Of a stretch of 64,000 nt of DNA, positions 1-64,000 are shown one piece after another (the stretch's first letter is position 1; each line of letters opens with the position of its first letter). Under the pieces are notes generated by a model. That model was not told the origin of the DNA and searched no databases. It saw nothing but the letters and a program-made list of their open reading frames with translations. Source of the DNA: Longimicrobium sp. (GTDB lineage: Bacteria > Gemmatimonadota > Gemmatimonadetes > Longimicrobiales > Longimicrobiaceae); assembly GCA_035691085.1 (NCBI GenBank), contig DASSJS010000264.1, positions 375 to 64,374 on the forward strand, in the 5' to 3' direction. The position numbers were made by a program, and so were the translations under genes.

Positions 1-45
1 ACCCAGCACCCAGCACCCAGCACCCAGCACTCAGCACTCAGCACT
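1..45. repeat. 7-bp tandem repeat (ACCCAGC)x4 followed by (ACTCAGC)x2, cut by the window edge
   Basis: Read directly from the first 45 nt. It lies about 30 bp upstream of the first possible start of the TPR ORF. Confidence 0.85.
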
Positions 46-75
46 CCGTACGCCCCGCCTCCCACGTTTCCCGCC

Positions 76-1443
76 GTGGACTGGTACGCCCGACGTCCGT
101 ACGATGTTTACTTCTTCGGCCCCTTGTGGCCGGTGTGCGGTGTTCCATGCCAGCCACGCATCATCATGCAGCGAAAATCCAGCCGTTCTCCTCGCGGCCC
201 CGTGTTTCTCCAGGACCTGTACCCACTCCTGGTGCCGCCGAGCGAGCCGCCCGGCCACACCTTCATCCTGGAGCTGGGCGGCGCCGAGGCCATCTACGTG
301 ACGCAGGCGCACAGGCTGGTGCTTGCGTGGTGCCTGCGCGAGGTGGAGCCGGACCGCTTCGACGTTGCCGACATCCGGGCGCTCCTGCGCGAGCTGGCGG
401 ACACCTCGCTCACGCGTGACGTGCGGCACGCGCTGGTGCTGCTCGCGCGGGAGTTCCTGAAAAAGCGGATCGATCCGCACCGTGTGGCGCTGGCCTGCCT
501 TGCGGTGGGCGACTGCGCGGTGGCGCGTGGTGCGCGCAAGTCGGCGCTGCTGTGGAGCGAGGCAGCGGCGTGCGTGGTGCCGCTCAACCCGCGCTTCGCC
601 TGGCTCGCCGGGAAGCTGTACCGCAAGTGGGAGCACTACTCGGAAGCGGAATACTGGCTGGAGCGCGCCGCTCGTGTCGCCGTGCGCATCAACGAACGCT
701 ACACCCAGGCATTGGCGCTCAACTCGCTCGGCAACCTGTACCGGCAGATGGGCAACTACGCGCGATCGGTGGAACTGCTGAACCGTGCGCTTATGCGTGC
801 CCGCCGGCACCGTCTGGACCCGCTCGAAGGAGAGATCCTGCACGATCTGGCACTTCTGTCCGCAGCGATGGATCGCTTCCGTGACGCGGAGAAATACGCC
901 GTCCTATCATTTGCGCGTTACGGAAATCAACACCCGAATCTGCCCAAGCTCGCGTGCGACGTAGCATTCAACTGGGCAAATCAGGGTTTCTTCGATCGTG
1001 CGTATCGGGTGTACCAGTCTCTGCTCCGGCAGTTCGAAGCACCTCATGAACGGCTACGCGTGCTCTCCGCAATGGTCCGCTGCGCGGGAGCAATCCGCGA
1101 TCAGGACACCTTCGATCAACTGTGGTCTGCCGCGTGGAAACTCGCGCAGGAACCTCTCGGGGAACCCGTTCTGGCTGCGGCGCTCGTCGACATGGGCAAA
1201 GGCGCTGTCAGCATATCCGCTTGGGAACGGGCGACGACAGCGCTCGAGTGGGCCGTCCGGGCTGCGGAAGCGAGCGGCGAGGCCGATATGCTCGCTCTCG
1301 CGGATGCGGCGCTCAGTGCGGCTCACCAGCACCTCCGTATTGACGTTAACCTCCGCGATGTTCGGGAGAACTCTGCATCCGATCGGTTTGCCGACAGCCT
1401 CACTCAAGTCCTTGATCATCCTCGCCGCGAGCCAGCACGATAA
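76..1443 (+). CDS. TPR-repeat protein (putative regulator/scaffold); true start may be the ATG at 166
   Basis: 455-aa ORF with normal amino-acid composition and TPR-like helical repeats (LAGKLYRKWEHYSEAEYWLERAARVA; ALNSLGNLYRQMGNYARSVELLNRAL). The opposite-strand ORFs are Arg/Ala/Gly-rich shadows. Confidence 0.6.
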   Translation: MDWYARRPYDVYFFGPLWPVCGVPCQPRIIMQRKSSRSPRGPVFLQDLYPLLVPPSEPPGHTFILELGGAEAIYVTQAHRLVLAWCLREVEPDRFDVADIRALLRELADTSLTRDVRHALVLLAREFLKKRIDPHRVALACLAVGDCAVARGARKSALLWSEAAACVVPLNPRFAWLAGKLYRKWEHYSEAEYWLERAARVAVRINERYTQALALNSLGNLYRQMGNYARSVELLNRALMRARRHRLDPLEGEILHDLALLSAAMDRFRDAEKYAVLSFARYGNQHPNLPKLACDVAFNWANQGFFDRAYRVYQSLLRQFEAPHERLRVLSAMVRCAGAIRDQDTFDQLWSAAWKLAQEPLGEPVLAAALVDMGKGAVSISAWERATTALEWAVRAAEASGEADMLALADAALSAAHQHLRIDVNLRDVRENSASDRFADSLTQVLDHPRREPAR

Positions 1444-1482
1444 GGGCCGGGTGAAGATGCCACCCGGCCGCGGTATCAGCGG

Positions 1483-1644
1483 CTAGTTTCCGGAGCCGAA
1501 TCCGTTTGGTCCCCGGTCATTCGGTGGCGGAGGCGACTCGTCGGCGTGGAGGAGTGTGGGCGTGCGGGTGACGGCTGTCGGGTTGGTGCCGCATGCTGCG
1601 GCGGCGAGGGTCGTAGCGATGCAGAGCAGGCGCAGTGGCTTCAT
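1483..1644 (-). CDS. Mini-lipoprotein, paralog 1 (53 aa)
   Basis: Internal ATG of ORF 1483..1719 with GGAG about 9 nt upstream. MKPLRLLCIATTLAAAAC is a signal peptide plus lipobox-like Cys. The Pro-rich mature part ends in FGSGN. Confidence 0.55.
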   Translation of the reverse strand: MKPLRLLCIATTLAAAACGTNPTAVTRTPTLLHADESPPPPNDRGPNGFGSGN

Positions 1645-1952
1645 GGAAGCGCTCCGGACTGGGGGAGGAAGATGGCCAATCGGCGCCTCCAACTTCCTCC
1701 CGCTATCCGGATGCTGCAACCGATGAGGTGCCGGAAATGAGGGTACCTTTCACGACCAGCCCGCACCCGGTCCCCATTGAGCCAAGTTCAATCAGAGTGG
1801 GAAGATGCAGAGAATGGTGACGCGCGCCGGGCTGGTTCACGGTTCGCCCCGCCTGCGTCCATTTCTCCGATGCAGCCGCGACACCGTCGATTGACTTGTC
1901 CTCAGATCCTGGAGCCGGATAGGCTCTTAACCCTCGCGCGCCTGTTATCGGC

Positions 1953-2120
1953 TTAATTCCCCGAGCCGAACATGTTCGGACCAACAGTCGTGGACGGCGG
2001 CGGCGGTGGCACTTCGTCGGCGTGGAGGCGCGTGGGCGCGCGGGTGACGGCTGTCGGGCTGGTACCGCACGCGGCGGCGGCGAGCGTCGCGGCGAGACAG
2101 AGCAGACGCAGTGGCTTCAT
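1953..2120 (-). CDS. Mini-lipoprotein, paralog 2 (55 aa)
   Basis: Internal ATG of ORF 1953..2195. MKPLRLLCLAATLAAAAC..., same architecture as paralog 1, ending FGSGN. Confidence 0.55.
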   Translation of the reverse strand: MKPLRLLCLAATLAAAACGTSPTAVTRAPTRLHADEVPPPPPSTTVGPNMFGSGN

Positions 2121-2413
2121 GGAATCGCTCCGGACTGGGGAGGAGGATGGGCCGATTGGCGCCTGCAACATCCTCCGGCCGTCCGGGTGCTGCAACCGAT
2201 GAGGTGCCGGAAATGAGGGTACCTTTCACGACCGGCCCGCACCCGGTCTCCTTCGAGTGAAGTCCAATCAGAATGGGAAGATGCAGAGAGTGGTGACGCG
2301 CACCTGGCTGGTTCTCCGGCCACCGACCTGCGTCCATTCTCCGCAAACCACCGCCGACGTGTGCTCGGGAGACCGGAGCCGAATACGCTGGGGGACGTTG
2401 CGTCTGTATCGAC

Positions 2414-2587
2414 TCAAGTTCCCGAGCCAAAGATGTTCGGCCCACCAGTCGTGGACGGCGGAGGAGGTGGCGGAGGCGACTCGTCGGCGTGGAGGTGCGT
2501 GGGCGCGCGGGTGACGGCGGTCGGACTGGTGCCGCACGCGGCAGCGGTGAGGGTCGCGGTGATGCAGAACAGGCGCAGTGGCTTCAT
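2414..2587 (-). CDS. Mini-lipoprotein, paralog 3 (57 aa)
   Basis: Internal ATG of ORF 2414..2710. MKPLRLFCITATLTAAAC..., same architecture as paralogs 1 and 2, ending FGSGT. Confidence 0.55.
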   Translation of the reverse strand: MKPLRLFCITATLTAAACGTSPTAVTRAPTHLHADESPPPPPPPSTTGGPNIFGSGT

Positions 2588-2859
2588 GGAAGCGCTCCGG
2601 ACTGGGAGAGGGAGTTGGGCCGATCGGCGCGTGCAACTTCCTCCCGACGTCCGGATGGTGCAACCGATGAGGTGCCGGAAATGAGGGTACCTTTCACGAC
2701 CGGCCCGCACCCGGTCTCCCTTGAGCGAAGTTCAATCAGAATGGGAAGATGCAGAGGATGGTGACGCGCACCTGTCTGATTCTCCAATCGCCGCGCCTGC
2801 GTCCATTTCTCCCGTTGCCGGTGCCGTATGCGGCACGCACGGCGGCCGCTCCGGCAGAG

Positions 2860-3561
2860 ATGCTGGAGATGCTTCGCGACACCGGGCCGAACGGGGTGGT
2901 GCTGGTGGCGCCGGGAGAGGATTGCGCGCCGGCGTGGGTGCGTGAGCTGGTGGCGCGGGCGGGGATGGTGCCCGTGGTGGCCGCCGTGGAGCTGACCGGC
3001 GCCCGCGCCGCGCTGCTGGCCGAGCTGTGGGACGCCGGGATCAGCGAGGTGGCGGACCTGACGCCGCGGCGCAGGCCGCGGGCGCTGGGCGAAGCCCTGC
3101 GGGCGGCGCACGCGCGACCGTTCAAGCTGCGGCTGGAGGCCGGCCTTTCACCGCGCGTGTCGGTGAACGCGCTGACGCTGGTCCGCGCCGCCGCCGAGCT
3201 GGTGGTGGATGGCGGCACGTCGGCCGGGCTGGCGGCGCGGCTGGGCGCGCGCGAGCGGACGGTGCTGAACTGGTGCACGCGCGAGCACCTGCCCGCGCCC
3301 AAGCGGCTGATGGTGTGGCTGCGGCTTGCGCTGGCTACCGCGCTGCTGGAGCACCCAGGCCGCAGCATCACCGCCGCCGCCCTGGCCGCGGGGTACTCCG
3401 GCGACCACTCCCTGCGCCGCGTGCTGCGCACGGAACTTGGCCCCGCATACGGCAGCGCGCCCCGCACCGCGACCTTCGCCCACGTGCTCGGCCGCCTGAA
3501 CGCCGAGCTGCGGGTCCTGCGCGAAGCGGCGCGGGAGGCGCGGCGGAGCCGGGCGGCGTGA
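2860..3561 (+). CDS. AraC/XylS-family transcriptional regulator with N-terminal receiver-like domain
   Basis: ORF 2749..3561, with MLEMLRD as the plausible start. The C-terminus has the AraC double-HTH pattern (LAARLGARERTVLNWCTREHLPAPKRLMVWLRLALATALL...SITAAALAAGYSGDHSLRRVLRTELG). Confidence 0.7.
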   Translation: MLEMLRDTGPNGVVLVAPGEDCAPAWVRELVARAGMVPVVAAVELTGARAALLAELWDAGISEVADLTPRRRPRALGEALRAAHARPFKLRLEAGLSPRVSVNALTLVRAAAELVVDGGTSAGLAARLGARERTVLNWCTREHLPAPKRLMVWLRLALATALLEHPGRSITAAALAAGYSGDHSLRRVLRTELGPAYGSAPRTATFAHVLGRLNAELRVLREAAREARRSRAA

Positions 3562-3820
3562 GCGGGGAATCTTGACAGGTGCGGGAGTGCGTGGGTGCGC
3601 GAGTGCGTTGCAGGCGGGGGCACATCAGGGAGGTCGATCCGCGGGGTTCCTGACGGGCGGCGGTCTCCCGGTGGTGCCGGTTCCGTGTTCGTTGCGGGAC
3701 TCAATTGTTTCTGCTAAGATTGGCTCAGACAATGTGTCCCGCAGAGTCTCGCTGCATCCTTCCCGATTCGCCGATCTCCATCCTCTCTCGTCCCTTTCCG
3801 CCCCCCCGGAGAACCCCCTG

Positions 3821-5797
3821 ATGTCTGCAACCGTGCGACGCCTGCGCCGTTTCGCACTCGCCGCCCTGCTCGTCGCGCCGGCGGCCTGCACCGACCGCAA
3901 CCCGGCGGGGCTTGCCGGCGACGCGCCGAAACCAGCCCCGCCGCCCTCCTCGGCCCTGGCCGTGCTGACGTGCACGGCCGACGTGCGCGCGGCGACGCTG
4001 GCGTGCGTCCCGCAGGGAGCGCAACAGGCGCCGGGCGCGTCGGCCACCATCCTGGGCGGGCAGGGGACCAACGTGCGGCTGGCGTCGTCCGGCACCAGCT
4101 ACGACGGCACCAGCCTCCTCCGCTCGAACATCACGGTGGAGAACCTCACCCCGCAGGCGCTGGGCACGCAGGACGGCGTGACCCCCGCGCCCGAGGGCGT
4201 GCGCGTCTTCTTCCACTCCGGCCCCACCGTGACCGGCGGGAGCGGGGTGGTGGCGGTGGAGAACGCCGACGGGGAAGGGGCCTTCACCGCGGCGGGGCAG
4301 AAGTACTTCCAGTATGCGGGGATGCTGGAGCCGGGCGACACCACCCCGGCCAGGGAGTGGCGCTTCACCCTGCCGAAAACCGTCACCACCTTCGTGTTCA
4401 GCGTGTACGTGGCCACCCCGGTCCCCACCGAGGCCGGGTGGGTGAGCCTGTCGCCGGTCGCGCCCTCGCTGACCGAGGGTGAGACGGTGCGGCTGACCCC
4501 CACCGTGCGCACCGTGACCGGCCACCTGGCCGCGGGCGAGCCGGTGGTGGCGTGGTCCACCACCAACCCCGCCGTGGTCACGGTCGATTCCACCGGGCTG
4601 GTGACGGGCGTGGGCCCGGGGCTGGCGACCATCACCGCCACCAGCGGCGGGCGCACCGGGAGCGTGAGCGTGAAGGTGACGCCGGTGTGGTACCCGGGGC
4701 CGTCCCCCACCATCGTGGGGATCGAGCTTCCGCGGGTGGTCACGGCCAACGGAGTGGACTCGGCGTGGGTGCGGATGGCGGTGAAGTACCACGGGGAAAC
4801 GTCATTCATCGCCATCAACGTGACGCTGATGGCGCTCAACGGAGGGCAGCGCCTTTTCTGCAACAGCTTCACCCAGGAGTCGGGGACGGCAAAGGACGGG
4901 GTGTTCCGTTGCGCCACGCCGGTTCCCAACCGCTGGCGGGGCGGCGCCTGGAAGGTGGAGCAGGTGGCGGTGTACGGAGGGTGGGATGGGCGCTCGCTGA
5001 GCACGGCCGAGCTGGTGGCCGCGGGCGCGCCGGCGCGCCTGCACGTGCGCAGCCCCGACGAGGACACCACCGCGCCCGTGCTGCATGCCTTCTCCTTCTC
5101 CCCCAGCTCGATCACCGCGGGCGACATGGTATCGGCGGGCGTGAAGACGACCGACACCGGGCTGGGCACCGGCGGGATGAGCGTCACCTTCCGCAACTCG
5201 GCGAGCCACCAGGGAATCGGCTGTGCCTCCAGCACGCGCATCATGAAGGCCGACACCATCGGCTTCATCTGCCAGGTGCCGATCCCCGCGTACCTGCAGG
5301 GGGGGCAGTGGGTGGTGGAGACGGTACGGGTGTCGGACGCCAACGGGAACTTCACCCGCCTGAACACCGCCGACCTGCAGGCCGCCGGCTATCCCTGGGA
5401 GCTGAACGTGACCGGCGCCAGCCCCGACACGGTGCGGCCCGTCATCACCGCCTTCGCGTTCTCGCCCGACACCGTTCCGCCGAACGGGGTGCTCTCGGTG
5501 AACGTCGCGCTGTCGGCCGAAGACGCGCACAGCGGCATCGGGGTGCTGGTGGTGCGCTTCACCAACGCGGCCACCGGCAAGACGAAGGAGTGCATCTCCT
5601 CGCCGCCGTCCCTCTACCCCACCGCACCGCCGAGCTACACGCTCGAGTGCGCGCTGGGCTTCGGCGCGGCCGAGGCGGGAACGTGGCGGGTGAGCTCCCT
5701 CCGCGCCCAGGACATGGCGGGCAACACCCACCTGCTCCTGGCCGCCGACGTGCAGGCCGCCGGATACCAGACGGAGCTGACGGTGACACCGCCGTAA
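3821..5797 (+). CDS. Ig-like (BIG2) domain surface lipoprotein, paralog 1 (658 aa)
   Basis: Internal ATG of ORF 3572..5797. MSATVRRLRRFALAALLVAPAAC is a lipoprotein signal. BIG2-like segment VVAWSTTNPAVVTVDSTGLVTGVGPGLATITATSGGRTGSVSVKV. The N-terminal about 250 aa are paralogous to 10785 and 12407. Confidence 0.75.
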   Translation: MSATVRRLRRFALAALLVAPAACTDRNPAGLAGDAPKPAPPPSSALAVLTCTADVRAATLACVPQGAQQAPGASATILGGQGTNVRLASSGTSYDGTSLLRSNITVENLTPQALGTQDGVTPAPEGVRVFFHSGPTVTGGSGVVAVENADGEGAFTAAGQKYFQYAGMLEPGDTTPAREWRFTLPKTVTTFVFSVYVATPVPTEAGWVSLSPVAPSLTEGETVRLTPTVRTVTGHLAAGEPVVAWSTTNPAVVTVDSTGLVTGVGPGLATITATSGGRTGSVSVKVTPVWYPGPSPTIVGIELPRVVTANGVDSAWVRMAVKYHGETSFIAINVTLMALNGGQRLFCNSFTQESGTAKDGVFRCATPVPNRWRGGAWKVEQVAVYGGWDGRSLSTAELVAAGAPARLHVRSPDEDTTAPVLHAFSFSPSSITAGDMVSAGVKTTDTGLGTGGMSVTFRNSASHQGIGCASSTRIMKADTIGFICQVPIPAYLQGGQWVVETVRVSDANGNFTRLNTADLQAAGYPWELNVTGASPDTVRPVITAFAFSPDTVPPNGVLSVNVALSAEDAHSGIGVLVVRFTNAATGKTKECISSPPSLYPTAPPSYTLECALGFGAAEAGTWRVSSLRAQDMAGNTHLLLAADVQAAGYQTELTVTPP

Positions 5798-5896
5798 CGC
5801 TTCGTCGCGGGCGGGGGATACCGATGGGCGGCGCCGCTCCGGCCGGTGACCGCCCCCCGCCCATCCGAAACTCCGGTGATTTGTTGCCGTCGTTGG

Positions 5897-5963
5897 AGCC
5901 TCGCGCGGTTTGCGAGGCTTCTCGCCGTTGTTGCCGCGGCGCCGCGGCTTCGGGCCGCCGGTG
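5897..5963 (-). repeat. REP-A double-hairpin repeat (degenerate copy, reverse orientation)
   Basis: Reverse complement of the core CACCGGCGGCTGAAGCCGCAGCAACAACGACGAAAAGCCTCGCAAACTGCGCGAGGCT, which is found 7 more times in the window. Confidence 0.8.
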
Positions 5964-6030
5964 AGCGAGGCCGGCACGCTTATACCAGATCGGGCAGCTG
6001 GTTGTGCATTCTGGATGAGATCAAACGCTT

Positions 6031-6116
6031 GTCATCCTGAGCTGAGTCTGAGCCTGAGCGTCGCCGCTGCACCCGCACCGCGTCCGCACCAGGGATTGGC
6101 GGCGACCGAAGGATCC
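6031..6116 (+). repeat. REP-D repeat (GTCATCCTGAG ... CGAAGGATCC type)
   Basis: gtcatcctgagctgag...ggcgaccgaaggatcc. Related copies occur at 6202, 21307 and 27664. Confidence 0.7.
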
Positions 6117-6201
6117 ATGATCGAGGCAGCGCCATCGTCTGATTGACGGTGGATCCATGGCCCGGTGCGCTTCGGGGGATGGGCTCCGAGACCGGGCGAT
6201 A

Positions 6202-6268
6202 GATCCTTCAGTCGCCGCCAGGGTCCAGTGCGGGCGCCGCTCTGGCGCGGCGGCTCCTTCAGGATGAC
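6202..6268 (-). repeat. REP-D repeat, reverse orientation
   Basis: gatccttcagtcgcc...ctccttcaggatgac. Confidence 0.7.
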
Positions 6269-6527
6269 TTTCTCTGGGTGGGGGAATGCACAACGACTCT
6301 CCGCATCCGTATTACCCCCCGGTTCGAGCAACTCGCCCCGCGCCGCTGGCGTCAGACGTGCGGGGGCGTGTACGTTCCCACTAGCGGAGGCGGAGCGGGG
6401 ATCTATCGGGCGCGCTGGGGGGTATGCCCGCGGACCTCACGGACGGCAGGGAACCACCGGCCGGACGGCGGAGCGAGCGCCCGTCCGAACGGATCATCTC
6501 GCGCCCCAGGGCGCCACGGGACAGCAG

Positions 6528-8192
6528 ATGCGTGAACGGAATCAGACCGGCGGCGGTGCCCCGCGCGCCCGCGGCCGCAAGGTGAGGCGCGCGGCGCTGG
6601 CGGCGCTGGTGCTGCCAGTGGTGGTGGGCGGCTTCATGCTGCAGAGCGCCATCTCCGAGAACGGGCGCCTGTTCGAGGAGGTGCTCACCCGCGTGGCCGC
6701 CTACGGTGTGGACGGCGTGCCGCAGGACAGCCTGTACGCGCTGGCCGCCCGCGGGCTGCTGCGCCGCATCGGCGACCCGTACGCCGACCTGTACTCGCCC
6801 CGCGAGCTGGCCGACTTCCAGCGCGAGAACCTGCGCAACGGCTACGGCGGGATGGGGATGCTGGTGGAGACCGTGCGCGACACCGCCACGGTGATGCGCG
6901 TCTATCCGCACACCCCCGCCGAGCAGGCCGGCGTCCAGATCGGCGACCGCATCGTGGAGGTGGACGGGCAGAAGGTGACGGGGCTCACGCTGGACCGCGT
7001 GACCGCCAAGCTGCTGGGCCCGCAGGGCACCACCGTGCACGCCACCTTCATCCGCCACGGCCAGGCCGAGCCGCTGAAGATCGAGGCGCGCCGCGCGGTG
7101 GTGCACATCCCCGTGGTGGCCTACGCGCTGGTGCTGGACGGCGGCGTGGGGTACCTCCCGCTCGACCGCTTCAGCGAGACCTCGGCGCAGGAGGTGGCCA
7201 GCGCGCTGGCCGACCTGCGCCGGCGCGGCGCCACCAGCTTCGTGCTGGACCTGCGCGGCAACGGCGGCGGCAGCCTGGACCAGTCCATCCGCATGACCAA
7301 CCTTTTCCTGGACAAGGGGAAGGAGATCCTGCGCGTGGTCTACCGCAACGCCCCGCAGGAGGTCTACCGCGCCGAGGACGCGCCGCTGCTGGGCGGCGAG
7401 CCGGTGGTGGTGATGACCGACGAGGGGACGGCGTCGGCCAGCGAGATCGTGGCGGGCGCGCTGCAGGACCATGACCGCGCCGTCGTCGTGGGCCAGGTCT
7501 CCTTCGGCAAGGGGCTGGTGCAGGACCTGTTTCCGCTGGAGGGCGGGTGGGCGATGAAGCTGACCACGGGGAAGTGGTACACGCCCAGCGGCCGCTCCAT
7601 CCAGCGCCCGCGCAAGGTGAACCCCGACGGCACCTTCGCGCCCCAGGACACGCTGCCGCCCAGCGACAGCGCGCTGGCCGCGCGCCCGGTGTTCCACAGC
7701 GACGCCGGCCGGCCGGTGTACGGCGGCGGCGGCATCACCCCCGACGTGGTGGTGCGCGAGGACTCGCTCAGCGCCACCGAGCGCACGCTGCTGCGCGCGC
7801 TGGGCGCCCGGGCCACCGCCAGCAACCAGGTGCTCAGCGAATACACGCTGGAGCTGAGCCGCGGCGTGCGCCCCGGCTTCACCGCCGACCCGGCGTGGCG
7901 CGAGGAGCTGTACCGCCGGCTGGAGCGCGACGGCGTGCACGTGGACCGCGCCCAGTACCAGGCCGGCGTCACGCTGATCGACCGGATGATCCAGGGGCGC
8001 GTGGCGTCGCTGGCGTTCGGTGACTCGGCCAGCTTCAAGCTGGGGATCCCCAACGACACGCAGCTGCAGAGCGCGCTGGGGATCGTGCGCGGCGCCCGCA
8101 CCCAGGCCGAGGCGCTGGCCCGCGCCAACGCCGCCGCCCGCGCCCCGCAGCCCGCCCGCACCGCCGCCGCCCCCGCGCCCCCGCGCGGGTGA
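6528..8192 (+). CDS. S41-family C-terminal processing peptidase (Ctp/Prc-like) with PDZ domain
   Basis: In-frame ATG (MRERNQ...) of ORF 6165..8192, followed by a TM/signal segment. PDZ segment PAEQAGVQIGDRIVEVDG. S41 catalytic region DLRGNGGGSL ... TASASEIVAGALQDHDRAVVVGQVSFGKG. Confidence 0.9.
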   Translation: MRERNQTGGGAPRARGRKVRRAALAALVLPVVVGGFMLQSAISENGRLFEEVLTRVAAYGVDGVPQDSLYALAARGLLRRIGDPYADLYSPRELADFQRENLRNGYGGMGMLVETVRDTATVMRVYPHTPAEQAGVQIGDRIVEVDGQKVTGLTLDRVTAKLLGPQGTTVHATFIRHGQAEPLKIEARRAVVHIPVVAYALVLDGGVGYLPLDRFSETSAQEVASALADLRRRGATSFVLDLRGNGGGSLDQSIRMTNLFLDKGKEILRVVYRNAPQEVYRAEDAPLLGGEPVVVMTDEGTASASEIVAGALQDHDRAVVVGQVSFGKGLVQDLFPLEGGWAMKLTTGKWYTPSGRSIQRPRKVNPDGTFAPQDTLPPSDSALAARPVFHSDAGRPVYGGGGITPDVVVREDSLSATERTLLRALGARATASNQVLSEYTLELSRGVRPGFTADPAWREELYRRLERDGVHVDRAQYQAGVTLIDRMIQGRVASLAFGDSASFKLGIPNDTQLQSALGIVRGARTQAEALARANAAARAPQPARTAAAPAPPRG

Positions 8193-8420
8193 GCGCCGCG
8201 GCCTTCCGGCGAGCCAGCGCGCGCCGCTCCGGGGCGACCCGGGGCGGCGCGCGCGTGCGGGGGCGCCACGGATCGCATCGGGCCGGCGCCGCCGCGCGCG
8301 GGGTCCAGGCCGGCCGCTTGCCGGCGGGGCCCGTGATGTGAATGTTTTAGCACCTCTCCTCCGGGACCGGCGGCCCGCCGCTCCCCGTTCCACCCCCAGA
8401 CAGACGAGTCCGGACCGATC

Positions 8421-9497
8421 GTGAACATCCATCTACGCACCGGTGCGGCCGCGGCCGCGCTGGCCCTGGCGGCGGCGCCCGCGCTGGCGCAGGCCGGCGG
8501 CGGCGAGCTGCCGCTGAAGCACGCGCCCCAGCCCACCACCGCCGCGATCACCGCCGCCGACGCGATGACGCGCCTGTACATCCTGGCCGACGACTCGATG
8601 ATGGGGCGCGAGAGCGGGACGGCGGGGAACGTGAAGGGCACCGACTACATCGCCCGCGAGGCGCGCCGCATCGGGCTGGAGCCCGTCGGCGAGAACGGCA
8701 CCTACTTCCAGACCATCCCGCTGCGCCGCAGGGGCGTGGACCCGTCCGGCACCCTTTCCGCGGGCGGCACCGCGCTGGTCATGGGGCAGGACTACGGGCT
8801 CATCCCCACCGTCCCCGGCGTGTTCAGCTTTGCCGACAAGCTGCAGGCCAGCGGCGCGCAGGTGGTGTACGGCGGGCAGCTGGGCACGCCCAACGTGATC
8901 GATCCCGCCCAGGCCGCGGGGAAGCTGGTGGTGTTCGACGCGCCTCCGGGGCCCAACGGGACCAAGAGCTGGCGCTTCTGGACGGCGGGGCCGCCGCTGG
9001 ACCGCTACGCGCAGGCGGCGGGCGTGGCCATCGTGGCGCTGGACCTGGCGCCGGCGGGGATCCGCGACTTCCTGACGCAGCCGCAGGAGTCGCTGCAGGA
9101 CCCGGCCGAGGCGCGCCCCGCCTCGGCCGGCCCCGCGGGGCTGCTGGTGAGCAACGCGGCGGCCGAGCGGCTGCTGGGCCGGCCGCTGGCGGGGCTGCAG
9201 GTGGGCGCCACCGGCGCCACCGTGAACGCCAACGTGGTGTTCAAGGACGAGCCGTCGCCCTTCCCGGCGCGCAACGTGGTGGGGATCCTGCGCGGCACCG
9301 ACCCGGCGCTGCGCGGGCAGTTCGTGGCCATCGGGGCGCACAACGACCACGTGGGGATGTCGGCCGAGCCGCTGGACCACGACTCGGTGCGCGCCTTCAA
9401 CGAGGTGCTGCGCAAGGAGGGGCTCGAGGGCGAGCCCGACGCCGCCACCCCGCAGACGGCCCAGCTTGTTGGTGGCGGAGGCCATGCCATCTCCTGA
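8421..9497 (+). pseudogene. M28-family (PA-domain) aminopeptidase, C-terminally truncated
   Basis: GTG start and a signal peptide (AAAPALAQA). The PA and M28 N-terminal part reaches NVVGILRG...VAIGAHNDHVG. The ORF then stops about 47 codons later, without the downstream metal ligands (DDxSG, EE, distal His) expected in M28 enzymes. Confidence 0.6.
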
Positions 9498-9642
9498 GCA
9501 TGCGAATGAGCCAATCGCGGAGGTCGGTCGAGTCCTCGAGGTCTTCGGGATAGGGCGGCATCATGGCGGGATCCGGTAGGATGACGGTGGGGGTTCGTGG
9601 CGCGAGGGGAGCGGAGGTGGGACCGGCGCGGGTTCGCGGGTG

Positions 9643-10269
9643 CTAGGGCCGCCCACCCCTGGTGACCGAATCCCCGGGTGTGAGCCATTCCTTCACGCCG
9701 CGGTGGTGGGAGCAGCTCCCGGAGTGGGTGGTGCCGTACCAGTAGGTGCCGTCCCTGCACAGCGCCGTCGGCCGCCGCGCCGGTTCGGAATCGCCCGTCC
9801 CGAGCAACCCCAGCGCGCGCCCGGCGGCGGGAGGCGCCTGGCCGAAGTTGTCGTTGGAGCGGTACGCGTAGCCGATCGGGTGGCCGTCCGCCTCGTACAC
9901 CCGCGACCACCCGGATCCGTCGCGCTCGCCCGCCAGCACGCGCTCGCCGGGCTTCAGCGTGCGCACGGGCGGTGTCCCGCGCCCCACACCGCGATACACG
10001 CGCACGTCGCGCTGGGCGTACACGGTCGACAGCGGCGCGGGTGGGCGGGTGACCGCGCGGATTGCGATCGCAGCCAGCGCCGCCGCGGCCGCCACTACGA
10101 GCGTCCACGCGACGGCCCTCCACCTCCTTCTCGTGGCCGGCGGCGGCAGGGGCTCCCAGGCACCGCCGAGCCCCTCGCCATCCGCGGATTTCCGTACCTT
10201 GTTCTCCAGGCGGGCGATGAAGTCGTGGAGGTCGGGCGGACCATCGAAGGTGTCGTGATCGTGTGGCAT
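9643..10269 (-). CDS. Membrane-anchored SH3-like + DUF3761-like protein
   Basis: 208-aa ORF with one TM segment (WTLVVAAAAALAAIAI) and an SH3-like middle part. The C-terminal CRDGTYWYGTTHSGSCSHHRGVKEWL matches the CxDGxxS...GxCSxHGGV pattern of DUF3761. Confidence 0.65.
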   Translation of the reverse strand: MPHDHDTFDGPPDLHDFIARLENKVRKSADGEGLGGAWEPLPPPATRRRWRAVAWTLVVAAAAALAAIAIRAVTRPPAPLSTVYAQRDVRVYRGVGRGTPPVRTLKPGERVLAGERDGSGWSRVYEADGHPIGYAYRSNDNFGQAPPAAGRALGLLGTGDSEPARRPTALCRDGTYWYGTTHSGSCSHHRGVKEWLTPGDSVTRGGRP

Positions 10270-10784
10270 GCTCGTGCGGTCTATGCGTGGGATCTGTCCT
10301 GGTGCGCGGCTCTTGCCGGTGGCGAAGTTCGGCTACATGGCCGCTCCAATCACGCCTGCGTTGGAACAGCAGTGGCTTGACATTCGACCGCCCGTTCGAC
10401 GATCTCGTTGATACGGAAGGAGATACGCTCGATAGCGGTCCGCTCTCCTGGCGCCACCGGTGAATTGGAAGGACATCGACCGCGTGTTTCCCGGCCGTTC
10501 CCTCCTTCCGGAATGAATAACGGCAGCCGAGGAGGCTCCCACGGCTGCCGGAGGGTGAATAGCGGGCCAACGATGGGCCGGGTTGGCTGATCCCGTTGCC
10601 GCGCGGCGCGTTGGCCGGGCGGCCAGGAACGAAAATGTCTCGCGCGGCCAGAACCGTCCGTAGTTTGCTTGTGCGGGTGAACAGGTTCCGACATAATTCG
10701 AAAAGTGTTCCCCTCCGCGCCGCCCCGCGCCGAGCACTCCCCTGGGCCTTCCCCGGCCCGCCCCACTCTCCGGGAGGAACCGCA

Positions 10785-12101
10785 ATGCACTTCAACCGGT
10801 CCCAGCGGCGCCTGGTGCCTGTGGGTCTCGCGGCCCTGCTGGCGTGGGCGGTCGCGTGCACCGACCGTTCGAACCCGGTGGCGCCCGTCAAGGTCCAGCC
10901 GAAGGCGCCCGCCGCCGCGCGCATCCCCATCCAGCTCCTCGACTGCACCATCAGCCGCCAGGAGGTAACGCTGCAGTGCGTGGCGTCACGCCCGCACAAC
11001 GACGGGATGAGCGGCATCCTGCTGGGGAACCAGGGGGTGAACGTGCAGCTCACCTCCAGCAACGTGGCGTACAACAGCACTACCGAGGAGTACACGTTCG
11101 ACGTGACGGTGAAGAACCTGATCGAGCAGCCGATCGGCACCACCGACGGGTCGACCGTGGCGACGGGCGGCGTGCGGGTGTTCTTCACGTCGGGGCCCAC
11201 CGTGACCTCGGGGTCGGGGAGCATCAGCGTGGTGGCCGACGGGACGGACTTCTTCACCGCGGCGAACCAGGCGTATTACGAGTACGACGAGCTCCTGGCG
11301 CAGAACGCGACGTCGGCGGCGCACGGGTGGAAGTTCCTGATGCCGCCCTCGGTGGGCACCTTCAGCTTTACCGTGATGGTGTCGGCGCCGGTGCAATACC
11401 CGGCCGGGTACATCACGCTGGACGGGCACCTTCCCGGCTACAACTTCGGGAGCCTTCACCCCGACAGCGCGCACACGCTGGTGTACGAGGTGAAGAACGC
11501 GTTTGGTGCCGTCCAGTCTGGTCTGCTGGTGTCGTATTCGACCAGCGACGCCGCGTGCGCCACGGTGGACTACGCCGGCACGGTGACCGGTGTTCGCCTG
11601 GGCACCTGCACCATCTCGGCGAGCGACGGCTCGCATGATGGGTCGATGGTGTTCTCGGTGACGGGGACCACGCGCACCTGGACCGGCGCCGCGTCGAGCA
11701 ACTGGGACGTGGGGTCGAACTGGACGGGCGGCGTGACGCCGGCCACGGAGGACTCGGTGCTGGTGCCCACGGGCGTGCCGAACTTCCCGGCGCTGGCGTC
11801 GGACGTCACCGTTTCGGACGTGACCGTGGACGACCTGGCCAGCATCGACGTGGGCGCCTTCTCGCTCACCTCCACCGGCAACGTGGCGACCGGGCCCACG
11901 GTAGGGTGGGGAATCTTCTCTTCCAGCACGGGCCAGGTGCTGCTGACCGGGACCGCGCGCACCATGCAGGGCCGTTTCCCCAAGACCCGCGTGAGCGGAA
12001 CCTACACCGTCAACGGCCGCTACTGGGGCCGGGCGCCGCAGACGATCAACGGCGGCCGGGTGACGGTGAGCGGCGTGGAGATGCACATCCACAACAACTG
12101 A
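10785..12101 (+). CDS. Ig-like (BIG2) domain surface lipoprotein, paralog 2 (438 aa)
   Basis: ATG at 10785 preceded by GGGAGGA. MHFNRSQRRLVPVGLAALLAWAVAC is a lipobox. The body is paralogous to 3821 and 12407, e.g. VRVFFTSGPTVTSGSGSISV. Confidence 0.75.
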   Translation: MHFNRSQRRLVPVGLAALLAWAVACTDRSNPVAPVKVQPKAPAAARIPIQLLDCTISRQEVTLQCVASRPHNDGMSGILLGNQGVNVQLTSSNVAYNSTTEEYTFDVTVKNLIEQPIGTTDGSTVATGGVRVFFTSGPTVTSGSGSISVVADGTDFFTAANQAYYEYDELLAQNATSAAHGWKFLMPPSVGTFSFTVMVSAPVQYPAGYITLDGHLPGYNFGSLHPDSAHTLVYEVKNAFGAVQSGLLVSYSTSDAACATVDYAGTVTGVRLGTCTISASDGSHDGSMVFSVTGTTRTWTGAASSNWDVGSNWTGGVTPATEDSVLVPTGVPNFPALASDVTVSDVTVDDLASIDVGAFSLTSTGNVATGPTVGWGIFSSSTGQVLLTGTARTMQGRFPKTRVSGTYTVNGRYWGRAPQTINGGRVTVSGVEMHIHNN

Positions 12102-12157
12102 CGCGAGGCCCGGCGGCGGCAGTGTTCACGCCGCCGCCGTCCTCACGGCCGGAGCAC

Positions 12158-12185
12158 GAAAGGGAGGCCCCGCGGCCTCCCTTTC
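12158..12185 (+). terminator. Hairpin terminator (gaaagggaggcc-ccgc-ggcctccctttc)
   Basis: Perfect 12-bp stem about 55 nt after the stop of 10785..12101, followed by a T-containing tail (ctcgctctcc). Confidence 0.6.
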
Positions 12186-12406
12186 TCGCTCTCCGCCCCG
12201 GCGTGGCGGACCCCGCGGCAAAGGGGAGCGTCGCCGGCCAACGGCAGATTGCAGACGTTGTGGCTGATCGGGGGAGCGCAAAAGAAACTCTTGCGTTGTG
12301 AATCAGATCCCGACATCATTCGATGTAGTTCCTTCCGTGCCGTAGCGCGCGGAGCTCACCGTGCCGGGGGAACCTGGCGCGGCCCCCCTGTCCGGGAGGA
12401 ATCGCG

Positions 12407-13714
12407 ATGCTTCTTACCCCGGATCTCACCCGGCTGAGGGCCACCGCCTGCGCCGCCGTGCTGGCGCTCGCGAGCGCGGCCTGCTCCGACCGGGCCAATC
12501 CGCTCGCGCCCGAGCCTGTCCGCCCCCCCGGGTCGCCCTCCGCCCCCATCGTCATTCAGATCCTGGAGTGCACCGGCCAGCGCGCCGCGCTCACGGTGGA
12601 CTGCGTTCCCGCATCGCCAATCAGCGGCGCGCGGGGTGACATCGTCGTGGGCAGCACCGGCGCGAAGCTGACCTCGAGTAATGTGGCCTACAACAGCGGC
12701 ACGGGGGTGTACACCTTCGACGTGACGGTGCAGAACCTGATCGAGCAGCGGATGGGCACCACCGACGGTACAACGCTCGACCCGAACGGCGTGCGCGTGT
12801 TCTTCCAGTCTGGCCCCACGGTCACCGGCGGATCTGGAACCATCTCGGTGATCCCCGACGGATTTGACACCTTCACCGGCGCGGCGCAGCCGTATTACCA
12901 GCACGCGCAGGTGCTGGCGCAAAACGCCGTGTCATCGGCGCGCACCTGGACGTTCAACATGCCCTCGACCGTGACCTCGTTCAGCTTCACGCTGTACGTC
13001 TCGGCACCGGTGCAATATCCGACCGGGTACGTCACGCTGGATGGAAACCTTCCCGGCGGCACGTTGGGGAGCCTGCACCCCGACAGCACCCACGCGCTGG
13101 CCGCGGTGATCAAGAGCGCGGCGGGCGTGACGCAGAGCGGCACCGTCACCTTCTCCAGCAGCGATCCCGGCTGCGCCACGGTGGACGCGTCGGGCGTGGT
13201 GACGGGGGTGCGCGCCGGCACGTGCACCATCACCGCCACTTCGGGCACGCGTTCGGGGAGCATCGTCGTGCCGGTGGCTGGAACCAGGCGTACCTGGACG
13301 GGCGCGGTCTCGAGCCTGTGGAACGTGGGGGGGAATTGGGCCGGGGGCGTGGTTCCGGGCACCTTGGACACGGTGGTGATCCCCACGGGCGTGCCGAACT
13401 TTCCCGGGCTGGTGGCTGATGTCACGGTGGGCAGCGTGACCGTGGCCGACCTGGCCACCCTCGACGTGGGGGCGTTCGTCCTGACCGCCTCCAGCGACGT
13501 GGGCACAGGGCCCACGGCGGGGTGGGGGATCCGCTCGTCGACCACCGGATCGGTGGTGCTCACCGGCATTGCCCATACTGTGCACGGGCGCCTCCCCGCG
13601 ATGCGGGTGTTGGGGACGTACTCGCTGGACGGGCAGCTCTGGGCGCAGGTGCCCCAGGAAGTCTCCGGCGGCCGGCTCACCGCCACCGGCTACGAGATCA
13701 CCATCACCCCATGA
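12407..13714 (+). CDS. Ig-like (BIG2) domain surface lipoprotein, paralog 3 (435 aa)
   Basis: 435-aa ORF with GGGAGGA upstream. MLLTPDLTRLRATACAAVLALASAAC is a lipobox. Collinear with 10785..12101 along its whole length. Confidence 0.75.
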   Translation: MLLTPDLTRLRATACAAVLALASAACSDRANPLAPEPVRPPGSPSAPIVIQILECTGQRAALTVDCVPASPISGARGDIVVGSTGAKLTSSNVAYNSGTGVYTFDVTVQNLIEQRMGTTDGTTLDPNGVRVFFQSGPTVTGGSGTISVIPDGFDTFTGAAQPYYQHAQVLAQNAVSSARTWTFNMPSTVTSFSFTLYVSAPVQYPTGYVTLDGNLPGGTLGSLHPDSTHALAAVIKSAAGVTQSGTVTFSSSDPGCATVDASGVVTGVRAGTCTITATSGTRSGSIVVPVAGTRRTWTGAVSSLWNVGGNWAGGVVPGTLDTVVIPTGVPNFPGLVADVTVGSVTVADLATLDVGAFVLTASSDVGTGPTAGWGIRSSTTGSVVLTGIAHTVHGRLPAMRVLGTYSLDGQLWAQVPQEVSGGRLTATGYEITITP

Positions 13715-14835
13715 CGCGATCACCCCTGCGGAGGCTTGCCGCGATGAAGACGAGAATTCCTTGCGCCGCCGCGCTCACGGCCTCGCTGCTCTTCGGCCAC
13801 TCCGCGCAGGCGCAGTCCGACATCCTCCTGCGTTTGCGTTCGGGAACTCCCGCGGGCGACCGGTTCCGCGTGGACAGCGCGGGCGGGGTGGTGTCGCTGG
13901 GGATCAACACCCCGCCGTGCACCGCCTCCATCCCCGCCACCGGCGCGGGGAACCGGCTGATGTGGCACCCCTGCAAGGCCGCCTTCCGCGCCGGCACCGT
14001 GTCGGGCGCGCAGTGGGACGACGCCAGCGTGGGCCTGTACTCGTGGGCGGGGGGCGTGGGGTCCACCGCCAGCGGCCAGAGCGCGCTGGCCTTTGGCGAC
14101 GGGGCCACGGCGGGCGGGCAGGGCTCGGTGGCGCTGGGGTACCGGGTGACGGCGGCGAGCAACTACTCGGTGGCGCTGGGCTTCCGCGCGTCGAACAACG
14201 CGAAGACGGGCAGCATGGTGCTGGGCGACCAGTCGGCCACCGACTCGGTGCTGAACCAGAACAACAACGAGTTCCGCGCGCGCTACGCGGGCGGTTTTCG
14301 GCTCCGCACCAGCGCCGCGGCGAACGCCGCGCCGGGCGTGTCGGCGAACACCGGGTGCGACCTGCCCGCGGGGAGCGGCACCTGGACCTGCGCGTCGAGC
14401 CGCACGGTGAAGGAGAACTTCAGGGCGGTGGACGGCAACGACGTCCTGCTCCGCATCCGCGGCACCCCGGTTACCACCTGGAGCTACATCGCCGAGGGGC
14501 GGCAGGTGCGGCACATGGGGCCCGTGGCCGAGGACTTCGCCGCGGCGTTTGGGCTGGGCGTGGGCAGCAGCAGCATCGGCCTGGGTGACATCGACGGGGT
14601 GAACTTCGCGGGTGTGCAGGCGCTGGAGGCGCGCACCGCCCGGCTGCAGCGGCAGGCGGAGGCGAGCGCGGCGCGCGTGGCCGCGCTGGAGGCCGAGCTC
14701 GCGGCTACGCGCCGGCAGCTGGCGGAGCTCGCCGCCCGGCTGGACCGGCTGGACCGGCTGGACCGGCTGGATCGGCAGGACCGGCTGGATCAGCAGGACC
14801 GGCTGGATCGGCAGGACCGGCTGGAGCAGCGCTGA
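13711..14835 (+). CDS. Secreted tail-fibre-like protein: YadA-head-like Gly/Ala/Ser repeats + peptidase S74 (intramolecular chaperone) domain + coiled coil
   Basis: The ATG overlaps the upstream stop (ATGA). Signal peptide ...LLFGHSAQAQ. The central part has Gly/Ala/Ser-rich repeats (STASGQSALAFGDGATAGGQGSVALG). The S74-like segment is SSRTVKENFRAVDGNDVLLRIRGTPVTTWSYIAEGRQVRHMGPVAEDFAAAFGLG...GDIDGVNFAGVQALEAR. Confidence 0.7.
   Translation: MTRSPLRRLAAMKTRIPCAAALTASLLFGHSAQAQSDILLRLRSGTPAGDRFRVDSAGGVVSLGINTPPCTASIPATGAGNRLMWHPCKAAFRAGTVSGAQWDDASVGLYSWAGGVGSTASGQSALAFGDGATAGGQGSVALGYRVTAASNYSVALGFRASNNAKTGSMVLGDQSATDSVLNQNNNEFRARYAGGFRLRTSAAANAAPGVSANTGCDLPAGSGTWTCASSRTVKENFRAVDGNDVLLRIRGTPVTTWSYIAEGRQVRHMGPVAEDFAAAFGLGVGSSSIGLGDIDGVNFAGVQALEARTARLQRQAEASAARVAALEAELAATRRQLAELAARLDRLDRLDRLDRQDRLDQQDRLDRQDRLEQR
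14740..14829 (+). repeat. In-frame 9/18-bp tandem repeat (CTGGACCGG; CTGGATCGGCAGGACCGG) encoding LDR/LDRQDR
   Basis: Read directly. It encodes LDRLDRLDRLDRQDRLDQQDRLDRQDRLEQ at the C-terminus of 13711..14835. Confidence 0.85.
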
Positions 14836-14884
14836 CCCGGCGGGCACTGCGCATCGGCTTCCGGGGCGCGCAAGAGGTCTCGCT

Positions 14885-15045
14885 CACCGGCGGCTGAAGC
14901 CGCAGCAACAACGACGAAAAGCCTAGCAAACTGCGCGAGGCTGGTCGTGGCGGGGAGGGGCTGCCGGGGCGCGCGAGAGGTCTCGCTCACCGGCGGCTGA
15001 AGCCGCAGCAACAACGACGAAAAGCCTCGCAAACGGCGCGAGGCT
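14885..15045 (+). repeat. Two tandem REP-A copies (cores 14885..14942 and 14988..15045) in about 100-bp units, plus a partial third unit to about 15095
   Basis: caccggcggctgaagccgcagcaacaacgacgaaaagcct(a/c)gcaaac(t/g)gcgcgaggct occurs twice, between the convergent S74-protein gene and thrC. Confidence 0.85.
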
Positions 15046-15122
15046 GGTCGTGGCGGGGAGCGGCCCGGCGGGGCGCGCGAGAGTTCTCGCGACAGGTGGC
15101 CGCTCCACGTCTGTTGTATCGC

Positions 15123-16424
15123 CTACCGATTCTGCGGCGGATCCGCGCTGAGAGCTTCGCGGAGCGCGTCCAGAGTCGGCTCCAGCGGCTCGGCGTGCGA
15201 GGGTTGCTCCAGCAGGCGCTGAAGCTCGGCGGGGACGGGGACGGCGCGGCCCACCAGCGGCTCCACGACGGATTCGAACTTGGCGGGATGGGCGGTGGCG
15301 ACGATGATCCAGTCGCCACCGCCCAGTCGTTCGCGCACGGCCACGGCGGTGGCGGTGTGCGGGTCCCACACCTCGCCCCAGGCGTCCACACCTTCGCGGA
15401 TCACGCGGCGGATGTCGTCATCATCCACCTTCTCCGCCCGAAGTGCGCCGCGCGCCGCATCCTCGCCGCCGAACAGATGGAGGATGCGCTCCATGTTGCT
15501 GGGGCTGCCGACGTCCATCGCCGTGGCGAGCGTGGCGACGGTGGGGTGCGCGGCCCACGCGGCGCCGCCGGTGAAGGTGGTGAGGGCGGGGTTGGCGTTG
15601 GTGGCCATCACCACCTGGCGGATGGGCACGCCCACGCGCAGCGCCCAGAGCGCCGCGGTGGCGTTGCCCACGTTCCCCGAGGGGATGATGAAGCCGGGCT
15701 CCGTGCCGTGGCGGCGGCGGTAGGCATGGGCGGCCCAGGCGTAATACGCCATCTGCGGCAGCAGGCGGCCCACGTTGATGCTGTTGGCGGATGACAGGCG
15801 CCGCGCGGCGCGCAGCTCCGGGTCGGCCATTGCGGCCTTCACCAGGCGCTGGCAGTCGTCGAAGGTGCCGCGCACGGCGAAGGCGCGCACGTTGCCGCCC
15901 CACGCGGTGAGCTGCTTTTCCTGCCGCGGCGAGACCATCCCCGCCGGGTAGAGCACTGCCACCTCCACCCCCGGCCGCCCATGGAACGCCGCCGCCACCG
16001 CGCCGCCCGTGTCGCCCGAGGTGGCGACGAGGATGGTGAGCGGGCGGGCATCCGCATCCCCCGAAACAATCCGCGAGAGCACGGCCGCCAGGAAGCGCGC
16101 GCCCACGTCCTTGAACGCCGCGGTGGGTCCGTGGAACAGCTCCAGCACCGCCGTCCGCTCGCGCAGGTCGCGCAGCCGCACGGGAAAGGTGAATGCCTCG
16201 GCGCAGATCTCCGCCAGCTCGCCCGCCAGTGCATCGCCCGCGAAGAAGGGTGCCAGCAGCCGGACGGCGACTTCGGCCAGCGTCTCCGCGCCGTCGAGCG
16301 CGTCGGTCGGGAGGGTGGGGAAGATTTCGGGGACGTAGAGGCCACCGTCCGGCGCGATCCCGCGGAGCACGGCTTCACTGAGCGTGGCGGCGTGGGCGGG
16401 GTCGCGGGTGCTGATGTATCTCAT
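15123..16424 (-). CDS. thrC: Threonine synthase
   Basis: 433-aa ORF. The N-terminus MRYISTRD...LSEAVLRGIAPDGGLYVPE and the PLP-fold body are typical of ThrC. It lies downstream of thrA-thrB. Confidence 0.9.
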   Translation of the reverse strand: MRYISTRDPAHAATLSEAVLRGIAPDGGLYVPEIFPTLPTDALDGAETLAEVAVRLLAPFFAGDALAGELAEICAEAFTFPVRLRDLRERTAVLELFHGPTAAFKDVGARFLAAVLSRIVSGDADARPLTILVATSGDTGGAVAAAFHGRPGVEVAVLYPAGMVSPRQEKQLTAWGGNVRAFAVRGTFDDCQRLVKAAMADPELRAARRLSSANSINVGRLLPQMAYYAWAAHAYRRRHGTEPGFIIPSGNVGNATAALWALRVGVPIRQVVMATNANPALTTFTGGAAWAAHPTVATLATAMDVGSPSNMERILHLFGGEDAARGALRAEKVDDDDIRRVIREGVDAWGEVWDPHTATAVAVRERLGGGDWIIVATAHPAKFESVVEPLVGRAVPVPAELQRLLEQPSHAEPLEPTLDALREALSADPPQNR

Positions 16425-16560
16425 CTATCGATTGTCACCGGAGATCCGAATCGGGGGTGCGGCTGGGCCCGGCGGATGAATCCGCGGCTCCGTGGCAACA
16501 ACGGCGCGTGGTCCGTCTGCGCGGACTGCACACGTGCATCCGTGTGATGGGCGGGCGAGG

Positions 16561-16628
16561 GTGCATGCCGCGGCGGCCCCCTCCCCCCGGCCCCCTCCCC
16601 GCGCTCCGCGGGGGAGGGGGAGCACTAC
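16561..16628 (-). repeat. REP-B GC-rich palindromic repeat (CCCCTCCCCGCG-N3-CGCGGGGGAGGGG core)
   Basis: gtgcatgccgcggcggccccctccccccggccccctccccgcgctccgcgggggagggggagcac. Related copies occur at 31196, 51231, 57040, 57144 and 62161. Confidence 0.8.
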
Positions 16629-16676
16629 ACGATGAAGTCGCGCGCCGTGTACGCCAGGGTGAGGGTGGGTGCCGCG

Positions 16677-17621
16677 TCACTCCACCGTTTCCAGCCGCGC
16701 GCCCGGGCCATCCACCGGCGATACCCAGCCGGCGGCCTCGACGTGGGCCGAGCGGAAGGCGGCGACCATGGCGCCACACACGGAGGACGCGACCTCATCT
16801 CCCACGCACCACGCGAACATGCTGGGGCCGGCGCCGCTGATGGAGCAGCCGAGCGCGCCCGCCTGCATCGCCGCGGCCTGCACTTCGTGGAAGGCAGGGA
16901 TCAGGCGCGCGCGGTGCGGCTCCACCAGCACGTCGCGCAAGCACCGGGCGATCAGCTCCAGGTCGCCGCGGTAGCAGCCCGCCACCACCCCGGCCAGGTT
17001 CGCGCACTGGTGAATCACGTCGTGCAGCGGAAACTCGCGCGGGAGCACGGCGCGCGCGTCGCGGGTGTTCACGCTCAGGTCGGGGCGCACCAGCACGCAG
17101 CGCAGCCCGGCCGGCGCGGGGAGCGGCACCACGTCGGGCGGATCGGCCGAGCGGACCAGCACCAGCCCGCCGAACAGCGAGGGCGCCACGTTGTCACCGT
17201 GCACCGCGCCGCTGGCGATCGCCTCGCCGGCCAGCGCGTACGGGAACAGCTCCGCCGTGGCGAGCGGCCGGGGGAGCAGCGCGTTGGCGGCCACCACCGC
17301 GGCCACGGCGGAGGCGGCCGACCCGCCGATCCCCGAGCCGAGCGGGATTCCCTTGTCGATCGAAACGGAGATGCCCAGCTCCGGCGCGTGGTCGGCCAAC
17401 AGACGCAGCACGGCGCCGCCGGCGGTGTTCGCGGCGGGGTCCGTGGGCAGGGGGCCGGCGATGCCCGTCACCGCGCCCATGACCACGCCGGGCGCCTCGG
17501 TCCGCGTGACGGTGACGCGGTCGCCGGCGCCGGCGAGGGGGTGGCCCAGCAGGTCGAAGCCCACGGCCAGGTTGGAGGTGGTGGCCGGGGCGAAGGCGGT
17601 GGCGCGCGCGGGCAGAGTCAC
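16677..17621 (-). CDS. thrB: Homoserine kinase
   Basis: The GTG start overlaps the thrA stop (GTGA) and is in frame with ORF 16677..18518. GHMP-kinase motif GIPLGSGIGGSAASAVAA. Confidence 0.85.
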   Translation of the reverse strand: MTLPARATAFAPATTSNLAVGFDLLGHPLAGAGDRVTVTRTEAPGVVMGAVTGIAGPLPTDPAANTAGGAVLRLLADHAPELGISVSIDKGIPLGSGIGGSAASAVAAVVAANALLPRPLATAELFPYALAGEAIASGAVHGDNVAPSLFGGLVLVRSADPPDVVPLPAPAGLRCVLVRPDLSVNTRDARAVLPREFPLHDVIHQCANLAGVVAGCYRGDLELIARCLRDVLVEPHRARLIPAFHEVQAAAMQAGALGCSISGAGPSMFAWCVGDEVASSVCGAMVAAFRSAHVEAAGWVSPVDGPGARLETVE

Positions 17622-20092
17622 GGCTCGTTCCCCAGGTAGCTGGCCAGGCGCAGCAGGTCGGCGAACACGCCGGCGGCGGTCACCTGCGGGCCGGCGCCGG
17701 GGCCCTGCACGATCAGCGGGTTGGGCGTGTACCGCCGCGTCTGGAACTGCACGATGTTGTCGGTCAGGTTGAGGCGGGCGAAGGGGTGCTGGGCCGGGTA
17801 GCCGCGGAGCCGCACGCTGGCGTTGCCATCGCGATCGACCACGCCCACGAAGCGGAGCCGCTCGCCGCGGGCGTGCGCGTCGCGGCAGAGCCGGGCGAAG
17901 GCATCGTCGTGGCCGCGCAGGTTGCAGAGGAAGTCGTCCACGCTGCCCCCCTCCAGCTCGGGCGGCACCAGCCCCTCCAGCTCCACGTCGGTCAGCTCCA
18001 GCCGCAGCCCCATCTCGCGGGCCAGGATGACGACCTTGCGGGCCACGTCGGCGCCGGACAGGTCGTCGCGCGGGTCGGGCTCGGTGAAGCCCTCGCGCCG
18101 CGCCTGCGCCACCAGCTCCGAGAAGGGGCGCTCGCCGTCGAAGGCGTTGAACAGGTAGCTGAGCGTGCCCGAGAGCACCCCCTCGATCCGCTCGACCTCG
18201 TCGCCCGTGGCGATCAGCTCGCGCAGCGTCTGGATGATGGGGAGGCCGGCGCCCACGGTGGTCTCGTACAGGTAGTGCGCGGCGGGGCGGCGGCCCAGGC
18301 GGCGCAGCTCGTCGTAGTACTCCAGCTCCAGCGTGCTGGCGCGCTTGTTGGGGGTGATCACGTGGATGCCGCGGCGCATCCACTCGCCGTAGCGGCGCGC
18401 CACCCCCTCGTCGGCCGTGCAGTCGATGAGCACCGTGTGCGGGAGGTGGTCGGCCTGCACGTGGTCCACGAAGGCGTCCAGGTCGAACGCATCCCCCGCC
18501 TCCATCGCCTGGCGCCACTCACCCAGGTGGATGCGCCGCCCGTCCAGCGCCATCCGGCTGCGCCCGGCGATGCCGCGCACGCGGATGTCCACGCCGCGCT
18601 CGTCGCGGATCGCCTCCACCCGCTCGGCCAGCTGGCCCAGCAGCGCCGAGCCCACGGTGCCCGGGCCGATGATCCCCACCGACAGCGTCTGGCGCGACAG
18701 GTACAGCCCCGAGTGCACGGCGCGCAAGGCACGCTCGCCCTGCGCCCCATCCACCACCACCGAGATGTTGCGCTCGGACGAGCCCTGCGCGATGGCGCGG
18801 ATGTTCACCCCCGCCCCGGCCAGCGCGCCGAAGAAGCGCGCCGCCACCCCCGGGTGCCCCGCCATCCCGTCGCCGACCACGGCGAGCAGGGTGCAGCCGG
18901 GGTCCACCTCGGCCGCCTGGATCAGCCCGTGGTGGCGCTCGGCGAAGAAGGCGGCGTCCACCGCGGCCCGCGCGGCCTGCGCCAGCCCGGCGGGGACCGC
19001 GAGGCAGATGGAGTGCTGCGAGCTCCCCTGGCTCACCATCAGCGCCTCCACCCCGGCTTCGCGCAGCGCGGCGAAGAGGCGCGCGGCGGTGCCGGGGACG
19101 TCGCCCATCCCCGGCCCTTCCAGGTTGAGCAGCGCCACGGCCTCGACCGAGGAGATCCCCTTCACCCCGCCCTGCGGCGCGCCCTCGGCGTCGATGCGGG
19201 TGCCCGGCGCGTCGGGGCGGAAGGTGTTGCGGATGTAGACGGGGATGCCGTGCTCCACGGCGGGGCGCATGGTGGCCGGGTGCACCACCTTGGCGCCGAA
19301 GTGGGCCAGCTCCATCGCCTCGCGGTAGCTGAGCCGGTCCAGCACCAGCGCGTCGGGGACCAGGCGGGGGTTGGCGCTCATCACCCCGTCCACGTCGGTC
19401 CAGATGTGGATCTCGGCCGCGCCCAGCAGCGCGCCGAAGATGGAGGCGGAGTAGTCGCTGCCGTTGCGGCCCAGTGTCGTGGGCACGCCCGCGGCGGTGG
19501 AGGCCACGAAGCCGGTGATCACCAGCGTTTCGGGGAGGCCGCCGCGCGCCTGCGCCCACGCGCGCATCCGCTCGTGCGACGCGGGCCAGTCGATGCGCAC
19601 GGCGCCCTCGCCCGGCTCGGCGACCAGCACCTCGCGCGCGTCGAGCCAGGCGCCGCCCGCGCCGCCGCCGGCCAGGTGCGCGGCCAGCAGGCGCGCGCTC
19701 CACACCTCGCCCAGCCCGGCCACCATGTCGGCAGCGCCGCGCGGGGAGTGGCGCACGATCCAGGCGGCGCGCAGCACGTCGTCCACGTCGGCGAACTCGC
19801 GCTCCATCGCCTCGCGCACGGCGGCCAGGGCGGGCCCTTCCAGCAGCTCGGCGGCGGTCTGCAGGTGGCGCTCGTGCAGGGCCGCCAGCTCGCGCCGGTA
19901 CGCGGCGTCGCGCGCGCCGGCCAGCTCCACCACGCGCACGAGCGCGTCGGTGACGCCCGACATGGCGGAGACGACCACGGCGCGGCGCGCCTCGGGGCGG
20001 CCCAGCACGATCCGCGCGACGGCGCGATAGCGCTCGGCGCTGGCCAGGCTGGTGCCGCCGAACTTGTGGACGACCAGCGACGGATCACTCAT
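17618..20092 (-). CDS. thrA: Bifunctional aspartokinase / homoserine dehydrogenase
   Basis: ORF 17618..20119, with MSDPSLVVHKFGGTSL (KFGGTS aspartokinase signature) as the plausible start at 20092. Central ACT region, then a C-terminal homoserine dehydrogenase with GPGTVGSALLGQL. Confidence 0.9.
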   Translation of the reverse strand: MSDPSLVVHKFGGTSLASAERYRAVARIVLGRPEARRAVVVSAMSGVTDALVRVVELAGARDAAYRRELAALHERHLQTAAELLEGPALAAVREAMEREFADVDDVLRAAWIVRHSPRGAADMVAGLGEVWSARLLAAHLAGGGAGGAWLDAREVLVAEPGEGAVRIDWPASHERMRAWAQARGGLPETLVITGFVASTAAGVPTTLGRNGSDYSASIFGALLGAAEIHIWTDVDGVMSANPRLVPDALVLDRLSYREAMELAHFGAKVVHPATMRPAVEHGIPVYIRNTFRPDAPGTRIDAEGAPQGGVKGISSVEAVALLNLEGPGMGDVPGTAARLFAALREAGVEALMVSQGSSQHSICLAVPAGLAQAARAAVDAAFFAERHHGLIQAAEVDPGCTLLAVVGDGMAGHPGVAARFFGALAGAGVNIRAIAQGSSERNISVVVDGAQGERALRAVHSGLYLSRQTLSVGIIGPGTVGSALLGQLAERVEAIRDERGVDIRVRGIAGRSRMALDGRRIHLGEWRQAMEAGDAFDLDAFVDHVQADHLPHTVLIDCTADEGVARRYGEWMRRGIHVITPNKRASTLELEYYDELRRLGRRPAAHYLYETTVGAGLPIIQTLRELIATGDEVERIEGVLSGTLSYLFNAFDGERPFSELVAQARREGFTEPDPRDDLSGADVARKVVILAREMGLRLELTDVELEGLVPPELEGGSVDDFLCNLRGHDDAFARLCRDAHARGERLRFVGVVDRDGNASVRLRGYPAQHPFARLNLTDNIVQFQTRRYTPNPLIVQGPGAGPQVTAAGVFADLLRLASYLGNEP

Positions 20093-20128
20093 TTTTTGTC
20101 GTGCTCCGGTGTGGATCAACGTGCGGGC

Positions 20129-20162
20129 GAAGAAAAGCGGCCCGGGATCGCTCTCGGGCCGC
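20129..20162 (-). terminator. Intrinsic terminator/attenuator hairpin in the thrA leader (GCGGCCCG-N10-CGGGCCGC + TTTTCTTC)
   Basis: On the minus strand an 8-bp GC stem is followed directly by a T-tract, 36 nt before the thrA ATG and after a Thr-codon leader ORF. Confidence 0.6.
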
Positions 20163-20191
20163 TCGCGTCTGCCGGTGTGGTCGCGCGCAGG

Positions 20192-20278
20192 CTACCGGCG
20201 CACACCTCTCCAGCCGCGGCCCGGGATGCGGGTGGTGGTGGCCGGGGTGCGGGGAGGGCGACGGGCGGCGTCGGTCAT
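20192..20278 (-). CDS. Candidate thr-operon leader peptide (28 aa, MTDAARRPPRTPATTTRIPGRGWRGVRR)
   Basis: C-terminal part of ORF 20192..20482, starting at its internal ATG. It has three consecutive ACC (Thr) codons plus further Thr and Ile codons, and sits just upstream of the terminator hairpin. Confidence 0.45.
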   Translation of the reverse strand: MTDAARRPPRTPATTTRIPGRGWRGVRR

Positions 20279-20522
20279 GGCTTCCAATCGATAACCCGGT
20301 TCGGGACCGAAGTCAAGCAGGCGGGTGCTCGTGGTGGCGCGTTCGGGGTGAATGGTTACTCCGCCGAGGCGAGCGGTTCGTCCATGTGGCCGGACGGTTC
20401 CGAAGGCTTGGAGGCGGGTCGCGCCAGAATGGCTCGCGAGGCCACCCCAACTCTTCTCCGCTGTCAGAAATCGCGCGTGCACGCGGGCTCACGGGGCGAA
20501 CGGGCGCGGACGCGGGATCACG

Positions 20523-20972
20523 TTAGCCGCGGCGCCAGTACTCGTGCCCTGCGGGATAGCGCCAGTGTGCCACGCCGCCCTTTCCCGAGCAGGTTCCGGG
20601 GCGGCTCCGGCTCTCGGAGAAACCGCCGTTCCTGCATAGGGCAGACTTCCCCTCGGGCCATACGGCAGGCGGACCAGAAAGGACGGTGACGTGTGCCGGT
20701 GCCGTGACGGCCGCCTCCGCCAGGTGTGAAACCCACGAGATGCCGTTGGGGAACGTGGTGCCGAGTGCCAAGGCTGCGGCGGCATATGCGCCCAGCCATC
20801 GGCGCGGCATCCGGGACCTGGGTGGCGCGGGACGGTTGGGCGGGGGAGGAGTGTTGATCACCGTCACGTGCACGTCACCCACGTGCATGTCGCGGCCGGC
20901 CACCTTTACGTCGTTGTTCGTCCCTGAAACGTTCACGGACCGCCGCGTGCCCGGCTCACCGTCTGCGCTCAT
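20523..20972 (-). CDS. Membrane-anchored DUF3761-like protein
   Basis: Internal ATG (MSADGE...) of ORF 20523..21083, with a TM segment (WLGAYAAAALALG). The C-terminal CRNGGFSESRSRPGTCSGKGGVAHW matches the DUF3761 pattern. Paralogous in architecture to 9643..10269. Confidence 0.6.
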   Translation of the reverse strand: MSADGEPGTRRSVNVSGTNNDVKVAGRDMHVGDVHVTVINTPPPPNRPAPPRSRMPRRWLGAYAAAALALGTTFPNGISWVSHLAEAAVTAPAHVTVLSGPPAVWPEGKSALCRNGGFSESRSRPGTCSGKGGVAHWRYPAGHEYWRRG

Positions 20973-21306
20973 GATGAGATCTTCACTTGTGGACAATGCG
21001 GAAATCGCTCCGCCCCGATCACGCCATCGGAGCCCCGACAGGTAAGCCCTGTTGGAGCCAAATTCGACGCATCGTGCGCACAAGTCAAGGAAAATCGATT
21101 GTTCGAATGCGCGTATTCTGCGTCACCTCCGGCACGATACGGATCGGCGTGACATTTCGATTCAAGATGCCGACGAATGCAATCGGCAGCGCCAGCGCGC
21201 GGCCGATGATCCTGCCACGAACTCCCCGCCAAGCCCCATAACGCCGCGCTCCACTCCGTTGATGAAGAATCGATCGTCATCCAGGCCTGAGCGTGGAGTT
21301 AAGTAT

Positions 21307-21341
21307 GGATCCTTCAGTCGCTTAGGCTCGTTCAGGATGAC
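21307..21341 (-). repeat. REP-D repeat (short copy)
   Basis: ggatccttcagtcgcttaggctcgttcaggatgac. Confidence 0.6.
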
Positions 21342-21617
21342 AGCGTAGAGTACTCTCCGAACCAACGGGCCACCTGGATTTGAGATGAGATCGCAAACCG
21401 CATTTCAACACAAGGGACGACAAGGGACACGAAATCCGACTTGCCCGGGTCATCCGGCAAGGGAATGGTTACAGTGTTCCCGGTTGCGCCGATCCTGCTA
21501 CCAGCATATGTTTGTCGCTGCGGAGGATCTTTTGGGACATCGAAGGTAAACGTTACGCGCGTCATGGCAGCCTCCGCGACGGTCGGACGCGCGAAATCCA
21601 AGGGGAAGGGTAGTACC

Positions 21618-21794
21618 ATGAAGAAGATCACGCTGAACGTCGACGCCCTCGAAGTCACCACCTTCGAGACCGCCCAGGTCGAGCTCCAGGCGGGCACCGT
21701 CGAGGCGTTCCTTGGCACCAAGGCCCAGCAGTACACCTGCGACCCGCTCGTGGGCACCTGCTTCGGCTACACCTGCGCCGGCGCCGGCTGCTGA
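21618..21794 (+). CDS. RiPP-precursor-like peptide P1 (58 aa, 4 Cys)
   Basis: Internal ATG of ORF 21441..21794 with AAGGGG upstream. MKKITLNVDALEVTTFETAQVELQAGTVEA is followed by FLGTKAQQYTCDPLVGTCFGYTCAGAGC. The leader is shared with the 37902 and 46357 peptides, and a terminator follows. Confidence 0.6.
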   Translation: MKKITLNVDALEVTTFETAQVELQAGTVEAFLGTKAQQYTCDPLVGTCFGYTCAGAGC

Positions 21795-21824
21795 GCCACT
21801 GCCGGACCGTGAAGTAACCACGAA

Positions 21825-21858
21825 GCGGGCGCCGGGGACGAAAGTCTCCGGCGCCCGC
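21825..21858 (+). terminator. Hairpin terminator (gcgggcgccgg-N12-ccggcgcccgc + ctgtttcc)
   Basis: 11-bp perfect stem 30 nt after the P1 stop, followed by a T-containing tail. Confidence 0.65.
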
Positions 21859-21891
21859 CGCTGTTTCCGCGCGTTTGGTGGACAGGCCCCC

Positions 21892-21949
21892 CACCGGCGG
21901 CTGAAGCCGCAGCAACAACTACGAAAAGCCTCGCAAACTGCGCGAGGCT
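21892..21949 (+). repeat. REP-A copy
   Basis: caccggcggctgaagccgcagcaacaactacgaaaagcctcgcaaactgcgcgaggct. Confidence 0.85.
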
Positions 21950-22031
21950 TCACCAGCCCGGTGGCGGCATCGCGGCTCGATCCGCCACGAGGTCTCCACT
22001 TCGCCTTTCATCTCCGCGTCGACTCGGGAAA

Positions 22032-23414
22032 TCAGCCGTCCCCGTCGGCCGTGGCGGGGAGGACGAGGAGCGCCCGGGCGCCGCGGGCATCGGGGCGGTT
22101 CTCCAGCGAGAGCGTGCCGCCGTGTGCCTCGGCGATCTGCCGCGAGAGGGCCAGGCCGATGCCGGTGCCCTGCGGCTTGGTGGTGAAGAAGGGGACGAAG
22201 AGGTTGGCGCTCTCGGGAACGCCGGGGCCGTCGTCTTCCACCCACAGCACCAGCGGTCCGTTGTCGCGGCTCCACCCCACGCGCACGCCGCCGCCGGTCT
22301 CCAGCGCCGCGTCGGCGGCGTTGCGGAGCAGGTTGATCAGCAGCTGGTCGAGCTGGTCGGGGTCGGCGTGGATGGTGGCGTCGCCGCTGGAGACGACCTC
22401 CACTGCGAGCCGCGTCTCCAGCGCCGCCGTCCGCCGCACCCAGGCGGCGACGTCCACCGGCGCGGGCTCGGGGGGCGGAAGGCGGGCCATGCGGGCGTAT
22501 GCGGCCATGAACCGCCCCAGCGCCTCGGAGCGGGTGCCGATCACGCCCAGGCCGCTGCGCAGGTCGTCGTCCAGGTCGGCCGGGCGGGGATCGGCGTCCA
22601 CCAGGCCGCGCAGGGTGCCGGCGATGGAGTGGATCGGCGCCAGCGAGTTGTTGATCTCGTGGCTCAGCACGCGGATCAGCCGTTCCCACGCCTGGTGCTC
22701 TTCCTCGCGCAGCACGCGGCTCACGTTGCCGATCACCAGCAGCTCGTGCGGCCGCCCCTCGAGCCGGAAGTGCGCGCGCCGCACCTGCCAGCGCCCCCCG
22801 CCGCCCGGAAAGGCGTGGCGCAGCGTGCCGCCGGGCTCCACCGCCAGGGTGGGGGCCAGCCCCGCCTCGCTCGCGGGGCGGCCCAGCAGGCGCGCGGCGG
22901 GGGTGTCCAGCAGCCGCTCGCCGGCGCGGTTCACCAGGCGCAGCCGCCCTTCTCCATCCAGCGCGAACACGGCCACGTCGATCTCTTCCATCACCCGCCG
23001 CAGCAGGGTGGTGGCCTCGAAGGCGCGGATGCGCTGGTCCTGCAGCATCCCGGCGAGCGCGTTCACCTCCAGGAAGGCCAGCCCCATCGCGTCTCCGCTC
23101 TCCACCTGCTGGGCCCGCAGCGAAAAATCACCCTCTCGAAGCGCGGAAAGGAGGTTGGAAAGGAGCTGCACCGGGCGGATCACCGTCTCGCGCAGGGCCA
23201 GCGCCGACACCACCCATCCAACCAGGAGGAAGAGGGCGAGCGTCCAGCGCACCTTGGGGGTGTAGTCGCCAGTCCACACCAGCGCCAGCGCCACGCCGGT
23301 GCCCAGCGCGCCGGTCAAAAAGGAGAGATGGAGCACACGCCGCTCGAACGAGCGGCCCCGTCTCCGGCGCGCGCCCCGGGGCGTCATCGGCGGGCCGGGA
23401 TCGCCGGACCGCAC
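22032..23414 (-). CDS. Sensor histidine kinase (TM-HAMP-PAS-HisKA-HATPase; NtrY/AtoS-like)
   Basis: 460-aa ORF with two TM segments. H-box VLSHEINNSLAPI. The N/G boxes are in the C-terminus (LLINLLRNAADA, DDGPGVP, GTGIGLALS). The start may instead be the ATG at 23387. Confidence 0.85.
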   Translation of the reverse strand: MRSGDPGPPMTPRGARRRRGRSFERRVLHLSFLTGALGTGVALALVWTGDYTPKVRWTLALFLLVGWVVSALALRETVIRPVQLLSNLLSALREGDFSLRAQQVESGDAMGLAFLEVNALAGMLQDQRIRAFEATTLLRRVMEEIDVAVFALDGEGRLRLVNRAGERLLDTPAARLLGRPASEAGLAPTLAVEPGGTLRHAFPGGGGRWQVRRAHFRLEGRPHELLVIGNVSRVLREEEHQAWERLIRVLSHEINNSLAPIHSIAGTLRGLVDADPRPADLDDDLRSGLGVIGTRSEALGRFMAAYARMARLPPPEPAPVDVAAWVRRTAALETRLAVEVVSSGDATIHADPDQLDQLLINLLRNAADAALETGGGVRVGWSRDNGPLVLWVEDDGPGVPESANLFVPFFTTKPQGTGIGLALSRQIAEAHGGTLSLENRPDARGARALLVLPATADGDG

Positions 23415-23550
23415 ACCGTCCCCGGTGAAGCCAGGGCGAATGAATTCGCCGCAACGATCACACGAAGGCCGCCTTCGCGGACTACCGGTTTCGGCGCGGA
23501 CGCGGATCCGGCGCGCGGGAGGGGCGCCGTGAGTGGATGCGACGGCGCGC

Positions 23551-24918
23551 TCACAGGCCGTACCGCTGCAGGCGGCGGTAGAGGGCGCTGCGGGAGAGGC
23601 CCAGCGCCTCGGCGGCCTGGCTCACGTTGCCGCCGTGGCGCTCCAGCGCCTTGCGGATCAGCAGGCGCTCCACGTCTTCCAGCGGCAGCTCGTCGAGGGT
23701 GGGCGCCGCGGTGGCGCGGCGGGAGCGGAGCGCCAGGTCCTCGGCGCCGATCTCGGTGCCGCCGGCCAGCAGCACCGCGCGCTCGATGGTGTGCTGCAGC
23801 TCGCGCACGTTGCCGGGCCAGGCGTAGTCGAGCAGCGCGCGCATGGCCTCGGCGTCGAAGCCGGTGAGCGGCTTGCGGTAGCGCGCGGCCTGGCGATGGA
23901 GGAAGTGCAGCGCCAGCGGGGGGATGTCTTCCCTGCGCTCGCGCAGCGGCGGCAGGTGGATCTCCACCGTGTTGAGGCGAAAGAGGAGGTCTTCGCGGAA
24001 GCGCCCCTCGGCCACCGCGGCCGCAAGGTCGAGGTTGGTGGCCGACAGCACGCGCACGTCCACCGTGCGGGTCCGCGACGAGCCCACGCGCTGGAACTCG
24101 CCGGTCTGCAGCACCCGCAGCAACTTGGACTGCTGCTCGGGCGGCATGGTGCCGATCTCGTCGAGGAAGAGCGTGCCGCCGTCGGCCAGCTCGAAGGCGC
24201 CCGCGCGGTCGGCGCGCGCGTCGGTGAAGGCACCCTTCACGTGGCCGAAGAGCTCGCTCTCGAACACGCCCTCGGCGATGGCGCCGGCGTTGACCGTCAC
24301 CAGCGGGCGCTGCGCGCGGGGGGACGATGCGTGGAGCCAGCGCGCCACCACGTCCTTCCCCGTCCCGTGCTCCCCCGTGATCAGCACGTGCGCGTCGGAA
24401 GGCCCGATGCGCTCCATCAGGTGCAGCACGGGGCGCATGGCGCGGCTCTCGGCGATCATGTCGGGATAGCCGTCGCGCCGCAGCCGGCGGTCCTCCTGCT
24501 CCAGCCGCTGCGTTTGCCGCAGCGCGCGCCCCAGCTCCACCTGCGCCTGCAGCGTGGCCAGGAGCCGCGCGTTGTCCCACGGCTTGGTCACGTAGTCGCG
24601 CGCGCCGCGGCGCATGGCCTCCACCGCGCCCTCCACGCTCCCCCAGGCGGTCATCACGACCACGGGGAGGGTCGCGTCTGCCGCCTGAAGCGAGGGGAGC
24701 AGGTCCAGCCCCTCGCGGCCGCTGGTGGTGTCGCGGGTGTAGTTCAGGTCCATCAGCACCAGGTCCAGGTCCTGGTCGCGCGCGGCGGCCAGCACCCCGG
24801 CGGGCGACGAGGCGGTGGCGATCTGGAACCCGGCGCCCTTCAGCAGCAGCCGCAGCGCCTCGAGCACGTCGGGCTGGTCGTCGGCGATCAGGATACGGGG
24901 CGGGGCTGCGTTCGGCAT
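23551..24918 (-). CDS. Sigma-54-dependent Fis-family response regulator (NtrC/AtoC-like)
   Basis: 455-aa ORF. It has a receiver domain (ILIADDQPDV...DLVLMDL), an AAA+ EBP core (ITGEHGTGKD, ESELFGHVKGAFTDA, a GAFTGA variant) and a C-terminal Fis HTH (NVSQAAEALGLSRSALYRRL). Confidence 0.9.
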   Translation of the reverse strand: MPNAAPPRILIADDQPDVLEALRLLLKGAGFQIATASSPAGVLAAARDQDLDLVLMDLNYTRDTTSGREGLDLLPSLQAADATLPVVVMTAWGSVEGAVEAMRRGARDYVTKPWDNARLLATLQAQVELGRALRQTQRLEQEDRRLRRDGYPDMIAESRAMRPVLHLMERIGPSDAHVLITGEHGTGKDVVARWLHASSPRAQRPLVTVNAGAIAEGVFESELFGHVKGAFTDARADRAGAFELADGGTLFLDEIGTMPPEQQSKLLRVLQTGEFQRVGSSRTRTVDVRVLSATNLDLAAAVAEGRFREDLLFRLNTVEIHLPPLRERREDIPPLALHFLHRQAARYRKPLTGFDAEAMRALLDYAWPGNVRELQHTIERAVLLAGGTEIGAEDLALRSRRATAAPTLDELPLEDVERLLIRKALERHGGNVSQAAEALGLSRSALYRRLQRYGL

Positions 24919-25074
24919 GGCTTCAGGATGGGCTCGGCGGACGGGATCGGCAACGTCTTCTTGGTGCGACGGGGATGCTGCGTGCCTTGGAAAGACTCAA
25001 CGGCAACTGCATGAACCCATGCGGAGCCATTCTCGCCACGGTCTGGGTCGAAGCGCGCATGGGAGCGCCGGCCC

Positions 25075-27474
25075 TCAATCGGCACGCAGGGCGGTCATGG
25101 GGTCGGCGGCGGTGGCGCGGCGGACGGGGGCCCAGCTGGCGGCCAGGGCCACCAGGGCCAGCACCAGCGGCGTGCCCAGCAGCACCGCGGGGTCGGTGGG
25201 CGCCACGCCGTACAGGAACGCGCGCACGGCACGCCCCGCCAGCAGCGCCAGCACCACGCCCACCACCATCCCGACGCCCACCACGCGCAGCGTGCCGGCG
25301 ATCACGTAGCCGATCAGCATTCGCCGCCCCGCGCCCAGCGCCGCGCGGATGCCGATCTCGCGCGTCCGCTGGCTCACCGTGTACGACACCACGCCGTAGA
25401 TCCCCACCGCCGCCAGCAGCAGCGCCAGCGACCCGAACCCGCCCAGCAGCCACGCGCCGATCCGGGCCGGGAGGAGCGCCACGCGCAGCTGCTGCCGCAT
25501 CGGCCGGGCCGCCTCGAACGGGAGCACGGGGTCCAGCGCGCGCGCCGCCCGCGCCACCGGCCGAACCAGCGCGGCGGGGTCGCCCGCGGCACGCACGTGC
25601 AGCACCATCTCGCTGACGTAGTTCTGGCCGAAGGGGACGTAGAGCATGGCGCGCGGCTCTTCGCCCAGGCTCACGTACTTGGCGTCGCGCACCACGGCCA
25701 CGATGGTCAGGAACGGCCCCTGTGCCCCGTTCGTGCTCACGCGCCGGCCCAGGGCGTCGCCGTTCGGGAAGTTGCGGCGGGCGAAGGTCTGGTTGACGAT
25801 GGCCACGGGGGGCGCCTGGGCCCGGTCGCCCGCGCCGAACTCGCGGCCGCGCAGCACGGGGATGCCGAGGGTGCGGAAGTAGCCGGCACTCACCACGTCG
25901 AAGTTGCTGACGCGCCGGGCCGCGTCGTCGCCCTCGCCCTCGAGGGTGAAGCGCGTTTCCATGTTGTCGCCCTGCAGCGGCATCACCTGCTGCAGCGAGG
26001 CCGAGCGCACGCCGGGGATCCGCCCCACGCCCTCCAGCAGCCGCCGGTAGAACTCGGGGCCGGTGCGCTCGTCGTACCTGCCGAGGCGGAGGTCGACCGG
26101 CATCACCAGCAGCGGCGCGGGGTCGAAGCCGGGGTCGATGCGGCTGGCGTTGCCCAGCGAGCGCAGGAAGAGCGCGGAGCCGGCGAGCAGAACCGTGCAG
26201 AGCGCCACCTGCGCCCCCACCAGCAGGGCGCGCAGCCGCGACCGCCGCGGCGCCGTGGTGTCTTCCTTGAGCGCGGTGAGCACGTCGGGGCGCGAGGCGC
26301 GGAACGCCGGCGCCAGGCCGAACACGATCCCCGCGAAGAGCGACGCGGCCACCGTGAAGCCCAGCACCCGCCCGTCCAACGACAGGTCCAGGTTCACCGG
26401 CGTTCCGGCGGGGACCGCGGTCATGGCCAGCGCCAGCAGCCACGAGGAAAGGAGGAGCCCCAGCGTGCCGCCGGCCAGCGCCAGCAGCACGCTCTCGGTG
26501 AGCAGCTGCCGCACCAGCCGCCAGCGCGACGCGCCCACCGCCAGCCGGATCCCGATCTCGCGCCGCCGCGCGGCCGCCCGGGCCAGCAGCAGGTTGGCCA
26601 CGTTGGTGCAGGCGATCAGCAGCACCAGCAGCGTCACCACCTGCAGCGCGCCCACGATGGCCGCGGCGCCGCCGCGCAACTCCTGCGTGAGCCCGCGCGC
26701 GTGCCCCACCCACAGCCGCACGGGGTCGCGGCGCGCGGGGTCCTGCCGGGTCAGCTCGGCGGCCAGCACGCGCGCGTCGGCGTTGGCCTGGCCCAGCCCG
26801 ATGCCCCGGTTCAGCCGCCCCGCCACGTACACGCTTCCCGCGTCGCGCACGTCCACGCCGGTCAGCGGCCGCATCTCGGCCATGGGCGCCCACAGCTGGG
26901 GCGCGAAGCCGGGGAAGGCGTTGGCGAAGCCCTCGCGCGCCACGCCGGCCACGGTGTAGGCGCGGCCGTTCAGCCGGATGGTGCGCCCCACGATGGCCGA
27001 GTCGCCGCCGAAACGGTCGCGCCAGTAGCGGTGGCTGAGCACCACCACGGGGCTGGCGCCGGGGATGGAATCGTCGGCCGGCGCGATCAGCCGGCCCAGC
27101 GCGGCGGTGACGCCCAGGGCGGGGAAGTAGCTCCCCGAGACCAGCTCGGCCTGCACCTTCTCGTTCCCCGCGCGCGTCTCCAGCGCGAGCACGGCGTTGC
27201 GCTCGGCCCACATGCTGCCGAACGAGCGGCTGTGCTGGCGCACGAAGTCGAACTCGCGCCACGCGAGCGGCGAGTGGTCGTTGCGGTACACGCGGGCGAT
27301 GCGCCCCGGGTCGCGCGCCTCGGGCGGGCGCAGCAGCACCGCGTTGGCGACGCTGAACACCGCCGTGTTCACGCCGATCCCCAGCGCCAGCGTGAGCACC
27401 GCCGTGAGCGCGAACCCCGGCGCGCGCGCGAACGCGCGCAGGGCGTAGCGAAGGTCGTTCAGGAGCGAATCCAT
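25075..27474 (-). CDS. ADOP-family duplicated FtsX/MacB-type ABC permease (800 aa)
   Basis: Internal ATG (MDSLLNDLRYALRAFARAPGFALTAVLTLALGIG) of ORF 25075..27756, confirmed in frame. Two FtsX-like modules. Confidence 0.85.
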   Translation of the reverse strand: MDSLLNDLRYALRAFARAPGFALTAVLTLALGIGVNTAVFSVANAVLLRPPEARDPGRIARVYRNDHSPLAWREFDFVRQHSRSFGSMWAERNAVLALETRAGNEKVQAELVSGSYFPALGVTAALGRLIAPADDSIPGASPVVVLSHRYWRDRFGGDSAIVGRTIRLNGRAYTVAGVAREGFANAFPGFAPQLWAPMAEMRPLTGVDVRDAGSVYVAGRLNRGIGLGQANADARVLAAELTRQDPARRDPVRLWVGHARGLTQELRGGAAAIVGALQVVTLLVLLIACTNVANLLLARAAARRREIGIRLAVGASRWRLVRQLLTESVLLALAGGTLGLLLSSWLLALAMTAVPAGTPVNLDLSLDGRVLGFTVAASLFAGIVFGLAPAFRASRPDVLTALKEDTTAPRRSRLRALLVGAQVALCTVLLAGSALFLRSLGNASRIDPGFDPAPLLVMPVDLRLGRYDERTGPEFYRRLLEGVGRIPGVRSASLQQVMPLQGDNMETRFTLEGEGDDAARRVSNFDVVSAGYFRTLGIPVLRGREFGAGDRAQAPPVAIVNQTFARRNFPNGDALGRRVSTNGAQGPFLTIVAVVRDAKYVSLGEEPRAMLYVPFGQNYVSEMVLHVRAAGDPAALVRPVARAARALDPVLPFEAARPMRQQLRVALLPARIGAWLLGGFGSLALLLAAVGIYGVVSYTVSQRTREIGIRAALGAGRRMLIGYVIAGTLRVVGVGMVVGVVLALLAGRAVRAFLYGVAPTDPAVLLGTPLVLALVALAASWAPVRRATAADPMTALRAD

Positions 27475-27663
27475 GCGGCTCCGGTTGTGCAGAGGGCGAG
27501 TCGCAGCCGGCACGAGCCGACGCAACGTATGATTGTGTAAGAGCCTACCTGTCATCCCGCGGCCCGGCTGCCCGTCCTTGCGGCATGCGGACGCCTCCGC
27601 GGGCTCGAAGGATTCCGCCGCCGGCCGATGCGTCACACCGGCCGGAGCGCGCCGTCGGCGATA

Positions 27664-27728
27664 GATCCTTCGCCGCGCCCCGCCATCCGTGCGGACGCGG
27701 TTCCGGCGCGGACGCTCCTCAGGATGAC
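27664..27728 (-). repeat. REP-D repeat
   Basis: gatccttcgccgcgcc...gacgctcctcaggatgac. Confidence 0.65.
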
Positions 27729-27864
27729 ATCGTCCGGTCGTGTTTCGGTAACGCACTGCGCATGCTGATGCCGCGCAAGGGCTTCCCGTCTCATCCCGAG
27801 TCTTCCGCCGCGCTGCGCGCGGCCACGGAGGACGAACGTGGTCACACGAGGTTCAGGCTGTTGG

Positions 27865-27922
27865 AGCCTCGCGCGGTTTGCGAGGCTTTTCGTCGTTGTT
27901 GCCGCGGCTTCAGCCGCCGGTG
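27865..27922 (-). repeat. REP-A copy (reverse orientation)
   Basis: agcctcgcgcggtttgcgaggcttttcgtcgttgttgccgcggcttcagccgccggtg, between the two permease genes. Confidence 0.85.
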
Positions 27923-27948
27923 CACAAGGCCTGGCGGCGACTGGGGTG

Positions 27949-30357
27949 TTACTCCATGCGCAGCGCGGTCATCGGCTCCACGCGGGCGGCACGGCGGGCG
28001 GGGATGTACGCGGCGGCCAGCGCCACGGCCGAGAGGAGCGCGGCGATGGCCAGGAAGGTGGCCGGGTTGCTGGCCGACACGCCGTACAGCGCGCCGCGCA
28101 GCACCTGCGCCAGCGCGAACGCCGCCGGGATGCCGATGGCCAGGCCGATGGCGATCAGCCGGGCGCCGCGGCGCACCATCAGCCGGATCACCCCGGCCGG
28201 CGGCGCGCCCAGGGCGATGCGCACCCCCACCTCGTGCGTGCGCTGCGCCACCGTGTAGCTCATCACCCCGTACAGCCCCACGCTGGCCAGCAGCAGCGCC
28301 ACCAGCGCGAACACCGCGAACATCGACCCGTACACGCGCGACTCGAACATCCGCAGCCGCACCACCTCGGCCATCCCCTGCACGCGGGTGAGCGGCAGGT
28401 CGGGGTCCAGCGCGCGCACCGCCTGGCGCACCGCGGGGGCCAGCGCCGCCGGCTCGCCCGCGGTGCGCACCACGATCGAAAGGGTGCGCCACGGCTGCTG
28501 CGCGTGCGCCAGGTACAGCTGCGGCAGGTCCGGGTCGTTCAGCTTGTGGTACTTGGTCTCGCGCGCCACGCCCACCACCGTGAACCAGGTGGTGTCGGCG
28601 GCGCCGAAGCGGAAGCGCTTCCCCAGCGCGCTCTGCCCCGGCCACGTGCGCTCGGCCATGACGCGGTTGACGATGGCCACCCGCGGCACGCCCTCGCGGT
28701 CGGCGCCGTTGAACTCGCGCCCCGCCAGCAGGGGGATGCCCAGCGTGGCGAAGTAGCCGGGCGTGGCCGCGCTGGTCAGCGCCTCGGGGGCGCTGCCGGC
28801 GGGATAGTCGCGCCCCTCGGCGAAGAAGGTGCTGCTGCTGCAGCAGTCCGCCACGGGGAGGCTGGAGATGGCGGCCGCGCCCTTCACCCCCGGCAGCGCG
28901 CGGATGCGCTCCAGCATCTGCCCGTACCCCAGGGTGACCGCGGAGCCGGCGGGGTAGCGCGGGCCCTGCAGCGAGGTCTGCAGCGTGAGCACGTTCCCGG
29001 CGCGGAAGCCGGGGCTCGCCGTGTGCAGCCGCATGAACGAGCGGATCATCAGCGTGGCGCCCACCAGGAGGACCAGGGAGAGCGCCAGCTGCACCACCAC
29101 CAGCCCGGCCTGCAGCCGCCCCGAGCGCACGCCGGTGGTGCCGCGCCCGCCGTCCTTCAGCTCGCTCACCAGGTCCAGCCGCGAGGCGCGCAGCGCGGGG
29201 ACCAGGCCGAACGCCAGCGCGCTGGCCGCGGCGATCCCCAGCGTCATGGCCAGCACGCGGCCGTCCACGTTGAACACCATCCAGAACGGGAGGTCGGCGG
29301 GGAGGCTGGCGGTGAGCGCGTCCATCCCCCAGGTGCCCAGCAGCGCGCCCAGGATGCCGCCCAAGAGCGCGATCAGCAGGCTCTCGGTGAGCAGCTGGCG
29401 GATCACCCGGCCGCGCCCGGCGCCCACGGCCAGCCGCACGGCGATCTCGCGCCGGCGGGTGGTGCCGCGCGCCAGCAGCAGGTTGGCCACGTTGGCGCAG
29501 GCGATCAGCAGCACGAAGCTCACGGCGCCGAGCATGATCAGCATCATCGGCCGCACCTGGCTCGAGAAGATCTCGCGGTACGGCTGCACGCCGCCGCCGC
29601 GCCGCGCGTCGTCCTGCGGGTAGCGTTCGGCCAGCTGGCTCGCCCGGGCGGCGGCGCGCGCGCCGGCCTGCCGCACGGTCACGCCCGGCGCCAGCCGGCC
29701 GATCACGTTGAAGTTGCGGTAGCCGCGCGCGTCGGCGCCGGTGGGCGGGTCGATGGGGAGCCAGAGGCGGGCCGTCTCGGGGAACTGGATGCGGGGCTGC
29801 ATCACCCCCACCACGGTGTACGGCTCGCCGTCGAGGCTCACCGTGCTCCCCAGCACCCGCCGGTCGCCGCCGAAGCGGCTCTGCCACAGGTCGTGCGAGA
29901 GGACCACCACCCTCCCCCCGCGGTCCTCCGCGGGAACGAAGCCGCGCCCCAGCGCCATCCTCACGCCCAGCACGGGGAAGAGCGACGCGGTCACCCGCGC
30001 GGCCTGCAGCCGCTGCGGCTCGTCGATCCCGCCCAGGTTCACCATGGCGTTGGTGTACGCCGCCGTGGCGGTCAGCGCGCCGTCCAGGTTCCCCCAGTCC
30101 TCGAAATCGGGATACGACAGGCTCTCGTGCCCGAAGCGCGTGTCGCCAGCCGCGTCGGGGGCAACGCTGTACAGCGCCATCAGCCGGTCGGGGTCGGCGA
30201 AGGGGAGGGGGCGCAGCAGCAGCGTGTTGACCGCGGTGAGCACCGTGGTGTTGGCGCCGATCCCCAGCGCCAGGCACACCACGGCGATCAGCGTGAACGC
30301 CGGGTCGCGCGCCAGGCGGCGGGCGCCGTAGCGAAGGTCCTGCAGCAGCAGGTCCAT
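27949..30357 (-). CDS. ADOP-family duplicated FtsX/MacB-type ABC permease (802 aa), paralog of 25075..27474
   Basis: Internal ATG (MDLLLQDLRYGARRLARDPAFTLIAVVCLALGIG) of ORF 27949..30492. The start overlaps the ATPase stop (TGATG). Confidence 0.85.
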   Translation of the reverse strand: MDLLLQDLRYGARRLARDPAFTLIAVVCLALGIGANTTVLTAVNTLLLRPLPFADPDRLMALYSVAPDAAGDTRFGHESLSYPDFEDWGNLDGALTATAAYTNAMVNLGGIDEPQRLQAARVTASLFPVLGVRMALGRGFVPAEDRGGRVVVLSHDLWQSRFGGDRRVLGSTVSLDGEPYTVVGVMQPRIQFPETARLWLPIDPPTGADARGYRNFNVIGRLAPGVTVRQAGARAAARASQLAERYPQDDARRGGGVQPYREIFSSQVRPMMLIMLGAVSFVLLIACANVANLLLARGTTRRREIAVRLAVGAGRGRVIRQLLTESLLIALLGGILGALLGTWGMDALTASLPADLPFWMVFNVDGRVLAMTLGIAAASALAFGLVPALRASRLDLVSELKDGGRGTTGVRSGRLQAGLVVVQLALSLVLLVGATLMIRSFMRLHTASPGFRAGNVLTLQTSLQGPRYPAGSAVTLGYGQMLERIRALPGVKGAAAISSLPVADCCSSSTFFAEGRDYPAGSAPEALTSAATPGYFATLGIPLLAGREFNGADREGVPRVAIVNRVMAERTWPGQSALGKRFRFGAADTTWFTVVGVARETKYHKLNDPDLPQLYLAHAQQPWRTLSIVVRTAGEPAALAPAVRQAVRALDPDLPLTRVQGMAEVVRLRMFESRVYGSMFAVFALVALLLASVGLYGVMSYTVAQRTHEVGVRIALGAPPAGVIRLMVRRGARLIAIGLAIGIPAAFALAQVLRGALYGVSASNPATFLAIAALLSAVALAAAYIPARRAARVEPMTALRME

Positions 30358-31094
30358 CACGCCACCTCGAAGCCGCTGCGCTCCAGCGCGGCCGCCAGCG
30401 GGCTGCGCTCGTCGCGCACCACGCGCCCGTCGAACAGGTGGATGGTGCGCGCGGCGTGCTCGGCGTAGCGCGGGTCGTGGGTGACCATGCAAATGGTGGC
30501 GCCCTCGCGGTGGAGCCCGGCCAGCAGGTCCATCACCGCCTCGCCGTTGGTGGAGTCGAGGTTCCCGGTGGGCTCGTCGGCCAGCAGGATCGACGGCTTG
30601 CCGGCGATGGCGCGGGCCACGGCCACGCGCTGCTGCTGGCCGCCGGAGAGCTGGCTGGGGTAGTGCCGCATGCGGTGGCTCATCCCTACCTTTTCCAGCG
30701 CCTCGGCCACGCGCTGCCGGCGCTCGGCCGCCGGCATCCCGCGGTAGGTGAGCGGCAGCTCCACGTTCTCGGCCACGGTGGCGTCGCCGATCAGGTTGAA
30801 GGCCTGGAACACGAAGCCGATCTCGCGGTTGCGGATGCGCGCGCGCTCGGCGGCGCTCAGGCGCGACACGTCGTTGCCGTTCAGGTGGTAGGTGCCGCTG
30901 GTGACCGAGTCGAGCAGCCCCAGCAGCGACAGGAGCGTGGTCTTGCCGCTGCCGCTGGGCCCGGCGATGGCCAGGTAGTCGCCGCGCGCCACCTCCAGGT
31001 GCACCTCCTCCAGCGCGTGGGTCTCCATCTCGTCGGTGTAGAACACCTTCTTCACGCCGTCCAGGCGGATCACGGGCGAGTTCTGGGTGGACAT
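30357..31094 (-). CDS. ABC transporter ATP-binding protein (MacB/LolD-type)
   Basis: Internal ATG (MSTQNSPVIRLDGVKKVF) of ORF 30357..32402. Walker A GPSGSGKTT, signature LSGGQQQRVAVARA, Walker B ILLADEPTGNLD. Confidence 0.9.
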   Translation of the reverse strand: MSTQNSPVIRLDGVKKVFYTDEMETHALEEVHLEVARGDYLAIAGPSGSGKTTLLSLLGLLDSVTSGTYHLNGNDVSRLSAAERARIRNREIGFVFQAFNLIGDATVAENVELPLTYRGMPAAERRQRVAEALEKVGMSHRMRHYPSQLSGGQQQRVAVARAIAGKPSILLADEPTGNLDSTNGEAVMDLLAGLHREGATICMVTHDPRYAEHAARTIHLFDGRVVRDERSPLAAALERSGFEVA

Positions 31095-31195
31095 CTGCGG
31101 GTCTCCCTGGGGATGAAGGGCTCGCGCCCGGGTGGGTTTCACGTTGCTGGTTGATGAACCGCGGTCCGTCTCGAGGCTTCGATTCGCAACCTCGT

Positions 31196-31268
31196 CTGCC
31201 GTTCCCCCCTCCCCCCGCGCAGCGGGGGGAGGGGCCGGGGGAGGGGGGCTCGCCGCGGCATGCGCCTG
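31196..31268 (+). repeat. REP-B GC-rich palindromic repeat
   Basis: ccgttcccccctccccccgcgcagcggggggaggggccgggggaggggggctcgccgcggcatgcgcc, between the adaptor and ATPase genes. Confidence 0.8.
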
Positions 31269-31294
31269 GGTCGGCTCCCCGCGCCGTATCGAAC

Positions 31295-32539
31295 CTACTT
31301 CAGCCGCACGCGCGGGTACTGCTCGTACTGCGACATGTCGGAGAGGATCAGGATGTCGCCGGGGCGGGCGCCGCCGCGGATCTCGATGCTGTTGGCGCTG
31401 CCGCGGCCCAGCGTGACGCGCACGCGCTCGGCCTCGCGGCCGCCCGGAAGGACGCGGAACATGGCCAGCGTTCCCTCGGCCTGGCCGTACGCCGGCCGGC
31501 CCACGTAGGTCACGTCGCGCAGCCGCTCGATCTCGATCGTCCCGTCCACGCTCAGGTCGGGCCGGGCGCCCCGCGGGAGCGCCCCCTCCAGCGCCACGTC
31601 CACCGTCACCGTGCCGTTCTGCGCCGCCGGGTCGATGCGCACCACGCGGCCGGCCACGACGCCGTTGCGCGTGTCCACCTGCGCGGGCTGGCCCAGGGTG
31701 ATGTCGCGCGCCTGCGTCTCGGCGATGCGCAGCACGGCCTTCAGGCGCCCGGGCTGAACCACCTTGGCGAGCGTGGCGCCGCTCTGCACCCACTGGCCGA
31801 GCTCGACGGGAAGCTCCTGCAGCACGCCGTCCTGCGGCGAGCGCACCTGCATCGACGCGATCTGCTGCTGGCTGAACGCGGCCAGGCGGCGGAGCATCTC
31901 CACCTGGCTCTGCTGCGCGGACAGCTGCTGCTGCAGCGAGCCGCGCTGCTGCCGGAGCCGCTCCTGCTCCACGGAAAGGCGCGTCTGCAGGTCGCTCGCG
32001 TTGTCGCGGGCGCGCTCCAGCTCCTGCCGCGAGATCAGCTCGCGCTGCGCCAGGCCGTCGGCGGAGCGCGCCTGGCGGGCGGCCTCGTTGTACTGCGCCT
32101 GCACCTGCGACGCGTTGGACTGCTGCGCCAGGATCTGCCCCTGCAGGGTGGCGCGCAGCGTGGTCAGGTCGGCCTCGGCCGAGCGGAGCTGGCGCTCGGC
32201 CTCCAGCGCGTTGCGTTCGACGTCGGGGTTGCTGAGGACGAGCAGGACCGTGCCGGCCTTCACCTCGGTGCCGGGCTCCACCAGCTTCCGCTCCACGCGC
32301 CCCTGCGTGACCGCGCTGATCCAGCGGATGTCCTGCGACACCAGCGTTCCCGGCCCGCGCACCTGCCGCAGCATCTCGCCGCGCCGCACGGTGTCGGTCC
32401 ACACGGCGCCCGACTCCACGGCCGGCGCCGCGGGGCCCACGCGGGCCAGGGCGACGGTGGCCACGCCCAGCACCCCCACGCCGGCGGCCACGTAGATCCA
32501 GCGCCGCGGCTTGCGCCGGTCAGTGCGCGGGATGTCCAT
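31295..32539 (-). CDS. Efflux periplasmic adaptor subunit (HlyD/MacA family)
   Basis: 414-aa ORF with an N-terminal TM anchor, a biotinyl-lipoyl-like hairpin (VKAGTVLLVLSNPD), a long coiled coil and a beta-barrel C-terminus. Confidence 0.85.
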   Translation of the reverse strand: MDIPRTDRRKPRRWIYVAAGVGVLGVATVALARVGPAAPAVESGAVWTDTVRRGEMLRQVRGPGTLVSQDIRWISAVTQGRVERKLVEPGTEVKAGTVLLVLSNPDVERNALEAERQLRSAEADLTTLRATLQGQILAQQSNASQVQAQYNEAARQARSADGLAQRELISRQELERARDNASDLQTRLSVEQERLRQQRGSLQQQLSAQQSQVEMLRRLAAFSQQQIASMQVRSPQDGVLQELPVELGQWVQSGATLAKVVQPGRLKAVLRIAETQARDITLGQPAQVDTRNGVVAGRVVRIDPAAQNGTVTVDVALEGALPRGARPDLSVDGTIEIERLRDVTYVGRPAYGQAEGTLAMFRVLPGGREAERVRVTLGRGSANSIEIRGGARPGDILILSDMSQYEQYPRVRLK

Positions 32540-32882
32540 CGTGCCCTCCCGTGGCTGGATGTGCGTGCGTGGGGACCTGGCGCGGCGCGTCGTGCTGTGT
32601 GGAGGCGAACGCCAGGGCGGCGGCGGGGCAGGGAAGCGTGCCGCGCGCGGCGGCGATGCGGTCGACGCGCGCCGCGAGCGCCGCCATCGCGCGCTCCATC
32701 CGGGCCAGCCGCGCTTCGGCCGCGTCGGAGGGGCAAGGCGCCCGGCCCGCGGCGCGCGCCTCGGCGACGGCTTCCACGAGCGGCACCAGGCCGAAGCGCG
32801 CCGTGAACGCCAGCAGCGGCAGCGCCACGATGCTGCTCCCCAGCCAGACGGCCGCGATCAGGGGGATGTCGAGGGTGTGCAT
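32520..32882 (-). CDS. Small membrane protein at the head of the efflux operon
   Basis: Internal ATG (MHTLDIPLIAAVWLGSSIVALPLLAFTARFGLVPLV) of ORF 32520..32942. It overlaps the adaptor start by 20 nt. No family recognised. Confidence 0.4.
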   Translation of the reverse strand: MHTLDIPLIAAVWLGSSIVALPLLAFTARFGLVPLVEAVAEARAAGRAPCPSDAAEARLARMERAMAALAARVDRIAAARGTLPCPAAALAFASTQHDAPRQVPTHAHPATGGHDGHPAH

Positions 32883-33179
32883 GGTTCCTTCGCGATGTGC
32901 CGTGCGGCGGTGGGATGTGCGCCGCGAACGGGTCTCATCCAAAGGAAGGAGCGTGCCGTATCCCGCCGTGCATCTAAGTCGATGTGGGGATATGATTTAG
33001 ATGCGTATAGCCGAATGAAGGCGGGTGCGTGTCGTGACCGCCTGTGGGATTTCTCGTCCCATAAGCGGACACCTGCGGGAACGTCGTTCGTTGAGGGATC
33101 AGCGGGGAATGGCCGAACCCTTGCGAGCTGTCTTGGTCGGATGACGTGCGCTGACGGCTCTCACCACCAGGAGGTCGAA

Positions 33180-33338
33180 ATGGCACAGAAGGGGATCGAG
33201 AAACAGAATCCGCCCGACCAGCGCGCGCGGGGGATGAACGATGAGCACCCGGAAGGGCAGGCGAACGAGCGGAACCGCCAGCGCCAGGAAGGCGGAGCCG
33301 GTGCGGCTCCAAAGCCGAAGCCCGAGCCGGGCGGCTGA
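33180..33338 (+). CDS. Small hydrophilic protein (52 aa)
   Basis: The ATG is preceded by AGGAGG. MAQKGIEKQNPPDQRARGMNDEHPEGQANERNRQRQEGG... A strong hairpin follows. Confidence 0.5.
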   Translation: MAQKGIEKQNPPDQRARGMNDEHPEGQANERNRQRQEGGAGAAPKPKPEPGG

Positions 33339-33355
33339 TCAGCTCTGAAACAGGC

Positions 33356-33377
33356 GGGGCGCCATCGATGGCGCCCC
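33356..33377 (+). terminator. Hairpin terminator (ggggcgccatcgatggcgcccc)
   Basis: Perfect palindrome 18 nt after the stop of 33180..33338, followed by gttctgcttcc. Confidence 0.65.
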
Positions 33378-33592
33378 GTTCTGCTTCCGCGCGGTCCTTC
33401 AACGCTCGGCGAGGGGTGTCGTGGAATGAACGCCGGGCGCGCGTGGTCAAGTGAGGTGACGGATGCGCTCTCCACGCGCCGGGTGCTGTACGAGCCTGGC
33501 GCCCGGGCCGCGTAGGGTGGCGGCCACGGTGAGTGTTTCCATGACGAACGGCTCCCGTGCCGCTCTCCCTCACCCGACGCCCGAGGCCTCCC

Positions 33593-35317
33593 ATGCGCCT
33601 TCCCCCGTGCCTTGCCGCCGTGCTCCTCTGCATCACCGCCGCCGTGGCCTGCGACGACGCCCCGTCACCCGTGGACAGCCCGCGCGACGGACCGGCGCCG
33701 GCGCTCGCCACCCCGAACGTGGCCGTGGGCGTCACCGTGGGGCAGCCGGTGAGCTACGACGCCACGCAGGGGGGCGCGGCGTTCACCGGCGGAAGCACGC
33801 TGCAGTACCGCATCACCTTCGAGGGGGCGGCCAACGGGCTCTCGGCGCAGGGCGCCACGGTGGTGGGGCAGCCGCTGGCGCCGGGGGTGACCTGGGCGAC
33901 CCTCACCGCGACCGACGCGGCGGGGCGCACGGCCAGCGACCGCTTCGCCATCTCCGCGTTCGCGCAGGGGCTCCCCACGCCCACGCTGCCGCCCGTCCCG
34001 TTCCCGTACAACGACGCCGCCAACCCCCTTCCCGCGCACTTCCTGGCGAACGCGCCCGGCGGGCCGGTGGTGGCGGCCGACAACACGCCGGGCGACAACC
34101 CGATCACCGACGCCGGCGCCACGCTGGGCCGCGTGCTCTTCTACGACACGCGCGTGTCGGCGAACGACGGGCTCAGCTGCGCGGGGTGCCACAGCCCCTT
34201 CGCCAGCTTCTCCGACTCGCCGGCGCGCAGCGTGGGCTTCGCGGGCGGGCTCACCGCGCGGCACGCGCCGGCGCTGGTGAACGCGCGCTTCTACCGCCGC
34301 GGGCGCTTCTTCTGGGACGAGCGCGCGCCCTCGCTCGAGGCGCAGGTGCTCGGGCCGATCCAGGACGGCACCGAGATGGGGATGCCGCTCGACAACCTGG
34401 TGGCCAAGCTCCAGGCCACGCGCTACTACCCGGCGCTCTTCACGGCCGCGTTCGGCTCGCCCACCGTCACCAGCGACCGCGTGTCGAAGGCGCTCGCCCA
34501 GTACGTGCGCTCGCTGGTGTCGAAGGACTCGCGCTACGACCGCGCCTTCACGCCCGCGGGCACGCCCAACTTCGCCGCGGTGTTCACACCGCAGGAGCTG
34601 GACGGCGAGCGGCTGTTCCGCGTGAGCGGCTGCGCGGGGTGCCACACCACGGCGGCGCAGGTGAGCGACTCGGTCCACAACACCGGGCTCGACGCGGTGA
34701 GCGCCGACACGGGGGCCGGCCGCGGCGCCTTCAAGGTGCCGTCGCTGCGCAACGTGGCGGTGCGGCCGCGCTTCATGCACGACGGGCGCTTCACCTCGCT
34801 GGGCCAGGTCATCGAGTTCTACGACTCCGGCGTGCAGCCCAACCCCGGCCTCGACCGGCGGCTGCGCAACCCCGACGGCACGCCCCGGCGCCTGAACCTG
34901 ACCGCGGCGCAGAAGGCGGCGCTCCTCGCCTTCCTCAACACGCTCACCGATTCCACGTTCCTGAACGCGCCGCGCTTCGCCAATCCGTTCGCGCCCACGG
35001 CCACCACGCCGGCGACGCCTGGGACGCCGATCACACCCACCACGCCGACGACTCCCACGCCGGCGCCCGGCGCGGTCAGCATCCAGGCGAACTCCTATCG
35101 CCCGGCCACGATCACCGTATCGCCCGGCGCGGTGGTCACGTGGACCAACCTCGACAACGCGCGCCACAGCGCAAGCTTCGCGTCATCGGCCATCGGGGGC
35201 ACGCCGATTTTCACCTCCGGCACCCAGCAGCTGACGATGCCCACCGCGCCCGGCACGTATGCCTACCAGTGCGCCGTCCACGGCGCGGCGATGCAGGGCA
35301 CGGTCATCGTGCGGTGA
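33593..35317 (+). CDS. Di-haem cytochrome c peroxidase (CCP/MauG family) lipoprotein with C-terminal cupredoxin domain
   Basis: Internal ATG (MRLPPCLAAVLLCITAAVAC) of ORF 33557..35317. Two CxxCH haem motifs (CAGCHSP, CAGCHTT). The C-terminal YQCAVHGAAMQGTVIV is a type-1 copper C..H..M ligand pattern, after a Pro/Thr linker. Confidence 0.8.
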   Translation: MRLPPCLAAVLLCITAAVACDDAPSPVDSPRDGPAPALATPNVAVGVTVGQPVSYDATQGGAAFTGGSTLQYRITFEGAANGLSAQGATVVGQPLAPGVTWATLTATDAAGRTASDRFAISAFAQGLPTPTLPPVPFPYNDAANPLPAHFLANAPGGPVVAADNTPGDNPITDAGATLGRVLFYDTRVSANDGLSCAGCHSPFASFSDSPARSVGFAGGLTARHAPALVNARFYRRGRFFWDERAPSLEAQVLGPIQDGTEMGMPLDNLVAKLQATRYYPALFTAAFGSPTVTSDRVSKALAQYVRSLVSKDSRYDRAFTPAGTPNFAAVFTPQELDGERLFRVSGCAGCHTTAAQVSDSVHNTGLDAVSADTGAGRGAFKVPSLRNVAVRPRFMHDGRFTSLGQVIEFYDSGVQPNPGLDRRLRNPDGTPRRLNLTAAQKAALLAFLNTLTDSTFLNAPRFANPFAPTATTPATPGTPITPTTPTTPTPAPGAVSIQANSYRPATITVSPGAVVTWTNLDNARHSASFASSAIGGTPIFTSGTQQLTMPTAPGTYAYQCAVHGAAMQGTVIVR

Positions 35318-35506
35318 GGGGAGCTGGACGGACGCTTCGCCCCGTCCACCGCATCGGTGCACCTGCGCCTCCGCCGCCTGGGCCCGTCACCGCAAGGCGG
35401 ATGAGACACGGCACGCCCGGTTCGTGGGAACGATGGCGGAGAAACGAAAATGGCCGTGGGCGCGCACGAAGCGCGTCCACGGCCTGCCGCAATCCGGCGA
35501 TGGCTG

Positions 35507-36658
35507 TCAATCAGGCGGCCGGATGAACCGGTCCAGCCGGAACGGTGCCAGGTCGAAGCGGGAGCGGCCCTCGGTCAGCAGGTCGGCGTGGAGCTCGCCG
35601 ATGGCGGCGGCGAACTTGAAGCCGTGGCCCGAGCACGGGCTGGAGACCAGCACCCGCGGGTGCGCGGGGTGGAAGCCGATGGCGAAATCGGTGTCGGGGG
35701 TGTTGGTGAACAGGCACACCGCGCGCTCGCGCACCGAGGCGCCGGCCACGCCGGGAAGCATCTGCGTGAGCGCCGCGCGGACCGGCTCCACCTCGTCCGC
35801 ATCGATGGTGCGGCGGACGGCGTCGGGGTGCGCCGAGACCTCGCCCTGGTGCATCAGCGCGGCCTTCATCCCCCGCTCCAGCCGCGGGAAGCCGTAGCCG
35901 ATGAACCCCGGCGTGTGCTCCCATGCGTAGATGGGGCACCGGTCCGGCTCGTACCGATTGTCCGCGGCGGGCGGATCGAACCAGAAGACCACCTGGCGCT
36001 CCACGACGAGCGGAAGGTCGAGGTCCCGCAGCAGCTCGCGCGCCCACGCGCCGGCGGTGATGACGAGCGATCCGGCCGTGTACGATCCCTCCGCCGTGCG
36101 GACGCGCACCCCTTCGCCGTCCCCTTCCCACGAGAGCACCGGCTCTTCGAAGCGGAGCCCGGCGCCCAGGCGCGCGGCCAGCGCCAGGTGCGCGTCCACG
36201 CACGCCTGCGGGCGCAGGAAGCCGGCGCGCGGGTCGTGCACGGCCACCAGCCCGTCCGCCAGGCGGAACGCGGGGAAGCGCGCCGCCACCTCGCGGGGCC
36301 GCAGCAGCTGGCAGGGGAGGCCGTGCTCGGCGGCGCTGCGGAGGGTGCCGCCCACCAGCATCCCGTCGGGCGGGCCGATCATCAGCCCGCCGTTCAGCGT
36401 CATCAGCGGCGTGGCGGCGTCGCGCTCCAGCGCCCGCCACCGTTCGTAGGCGCGCTGCACCAGCGGCACGTAGAGCGGGTGCTCGAAGTACATCTCCCGG
36501 ATGATGCGGCTGTCGCCGTGCGACGAGCCCATCGCGTGGCCGGGCGCGAACCGGTCCAGCCCCAGCACCCGCTTCCCGCGTGCCGCCAGGTGGTACGCCG
36601 TTGCGCTCCCCATCGCCCCCAGGCCGGCGACGATCACGTCGAAATTTCGTTCAGGCAT
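35507..36658 (-). CDS. FAD-dependent sarcosine / N-methyltryptophan oxidase family protein (MSOX/SolA-like)
   Basis: Internal ATG (MPERNFDVIVAGLGAMGSATAYHLA) of ORF 35507..36733. Rossmann GxGxxG motif. The C-terminal SPCSGHGFKF matches the covalent-FAD Cys region of MSOX/MTOX. Confidence 0.8.
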   Translation of the reverse strand: MPERNFDVIVAGLGAMGSATAYHLAARGKRVLGLDRFAPGHAMGSSHGDSRIIREMYFEHPLYVPLVQRAYERWRALERDAATPLMTLNGGLMIGPPDGMLVGGTLRSAAEHGLPCQLLRPREVAARFPAFRLADGLVAVHDPRAGFLRPQACVDAHLALAARLGAGLRFEEPVLSWEGDGEGVRVRTAEGSYTAGSLVITAGAWARELLRDLDLPLVVERQVVFWFDPPAADNRYEPDRCPIYAWEHTPGFIGYGFPRLERGMKAALMHQGEVSAHPDAVRRTIDADEVEPVRAALTQMLPGVAGASVRERAVCLFTNTPDTDFAIGFHPAHPRVLVSSPCSGHGFKFAAAIGELHADLLTEGRSRFDLAPFRLDRFIRPPD

Positions 36659-37072
36659 CCGCGCAGGTTGTGATTCGGGACATGGGCTTCCAGCGATGCC
36701 GCCGCGAGTGGCCCCGGTCCGCCCCTCTCTCACGCGGCGGGCGGATGCGGGCTGACCAGCTCGAATCCGCCATCGCGCTTCGTTCCTTCAGGGTGTATCG
36801 AAAGCGCACGTGGAACGATGCAGGGCAACACCGGGGCGATGCAGGCGCCGGCTGGCCACGTGCAAGGACCGGAATACGCAACTATTTGCACGCGGCAGGT
36901 TTGCCGGGAATCGCGGATCGTGGCTCCATCCGTGCTTTCAGGGACCGGTGCGCAGTCGCTCTGCGCGAGGGGCGTCCGGACGCCCGCCGTCATGGTACCG
37001 CGTCTTTCGATTCCTCGGAAGCGCACCGGCATCCGCCGGATCTTCATGGGTCAATGCAAGGCACAACACACA

Positions 37073-37729
37073 ATGTCGACCACCGAGAACGCCGCGCCCG
37101 AGGGCATCCAGATCGCCGCCGCCGACGTCGCCCTCCAGAACCTGGGGGTTCGCGCTCCGCTTACCGGGGCCATGCAGCGCGTGCAGGACGCCACGGGCGT
37201 GTCGAGCACCCTCTCGCTCTCCACCAGCAAGGTGCAGCTGGGCACCGCCACCGAGCCGGCGGCGTTCCAGGTCCAGGTGCCCTGGAACGATCCCAGCGGC
37301 CCCAGCTTCATCATCGGCGACACCGGCCGCTCCAACCTGCGGATGGGCGTCGAGCGGGAGTTCTCGTGGGTCCAGAGCCACGGGGGCAAGCCGCTGCAGG
37401 TGAACCCCATCGGCAACAACGTGGTGATCTCCCGCGACCGGACGGCCCGGGTGGGGATTGGAACCGAGAAGCCGCAGGCCCTGCTGGACGTGAACGGCGA
37501 TCTCCGCGCCACCTCGCTCACCGTGGGCGGCTCGGCGGCGGTGTCGGGCGCGCTGAGCGTGGCGGGCGCGCTGAGCGTGGGGACGCTCGCCGTGGCCGGC
37601 GCGCTGACCGTGCACGGGCCCGGCTTCAAGATCAGCGGCATCCCCTCGGCCGACTCGGCGCCGGACCACGGGGCGAAGCTGAAGCACGTGTACGTGGACC
37701 CCGACACGGGCTCGCTGTACATGCGCTGA
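37073..37729 (+). CDS. Hypothetical protein with repetitive beta-helix-like C-terminus
   Basis: Internal ATG (MSTTENAAPEG...) of ORF 36818..37729. Repeats GDLRATSLTVGGSAAVSGALSVAGALSVGTLAVAGALTVHG. No family recognised. Confidence 0.5.
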   Translation: MSTTENAAPEGIQIAAADVALQNLGVRAPLTGAMQRVQDATGVSSTLSLSTSKVQLGTATEPAAFQVQVPWNDPSGPSFIIGDTGRSNLRMGVEREFSWVQSHGGKPLQVNPIGNNVVISRDRTARVGIGTEKPQALLDVNGDLRATSLTVGGSAAVSGALSVAGALSVGTLAVAGALTVHGPGFKISGIPSADSAPDHGAKLKHVYVDPDTGSLYMR

Positions 37730-37795
37730 CGTAACCGGGAGGGAAGGCCGCGGCGCTCCCTCGACGCCCCAGCCCCACCCAGCTCCCGTGAGCCG

Positions 37796-37829
37796 CCGTG
37801 CCCCGGCGCAGTCCAGCGCCGGGGCACGG
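37796..37829. terminator. Bidirectional hairpin between convergent genes (ccgtgccccggcg-N8-cgccggggcacgg)
   Basis: 13-bp stem between 37073..37729 (+) and 37902..38198 (-). Confidence 0.6.
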
Positions 37830-37901
37830 CTCGTCATCATCCCTGCCGCCTCGAGCGTCACGCCGCAGGGCGCCGCACGCCGGGAGCCGTGCTCCGCGCC
37901 G

Positions 37902-38198
37902 TCAGCACACGGGGGTGATCTGGCGCGTGCCGCACACCTGGTAGGAGGTGTCCGGGCAGTCCACCGCCGTGCGTTCGCACGTCTCGTCCACGGTGAGCTC
38001 GCAGATTCCGTTCACCGATTCGTCGCACGAGTAGATGGTGGCGGGGCCGGTGCCGCAGACCGCGTACGCCGTCTCGCAGTAGCAGCTATCGTCCATCGTG
38101 CAGCCGCGGGCGCGCACCGTCCCGGTCTGCTGCATGGCCGGGGGCGTGGCGAACGACTCCACGGAAAGGCTATCCGGCTCCAGCCTGAGCTTTTTCAT
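37902..38198 (-). CDS. RiPP-precursor-like / Cys-rich secreted peptide P2 (98 aa, 10 Cys)
   Basis: Internal ATG of ORF 37902..38276 with GGAG upstream. The leader MKKLRLEPDSLSVESFATPPAMQQTGTVRA is shared with P1 and P3. The C-terminal 67 aa contain 10 Cys. Confidence 0.6.
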   Translation of the reverse strand: MKKLRLEPDSLSVESFATPPAMQQTGTVRARGCTMDDSCYCETAYAVCGTGPATIYSCDESVNGICELTVDETCERTAVDCPDTSYQVCGTRQITPVC

Positions 38199-38381
38199 CG
38201 GTGTGGCTCCGCGTGTGTGGGGGGAACTCGGCTCGTGTCGCAACCCATCCAGTGTAACGCGGAAACCAACTCTCATCCAGCAGATTGTGTCAGGATCGGG
38301 GAAGCGGCGCGGGGTGCCTCACCCACGCCGGTGCCGGGATTGCCCGCACACGTGAATGCCCCGGCGCTGCCCGGGAGACGG

Positions 38382-39017
38382 CTACGGCTTCTTGCCGCCA
38401 CCGCCCAGCGCCCGCCGGAGGTGCTCGGTGGGGAGGGTGACGTCGAAGTAGAAGGTGCGTTTTTCTCCGGTAGCCGGGTTGGCCGCCTCCATCCTGTCGC
38501 ACGCGCGACTACCGCAGCGATCCAGCGCCTGGTCGCCACGCTCGAAGCCGTTCACCCCCAGGTACGCATACTCCTCCGCCACGGTCACCACCACGAACGG
38601 CGACTGCTGCGTCCCCTTTCCGCTCGCGGCCACCGACTGGACGATGCGCGCAACCACCCCGCGTTCGCGGCCCGCCGCCTCCGTGTCGCCCAGTTGCTCG
38701 GCGGCGTACGCCTTCATCGCGTGTGTGCGGGCGTCGAGCCAGGTCACCGCCAGCACCGCGTCGGCCTCGCGGACCGCGCGTGCCCAGTCGCGCCGCTGGA
38801 GCGCCGCCCGCATGCTGTCGGCGTGCTCGTCGGCGTCGGAGCCGTAGGGCGCATACTCCGGCGACGCGGCCCATGCCTTCCGCAGCGCCGTATAGTCCAC
38901 GGTGGTGTCCCCCGCCTGCGCGCGTGCCAGCAGCGTGCGATACGCCGCCGCGTCCTGCGCGCGCGCCGGGAAGGCGAGCGAACAAAGGAGGAGAAGGGTG
39001 AGTGCCGCGGTTCGCAT
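38382..39017 (-). CDS. Secreted hypothetical protein (possibly DUF4919-like)
   Basis: 211-aa ORF with signal peptide MRTAALTLLLLCSLAFPARAQ and a helical body. The family assignment is from memory only. Confidence 0.55.
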   Translation of the reverse strand: MRTAALTLLLLCSLAFPARAQDAAAYRTLLARAQAGDTTVDYTALRKAWAASPEYAPYGSDADEHADSMRAALQRRDWARAVREADAVLAVTWLDARTHAMKAYAAEQLGDTEAAGRERGVVARIVQSVAASGKGTQQSPFVVVTVAEEYAYLGVNGFERGDQALDRCGSRACDRMEAANPATGEKRTFYFDVTLPTEHLRRALGGGGKKP

Positions 39018-39206
39018 GGTGGGCTCTCCTGATCGGGAAGATGGTGGGAAATCGCCATCTCATCTCATGTACCACAATAGGATGTTTCATCGCCCGCCGT
39101 TCTGACACCCTCCGCCCCAGCTTCCGCCCCTGCAGGCCGCGACGCGCTCATCCAGCTCTGCTCCTTTGCCGCTCGGATCGGACCCACCTGGGGCGGGCCA
39201 GAACAC

Positions 39207-39238
39207 GAATGCCCCGGCGAGTGATTGCCCGGGCATTC
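39207..39238 (-). terminator. Hairpin (gaatgccccggcg-N6-cccgggcattc type)
   Basis: Lies about 40 nt downstream of the 39277..39462 stop on the minus strand. Same stem family as the hairpins at 39614 and 40164. Confidence 0.5.
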
Positions 39239-39276
39239 TTCATTCATCGCTCCCAAGCTTGCGATGCGGCTGCTGC

Positions 39277-39462
39277 TTATCGTTTCGAATTGCCGATGCA
39301 GTATGCGCAGTTATCGTAGCCGGCGTCATTCGCCGCCTTCTGCGTGTCGTACGGCTTGTCGTTGCCCGCGGCGATGATCTCGTCGATCTGGCACTCGTTC
39401 TTGCCGGTCTTTTCGTTGTCCAGATCGTGGACCTCCTTCTTGCTGGGGCTGGTGTTCGCCAA
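39277..39462 (-). CDS. Small Cys-containing protein with Ada-like Zn-binding pattern; in-frame TAA separates it from an upstream RBS+ATG
   Basis: TTG-start ORF from the track. The pattern C-x26-GYDNCAYC resembles the Ada-type metal-binding pattern (...AGYxPCxxC). GGGAGA-ATG at 39504 opens the same frame but hits TAA at 39475..39477. Confidence 0.4.
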   Translation of the reverse strand: MANTSPSKKEVHDLDNEKTGKNECQIDEIIAAGNDKPYDTQKAANDAGYDNCAYCIGNSKR

Positions 39463-39648
39463 ATACTGCTGGCCTTACATGTTGCCCGTGTACCGTCTGG
39501 CCATGGTCGTCTCCCTTCTGATGCGGTGAAGTGCGGCAGATCAGAAGTGAGACGGACGCAGGTTCAAGACTTTCCCGGACCGTGGAACGAGCTGGCGATC
39601 CGAGGTGGCAAAAGCCCCGGCGCCTGCGCGCCGGGGCATCCTCCTGCG

Positions 39649-39795
39649 TCACGCGGCCAGGCGCCGCACCACCTCCCGCGCGCCGCGCCGGTACACCGTG
39701 AGGCACACCAGCTCGCCCGCGGGGTCGCGCACCTCCCACCAGCGCGTGTCCTTCTTCTTCTGGTAGGTGTAGCCGGCGGGTTCCGTGGCAACCGA
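39649..39795 (-). pseudogene. Start-less second copy (X') of the 57-aa gene X, in frame directly behind the TGA of gene Y
   Basis: It translates to SVATEPAGYTYQKKKDTRWWEVRDPAGELVCLTVYRRGAREVVRRLAA, compared with X = ...ATEPAGYTIQKKKDTRWWDMRDHAGELVCLTVYRRGAREVVRRLAA. There is no in-frame start codon. The distance from the Y stop is a multiple of 3. Confidence 0.55.
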
Positions 39796-40101
39796 TCATT
39801 CGCGATCAGGGAACCTGAAGGCTGCCTCGAGCAGCCGGAGAATCTCAGGGTCCGTGATTCCGGGGAACGACGGCGGGCCGAACGACACTCTGCCAACTGC
39901 ACAGATCTCCGCCAGATCATCCACCATTCTCGCACGGAATTCGGGCCGCATTCGTGCGAGCAGCGCCTCGAACGCGGTCAGGTCCACGCCGGATGTAAGC
40001 CGCGCGCGGTCAGCGTCCGTGAGGCGGAAATCCAGGTCGGGTGTGGCGAGGAAAATCGCTTCGGGTGCTGGCCGCTCCATAACGCTGCTCCGGGTTTCCA
40101 T
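39796..40101 (-). CDS. Hypothetical protein Y (about 100 aa)
   Basis: Internal ATG (METRSSVMERPAPEAIFLATPDLDF...) of ORF 39796..40194. Normal composition. No family recognised. Confidence 0.45.
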   Translation of the reverse strand: METRSSVMERPAPEAIFLATPDLDFRLTDADRARLTSGVDLTAFEALLARMRPEFRARMVDDLAEICAVGRVSFGPPSFPGITDPEILRLLEAAFRFPDRE

Positions 40102-40163
40102 GATCGTGCCGCGTTTCGCAAACGCTGCCGAGCCGGAAGGATACGAAGGGAGAGACAAAAACC

Positions 40164-40196
40164 GAATGCCCCGGCGCCTGCGCTGCCGGGGCATTC
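40164..40196 (-). terminator. Hairpin after gene X (gaatgccccggcg-cctgcgct-gccggggcattc)
   Basis: 11-13-bp stem 8 nt after the X stop on the minus strand. Confidence 0.55.
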
Positions 40197-40203
40197 TCGT
40201 GCG

Positions 40204-40377
40204 TCACGCCGCCAAGCGCCGCACCACCTCTCTCGCGCCACGCCGGTACACCGTGAGGCACACCAGCTCGCCCGCGTGGTCGCGCATGTCCCACCACCGC
40301 GTGTCCTTCTTCTTCTGGATGGTGTAGCCGGCGGGTTCCGTGGCGGCGGGAGCGGCGCCCTGCTGTGCATCGGCCAT
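40204..40377 (-). CDS. Small protein X (57 aa; below the ORF-track cut-off)
   Basis: Found by reading the sequence. GGAGGTG lies 5 nt before the ATG. MADAQQGAAPAATEPAGYTIQKKKDTRWWDMRDHAGELVCLTVYRRGAREVVRRLAA, TGA at 40204..40206, 174 nt in total. Confidence 0.55.
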   Translation of the reverse strand: MADAQQGAAPAATEPAGYTIQKKKDTRWWDMRDHAGELVCLTVYRRGAREVVRRLAA

Positions 40378-40500
40378 CGTGCACCTCCTGGCTGGCTTGA
40401 CCCTCGGCGCCCGGCAGGGCTACCTTTGGCGAGCGGGCGGCCTTCGGGTCGGTTCGCGAATGGGCTGGCCGAGGCTTCTTCGCGGGAGATTCGGCCAGCC

Positions 40501-40570
40501 TTGCTTTTTGCCCTGCTGGATAGAATAATATATCCAATCCGCTGTTCTGTCAAGAGCATTCTATCCAATT
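40501..40570 (+). promoter_or_regulatory. AT-rich promoter/operator region upstream of the HTH gene
   Basis: TTGCTT-N17-AATAAT hexamers. The inverted repeat GGATA-N8-TATCC (40518..40535) overlaps the -10. TATCCAAT occurs twice (40531 and 40562). Confidence 0.45.
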
Positions 40571-40576
40571 CGCGCG

Positions 40577-40801
40577 ATGGATTTCAAGGAAGCCACCGAC
40601 ATCCTGACCCGCCGCATCACCGCCGACGAGATCGCTGAGGCCGCCGGCGTGTCGATCAGCTCGATCGCGCGGGCGCGGTTGGACCCAGCCAGTTCCGCCT
40701 ACCGCTCACCGCCTGAGGACTGGCGATCCGTGCTGGGGCGATTGGCGCGAGAACGTCTTCAAGAGCTGGCAGCATTTGCTGAAGAGATGGAGGCTGCGTA
40801 A
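40577..40801 (+). CDS. Small HTH DNA-binding protein (74 aa), candidate controller of the downstream operon
   Basis: 74-aa ORF. ITADEIAEAAGVSISSIARARL is a helix-turn-helix pattern. It lies 50 nt upstream of and co-directional with the four-gene operon. Confidence 0.65.
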   Translation: MDFKEATDILTRRITADEIAEAAGVSISSIARARLDPASSAYRSPPEDWRSVLGRLARERLQELAAFAEEMEAA

Positions 40802-40851
40802 TTTGAAGGTCCCGCAAACGTTTTCACACTGACAATCGCCCAAGGTCACGA

Positions 40852-41763
40852 ATGCTGTATGATCGCGATATTGTGAGAGTGCGTGAGAAGCTGGAGTTCT
40901 TTAAGAAGGCAGCAATCTGGCCATTGGAATTTAGTTTTGACCCGGAAGGTTGGCTTACAAATTTCCGGGATGACGAACTGGACGTTGCTGTCGCTCTTCT
41001 CGATGGATTTTCATACTTCGCACCGGAGCTTACCAAAAAGATTCTCAGCACTGCTTTCCATCGACTGAGCCACTACGTGGCAGACCCTTCGAGTGCGCCT
41101 GCTGAACGGATAAATCTTTGGGACGGGTTTCGGGAAAGCGTGATTATCACGTATCCGACGGACGAACGACCAGGAGCTACAGACAGCGGGCGCACCTACC
41201 TCCGCAAGGCGAGAACAATTCTTGGGCTAGAGCAAGAGCAGTATATGGATCCAGTTGATGCGCTTTCCGCGCGTATTTTAGATCCGTCTAGACCACTAAT
41301 CTTTCTTGATGATTTCGCCGGAAGTGGGAATCAATTTTGTGAGACTTGGCATAGACCCTACATGATCGCTGGACGGCGTTGGTCTTTCAACTCGGCAGGT
41401 GGTGCAGGACTTTTGGCGTATATTCCGATACTCAGTTCCCACATGGCAGTTCGGAGCATTGATCGATGTGCATCGAACGTCCTGTTTCTACCAGGGCATG
41501 TCGTAGGGGAGGAATATTCCGCCTTCCACCCTGAGTCAGTGCTTTGGCCATCGCCGGAAGTGCAACAGAAAGCCCGAGATGTTATCTACGAGGCGAGCGC
41601 GCGCGCCGGGATTCCACTCGGCGATGGATCCGTGCCGGACGATTGGTGCGGATACCGAGAGTTAGGACTAGCGTTGGCGATTGACGACACCATTCCCGAT
41701 GCCTGCCTAACGATTCTGTACTGGAACGCGAATGGCTGGCAACCGTTGTTCAGGAGGCCGTAA
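40852..41763 (+). CDS. Operon gene A: PRTase-like protein (303 aa)
   Basis: Low-GC ORF. PLIFLDDFAGSGNQF resembles the PRPP-binding loop of type I phosphoribosyltransferases (hhhhDDhxxTGxT). The TAA stop abuts the gene B ATG. Confidence 0.75.
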   Translation: MLYDRDIVRVREKLEFFKKAAIWPLEFSFDPEGWLTNFRDDELDVAVALLDGFSYFAPELTKKILSTAFHRLSHYVADPSSAPAERINLWDGFRESVIITYPTDERPGATDSGRTYLRKARTILGLEQEQYMDPVDALSARILDPSRPLIFLDDFAGSGNQFCETWHRPYMIAGRRWSFNSAGGAGLLAYIPILSSHMAVRSIDRCASNVLFLPGHVVGEEYSAFHPESVLWPSPEVQQKARDVIYEASARAGIPLGDGSVPDDWCGYRELGLALAIDDTIPDACLTILYWNANGWQPLFRRP

Positions 41764-43644
41764 ATGCAAGAGGATGTATTCACCGCTTTACGGGCGGTAT
41801 TCGGTCGGTATAAGGCCGAGTGGCTACGTGGGGATGTTTTTCGTCTGTTCCAGAAACCCGGGTACTTTCCGGAATTGGAAGAGCCGAGGCCGACTGCACT
41901 CATCGGAGGACGGGGGACAGGTAAAACCAGTGTATTAAAGAGCCTTTCCTATAGAGGGCATTTCGAGTTAAGTGGCAAGTCTGCCGCAGCCGCTGTTAAC
42001 GCCCCGTACGTCGGACTGTATTGGTGCATCGATTCTAACCGGGTTACAGCTTTTGCTGGGCCTGAGCTCGAGCCCAAGCAGTGGATAAGGCTGTTTGCAC
42101 ACTATGTTAACTTGGAAATCGTAGCGATGTTTTGTGAGTATGTCCTTTGGTTTGAAAACACGACTGGAACAACTGTCACGGTGCCACAATCCAGACTAGC
42201 GAAAGTTGGGACTGCTCTCCACATCACGGGTGCGGCGACGATAAACGAGCTCGCGTCTAAGGTGAGTGAAGCGCTGGTTACTTTGGAAGCTAGCATCAAC
42301 TCCGTTGCGGATCGCGCAAATGCCCCGCTGAGCATGCAAAGCGTGCCGATCGAGTACTTAGCGGAGGCCCTGATTTCAACTGATGCCTTCAGTGGAAAGG
42401 TTTTTTACATAGTTGTTGACGAATTTGAGAACTTGGACGAAACGCAACAATCTCTGTTCAACACGCTCATCAAGCATGGCCGTGACAAGTTTGCGTTCAA
42501 GATTGGAATGAAAGACTCGGGATGGCGGACCAAAGCCACCCTTAATGGTGAAATCTTGACGCATCCGGCAGACTACGACCTGATCGATCTATCGGAACGT
42601 TTTGGTAATGGTCAGTACCCGAGTTTTGCTCGTGAAGTATGTGAGGCTCGGTTGGCTCACGCCTTTGTAAGGGCGGGTCTTGTAAACATGCCTCCGGAGA
42701 TTCCCTCCTATTTTCAAGACCTTGCGGTGGATGAAGAGGCTCGACTGCTGGGGTTAGGTCGGCGGATCGCCCCAATTCGCGCGAGTGTTATGAAGGACCC
42801 TAACGCCTCCGAGCTGTTGAACGATCTCTCGGATCTCGACCTGTACTACCTCCACCGGCGGGCAGAGAGTGAGAGTGTATCTTTGACCGAGATCTTGGCT
42901 GAATACAGTTTGAATCCCAAAGGCTATCTATCTAGCTACAGAGAAAACTACCGACAGTCCTTGCTATTTACGATAAGCGAGCACTCCGGGAAAGGCCTGC
43001 AAAAGTACTATTCAGGATGGAATACCCTCACAAAGGTATCCGGCGGGAACATTCGTTATTTAGTGGAAATCGTGGAGCGGGCATTTGAACTCCACCGCAC
43101 TACAAGTAACGACATTCGCAAGGCTGTATCAGCTCGCGATCAAACAGAGGCTTGTATTGCTGTGGGACGCAAGTACGTGCAAGAAGTACAGGCTTTAGAC
43201 CCACAGGGACACAGGCTCACATTCCTGCTACTTGGCCTCGGTCGTCTGCTGAATCTTCTAGCGCGCCATTCTCTTGGGAAGCAGCCAGATACAACGTCAT
43301 TTGTACTTGCGCGTCCCACTTCTCAGGAGATAGCCCAAGAACTTGATGATCTGTTGCGTATCGCGGTGATGCATCAGGTACTGCGGAAGTGGCCAGCGAC
43401 TAAATTGACGAGTCACACCGAAGCGAAGGAATCCGAGTATTCTGTGCATCCAATCTTTGCTGCGTTCTTTGTATTCCCTTATCAGAAGAAACGTCGGATC
43501 AGGATTTCGGGTGAGGATCTACTACTGCTCTCTGTGGACCTGAAGGCTGGGTTGGCGGCGGTACTGAATGCTGTCGGACAGCCCGATGATCCTACTGAGG
43601 CTCTTCCACGGCAACTGAGTCTTTTCGAGGCAGCATATGAGTGA
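41764..43644 (+). CDS. Operon gene B: P-loop NTPase, ORC/Cdc6-like AAA+/STAND-like (626 aa)
   Basis: Walker A LIGGRGTGKTSV, Walker B VFYIVVDEFENL, and a long helical C-terminal region. Translationally coupled on both sides. Confidence 0.8.
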   Translation: MQEDVFTALRAVFGRYKAEWLRGDVFRLFQKPGYFPELEEPRPTALIGGRGTGKTSVLKSLSYRGHFELSGKSAAAAVNAPYVGLYWCIDSNRVTAFAGPELEPKQWIRLFAHYVNLEIVAMFCEYVLWFENTTGTTVTVPQSRLAKVGTALHITGAATINELASKVSEALVTLEASINSVADRANAPLSMQSVPIEYLAEALISTDAFSGKVFYIVVDEFENLDETQQSLFNTLIKHGRDKFAFKIGMKDSGWRTKATLNGEILTHPADYDLIDLSERFGNGQYPSFAREVCEARLAHAFVRAGLVNMPPEIPSYFQDLAVDEEARLLGLGRRIAPIRASVMKDPNASELLNDLSDLDLYYLHRRAESESVSLTEILAEYSLNPKGYLSSYRENYRQSLLFTISEHSGKGLQKYYSGWNTLTKVSGGNIRYLVEIVERAFELHRTTSNDIRKAVSARDQTEACIAVGRKYVQEVQALDPQGHRLTFLLLGLGRLLNLLARHSLGKQPDTTSFVLARPTSQEIAQELDDLLRIAVMHQVLRKWPATKLTSHTEAKESEYSVHPIFAAFFVFPYQKKRRIRISGEDLLLLSVDLKAGLAAVLNAVGQPDDPTEALPRQLSLFEAAYE

Positions 43645-44620
43645 ACGGATTCTCTTGCCGGTTTGCACTGGCCGCTTCACCTCGCGGGCCTCCTTCAACG
43701 TGCGTCCTGGCGCGGTATACATCTACGGAGAGTCGCTTGAGAATCGCAGCCACCTTCCGCAGAGTTGGATGGAAACGCAGGATTGCCACTTTTTTCGAGT
43801 GGAAGAACAGGAATATGAGCGTTTTGCGTTCACAGTTGCTGGGCGGGAATATCGCCTGCGCAGTCGCATCGATGTAGAGGCTTTCATAGATCACATTCTG
43901 GCAGTTTCCCCAGTCGTCTATGTAGACATCACAGGACTTAGTCACCATGTCTGGGCGCCCTTGATTTCGGAAATAGTGCTAAGGGTGGCCCGATTCCCAA
44001 ATGCGGGCATTCAATTAGCCGCAGTGTATGTAGAACCCGTGCATTATACCAAGTCGAAAGTCCCGCGTCCGGGCGACATCTTCGCACTGAGTGATAAATT
44101 GCATGGTATACGCCCGTTACCCGGGCTTGTCCGTCTTCGGCGACATGAGAGTGACAAGGCGATGATTGTAGCGCTTCTCGGATTCGAAGGGTGGCGCTTC
44201 GATGCAGTGCTTGCGAAGCTTGAACCGGACGCTGGGACTGTTGTACCGGTGATCGGTGTTCCTGGATTTCGCGCGGAGTACCCGTTCTACACCCTCGAAG
44301 GCAACATAATTCCGCTTGAGCGAGATGGTAACTGGACTCGGCGGAAGTTCGCGACGGCGAATGATCCTTTCGAAGTTTACCACATTCTCGAAATGCTGCA
44401 GACTCGACACCCTGAGACCCTTCTCAGGGTTGCATTGGTCGGGACGAAGCCCCATGCTCTCGGTGCCGTTATCTTCCATGCGGTGCACCCGGGGATGAGT
44501 GAACTCATCTACGATAACCCAGTACGGAGTGCCGGACGGACCGACTCTGACCGAACGCTCTTGGAGTACGACGTCTCCTCGTTCCTTGGGATGATGAACG
44601 ACCCAAGCTTCGCCGCATAA
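43637..44620 (+). CDS. Operon gene C: unknown protein with alternating beta/alpha (Rossmann-like) pattern (327 aa)
   Basis: The start overlaps the gene B stop by 8 nt. Strand-like segments VVYVDITGLSHH, AMIVALLGFEG, VVPVIGVPGF and LRVALVGTKPHALG. No catalytic motif recognised. Confidence 0.7.
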   Translation: MSERILLPVCTGRFTSRASFNVRPGAVYIYGESLENRSHLPQSWMETQDCHFFRVEEQEYERFAFTVAGREYRLRSRIDVEAFIDHILAVSPVVYVDITGLSHHVWAPLISEIVLRVARFPNAGIQLAAVYVEPVHYTKSKVPRPGDIFALSDKLHGIRPLPGLVRLRRHESDKAMIVALLGFEGWRFDAVLAKLEPDAGTVVPVIGVPGFRAEYPFYTLEGNIIPLERDGNWTRRKFATANDPFEVYHILEMLQTRHPETLLRVALVGTKPHALGAVIFHAVHPGMSELIYDNPVRSAGRTDSDRTLLEYDVSSFLGMMNDPSFAA

Positions 44621-44630
44621 CGAGTTCTAG

Positions 44631-45773
44631 ATGGCCACTCTTCCGAGTAGAGTGATGATCGACGCCCACTACACGCCGCCCTCGATCGCACGAGAACTTA
44701 TCAGCCACGTTGGTCGGCTGCTTCCGGGCTCTATTGCCGACTTCGCGGCTGGGGGCGGCGAGTTGCTCCTACAAGCTGCGAATAGGTGGCCGAGACGCGA
44801 ATTCGCTGCTTGCGATATCTCGCGCCAAGCTGTGGCCAGACTTTCCAGGGAACGACCCGAGTGGAAAATCGGCACGTGTGATTTCTATTCTTCGCGTTCG
44901 CGGGCAGCTTCGCGGGTTCTTCGTTCTGTGCGGGGCGATGTGGCGCTGTGTCTCGCAAACCCTCCGTTTTCCTATCGTGGTGGTGAGCAGTGGCGAGTTG
45001 TTCCGGCAACAGGGACGTCTCTTTTCTGTGGTCCAGCGATGGCATTCCTCCTGAATGCCGTTGAATATCTCCGACCGGGTGGACAATTGGTGGCCATCGT
45101 CCCTGCCAATGCCCTTAGGAGTGCGAAGGACGAGGCGGCAGTCAATTTTCTGAACGAGTCGGGGACGCTAAAACTACTCGACAGTTATCCCAGAGGAGCG
45201 TTTCCAAACTGCACTTCTCAAACTGTAAGTATTAGTTACCACCGCGACAGGGTATCGCGCGAAGTTGAGGTTGTTGGGAAAGAGGTTCGCGCCGTAAGGG
45301 TGGAGGTTGAACTTACTCGGGGAAGCACCCCGATGCACTCCGTTCTGCCTCTCGGCGCTGGGCACATACCTGTCGTGCACACGTCAGATCTCCGGAACAA
45401 CACTGTGCAGCGCCCTAATCATGGGGTCACACGGGCTAATAACGTTGTTCGTGGTCCCGCAGTGTTAGTTCCTCGAGTCGGGAAGCCACAAAGCGACAAA
45501 GTTGCAATTTACACAGCCGACGATCCGGTCGTACTGTCCGACTGCGTATTTGCGATTAGGTGTGCATCTGCAGGCGACGCTCTATACGTTCTAAACATCC
45601 TCTTGGCGAATTGGGTAATCCTTTGTCGAGTATATCACGGAACGTGCGCACCATATATCACGATTAAGGACTTGGTGGGAGCATTACATGGCATGGGAAT
45701 ACACGTGTGTGCCCGTTCGTCAGAGGTGCATAGCAACAACCTGCAACAAATCGCAGCGACGGTGGTCATCTAG
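44631..45773 (+). CDS. Operon gene D: gamma-class N6-adenine DNA methyltransferase (380 aa)
   Basis: Motif I IADFAAGGGELL (AdoMet binding) precedes motif IV LANPPFSY (NPPF/Y). The C-terminal about 180 aa are plausibly the target-recognition domain. Confidence 0.85.
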   Translation: MATLPSRVMIDAHYTPPSIARELISHVGRLLPGSIADFAAGGGELLLQAANRWPRREFAACDISRQAVARLSRERPEWKIGTCDFYSSRSRAASRVLRSVRGDVALCLANPPFSYRGGEQWRVVPATGTSLFCGPAMAFLLNAVEYLRPGGQLVAIVPANALRSAKDEAAVNFLNESGTLKLLDSYPRGAFPNCTSQTVSISYHRDRVSREVEVVGKEVRAVRVEVELTRGSTPMHSVLPLGAGHIPVVHTSDLRNNTVQRPNHGVTRANNVVRGPAVLVPRVGKPQSDKVAIYTADDPVVLSDCVFAIRCASAGDALYVLNILLANWVILCRVYHGTCAPYITIKDLVGALHGMGIHVCARSSEVHSNNLQQIAATVVI

Positions 45774-45852
45774 GCATGTCGGGAATCCTGACGCGGTTCA
45801 ACGCGGTGTCGCGCAGCCCCATTCCGACGGAGAAACCCGCGCCAACTGTTCG

Positions 45853-46206
45853 CTACACGCCGCCGCCCACACGCTCGTAGCGGTAGCGCACCGTCCGCTG
45901 GGGCGTGAAGACGAGGCGCTCGAGCCGCACCTCGTTTCCCGAGAAGACGCCCTTCTGCTGCTCGGAATGGCCAGTCTCGGCGTCGAACAGGTTGATCGTG
46001 TCGCCGCAGGGGCCGCGCAGCTCGAAGCGCCCGCCGCCGTAGTGCATCCACGACGTGACGGGCGGCGGATCATCGTCGCACCAAGCGCGCGCCTCGCTCT
46101 GCTGGGCGTAGGTGCCATCCGCGCGCAGCGTGACCACATTGCGGATGAGGAACGACGTGCACGTCCGGCCGGCGAGCCACGCCTCGCCGACGACACGTTC
46201 ACACAT
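45853..46206 (-). CDS. Hypothetical protein (117 aa)
   Basis: Only the C-terminal part (MCERVVGEAWLAGRTC...RYRYERVGGGV) of ORF 45853..46902 has protein-like composition. GGAAAG lies upstream of the ATG at 46206. An alternative ATG is at 46263. Confidence 0.45.
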   Translation of the reverse strand: MCERVVGEAWLAGRTCTSFLIRNVVTLRADGTYAQQSEARAWCDDDPPPVTSWMHYGGGRFELRGPCGDTINLFDAETGHSEQQKGVFSGNEVRLERLVFTPQRTVRYRYERVGGGV

Positions 46207-46356
46207 CCCGCTTTCCGTTCTGTTCGTCACAATGTATCGTGGCTGGTCCGCCGTACACTGCATCCCGGGGGCACATCGGGCACTCTCTTCTGCCGGCCTC
46301 TGGCATCGGCCGCGAACGCCGCGGACCTGCGCATTCACCATTCCAGTGAGGACGCC

Positions 46357-46533
46357 ATGGAAAAGCTGAGGCTGAACGTGGAGGAACTGACGGTGCAGTC
46401 GTTCGCCACGGACGATGCGGACGCGCAGATGGGCACCGTGCAGGGGCAGGAGGTGGCGGCGCCGAGCGCCTTCTACACGCGTTGCTGTCAGACGAACGAA
46501 GTCCAGTCGTGCCCGGCCCGCTGCACCCCGTGA
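46357..46533 (+). CDS. RiPP-precursor-like peptide P3 (58 aa, 4 Cys)
   Basis: Internal ATG of ORF 45688..46533 with GAGGA upstream. MEKLRLNVEELTVQSFATDDADAQMGTVQG is followed by QEVAAPSAFYTRCCQTNEVQSCPARCTP. Confidence 0.6.
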   Translation: MEKLRLNVEELTVQSFATDDADAQMGTVQGQEVAAPSAFYTRCCQTNEVQSCPARCTP

Positions 46534-46642
46534 GCGGTCGAACCACGACCCGACCAACGGGCCTCCGGAGTGAATGATCGCCGCAGTGACGGATGGAGAG
46601 GTTTGGAGGCACCGGGGCGGGGAAGAACGCAGGCGGAAATTC

Positions 46643-46670
46643 GGCCCCGGCGATCCAGATCGCCGGGGCC
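46643..46670. terminator. Hairpin ggccccggcg-N8-cgccggggcc (left copy of a duplicated terminator)
   Basis: 10-bp stem between P3 (+) and the AKR fragment (-). Its counterpart lies at 49567..49593. Confidence 0.55.
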
Positions 46671-46708
46671 GAGTCACGTCAGCACGTGAGCAGGGAAGCC
46701 GACCGGCC

Positions 46709-46906
46709 TCAATCCGCCGCGGCCGTCTCCACCACCTGGGGCGCGCCGGGGAAGCCGTCGCCGGCGTAGCGGTAGTGCGGGCCCAGGTCGCTGCCGTCGC
46801 GGACCATGGTGCCCTTGTAGCGCATGTGCTCCTCGTGCACGCCGAAGTTGATGCGCTGCAACTCGTCGATGCGGCGCAGGCGGTCCGGAGTAGCCCAAGC
46901 ACGAGG
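46709..46906 (-). pseudogene. 3'-terminal fragment (about 65 codons) of an aldo/keto reductase gene, duplicate of the 3' end of 49634..50734
   Basis: About 180 bp are nearly identical to 49631..49808. It encodes ...RRIDELQRINFGVHEEHMRYKGTMVRDGSDLGPHYRYAGDGFPGAPQVVETAAAD and is bounded upstream by an in-frame TAG. Confidence 0.8.
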
Positions 46907-47081
46907 CTAGACGAGACAACTTCGCTTAAAGAACTTGCCTTTTGTGCCGATCCATCTTTATCGTACTGGCAATTCCATAGGAGTCTATACCCTGCAGGAA
47001 TGCGTTGCGGAGGTCACGACTTGCGTTCGGGCGCACGATGGCGGGTGCGCGAAGATTTACATCATTCCGGGAGATATTGCG

Positions 47082-47519
47082 ATGTGGCGAGTCATCTCGG
47101 CAGGGACCGTCTTCGCGCTCACCGCGATCGCGGCAGCGTGCGAAACGACGGGTGGGGCGCTCGGCACGATGGAACCACCCAGGAACTATACCGAGCTCAG
47201 GATGACCACCCGTGACGAGAGCTACCACCTCTCGCAATCTCAGCACGACCTGGTGCGCCGCGGGTTCGATGTGAACGCGCTCGAGCGCCTTTTGTCGCAC
47301 GTGCCGGTGTCACGGCGCGAGGAGATTCTCTCATCCTTCCTGTTATCGACTAACAACGAGATGCACGAGCTCTGGTACATCGGTGATCCGGGACTGCAGT
47401 CAATTCTGGAGGAGGTGTGGGCTCCGACATGGGAGCATCGCACGGCGGCGGAGATCGAGGCGGATCGCACGGAGCGCCCAGGTAAGCGTCTCGCCCTCGC
47501 CCGGCTGCGTTCGCGTTAG
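47082..47519 (+). CDS. Hypothetical lipoprotein (145 aa)
   Basis: Internal ATG (MWRVISAGTVFALTAIAAAC) of ORF 46935..47519, with signal peptide plus lipobox. Confidence 0.55.
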   Translation: MWRVISAGTVFALTAIAAACETTGGALGTMEPPRNYTELRMTTRDESYHLSQSQHDLVRRGFDVNALERLLSHVPVSRREEILSSFLLSTNNEMHELWYIGDPGLQSILEEVWAPTWEHRTAAEIEADRTERPGKRLALARLRSR

Positions 47520-47566
47520 AACGCCTCCCCCAAGTCTCCCTCGATCACGCATCCGAGGAGCTCACC

Positions 47567-48271
47567 ATGCGCATACGTCCGATATCTGCACTTCTTCTAG
47601 CCCTCGCCTGCGCTTCTATTTGGCCCTCGTATTTGTTCGCGCAGTATAGCCAACTGGAGCCAATGGCCTGTCCGTACAGGCTCAACCAGTTCCGGGTGGC
47701 TGTCGAGGCGCCGTCCGGTGAGAAGTACTTCTTCGTGGCGGATTGGATCCACGCATCCAACATCGGCAGCGGCGTCTCCAGCGCCTTCTACGATGTTGAT
47801 ACAACGCTCGGGCCATACTCGCCGCTCGGGCTGACGTCAGATGACGGAAAGGCCAGGTGGAAGTACCCAGGGATCTACGTTTCCTGCCACAAGCGTGTCT
47901 ACTATCGGGCGGATCGCTCGATAGAAAACGTGGTCCCGATCTACCGCGTGGAGTACACGGAAGGCGATATCCAGGAACTCGCGAGCACCTGCGGCCCGAA
48001 AACCTCCTACGCGGAGTATGACCCGTACGCCCCCACCAACGACGAAGACTGCTCGCACGACGGTTCCGGCAGCGGCGGTGGAAGCGGTATCCAGTTTGAA
48101 CCCGGCGACAGCACCGGCGGTGAGACAGTCGACTGGCAGACAGGAATCGGAAACGGCGGGGTCAGCGCCTGCGGGACGGCTGCTACCGTCGAGTACATCT
48201 GCATCGACCTATGGAACGACTTCGAGCAGAAGTGGGACCTGTACTCCTGCGGCTACGCAACAACCTGCTGA
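47567..48271 (+). CDS. Secreted hypothetical protein (234 aa), Cys-containing with Gly/Ser linker
   Basis: Signal peptide MRIRPISALLLALACASIWPSYLFAQ. Lower GC than the flanks. No family recognised. Confidence 0.6.
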   Translation: MRIRPISALLLALACASIWPSYLFAQYSQLEPMACPYRLNQFRVAVEAPSGEKYFFVADWIHASNIGSGVSSAFYDVDTTLGPYSPLGLTSDDGKARWKYPGIYVSCHKRVYYRADRSIENVVPIYRVEYTEGDIQELASTCGPKTSYAEYDPYAPTNDEDCSHDGSGSGGGSGIQFEPGDSTGGETVDWQTGIGNGGVSACGTAATVEYICIDLWNDFEQKWDLYSCGYATTC

Positions 48272-48283
48272 ACGGAGCAGACC

Positions 48284-48763
48284 ATGCGATCCCCGATCCT
48301 CACCGCGCTCGTCGCACTCATCCTGTTCGTGGCTGACGCGCACACGCAACGTGCCGGTCCCCCAGCCAAGGGGTCGCCGCGCGTACCGCTCACGATTGCG
48401 GTCGTGAACGAGCTCCCCCACTTGGGCGCGCCGTACGAGATCCTCCGCCGTACGTCAGGAGCGAACCTGGACGTTGTGCTGCTCCCTGAAGGTGCGACGG
48501 TGGCGCAGTTCTCCGACGCGATCCGGGGTGTGCTCACGGCGAGAGCGGCGGGTGGCGATACGGCAACCGAACCCGCGGTGCTTCGCGTGCGCCAGCGGTC
48601 CGGCGTGGACCTTCGCCCCGTGTTTCCATGGGCGCGCCGTGTCCTTTCCGACGTGGAGCATGCGCCCGTGCGTCCTCTGGAGGGTGTCGGCATGGCACGG
48701 ACGGTCCAGATCTGGCTGCCAGCCCAGCATCCGCACACCAGGCCGCAGCGGTCATCCAACTGA
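48284..48763 (+). CDS. Secreted hypothetical protein (159 aa)
   Basis: Signal peptide MRSPILTALVALILFVADAHTQ. Starts 12 nt after the previous stop. Confidence 0.55.
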   Translation: MRSPILTALVALILFVADAHTQRAGPPAKGSPRVPLTIAVVNELPHLGAPYEILRRTSGANLDVVLLPEGATVAQFSDAIRGVLTARAAGGDTATEPAVLRVRQRSGVDLRPVFPWARRVLSDVEHAPVRPLEGVGMARTVQIWLPAQHPHTRPQRSSN

Positions 48764-48878
48764 ACGGCCGTTGGGATACACCGCCGGGCGAGAGCGCGAG
48801 AGGCAGCGCCCTCGCCCACCGACGTGCTTATATTCCGCTCGCTTGTCGTAAGCCAGAACGCCAGACTCGGAATGCGAG

Positions 48879-49535
48879 ATGACCAGCGAGCCCCAGAGCG
48901 CAACTGACGTCGTAAGGGCTGCCGCGGCAGCCCTTGAAGCTCAGCGATGGACCGACGTCGTTCCACTCGTCCATCCGGACTCGCTCGAAAGCTTCAAGGA
49001 AGCCCAGCTGCGAAGGCTGCGCAGGGATGAAGAGTTCGCACGCGCCGCTGCCGGCTCGGACGAGATACGGCCCGGCGGCAACGCGGCGGCGCACGAGACG
49101 GTTCGGGCAGGCGAAGCGCGCGCGCTGCCGCAGATCCTCGCCGAATGGGAAGTGCGGTCTTCTTTCCGCGAATTGGAAGACCTCGCACCCGCGGATTTCC
49201 TCGTACGGTTCCTTGCGGCTACCTCTCCAGGGGCCCTCGCCCGCATCGCCCTCGCGGTGCACGATCCTTCAGCCGATGCAGGAGCTTTCCGCGACGAATC
49301 GCCCCAGCGGCAGATCATCGTCCTAGGCGAGGTGCGGGAAGGCTCAAGCACGGCGCACGTCCTTTACCGCGACCTCAGTCCGGGCGAGCAGTATGATCCG
49401 GAGTCGCCGCAGGGATTCGTGCTTGTCACCGAGGCACATCATCGCGACGGCCGCTGGTGGTTGCAGCTCGGCCGCCGCGGCCTCCTGGAACGGCCATCCG
49501 TCGTCTGGGCTAATCTCCTCTCCGCGCAGGCATAG
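48879..49535 (+). CDS. Hypothetical cytoplasmic protein (218 aa)
   Basis: 218-aa ORF with normal composition. No motif recognised. Confidence 0.5.
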   Translation: MTSEPQSATDVVRAAAAALEAQRWTDVVPLVHPDSLESFKEAQLRRLRRDEEFARAAAGSDEIRPGGNAAAHETVRAGEARALPQILAEWEVRSSFRELEDLAPADFLVRFLAATSPGALARIALAVHDPSADAGAFRDESPQRQIIVLGEVREGSSTAHVLYRDLSPGEQYDPESPQGFVLVTEAHHRDGRWWLQLGRRGLLERPSVVWANLLSAQA

Positions 49536-49633
49536 GCGGCGCAGATGGCGCAAAGAGATACGCGATGGCCCCGGCGAGCATCTCGCCGGGGCCAAGTCAT
49601 ATCACACGAGCAGAGCAGGGAAGTGCGTACGCC

Positions 49634-50734
49634 TCAATCCGCCGCGGCCGTCTCCACCACCTGGGGCGCGCCGGGGTAGCCGTCGCCGGCGTAGCGGTAG
49701 TGCGGGCCCAGGTCGCTGCCGTCGCGCACCATGGTGCCCTTGTAGCGCATGTGCTCCTCGTGCACGCCGAAGTTGATGCGCTGCAGCTCGTCGATCCGCT
49801 GCAGGTCGTCGGCCGAGAGATCGGGCAGGTCGCTGGCGGCGGCGAACTCCTCCAGCTGCTCCTGGTTGTAGATGTTGGGGAGCGTGGTCATCACCGCGGG
49901 GCTGGCCAGCAGCCACTTGAGCGCGGCCTGGCCGATGGTCATCCCGCGCCCCTCGTGCAGCCAGCCCAGGCTCTCCAGCTTCTTCAGGCCGTTGGTGAGC
50001 CAGCTGCGCGGGCGGTGGCGACGGTGGTCGTTCTTGGCGAACTCGGTGTCCTCGGTGTACTTGCCCTCCAGCATCCCGCTGCTGTGCGTCACGCGCACCT
50101 GCAGCCCCACGCCCGCCTTCTCGGCCGCGCGCGTCAGGATCTCGCCGGGGAAGGGCTCCAGCACGTTGTTGATCAGCTGCAGGTTCTTCACGCCCTTGCC
50201 GTCGATCAGCTCCAGCCCCTCGTACAGGTAGCCGTTCGATGGCCCCAGCGCGGCGCCCCAGGCGCGGACCTTCCCCTCGTCCTGCAGCCGCGCCAGCGTC
50301 TCCCAGATGGCGTCGACCGGCACGTGCTCCTCGTGGGCGTTGTGGTAGCTCACGATGTCGATCACGTCGGTCCCCATCCGCTTCAGCGATTCCTCCACGG
50401 CGTAGCGGATGTACGCCGGGTCGGCGTTGTGCGGGATCTCCTGCTGGCCGCGGCGCGCGTCGGGATGGCTGTAGAAATCGTACCCCACCTTGGTGGTGAT
50501 CACCACCTGGTCGCGCCGGTCGCCAAAGGCACGCGCCAGGATCTCGTCCGCGCGGCCGTTGCCGTAGGTGTCGGCGCTGTCGAAGGTGGTGATGCCCAGG
50601 TCGAAGGCGCGGTGCAGCATCTCCACCGCCTGATCGTCGGTGAACTCGCCCCACCACCCGGCGGCCAGCGTCCAGAGCCCGAAGCCCACCTCACTGACGG
50701 TGATGTCGGTGCCGGGATAGGTACGATATTTCAT
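49634..50734 (-). CDS. Aldo/keto reductase family oxidoreductase (366 aa)
   Basis: Internal ATG (MKYRTYPGTDITVSEVGFGLW...) of ORF 49634..51133. AKR signatures FDSADTYGNGRADEILA and VITTKVG. Confidence 0.85.
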   Translation of the reverse strand: MKYRTYPGTDITVSEVGFGLWTLAAGWWGEFTDDQAVEMLHRAFDLGITTFDSADTYGNGRADEILARAFGDRRDQVVITTKVGYDFYSHPDARRGQQEIPHNADPAYIRYAVEESLKRMGTDVIDIVSYHNAHEEHVPVDAIWETLARLQDEGKVRAWGAALGPSNGYLYEGLELIDGKGVKNLQLINNVLEPFPGEILTRAAEKAGVGLQVRVTHSSGMLEGKYTEDTEFAKNDHRRHRPRSWLTNGLKKLESLGWLHEGRGMTIGQAALKWLLASPAVMTTLPNIYNQEQLEEFAAASDLPDLSADDLQRIDELQRINFGVHEEHMRYKGTMVRDGSDLGPHYRYAGDGYPGAPQVVETAAAD

Positions 50735-50956
50735 CAGAGCAGCCCTCCAATCAGGCGCGGAACAGGTCGTAAACGTCAGCGGGGGCGGATGAAACTCCCG
50801 CGAACTCAAAGCTGATGAGCAGACAGGAAAAGTGCTCTCCCCGGCGGGGCAGGGCAAGTGGGAAGATGCCCGACCGGGGCGATGGGGTGATGCCGGACGC
50901 GGCGCTTCGGCGGCATCATCACCAGACCGCCAGAGATCCGCTTCGGCGATTATGCC

Positions 50957-51146
50957 CACCGGCGGCTGAAGCCGCAGCAACAACGACGAAAAGCCTCGCA
51001 AACTGCGCGAGGCTCCTGGCTGAGTGCCGAATCCAGCCCGTCGCTCGGAGCCCCGCGGCGCTGTGGAAGTGCTTCGGCCGATATCGCTCACCGGCGGCTG
51101 AAGCCGCAGCAACAACGACGAAAAGCCTCGCAAACTGCGCGAGGCT
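50957..51146 (+). repeat. Two tandem REP-A copies (cores 50957..51014 and 51089..51146) in about 130-bp units extending to about 51215
   Basis: The identical core caccggcggctgaagccgcagcaacaacgacgaaaagcctcgcaaactgcgcgaggct occurs twice, with conserved right flanks (tggctgagtgccgaatccagcc...). Confidence 0.85.
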
Positions 51147-51337
51147 CCGTGGCTGAGTGCCGAATCCAGCCTGTCGCTCGGAGCCCCGCGGCGCTGTGGA
51201 ACTGCGTTTCCGCCGAGACGCTCCGAACCAGCAGTGCTCCCCTTTCTTCCGCGGAGCGGGGGAGAGGGGCCGGGGGAGAGGGGGAAGACGGGGCTCGGCG
51301 AGTGCCTGTCTGACGATCGCCCGGGCCCGATCCCGCC

Positions 51338-52729
51338 TCAGCAGTGCGAGCTCATGGCGAAGCCTTCCTGCGCGTCCACCAGCGGGGCGCGGTAGTCGCC
51401 GGTGAAGCAGGCGGTGCAGTAGGTCTCGCCGTTGTCGCGCACGCAGTCCAGCATCCCCTCGGGCGACAGGTAGCCGAGCGAATCCACGCCCAGGTACTCG
51501 CGGATCTCGTCCACGCTCTTTCCCGAGGCGATCAGCTCGCCCTTGCTGGGCATGTCGATGCCGTAGAAGCAGGGCCAGCGCACCGGGGGGCTCGCCAGGC
51601 GCAGGTGCACCTCGGCCGCGCCCGCGTCGCGCAGGATTGCCACCAGCGCGCGCGACGTGGTCCCGCGCACCAGCGAATCGTCCACCACCACCACGCGCTT
51701 CCCCTCCAGCACCTCGCGAACGGGGCTGAACTTGAGGCGCACCTTGAAGTCACGCCCGGCCTGCGTGGGGGTGATGAAGGTGCGGCCCACGTAGTGGTTG
51801 CGGATCAGCCCCAGCTCGAACGGCACGCCGCTCTGCTCGGCGTAGCCCACCGCCGCCGAGTTGGCGCTGTCGGGCACGCTGATCACGATGTCGGCGCTTG
51901 CGGGGCGCTCCTGCGCCAGGCGCCGGCCGAATGCGCGGCGGGCGCGGTCCACCGTGTATCCCCACAGCCGCGTGTCGGGGCGGGCGAAGTACACCAGCTC
52001 GAACACACACGGCTGCGGCTCGGCCACGAAGCGCGGGAGCCGCACCACGCTCTCGATCTCGCCGCCGCGGATGCGGATCAGCTCGCCCGGCTCCACGTCG
52101 CGCACGTAGCGCGCGTGCACGATGTCGAGCGCGCACGTCTCGCTGGCCACCACCAGCCCGCCGGTGGGGAGCGCACCGATCACCAGCGGGCGGTAGCCGT
52201 ACGGGTCGCGCGCGGCATACAGCGTGTCATCCACCGTGGCCAGGATGCAGTACGCGCCCTCCAGCTGGCTCAGCGCGTCCACGATCTGCGCCTCCGGCGT
52301 GTTGTCGCGCGAGCGGGCGATCAGGTGCACGATCACCTCGCTGTCGATGGTGCTCTGGAAGAACGCACCCTCTTCGAGCAGGCGGTCGCGGATGGCGTGG
52401 AAGTTGGTGAGGTTGCCGTTGTGGACCACCGCGAGGTGGCCGAAGCGGTACGTTTCGCGGATCGGCTGGGCGTTCTTGAGCCCCGCGCCCCCGGCGGTGG
52501 AGTAGCGGATGTGCCCCACCGCCGTCTCGCCGGGTAGCTCGGCCAGCTTCTGGTCGGTGAACACGTCGGAGACCAGCCCCGCCTCGCGGACACGGTGCGT
52601 CTCGCCCGTCGCACCCTCGTAGGTGACGATGCCGGCGGCCTCCTGGCCGCGGTGCTGGAGCGAGTAGAGGCCCAGGTAGGTGAGCCGGGCGGCTTCGGGA
52701 TTGCCGGAAACCGCTACGATTCCACACAC
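51338..52729 (-). CDS. purF: Amidophosphoribosyltransferase
   Basis: 463 aa. N-terminal nucleophile MCGIVAV, PRPP loop VVVVDDSLVRGTTS, C-terminal Fe-S Cys cluster (CTACFTGDY). Confidence 0.93.
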   Translation of the reverse strand: MCGIVAVSGNPEAARLTYLGLYSLQHRGQEAAGIVTYEGATGETHRVREAGLVSDVFTDQKLAELPGETAVGHIRYSTAGGAGLKNAQPIRETYRFGHLAVVHNGNLTNFHAIRDRLLEEGAFFQSTIDSEVIVHLIARSRDNTPEAQIVDALSQLEGAYCILATVDDTLYAARDPYGYRPLVIGALPTGGLVVASETCALDIVHARYVRDVEPGELIRIRGGEIESVVRLPRFVAEPQPCVFELVYFARPDTRLWGYTVDRARRAFGRRLAQERPASADIVISVPDSANSAAVGYAEQSGVPFELGLIRNHYVGRTFITPTQAGRDFKVRLKFSPVREVLEGKRVVVVDDSLVRGTTSRALVAILRDAGAAEVHLRLASPPVRWPCFYGIDMPSKGELIASGKSVDEIREYLGVDSLGYLSPEGMLDCVRDNGETYCTACFTGDYRAPLVDAQEGFAMSSHC

Positions 52730-52925
52730 GGAGCTCGATCCTGCTGCTGTGGGTTGTGGCGCGCGAGACGGTGGTACCCCGCACGCACGACGGGGAGCCC
52801 GCCACTGGCATTTCGCGAGGCGCCGCGCGAAAACTGACCGTGGTCAGATACGCCCTATCTTCCGAGAGCAAAATGGGTTGAGTGACCTCGGCACCGCGGC
52901 CCTCTCCCTGGCTCGTTCCTCGCCT

Positions 52926-53200
52926 GTCCCTCCCCCAAAAACAGCCTGGGGGAGGGACGTGGGCGCTTCGCGCGGCGACTTCATCGCGCGCGTTTGATCC
53001 GTCGCGCTCCGGCGGCGCCGCGCCCCCTCCCCGCGCCTGAGAGCGCGACCCTCCCCCGTACCGGGAGAGGGTGGCTCACACATGTTCGCGCGTCCTGCTG
53101 ATGTTCGTGCGCGCGGGAGCTCCCGGACCGCAACCCTGCGTCTCCCGCAAACCTCTCCCGGTACGGGGGAGGTGCGAGCCTGAGCGAGCGGAGGGGGCCC
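52926..53200. repeat. Cluster of GC-rich palindromic repeats between purF and purL (REP-E 52926..52958; REP-C 53018..53075 reversed and 53152..53200)
   Basis: gtccctcccccaaaaacagcctgggggagggac, and acctctcccggtacgggggaggtgcgagcctgagcgagcggagggggc together with its reverse complement. Confidence 0.75.
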
Positions 53201-53259
53201 GAGGCGGAGGATCTGACGAGGCGCCTCTCCTCGCGACGTCCGAGACCCCGAGCGTCCCC

Positions 53260-55572
53260 TCACGCGTGCTGCACTTCGCTCTCCAGCGAGGTCTCCACGT
53301 CCGCGGCGCTGCCTTCCATGCGGCGGGGGATGGCGCGCTCGTAGATCTGCTGCAGGCCGAAGGCGGGGGCGTGGATCGCGCCGCCCTTCGTCTCGATCCG
53401 TATCGCGCTGTTGCGCCCGCCCACCGTGCCGATCCGCTTCGCCGGCACGCCGTGGATCTCCAGGCAGCGCGTCAGCTCATCCACCTTCGCCGCGTCGCAC
53501 GAGAGCACCACGCGCCCCTGCGCCTCGCCGAAGAGGAGCGCGTTGGCCGGGAGATCGTCGTCCAGCCGCACCTCGATGCCGAAGGGCTCGCTTCCGCCCG
53601 CGAAGGCGCTCTCCACCAGCGCCACCGCCAGCCCGCCCTCGGCCGGGTCATGCGCGCTGCGGACCAGCCCGGCGTGGATGGCGGCCAGGATGCCGCGCTG
53701 CAGGCGGCTCTCGGCGGCCAGGTCCAGCGCGGGGGCATCTCCGGCCACGCGGTCGTGGATCACCTTCAGGTACTCGCTCCCGCCCAGCTCGCCCGTGTTG
53801 CGGCCCGCCAGCACAATCGCGTCGCCTTCGCCCTGAAAGCCGGCCACGGTCACGTGCGCCAGGTCTTCCACGATCCCCACCATCCCGATCGTGGGCGTGG
53901 GATAGATGGCGCCGCGCGGGTTCTCGTTGTACAGGCTCACGTTCCCGCCCGTCACCGGCGTCTCGAACGCCTCGCACGCCTCGCCGATGCCGCGCAGCGC
54001 CTCGGCCATCTGGAAGTAGACCTCGGGCTTCAGCGGGTTGCCGAAGTTGAGGTTGTCGGTCACCGCGCGGGGGAGGGCGCCGGAGCAGACGAGGTTTCGA
54101 GCGGCTTCCGCAACGGCGATCAGGCCGCCGCGGTACGGGTTGAGGTGCACGTAGCGGCCGTTGCAGTCCACCGTCATCGCCACGCCCTTGTTCGTCCCCC
54201 TCAGACGTAGGACGGCGGCATCGCTGCCGGGGCCTACGACGGTGTTCGTCCGCACGGTGCTGTCGTACTGCTCGTAGACCCAGCGCTTGGACGCGATGGA
54301 GGGCGAATCCAGCAGCCGCTCCAGCGTCCACGTGGGATCACGCTCCTCGAACACGGGCGCGATCGCGGAGACGTCCGTCGCGCGCAGCGCCGCGATCTCG
54401 GGCGATTCCACGCCTTCGCGGGTGTACGTGGGGCAGCCTTCCACCAGCGGCTCGCCGGGGATGTCCACCACCACCGTGCCGTTCTCGCGGACCACGTAGC
54501 GCCCCGTCTCCGTCACACGGCCGATCGTCTCCGCGTCCAGGTCCCACTTGCCCAGGATGGCGCGCACGTCCTCGTCGTGGCCGTTCTTCGCGACCACCAG
54601 CATGCGCTCCTGCGTCTCGGAAAGGAGGATCTCGTACGGCGTCATCCCCGTCTCGCGCACGGGGACCTTGGTGATCTCGATGTCCACCCCCGTGCCGCCG
54701 CGCGCCGCCATCTCGGTACTCGAGGAGACCAGCCCCGCCGCGCCCATGTCCTGGATGCCAACGATGTGGCCGCTCTTGATCAGCTCGAGCGACGCCTCCA
54801 GCAGCAGCTTCTCGGTAAACGGGTCGCCCACCTGCACCTGCGGCCGCTTCGCCTCGCTCTCCTCGGACAGCTCGGCGGACGCGAAGGTGGCGCCGTGGAT
54901 GCCGTCGCGGCCGGTCTTGGCGCCCACGGCCATGATCGGGTTGCCGACGCCGGCCGCCACGCCGCGGATCAGGTCCTCGTGCTTCATCAGGCCCACGCAC
55001 ATGGCGTTGACCAGCGGGTTCCCCTCGTACGCGCCGTCGAAATAGACCTCGCCGGCCACGGTGGGGATCCCCACGCAGTTGCCGTAGTCGCCGATCCCCT
55101 TCACGCACCCGGCGAACAGGTAGCGCACCCGGTCGCCCTGCTCGCCGTCGATCTCGCCGAAGCGCAGGGAGTTGAGCATGGCGATGGGCCGCGCGCCCAT
55201 GGTGAACACGTCGCGCAGGATGCCACCCACGCCCGTCGCCGCGCCCTGGTACGGCTCCACGGCACTCGGATGGTTGTGCGACTCGATCTTGAAGGCCACC
55301 GCCAGCCCGTCGCCCACGTCGATCACGCCGGCGTTCTCGCCGGGGCCCTGGAGCACCCAGGGGGCTTTCGTGGGGAGCTTCTTGAGGAGCGGGCGGCTGT
55401 TCTTGTAGCCGCAGTGCTCGCTCCACATGGCGCTGAACACGCCCAGCTCGGTGAACGTGGGCTCGCGCCCCAGGATGCCCAGGACGAGGTGGTACTCTTC
55501 AACGGAAAGCCCGTGCTCCGCGACCAGCTCGGGGGTGATCGCGGGATCGCCGGGGCGTGCGCTTGCGGTCAC
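53260..55572 (-). CDS. purL: Phosphoribosylformylglycinamidine synthase subunit PurL
   Basis: 770 aa. Typical small-type PurL (FGAM synthase II), with N-terminus ...[41 protein letters not shown]. Confidence 0.93.
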
Positions 55573-55846
55573 GGTCTATGCCTTCAGGGGTGGATGGACG
55601 CTCTCCCAACACCAAATCCCGGCGCGAGGCTCGGCCGGGCGATTGAAATCGCGGCAACAACGGCCCGAAGTCCGCCTTCGCGGACTCCCACGCGGGCATC
55701 GTTGCGCCGGGCCCGGCACCGATGCGATTCACCCGTCCGGCGGGTTGAAACCCGCCGCTGATCAGGAAACGTCCGCCTTCGCGGACTGCGCGCGAGCATT
55801 CGCGCGCTGCGACGGCGCAATCAGTCGCGCGCCGGGCTTTCCTTGC

Positions 55847-55897
55847 AACCTCTCCCGGTACGGGGGAGGCGCGAGCCTAAGCGAGCGGAGGGGGCGC
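55847..55897 (+). repeat. REP-C repeat
   Basis: aacctctcccggtacgggggaggcgcgagcctaagcgagcggagggggcg. Confidence 0.75.
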
Positions 55898-55939
55898 GGT
55901 GCCGCGGCACGCGCCCTCATCCACTTCACGCGATGAGGC

Positions 55940-56836
55940 TTACGGCCGCGGGACCACGCGCGGAGTCACGCTGTTCTCGCGGTCGCGGCGCTTGGCCTGC
56001 ACGGTGTCGGGCTGGTTCGGCAGCGTGGTGCGCGTCACCTGGCTCTCGCGCTCGGCGCGCGTGTCGTCCACCGAGGTGGCGCGCGTGCTGGTGCTGTCGG
56101 TGAGCTGCACCGGCGGCTGCGCGCCCTGCGTGATCGGGCCGGGGCCGGTCACCGTGCGCCCGTCGGGGCTCATCGAGCCCGTGGGGCTGCGCGAAAGGCC
56201 GCGCGTCACGCCACCCGTCGCCCCGCCGCCGGCATTTCCTCCACCGGCCGCGCCCTGCTGGCCGGCGCCGGTGCGGATGATGGTGCCCTGGCCCTGCGCC
56301 TCGTCGTTCCCCGAGCGCGCGGGCGGGGGAAAGTCGCGCACCTGTCCCTGCGCGCCCGGCTCCACGCTCACGCCGCCCACGCGCGCGGGCGCGTCATCGC
56401 CCGGGTCGCTGTTGCGGTCGCGGCTGCGGCCCTTCACGATGATCCGCTCGGGGCCGTTTCCGCCGCGCACGTCCAGGTCCTGCCCGCTCGCCGGCGCGGC
56501 GTTCAGCCGCACGGCGGCCGAGCCCGCGTTCCCGCCCGCCCGCTCCAGCGCGTCGGCCGCGGGGCCAGACGCGATGCGGCGCGAGCCGGTGCGGAGGACG
56601 GCGGCCACCACGCGCTCGTTGCGGAAGAACACCACGTCGTCGCTGCCGCAGCGGTTGGGGCAGCCGTTGGAGTAGAACCAGTAGCTCCACTCGCCCTCGC
56701 CGCGCGTTCTGGCCGGCGCGCCGAAAGTGCCGCGCACCTGGTCGGGGCTCATCCCGGGGCTGATCACCCGCTGCGCCGCCGCGGGGAGTGCGGAAAACAC
56801 CAGGAGTGCCGCCGCCATCGCAAGCTTCGCCTTCAT
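55940..56836 (-). CDS. Secreted BamE/SmpA-like domain protein with long low-complexity C-terminal tail
   Basis: Internal ATG (MKAKLAMAAALLVFSALPAAAQ) of ORF 55940..56932. ISPGMSPDQVRGTFGAP resembles the BamE/OmlA fold start. The rest is Gly/Arg/Asp/Thr-rich. Confidence 0.55.
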   Translation of the reverse strand: MKAKLAMAAALLVFSALPAAAQRVISPGMSPDQVRGTFGAPARTRGEGEWSYWFYSNGCPNRCGSDDVVFFRNERVVAAVLRTGSRRIASGPAADALERAGGNAGSAAVRLNAAPASGQDLDVRGGNGPERIIVKGRSRDRNSDPGDDAPARVGGVSVEPGAQGQVRDFPPPARSGNDEAQGQGTIIRTGAGQQGAAGGGNAGGGATGGVTRGLSRSPTGSMSPDGRTVTGPGPITQGAQPPVQLTDSTSTRATSVDDTRAERESQVTRTTLPNQPDTVQAKRRDRENSVTPRVVPRP

Positions 56837-57039
56837 CGTTTCCACCTCCGGTGTGTCAGGGGCGCGGGTGCGTCCATCCGGTCCAGCCCGTCCGTCGGTA
56901 GATGACCTCCGAGCCGCGGAACGCATCCGCATCGACCCGCATTCGCATCTCCCGACCTGCCATCATCATGCCGCGGCACGATTTCCGTGCGCGCCCGCGG
57001 CGCCGCGGCATCGTATCTCCCGCGAGGACAAGCGTCCGC

Positions 57040-57296
57040 GCATGCCGCGGCAGGCCCCCCTCCCCCCGGCCCCCTGCCCCCGCTCCGCGGGGGAGGGGGA
57101 GCACTTCATCTCGTTGCTATCCGCGACGTTGATGCAGTTCGGGCAGTGCCCCCTCCCCCCGCGTTGCGGGGGGAGGGACCAGGGGAGAGGGGGCCAGCCG
57201 GCGCTCGGCAGATCTTTCCCGCCCGCGCAGACCTTTCACCCGCCAACCTCTCCGGGTACGGGGGAGGTGCGAGCCTGAGCGAGCGGAGGGGGCGCG
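57040..57296. repeat. Cluster of three GC-rich palindromic repeats (REP-B 57040..57112 reversed, REP-B 57144..57210, REP-C 57245..57296)
   Basis: Read directly, in the intergenic region between the BamE-like gene and purQ. Confidence 0.8.
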
Positions 57297-57357
57297 GCGC
57301 GGAGGAAACGCGTTTCTGCCTCTTCCGACGTGGCCAGGACGTTGTCGTCGCCCCGTC

Positions 57358-58053
57358 TTACACCCGCGCCAGGTGCGCCGCCAGCGAGCGGAAGAAGCCC
57401 AGCCCGTCGGTGCTCCCCAGCAGCGGCTCGATGGCGCGCTCGGGGTGCGGCATCATCCCCAGCACGTTCCCCGCGGCGTTGATGATCCCGGCGATGCTGC
57501 GCGCGGAGCCGTTGGGGTTGGCGGCGGGGGAGACCAGCCCCTCGCCGTCGCAGTAGCGGAAGACGACCTGGCCGTTGGCCTCCAGCTCGTCCAGCGTCTC
57601 CGGGGCCGCGAAGTAGCACCCCTCGCCGTGCGCGATCGGGATCCGGAGCACGTCGCCGGTCGCGTATTCGCTGGTGAACGCCGTGTCGGCGCGCTCCACC
57701 AGCAGGTGGACGGGGCGGCTGCGGAACTTGAGGGTGCGGTTGCGCATCAGGCCGCCGGGAAGCATCCCCGCCTCGCACAGGATCTGGAAGCCGTTGCAGA
57801 TGCCGGCCACCGGCCCGCCCCCGGCCGCGAACGCCTTCACCTCGCGCATGATGGGGCTGTGCGCCGCGATGGCGCCCGCGCGCAGGTAGTCGCCGTAGCT
57901 GAACCCGCCGGGGAGGAAGACGGCGTCAACCCCGTGCAGGTCGTGCTCCTTGTGCCAGATGTAGATGGCCTCGGCGCCCAGGCCGTCCTTCACGGCCCTG
58001 TAGCAATCGTAGTCGCAATTGCTGCCGGGGAAGGTCACCACGCCGATCTTCAT
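57358..58053 (-). CDS. purQ: Phosphoribosylformylglycinamidine synthase subunit PurQ (glutaminase)
   Basis: Internal ATG ([16 protein letters not shown]) of ORF 57358..58353. Catalytic GICNGFQ and HPE. The start overlaps the purS stop. Confidence 0.92.
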
Positions 58054-58313
58054 GCGGCCGCCAGCGCCTCCACCCGCACGTCGTAGTCCTCGGTCACCGG
58101 GTTGGCCAGCAGCTGGCGGCACATGGCGTCCACCCGCTCCCGGGCCTCGGCGTCGCCGTCCGCCTGCAGGGTGAAGCGGATCAGCCGCCCCACGTGCACG
58201 TCTTCCACGCCGCCGAAGCCCAGCGACTTGAGCGCGCCCTGCACGGCGCTTCCCTGCGGGTCCAGGATCCCCCGGCGCGGCGTGACCCGCACCTCCACGC
58301 GATAGTCCGTCAC
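58050..58313 (-). CDS. purS: Phosphoribosylformylglycinamidine synthase subunit PurS
   Basis: 87 aa. [33 protein letters not shown] is typical of PurS. Confidence 0.9.
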
Positions 58314-59197
58314 GGCCTGTGCTCCTCGTCAATCGGGATCGGCCCGGCCGCACGCGGGCCGCGCCGCACGTCTTCGTATTCCAGCGGGCGGACCTCGTCG
58401 GGGTCCGGGTCCACGGTCTCGATCGGCTCCTCGTCGGGCAGCTTCTCCTCGAACCCCTGCAGCACCGTCCGCAGCAGCCCGTAGCCGATGTAGAGGATGG
58501 ACATGGGGAAGAAGAAGTACGCCGGGTAGGTGAAGATCGCCACGATGGCCAGCACCGCCACCAGCATGGCGAATCGCCCGCTCCAGGTGCGCAGGTTGAA
58601 CCGCGGGACCACCGGGTACAGGACGTTGCTCACCATCAGCACGGCGATGAACATCATCAGCCACCCGGCCGCGCGCCCCTCGTCCACGTGGGCGAACCAG
58701 CGGTGCCAGAGCGCCGTCTGCGTGAACGCGTAATACGTGCTCACGCAGGCGCCCGCGCTGGGCGACGGGAGGCCGTGGAAGGCCGTCTTGGCGGTGCCCG
58801 CCTGCTCGATGTTGAAGCGGGCCAGGCGGAAGATGGCGCCGGTGAGGTAGAGGAAGCTGATCAGCCAGCTCCACTCGCCGCCGTTCTTCAGGAAGGTGAA
58901 GTAGATGATGAGCGCCGGCGCCATCCCGAACGAGACGGCGTCGACCAGCGAGTCGAGCTCCTCGCCGAAGGCGCTGCCGGTGGCGGTGAAGCGCGCGATG
59001 CGACCGTCGAGCATGTCGAACACCGCCGCCAGCACGATCAGCCAGCCGGCGGTGATGAAGTCGCCCCGGGCGGCGTGGACGATGGCCCACACCCCCAGGA
59101 ACATGTTCCCCACCGTGAAGGCGCTGGGGAGGATGATGATCCCGCGCCTGAGCCGGCGCCTGCGCGCGCCCGCGACGGTGTTCGTGGGGTCCGTCAA
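58310..59197 (-). CDS. pssA: CDP-diacylglycerol--serine O-phosphatidyltransferase (CDP-alcohol phosphatidyltransferase family)
   Basis: In frame with ORF 58310..59794. Motif [31 protein letters not shown] plus multiple TM segments. The proposed TTG start at 59197 overlaps the purC stop (TTGA), and there is no earlier plausible ATG. Confidence 0.8.
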
Positions 59198-60207
59198 CTC
59201 GCCCCTCCGTGGATCGGGAACTCGTCCAGCGTCATCCCCGTGAGCCGCCGGAACGCGTCCTGGTACCGCGCCGATGTCGCCTCGATCACTTCGGGCGGCA
59301 GCTCGGGCGCGGGGTACGCCTTGTTCCACTCGCCGCGGGCCACGAGCTGTTCCAGCCAGTCGCGCAGCGGCTGCTTGTCGAGCGAGGGCTGGCCGCGCCC
59401 CGGCGCGTAGCGCTCCGCCGGCCAGAAGCGCGAGCTGTCGGGCGTCAGCACCTCGTCCATCACGCGGATCGCCCCACCCTCGTCCCGCCCGAACTCGAAC
59501 TTGGTGTCGGCGATGATGATCCCGCGTTCCGCCGCCACCTCGCGCCCGCGGGCATACAGCGCGAGCGAGTGGGCGCGCAGCTGTCCGGCAACCTCCGCGC
59601 CCACGATCTCCGCCATCCGCCCGAAGGGGATGTTCTCGTCGTGCCCGGTCTCGGCCTTGGTGGCGGGGGAGAAGACCGGCGGATCCAGCCGGCCGCTTTC
59701 CTCCAGCCCCGCGGCCAGCGGCTCGCCGGCCAGGGTGCCGCTCTCGCGGTACTCCTTCCACGCGCTCCCGGAGAGGTAGCCGCGCACCACGCACTCAACC
59801 GGGAACGGCTCCAGCTTGCGCACCAGCATGGCGCGCCGCGCCCACTGCCCGCGCACCGGCCCCAGCGCCGGGTAGCGCGCCGCGATGGCATCCGGATCGA
59901 CCGAGATCAGGTGGTTGGGGACGATGCCGGCGGTGCGCCCGAACCACCACGCGCTGATCAGGGTGAGGACCTCGCCCTTGCGCGGCACGGGGTTGGGCAT
60001 CACCACGTCGAAGGCGCTCACGCGGTCGGTGGCCACCATCAGCAGGGCGTCGCCCAGGTCGTACACGTCCCGCACCTTCCCGCGCACGCGCAGCGGGAAG
60101 GGGAGGTCGGTGGTGACGAGCGTCGGGGTCAGGAGAATGGCTCCGATGCTTGGTTTGGCGTGGGTTGCGGAAGGCGGGAAGGTAGCGGGTGCGGCGCCGG
60201 GCGGCAA
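59194..60207 (-). CDS. purC: Phosphoribosylaminoimidazole-succinocarboxamide (SAICAR) synthase
   Basis: The ORF contains GKVRDVYDLGDALLMVATDRVSAFDVV, typical of PurC. The start is uncertain: the ATG at 60207 adds about 24 aa. Confidence 0.88.
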   Translation of the reverse strand: MPPGAAPATFPPSATHAKPSIGAILLTPTLVTTDLPFPLRVRGKVRDVYDLGDALLMVATDRVSAFDVVMPNPVPRKGEVLTLISAWWFGRTAGIVPNHLISVDPDAIAARYPALGPVRGQWARRAMLVRKLEPFPVECVVRGYLSGSAWKEYRESGTLAGEPLAAGLEESGRLDPPVFSPATKAETGHDENIPFGRMAEIVGAEVAGQLRAHSLALYARGREVAAERGIIIADTKFEFGRDEGGAIRVMDEVLTPDSSRFWPAERYAPGRGQPSLDKQPLRDWLEQLVARGEWNKAYPAPELPPEVIEATSARYQDAFRRLTGMTLDEFPIHGGAS

Positions 60208-60394
60208 CCGCGAACCCCGCCGCCGCGCGCGGCAGCCGGATCGGCTGCCTCATCCTCTCGCCCCGGTTGCGGATCGGCTCGTCACGAAGTCGTCCGGGTG
60301 CCCCGGGATGGGGCCGTTCTCAGGGTACGGACGCACATCGCCCCGCCGGCAGCCGCCAGCGCCGCGGGGCACCATCCCCGGAGAAAGGCCCGCC

Positions 60395-61954
60395 ATGAGA
60401 GCCCGCCATCCACGCACCGCCGCGCTCGCGCTGGCCGCCCTGCTGGGCGCCGGCGCCTGCACCGACCACCCCGACCCCACCGCCGTGCCGTCGCGGCCGC
60501 GCGCGGTGGTGGGGAGCCCCGGCCGGCTGCTGTACTTCGGCTACGCCGGCGAGTCGTTCGACGCCAGCTCGCTGAACGGCACCGAGTCGTACGCCAACTG
60601 GGCCGAGGCGATCACCGACACCTTTCCGTCGAGCACCTACGTGACCACGCAGGTGAACGCCTACGCCGGCCGGGGGATGAAGGTGCTGGTGGAGCTGGGC
60701 CCGCTGCTCTGGAAGGACGCCACGCCGACCTCGCCGCGCTCGCTGCGCGCCGACTACGTGCAGCGCTGGAACAGCTGGCGCGCTGCCAACGCGTCGGTGC
60801 TCAACAGTACCAATGTCCTCGGCTTCCTGATCGCCGACGAACCGCACTGGGGCGGGATCGACATGACCAAGTGGCAGGACGCGGCGGCGCTGGTGAAGAA
60901 CACCTATCCCTGGTCCAAGATCGTGATGATCGAGGCGGCGGCCGCCATCGGCGGGCCCACGCCCACGGCCGCGTGGAACAACGCGCCGGTGGTGCAGACG
61001 GTGGACTGGATCGGGATCGACCGCTACGGCCGCAACCCCGCCACCGACGACACCATCCTGACCGCCCGCACGCGGATGAAGGCGCGCTACCCGAACCGGA
61101 AGTTCGTGTACGTGGCCGACGGGTGGTTCGCCAAGGACCCCAACGTGCAGACGTACACCTACATGACGCCAGGGAACATGGGCGTGGCCATGCAGCAGTG
61201 GTACGATTTCGCCCGCGCCGACACCTCGGCCATCCTGCTGGGCACCTTCCTCTGGCCCAGCTTCGGCGAGGGGACCGGCTCGCAGCGGCTGCCGCCCTCG
61301 GCGCTGGCCAAGCACACCGAGGTGGGGCGCGCCATCACCGGCCGCTCGCGCGCCGCGGCGTACCTGCCGGTGGGCGTGATCGACACCATCACCTCGGCGG
61401 GGCTGGTGGCCGGGTGGGCCTGCGACCCCGACGCGGCCTGGGGCGAGACGGTGACCGTGCAGCTCACGCTGGCCGGCGGGAGCACGCTGACGACGAACGC
61501 CAACCTGGTGAACCCCGACACGGCGGTGATCGCGGCGTGCCGCAGCGGCGGGTACCGCAGGTTCCGCATCCAGTTCGCGGGGTACTCGGGGCAGAAGGTG
61601 ACCGGCGTGGCGTTCGACCTGAACGCCGGGTCCAGCACGCTGGAGCAGGCGAAGATGATCTGGATCCAGCCGCAGGCCAGCGCCGGGTTCGGCCCTCCGG
61701 GAAGCCTGGTGGTGGCGGGAAGCGCCAGCGGCGCGCCGGCGGGCACCGTGGTGCGCTTCTTCTGGCGCGACGTGACGGCGAACGGCCCGTGGACGCAGGA
61801 GCCCTACACGCCCACCCCCGACGCCAACGGGATCTGGTACCATGCCATCCCGAACGCCGTCTACACGCACCGCTACGCCACCTTCGCGCGGTACGACCTG
61901 GTGCAGTCCATCACCTGCACCTACTTCGGCACCAACGCCTACACCGCGTGCTGA
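60395..61954 (+). CDS. Lipoprotein, function unknown (weak guess: TIM-barrel glycoside-hydrolase-like N-terminal half plus beta-sandwich C-terminal half)
   Basis: Internal ATG (MRARHPRTAALALAALLGAGAC) of ORF 59885..61954, in frame. The functional guess rests only on the alternating beta/alpha pattern. Confidence 0.6.
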   Translation: MRARHPRTAALALAALLGAGACTDHPDPTAVPSRPRAVVGSPGRLLYFGYAGESFDASSLNGTESYANWAEAITDTFPSSTYVTTQVNAYAGRGMKVLVELGPLLWKDATPTSPRSLRADYVQRWNSWRAANASVLNSTNVLGFLIADEPHWGGIDMTKWQDAAALVKNTYPWSKIVMIEAAAAIGGPTPTAAWNNAPVVQTVDWIGIDRYGRNPATDDTILTARTRMKARYPNRKFVYVADGWFAKDPNVQTYTYMTPGNMGVAMQQWYDFARADTSAILLGTFLWPSFGEGTGSQRLPPSALAKHTEVGRAITGRSRAAAYLPVGVIDTITSAGLVAGWACDPDAAWGETVTVQLTLAGGSTLTTNANLVNPDTAVIAACRSGGYRRFRIQFAGYSGQKVTGVAFDLNAGSSTLEQAKMIWIQPQASAGFGPPGSLVVAGSASGAPAGTVVRFFWRDVTANGPWTQEPYTPTPDANGIWYHAIPNAVYTHRYATFARYDLVQSITCTYFGTNAYTAC

Positions 61955-62093
61955 GCTGGCTCGCGCGAGAGGTGGACGGATGATTGGACGCCCGCCATCG
62001 ACCATCGCGGCCGGTGGCGGGCGATGCGTTGGGCCAGCCCAGCAGGCCCTCACCCTGGCTTTCCGGCGCGACTGCGTCGCGTCCGGAAAGCCT

Positions 62094-62225
62094 GTCCCTC
62101 TCCCGAAACAGCCCGGGAGAGGGACCCGAGGGCGCTCCGCGCGGCAACTTCGAAGAAGTTGTAGTGCTCCCCTCCCCCGCGAAGCGCGGGGAGGGGCGGG
62201 GGAGGGGGCTCGCCGCGGCATGCGG
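62094..62225 (+). repeat. REP-E (62094..62125) followed by REP-B (62161..62225)
   Basis: gtccctctcccgaaacagcccgggagagggac, and gtagtgctcccctcccccgcgaagcgcggggaggggcgggggagggggctcgccgcggcatgcgg. Confidence 0.8.
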
Positions 62226-62419
62226 CAGACCGCCCCGGATCACCTCGACTCCGCTCCGCCAACCTCCGCCGCACCCATCTCCGTTGCGACGAGATTCCAT
62301 TGTGCGACCCGGCCGCCCTGTATATCATTTGTTTTGATGGCTGTAGCGCAACGTGTTTGTCCACAGTGCGTTCGCGCTCTTCCTGGCTCTCCTTCCAATC
62401 CTGCACGCACGGGTTGCCC

Positions 62420-64000
62420 ATGCGCAGGCCTCCGCTGTTCCATCATCCGATTCGAATCATCCTGGCGCTCGTGCTGCTGTGCGCGAGCGCTGCCGGCGCG
62501 CGCGCGCAGTTCACCACCGCCGCGCCGCCCCAGCGGCAGATGCCCAGCGTGATCGGCTTCTCCTCGGGCGACGCCGCCGGGCGGCTGCGGCAACTCGGCC
62601 TCACCGTCTCCACCCGCGACGTGCCGTCCGCCCAGCCGCAGGGCACGGTGATCAGCCAGCGCCCCGAGGCGGGGACGGTGATCCGGCAGGGGCAGACGGC
62701 CACGCTCGACATCTCCACCGGACAGGCGCCCGGCGAGACGCAGCAGCCGTCCGGGCAGACGGATGGGCAGCAGCGGCTGCGGACGGTGCCCGACCTGACG
62801 GGGCTGAACCGGACGGGCGTGCTGGTGGCGCTGCTCGCCGCGGGCTTGGCGCCCGGGCCGGTGGATTCGGCGACCGTGGAGGGTGCCCGCGGCGGGCGCG
62901 TGGTGGCGCAGGACCCGAAGGCGGGCGCGCAGGTGGCGCGCGGCACCCGCGTGAGCGTCACCCTGGCGCGTCACGCCACGCCGCCCGTGCAGCCGCAGCC
63001 GCAGCCGCAGCCGCAGCCCGAGCCGCGGCAGCCGCGCCCCGAGACCGTCACGGTCCCCAACCTCTCCACCCTCACCGAGGCCCAGGCGCGCACCGCGCTG
63101 GGCCGCGCGCGCCTGCTGCTGGGCGCCGCGGACAGCAGCGAGAGCGGCTTCACCGCGCCGGGGACGGTGTTCGCGCAGCGGCCCGCCGCCGGCGAGGCGG
63201 TGCCGCCCGGCACCTTCGTGACCGTCACGCTCACCCGCTCCACGCGCGTGACCATGCCCTCGCTCGTGGGCCGGCCTGTGGCCGAGGCGCGGCGCGTGCT
63301 GGCGGACGCCGGGCTGCGGGCGGGCGGCGTGACGGAGAGGGATGCGCGGGGGGCCGCCGGCCGCGTGCTCACGCAGTCCATCCCCGCGGGCACGCGCGTT
63401 CGCCCAGGGACGGCGGTGGACCTCGCCGTCTCGCGCGTCCCCGTCGCACGCCCCGACTCGCCCGCCGTCGCCACCCAGCCGCCGGCGCCGGCGCAGCGCG
63501 ACACGCCGGCGCGCGCGCAGCAGGACACACCCGTGGCGGCGCAGCCCGTGCAGCCCGTCACCGATTCAGCGGTCGCGCAGCCGGCCGATACCGCGGTTGT
63601 CACTCCGCCCGTGGTCGGCCAGCAGCCCGTCGTCCCCGCGCAGGTGCCCGCGGCGCGCGACAGGGCGCCGGTGCGGGTGGAGCTTCCCGCGCCCGGGCTG
63701 GACGGTGGCATCCCCCGCGAGGTGCTGTGGGGATTGGTCGCGCTGCTGGTGCTGATCGCCGCGGGCGTCCTCTACCGCTTCACGAGGCGTGGCGCGGAAC
63801 CGGAAGCGCCGCCCGCCGCGACGACGGCCGTGGTGCCGCCGCCGGCGGCGGGCGCGGTGCGGATGCGCGTGGGGGCGGGGGAGTGGCAGTCCGCCTCCAG
63901 CGCCGAGGGGCCCGTGCAGGGCGCGAAGCTGCGGCTGAACGTGCGCATCGCGGACCCGGTTCCCGCCGCGGAGCCGGCGGGCGGCGCGCTGGCGGCGGGG
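62420..64000 (+). CDS. Secreted multi-PASTA-domain protein with Pro-rich linkers and a C-terminal TM segment (partial, runs off the window)
   Basis: Not in the ORF track because there is no stop within the window. ATG at 62420, MRRPPLFHHPIRIILALVLLCASAAGARAQ. There are four PASTA-like units (e.g. MPSVIGFSSGDAAGRLRQLGLTVSTRDV...GTVISQRPEAGTVIRQGQTATLDIS) and a TM segment LWGLVALLVLIAAGVLY. Confidence 0.7.
   Translation, partial: MRRPPLFHHPIRIILALVLLCASAAGARAQFTTAAPPQRQMPSVIGFSSGDAAGRLRQLGLTVSTRDVPSAQPQGTVISQRPEAGTVIRQGQTATLDISTGQAPGETQQPSGQTDGQQRLRTVPDLTGLNRTGVLVALLAAGLAPGPVDSATVEGARGGRVVAQDPKAGAQVARGTRVSVTLARHATPPVQPQPQPQPQPEPRQPRPETVTVPNLSTLTEAQARTALGRARLLLGAADSSESGFTAPGTVFAQRPAAGEAVPPGTFVTVTLTRSTRVTMPSLVGRPVAEARRVLADAGLRAGGVTERDARGAAGRVLTQSIPAGTRVRPGTAVDLAVSRVPVARPDSPAVATQPPAPAQRDTPARAQQDTPVAAQPVQPVTDSAVAQPADTAVVTPPVVGQQPVVPAQVPAARDRAPVRVELPAPGLDGGIPREVLWGLVALLVLIAAGVLYRFTRRGAEPEAPPAATTAVVPPPAAGAVRMRVGAGEWQSASSAEGPVQGAKLRLNVRIADPVPAAEPAGGALAAG

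Follow-up and report, generated by a model that had tools for sequence, protein, structure and literature searches.

Among the nucleotide sensors of prokaryotic immunity, CARF domains are the best understood, and mechanistic work on them has dealt almost entirely with cyclic oligoadenylates made by Cas10. They are found in the sensors of type III CRISPR systems (Csm6/Csx1, Can1, Can2/Card1) and in stand-alone ring nucleases and regulators that lack an effector domain (Crn1, Csx15/16/20, Crn4), which act on or bind the nucleotide messenger downstream of Cas10. The superfamily has a six-stranded Rossmann-like core in which strands 5 and 6 form a β-hairpin, typically with a polar Ser/Thr residue ending strand 1 and the signature [DN]x[ST]xxx[RK] after strand 4, both frequent but not obligatory (PMC4012209). 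In retron type III, ShosTA and Ophion, a phosphoribosyltransferase (PRTase) serves as the effector of defence or as a toxin (preprint 10.1101/2025.09.30.679545). The label CE denotes a conflict effector, which in the PUA-Calcineurin-CE-HAD system depletes nucleotides under the control of a nucleotide-sensing partner domain, with DNA methylation as the source of the cue (PMC12871103).

In the present work a locus of four genes, A-B-C-D, from a metagenome-assembled genome of Longimicrobium sp. was compared with these systems, the window being the whole stretch of 64,000 nucleotides that was analysed. We propose that the product of gene C is probably the regulatory subunit that senses a ligand in a horizontally mobile conflict system (anti-phage/anti-plasmid) of four genes, composed of a PRTase-CE, an ORC/Cdc6-like AAA+ ATPase, a CARF6 protein and an N6-type methylase. 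The island and the three partners of C are located as follows.

40800..45800, no strand: island of low GC with all four genes A-B-C-D, GC 0.52-0.58, most of the window having about 0.70-0.75
40852..41763, + strand: gene A, PRTase-CE phosphoribosyltransferase, predicted effector (Pfam PF24390, E = 2.9e-39)
41296-41334, + strand: PRPP-loop of gene A, LIFLDDFAGSGNQ, located on the sequence
41764..43644, + strand: gene B, ORC-CDC6-like AAA+ ATPase (Pfam PF24389, E = 2.6e-114)
41905-41931, + strand: Walker A of gene B, GGRGTGKTS, residues invariant
42403-42429, + strand: Walker B of gene B, FYIVVDEFE, residues invariant
44631..45773, + strand: gene D, SAM-dependent N-methyltransferase of N6-adenine type (Pfam MTS and N6_Mtase; PADLOC mad2 and MTase_II)
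44736-44762, + strand: motif I of gene D, DFAAGGGE, located on the sequence
44958-44969, + strand: motif IV of gene D, NPPF, invariant

Gene A also matches the PADLOC retron-type PRTase models (PRTase_III-A, E = 3e-13), and residues D153, D154, G157, G159 and Q161 of its DD-x2-G-x-G-x-Q loop are invariant in 14 homologues. The match of gene D to PADLOC mad2 has E = 2e-13, and its orthologues are annotated as 'N-6 DNA methylase'. Judged from the sequences, the catalytic motifs of A, B and D are intact, and A, not C, is predicted to be the effector of the operon. The original prediction had made C the best candidate for a toxic, restricting or signalling component on the grounds that the operon held no other nuclease; this premise falls, because A is a PRTase-CE conflict effector.

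Gene C itself and its main features, numbered by residue where motifs are concerned, are given below.

43637..43644, + strand: 8 nt shared by the end of B and the beginning of C, ATGAGTGA, located on the sequence
43637..44620, + strand: gene C, stand-alone CARF6-family protein of 327 aa with two α/β lobes (ORF, PADLOC PDLC01913, AlphaFold2 model, 951 homologues)
43637..44041, + strand: N-terminal α/β lobe of C, about residues 1-135, with invariant E35, R37, W44, D97, T99, G100 and H103 (high pLDDT in both models)
43925..43945, + strand: motif D97-I-T-G-L-S-H103, after a β strand of the N lobe (D97, T99, G100 and H103 invariant)
44153..44581, + strand: C-terminal lobe of C, CARF core, about residues 173-315, β1-α1-β2-α2-β3-α3-β4-α4 followed by a β5-β6 hairpin (DSSP of the model, CARF6 profiles, Can2 match)
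44441..44467, + strand: motif G269-T-K-P-H-A-L-G-A277, directly after strand 4 of the CARF lobe (G269, T270, K271, P272, H273 and G276 invariant)

The reading frame of C begins with ATG and ends with TAA, and ATGAGTGA contains both its start codon and the TGA stop of B, so that the 327-aa frame and the 8-nt overlap described in the original prediction are both confirmed on the sequence. The overlap, indicating probable translational coupling, is also found in Moraxella pNP7-2 (RefSeq annotation) and in a Klebsiella plasmid cassette (ORFs), three distant examples in all, and a Shine-Dalgarno-like GAGG lies at 43627-43630, 6 nt 5' of the C ATG. In the NCBI record of the Longimicrobium sp. genome, gene C is called at only 283 aa, but the homologue alignments begin at residues 1-8 and P8, F20, Y28, S33, E35, R37 and W44 are conserved, and the 327-aa start is therefore the better call. 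A protein without signal peptide or transmembrane segment had been predicted, and this is borne out by an N-terminus of a different look and by a Kyte-Doolittle maximum of 1.45 (19-residue window), with no transmembrane segment predicted. An Rfam scan of 38.8-46.2 kb gave no match, and promoter and terminator scans stayed at background level.

With 951 homologues at E <= 1e-3 and a family profile that matches 1,039 clusters at 50% identity in many bacterial phyla, C is a real gene, beyond chance. Its family had been taken as unknown; it is in fact already catalogued as CARF6 in PADLOC-DB, though unnamed by Pfam, NCBIfam and RefSeq. The model PDLC01913 "CARF6--CARF_CARF_CARF" matches C end to end (E = 3.8e-90, residues 7-317, profile positions 5-303 of 305), and four further PADLOC CARF6 models match it as well, residues 175-295 being common to all five. 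CARF models outside clade 6 did not match C even at E <= 10, Pfam and NCBIfam hold no model for the family, and in RefSeq the relatives of C, like A and B, are labelled hypothetical ("hypothetical protein" in the case of C). Searches of the PDB by sequence, with the single C sequence and with the family profile, found nothing; in IMG/VR the gene was present on only one contig, and the viral structures of BFVD gave no significant match. The best 150 of the 1,039 family representatives are about 300-330 aa long and carry no fusions, and no enzymatic or effector domain was found in C by Pfam, NCBIfam and PADLOC profile searches.

The AlphaFold2 model of C (mean pLDDT 83, pTM 0.88) has two α/β lobes, both Rossmann-like. 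The alternation of strand-like and helical segments noticed beforehand holds in it, the four segments quoted at the time (at residues 93, 175, 202 and 263, VVPVIGVPGF among them) being strand-loop-helix units. Residues 175-312 are predicted to follow the β-α-β-α-β-α-β-α-β-β order of the CARF core with its terminal hairpin: the strands lie at 175-181, 202-207, 239-241, 262-268, 288-292 and 295-297/305-312, and the helices at 185-195, 215-228, 244-257 and 271-283. The conserved basic residue expected after strand 4 (262-268) is K271, invariant in 27/27 homologues, in a signature reduced to G-T-K; strand 1 ends in G182-F-E184-G185, with an invariant E and no S/T. In the N lobe, S33 follows the first core strand (27-31), and D97-x-T99-x-x-x-H103 has the form [DN]x[ST]xxx[RK] with H replacing K/R. 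A Foldseek search of the PDB matched C to the CARF domain of Can2 (8bao_B, prob 1.00, a modest E = 3.1e-3, 123 columns, RMSD 3.2 A), which ranked below KaiC matches of poor geometry and was the sole match combining high probability with low RMSD. It disappeared when the N lobe was searched alone, a search in which nothing was significant (best E = 0.06). Based on the model, its Foldseek match and the PADLOC CARF6 assignment, which agree with the CARF- or Rossmann-like fold guessed in the original prediction, C is most likely a CARF-family protein whose C-terminal lobe is the CARF domain.

Each half of C was also compared by hhalign with Thermus Csm6, with a TIGR02710 CARF protein (for which the homologue search behind the profile gave just 12 sequences) and with a 636-aa protein that we take to be Can1. 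The motifs were aligned correctly, at P 0.002-0.09, which is not significant: the D97 motif pairs with DLTGGTK of the Thermus CARF proteins (P 0.004-0.09, not significant) and the G269 motif with GTKPMAAG of the TIGR02710 CARF protein, likewise at a P that is not significant. An hhalign comparison of the N and C halves of C gave no signal of internal duplication, and a tandem-CARF origin is therefore not supported, yet both lobes carry motifs resembling the one that CARF domains have after strand 4.

Several other identities were considered for C and rejected. RecA/KaiC ATPases are the top Foldseek matches, but with TM about 0.2, RMSD about 21 A and no P-loop (no GxxxxGK[ST]). The VDITG segment had been likened, with reserve, to the DxTG motif of HAD and P-type enzymes; in C, D-I-T-G follows an internal strand and is succeeded at once by a helix, no HAD Pfam model matches, and HAD structures are absent from the top 50 Foldseek matches of either model. 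The likeness finds no support. Among 27 diverse homologues, D97, T99 and G100 do not vary, and the motif is therefore functional, though not as a HAD motif. Nuclease and NADase families (PD-(D/E)xK, HNH, GIY-YIG, PLD, TIR, SIR2) have no match in Pfam, NCBIfam or PADLOC, in agreement with the earlier inspection by eye. TIR-like and macro folds appear only as N-lobe Foldseek echoes at chance level (prob <= 0.44; TIR E > 0.3), and a periplasmic-binding-protein-like fold was rejected or at chance level in Foldseek.

That C is nonetheless a toxic or restricting effector, a novel nuclease, NADase or similar, is very improbable. It is an obligate and highly conserved member of the operon, with an N lobe that has no assignable relative and weak TIR and macro-domain echoes; however, these echoes do not rise above chance, profiles of nucleases, TIR, SIR2 and PLD do not match it, both PADLOC and Foldseek place it in a sensor superfamily, and the operon already has a member of a known effector family, PRTase-CE, whose active site is intact. 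Without a fused effector domain, a stand-alone CARF-type protein such as C is more likely to sense a ligand or to have a regulatory role.

Residue conservation was mapped across 27 diverse homologues, from which invariance was judged, and the two motifs D97-T99-G100-H103 and G269-T-K-P-H273 are invariant. The remaining invariant polar residues are S33/E35/R37, E133, E184/R187, N242 and D293/R297/R301-T302, and in the AlphaFold2 model the whole set sits on loops at the C-terminal ends of β strands in both lobes, the place where Rossmann-like domains bind nucleotides. The invariant acidic residues, E35, D97, E133, E184, E289 and D293, seem to exceed the need of a pure binding site and would leave room for catalysis. 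It is thus worth weighing, unlikely as we consider it, that C is no passive sensor but an enzyme acting on a nucleotide signal or metabolite, either as an off-switch of ring-nuclease-like or sponge-like type or by processing nucleotides at a point between PRTase and methylase. Many CARF proteins that stand alone and lack an effector domain are reported to be ring nucleases, e.g. Csx15 and Crn4, and besides the unusual density of invariant polar and acidic residues in both lobes, the neighbours of C are all nucleotide enzymes (PRTase, methylase, often dUTPase). Nevertheless, neither the profile libraries nor Foldseek recognise a catalytic family in C, and the operon and the 160 loci sampled hold no synthase of a signal that would have to be degraded.

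The genomic context is that of a conserved cassette. Around C in 80 genomes, A was detected in 74, B in 76 and D in 76, and the order A-B-C-D is conserved in about 75 of the 80. In a scan baited with B, C lies directly 3' of B in 60 of 61 loci, A was found in 67 of 68 and D in 49 of 51; C is an obligate operon member, and these counts do not bear out its absence from homologous A-B-D loci, which the original prediction had named as grounds for abandoning its proposal. The PRTase-CE and the ORC-CDC6-like gene directly upstream and the adjoining methylase recur in genomes, metagenomes and plasmids. Only A, B, D and dUTPase are recurrent neighbours of C. Two unrelated dUTPase families adjoin the cassette in about one third of the loci, a new observation. 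Signal-making enzymes (Cas10, CD-NTase) are absent from the operon and from 160 sampled loci, and tblastn with Thermus Cas10/Csm1, Cmr2, Csm3 and Cas1, a search of low sensitivity, found nothing in the window or in the 160 loci; the adjoining Cas10 or other cyclase that would mark an ancillary gene of type III CRISPR or CBASS was thus not found.

Plasmids carry the cassette too: it occurs on 148, of which 131 are conjugative, and 128 Klebsiella plasmids have it. On a Klebsiella IncF plasmid the genes stand in the order D-A-B-C, and Moraxella has a version of five genes. The taxonomic spread of the cassette is patchy and crosses phyla. Its neighbours include resolvases, integrases, Septu PtuA/B, AbiEi, type I R-M, a DUF4433 and macro-domain pair (DarT/DarG-like) and DUF262, and many other flanking genes are ordinary housekeeping genes. 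The window contains no tRNA gene, and no convincing direct repeats flank the island. It might be argued that the cassette is no immune system but a mobile pathway that modifies nucleotides or DNA (epigenetic or hypermodification), with C as a nucleotide-binding accessory: methylase, PRTase and dUTPase could together make up a route for modifying bases or nucleotides, the housekeeping genes at its flanks would be in keeping with this, and the methylase is missing from some Burkholderia cassettes. We consider such a pathway improbable, as the family of A is listed by its curators among the conflict effectors and is similar to the retron PRTases, and the patchy spread, the low-GC island, plasmid carriage and the recurrent defence and mobile neighbours all speak against it.

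For the conflict system that we favour, with C as its sensor, the following course may be envisaged. The overlap of stop and start codon would keep the synthesis of C in pace with that of B. In the cleft that separates its lobes, C would bind a small molecule derived from a nucleotide, and it would gate the ATPase/effector module; the PRTase-CE would then be freed to attack the nucleotide pool, and replication of the invader would stop. Gene D probably marks self DNA, or makes methylated nucleotides that act as a cue. The dUTPase found beside about one third of the cassettes fits a nucleotide-pool mechanism. A symmetric cyclic oligoadenylate is an unlikely ligand of C. More tentatively, and with some doubt, we suggest a cyclase-independent CARF sensor whose asymmetric two-lobe pocket recognises a non-cyclic nucleotide present only during invasion, the ORC/Cdc6-like ATPase coupling the status of methylation or of the pool to nucleotide destruction by the PRTase; the ligand could be a nucleotide that stems from the methylome (m6dAMP-type) or from dU, or else a product derived from PRPP.

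Set beside the type III CARF sensors, the C model shares the six-stranded Rossmann-like core with its β5-β6 hairpin and has its structural match in the CARF domain of Can2; like the Thermus CARF proteins (DLTGGTK / DLTSGTK), C has an invariant Lys after strand 4 in a GTK motif, and two CARF-like lobes in a single chain would recall Can1. In contrast, C has no fused nuclease or other effector and no Cas10 or CRISPR nearby, its strand 1 ends in E184 and not in Ser/Thr, and no homology between its two lobes is detected. From Crn1, Csx15/16/20 and Crn4, which likewise lack an effector domain, C differs by an extra conserved N lobe and by its place in a PRTase/ATPase/methylase operon. Likewise, in the PRTase defences (retron type III-A PRTase, ShosTA, PsyrTA, Ophion OpnC) the phosphoribosyltransferase is the effector or toxin, as predicted for A, and in ShosTA the PRTase is also paired with a Rossmann-like (DprA-type) partner; the partners in the cassette are, however, an ORC/Cdc6-like AAA+ ATPase, CARF6 and a methylase, with no reverse transcriptase, radical-SAM enzyme or helicase. 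PUA-Calcineurin-CE-HAD shares with the proposed cassette the logic of a nucleotide-depleting effector under a nucleotide-sensing domain, but its sensor (PUA) and effector folds are unrelated to those of the cassette, and it is proven by experiment whereas the cassette is a prediction from genes. BREX, DISARM and MADS also hold an N6-adenine methylase with an ATPase in a mobile island; the cassette has none of their core genes, and its predicted output is directed at nucleotides, not DNA.

A search of the literature on CARF6, PRTase-CE and PRTase + CARF + ORC, with Makarova 2020, Nicastro 2023 and Burroughs 2015 outside its range, found no description of the system, experiment included. The cassette is probably described in two papers, by Makarova et al. 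2020 for the CARF6 clade and by Nicastro et al. 2023 for the PRTase-CE systems. The CARF6 clade is widespread and, in the loci sampled, is always accompanied by a PRTase effector and an AAA+ ATPase, whereas a cyclase never occurs beside it. The ligand of C would reveal what a CARF protein senses without a dedicated messenger synthase, and also how a phosphoribosyltransferase serves as an immune effector. If the cyclase-independent reading is true, it would represent a new CARF input logic outside CRISPR and CBASS, with the recurrent dUTPase as part of the circuit.

Gene C was examined together with the remaining genes of its cassette; A, B and C lie in the window as follows:

40852-41763, gene A, PRTase-CE (PF24390, E = 2.9e-39)
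41764-43644, + strand, gene B, its stop overlapped by the start of C
43637-44620, + strand, gene C, ATG to TAA, 327 aa

The original prediction of C as a real ORF was accurate in its coordinates and in the 8-nt overlap with B: the stop of B and the start of C share these 8 nt within ATGAGTGA, a GAGG motif is found 6 nt before the start codon, and 951 homologues were retrieved at E <= 1e-3. The family comprises 1,039 clusters at 50% identity, its members are nearly all 300-330 aa long, and no fusions to other domains were found among the best 150 representatives; C is far from a chance ORF. The NCBI product of C in the Longimicrobium sp. MAG (P0001) is shorter, with 283 aa, the public annotation starting 44 codons late (43637-43768 left out). 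Since residues 8-44 are conserved among homologues, the 327-aa start is the better one. The absence of a TM segment was confirmed, none being predicted (Kyte-Doolittle maximum 1.45), and the hydrophobic segments previously quoted, located at residues 93, 175, 202 and 263, correspond to strand-loop-helix units in the AlphaFold2 model.

C had been regarded as a protein of unknown family and the best candidate for the toxic, restricting or signalling component, possibly with a SLOG-, CARF- or Rossmann-like fold. Profile searches of Pfam and NCBIfam give no model for C and its relatives are labeled "hypothetical protein" in RefSeq, but the PADLOC-DB model PDLC01913 "CARF6--CARF_CARF_CARF" covers residues 7-317 (E = 3.8e-90), and four more CARF6 models match, residues 175-295 being common to all. 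CARF6, PRTase-CE and ORC-CDC6-like proteins already have curated models, and C is not a new family. The CARF guess itself is borne out by the CARF6 model and by structure. The AlphaFold2 model, built from 27 homologues, displays two alpha/beta lobes (mean pLDDT 83, pTM 0.88), and residues 175-312 follow the order b1-a1-b2-a2-b3-a3-b4-a4-b5-b6 with a terminal hairpin, which is that of the CARF core (PMC4012209). Directly after strand 4, G269-T-K-P-H273 is invariant, and K271 is the basic residue that is conserved in CARF domains. In a Foldseek search against the PDB, the sole match of high probability and low RMSD was the CARF domain of Can2, a known CARF protein (8bao_B, prob 1.00, 123 columns, RMSD 3.2 A, E = 3e-3). 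KaiC ranked first, with a TM of about 0.2 and an RMSD of about 21 A, and was rejected due to this poor geometry, the similarity reflecting two tandem alpha/beta domains and not homology. By the main tests of profile and structure, C as modeled qualifies as a member of the CARF superfamily.

The N lobe (residues 1-172) was modeled separately and used as a structure-search query; it is confidently folded, and the search gave no significant match, no CARF and no assignable relative, hence the Can2 match was placed on the C-terminal lobe. The N lobe harbors an invariant D97-I-T99-G100-x-x-H103 motif in the form of the CARF post-strand-4 signature, which hhalign aligned with DLTGGTK of Thermus CARF proteins at scores that are not significant, and comparison of the N and C halves revealed no mutual similarity. 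Based on this motif, the N lobe may be a degenerate CARF lobe in addition to the C-terminal one, an arrangement like that of Can1.

Among 80 genomes from many phyla, C is accompanied by A in 74, B in 76 and D in 76, a few loci displaying the order D-A-B-C. Of the four loci without a tblastn match to D, a divergent N6 methylase lies upstream in L011, and in L030 and L078 no methylase was found among the downstream ORFs tested. In a further scan of metagenomes, which used B as bait and was hence unbiased as to C, C was found right after B in 60/61 loci with enough sequence, A was present in 67/68 and D in 49/51; A-B-D loci devoid of C, which would have spoken against the original reading, were not the pattern found. 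Together with the synteny in the 80 genomes, this makes C a core gene of the cassette, in accordance with the operon membership originally proposed.

Gene A has an invariant DD-x2-G-x-G-x-Q loop and also matches PADLOC models named PRTase_III-A, a name that points to the PRTase of type III-A retrons. In PRTase-CE, "CE" stands for "conflict effector" (PMC12871103), and in type III retrons, ShosTA and Ophion a PRTase acts as effector or toxin (preprint 10.1101/2025.09.30.679545). Gene B encodes an AAA+ ATPase of the ORC-CDC6-like family (PF24389, E = 2.6e-114), and its Walker motifs are invariant. Gene D is, by a motif order judged by eye, a gamma-type N-methyltransferase that has motif I and whose NPPF is invariant; its orthologues are annotated as N-6 DNA methylase, and the target-recognition region of the Klebsiella D resembles type I specificity subunits. 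That the cassette serves as a modification pathway rather than in immunity seems quite improbable.

Since C has no effector domain, belongs to a superfamily of sensors and, in the model, carries its invariant polar residues in the loops at the C-terminal strand ends of both lobes, the usual nucleotide-binding face, it is most likely a ligand-binding regulatory subunit. The toxic effector originally proposed is very improbable indeed, because C lacks such a domain and the effector slot would be filled by the PRTase-CE. A ring-nuclease-like or other nucleotide-processing activity, with which the dense invariant acidic residues of C agree, is unlikely, though less so. As a regulatory subunit, C would gate the PRTase, and the overlap of stop and start codons would coordinate its synthesis with that of the B ATPase, while D may mark self DNA or yield methylated nucleotides acting as a cue, as in PUA-Cal-HAD, which is triggered by m6-dAMP (PMC12871103). 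C does not fit the CRISPR-type or CBASS-type ancillary CARF modules, in which a cyclase is expected, because neither Cas10 nor another cyclase was found in the window or in 160 sampled loci (the tblastn part being of low sensitivity). In contrast to characterized CARF proteins, C stands alone, has an extra conserved lobe, ends strand 1 in Glu instead of Ser/Thr, and is found in a PRTase / AAA+ / methylase context.

Two dUTPase families adjoin the cassette in 27/80 genome and 13/80 metagenome loci, and a dUTPase also adjoins that of a Moraxella plasmid. Examples, in locus-internal coordinates, are the following, and further loci exist:

L001 1634-2086, - strand
L003 8969-9421, + strand
L010 9942-10496, + strand
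L006 3672-4436, + strand
L007 4512-5201, + strand
L164 2510-3175, + strand

The trimeric PF00692 enzyme (18/80 genome loci) varies in orientation relative to the cassette, and the dimeric PF08761 enzyme (9/80) lies on the cassette strand, directly upstream of A wherever its position is assignable. The two are evolutionarily unrelated, and the recruitment of analogous dUTPases suggests a functional link of the system to dUTP/dUMP, which is consistent with a system that acts on the nucleotide pool. No dUTPase accompanies the cassette in the window itself.

The cassette (40800-45800) has a GC content of 0.52-0.58, compared with about 0.70-0.75 for most of the window, which indicates an island acquired by horizontal transfer; the window yielded no tRNA gene, no integrase and no clear direct repeats on the flanks. 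Alongside housekeeping genes, the 148 flanking ORFs scanned in 73 genomes include resolvases, integrases, transposases, Septu PtuA/PtuB, type I methylases and AbiEi. A C homologue is carried by 148 plasmids, 128 of them from Klebsiella and 131 conjugative, the Klebsiella plasmids carrying close copies of the gene (26% identity at 92% coverage in all matches listed). Plasmid cassettes include:

L163 2789-7891, Klebsiella pneumoniae plasmid NZ_CP070089.1, D-A-B-C cassette adjoining repA, distant subfamily with C 26% identical
L165 4221-7867 and L166 3981-7681, Paraburkholderia and Burkholderia plasmids, A-B-C cassettes in which no methylase is recognizable

The B ORF of L163 is intact and is omitted from the PLSDB gene table. 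Around L165 and L166 are genes for a DUF4433 and macro-domain pair (DarT/DarG-like), a PDDEXK nuclease, HNH, DUF262 and an integrase; given these two cassettes, the methylase may not be strictly required.

Other features border the cassette in the window. Just 5' of it, a repeat region (39190-40380, no Rfam match) contains two 160-nt copies, 92% identical (39630-39789 and 40185-40344), each preceded by a GC-rich palindrome, AATGCCCCGGCGCCTGCGC..GCCGGGGCAT; three hairpins of this kind lie at about 39208, 39611 and 40165. Within the repeat are a small 57-aa ORF (40204-40377, - strand) and a partial paralogue 90% identical to it, and a 490-aa ORF (39166-40638, + strand) is probably spurious. Directly 5' of A, on the same strand, a 74-aa ORF (40577-40801), by eye possibly helix-turn-helix, was absent by tblastn beside the cassette in 160 genome and metagenome loci, and so is perhaps a regulator of local occurrence, or no gene at all. 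A 281-aa ORF (45688-46533) 3' of D, overlapping its end, is not conserved alongside the cassette, and its sub-threshold NCBIfam match to a pinensin lanthipeptide leader (E = 3.8e-4, 20.3 bits, cut-off 24) is probably due to chance.

No experimental work on this system was found in the literature searched. The system is widespread, and raises the testable question of what a CARF protein senses without a cyclase.
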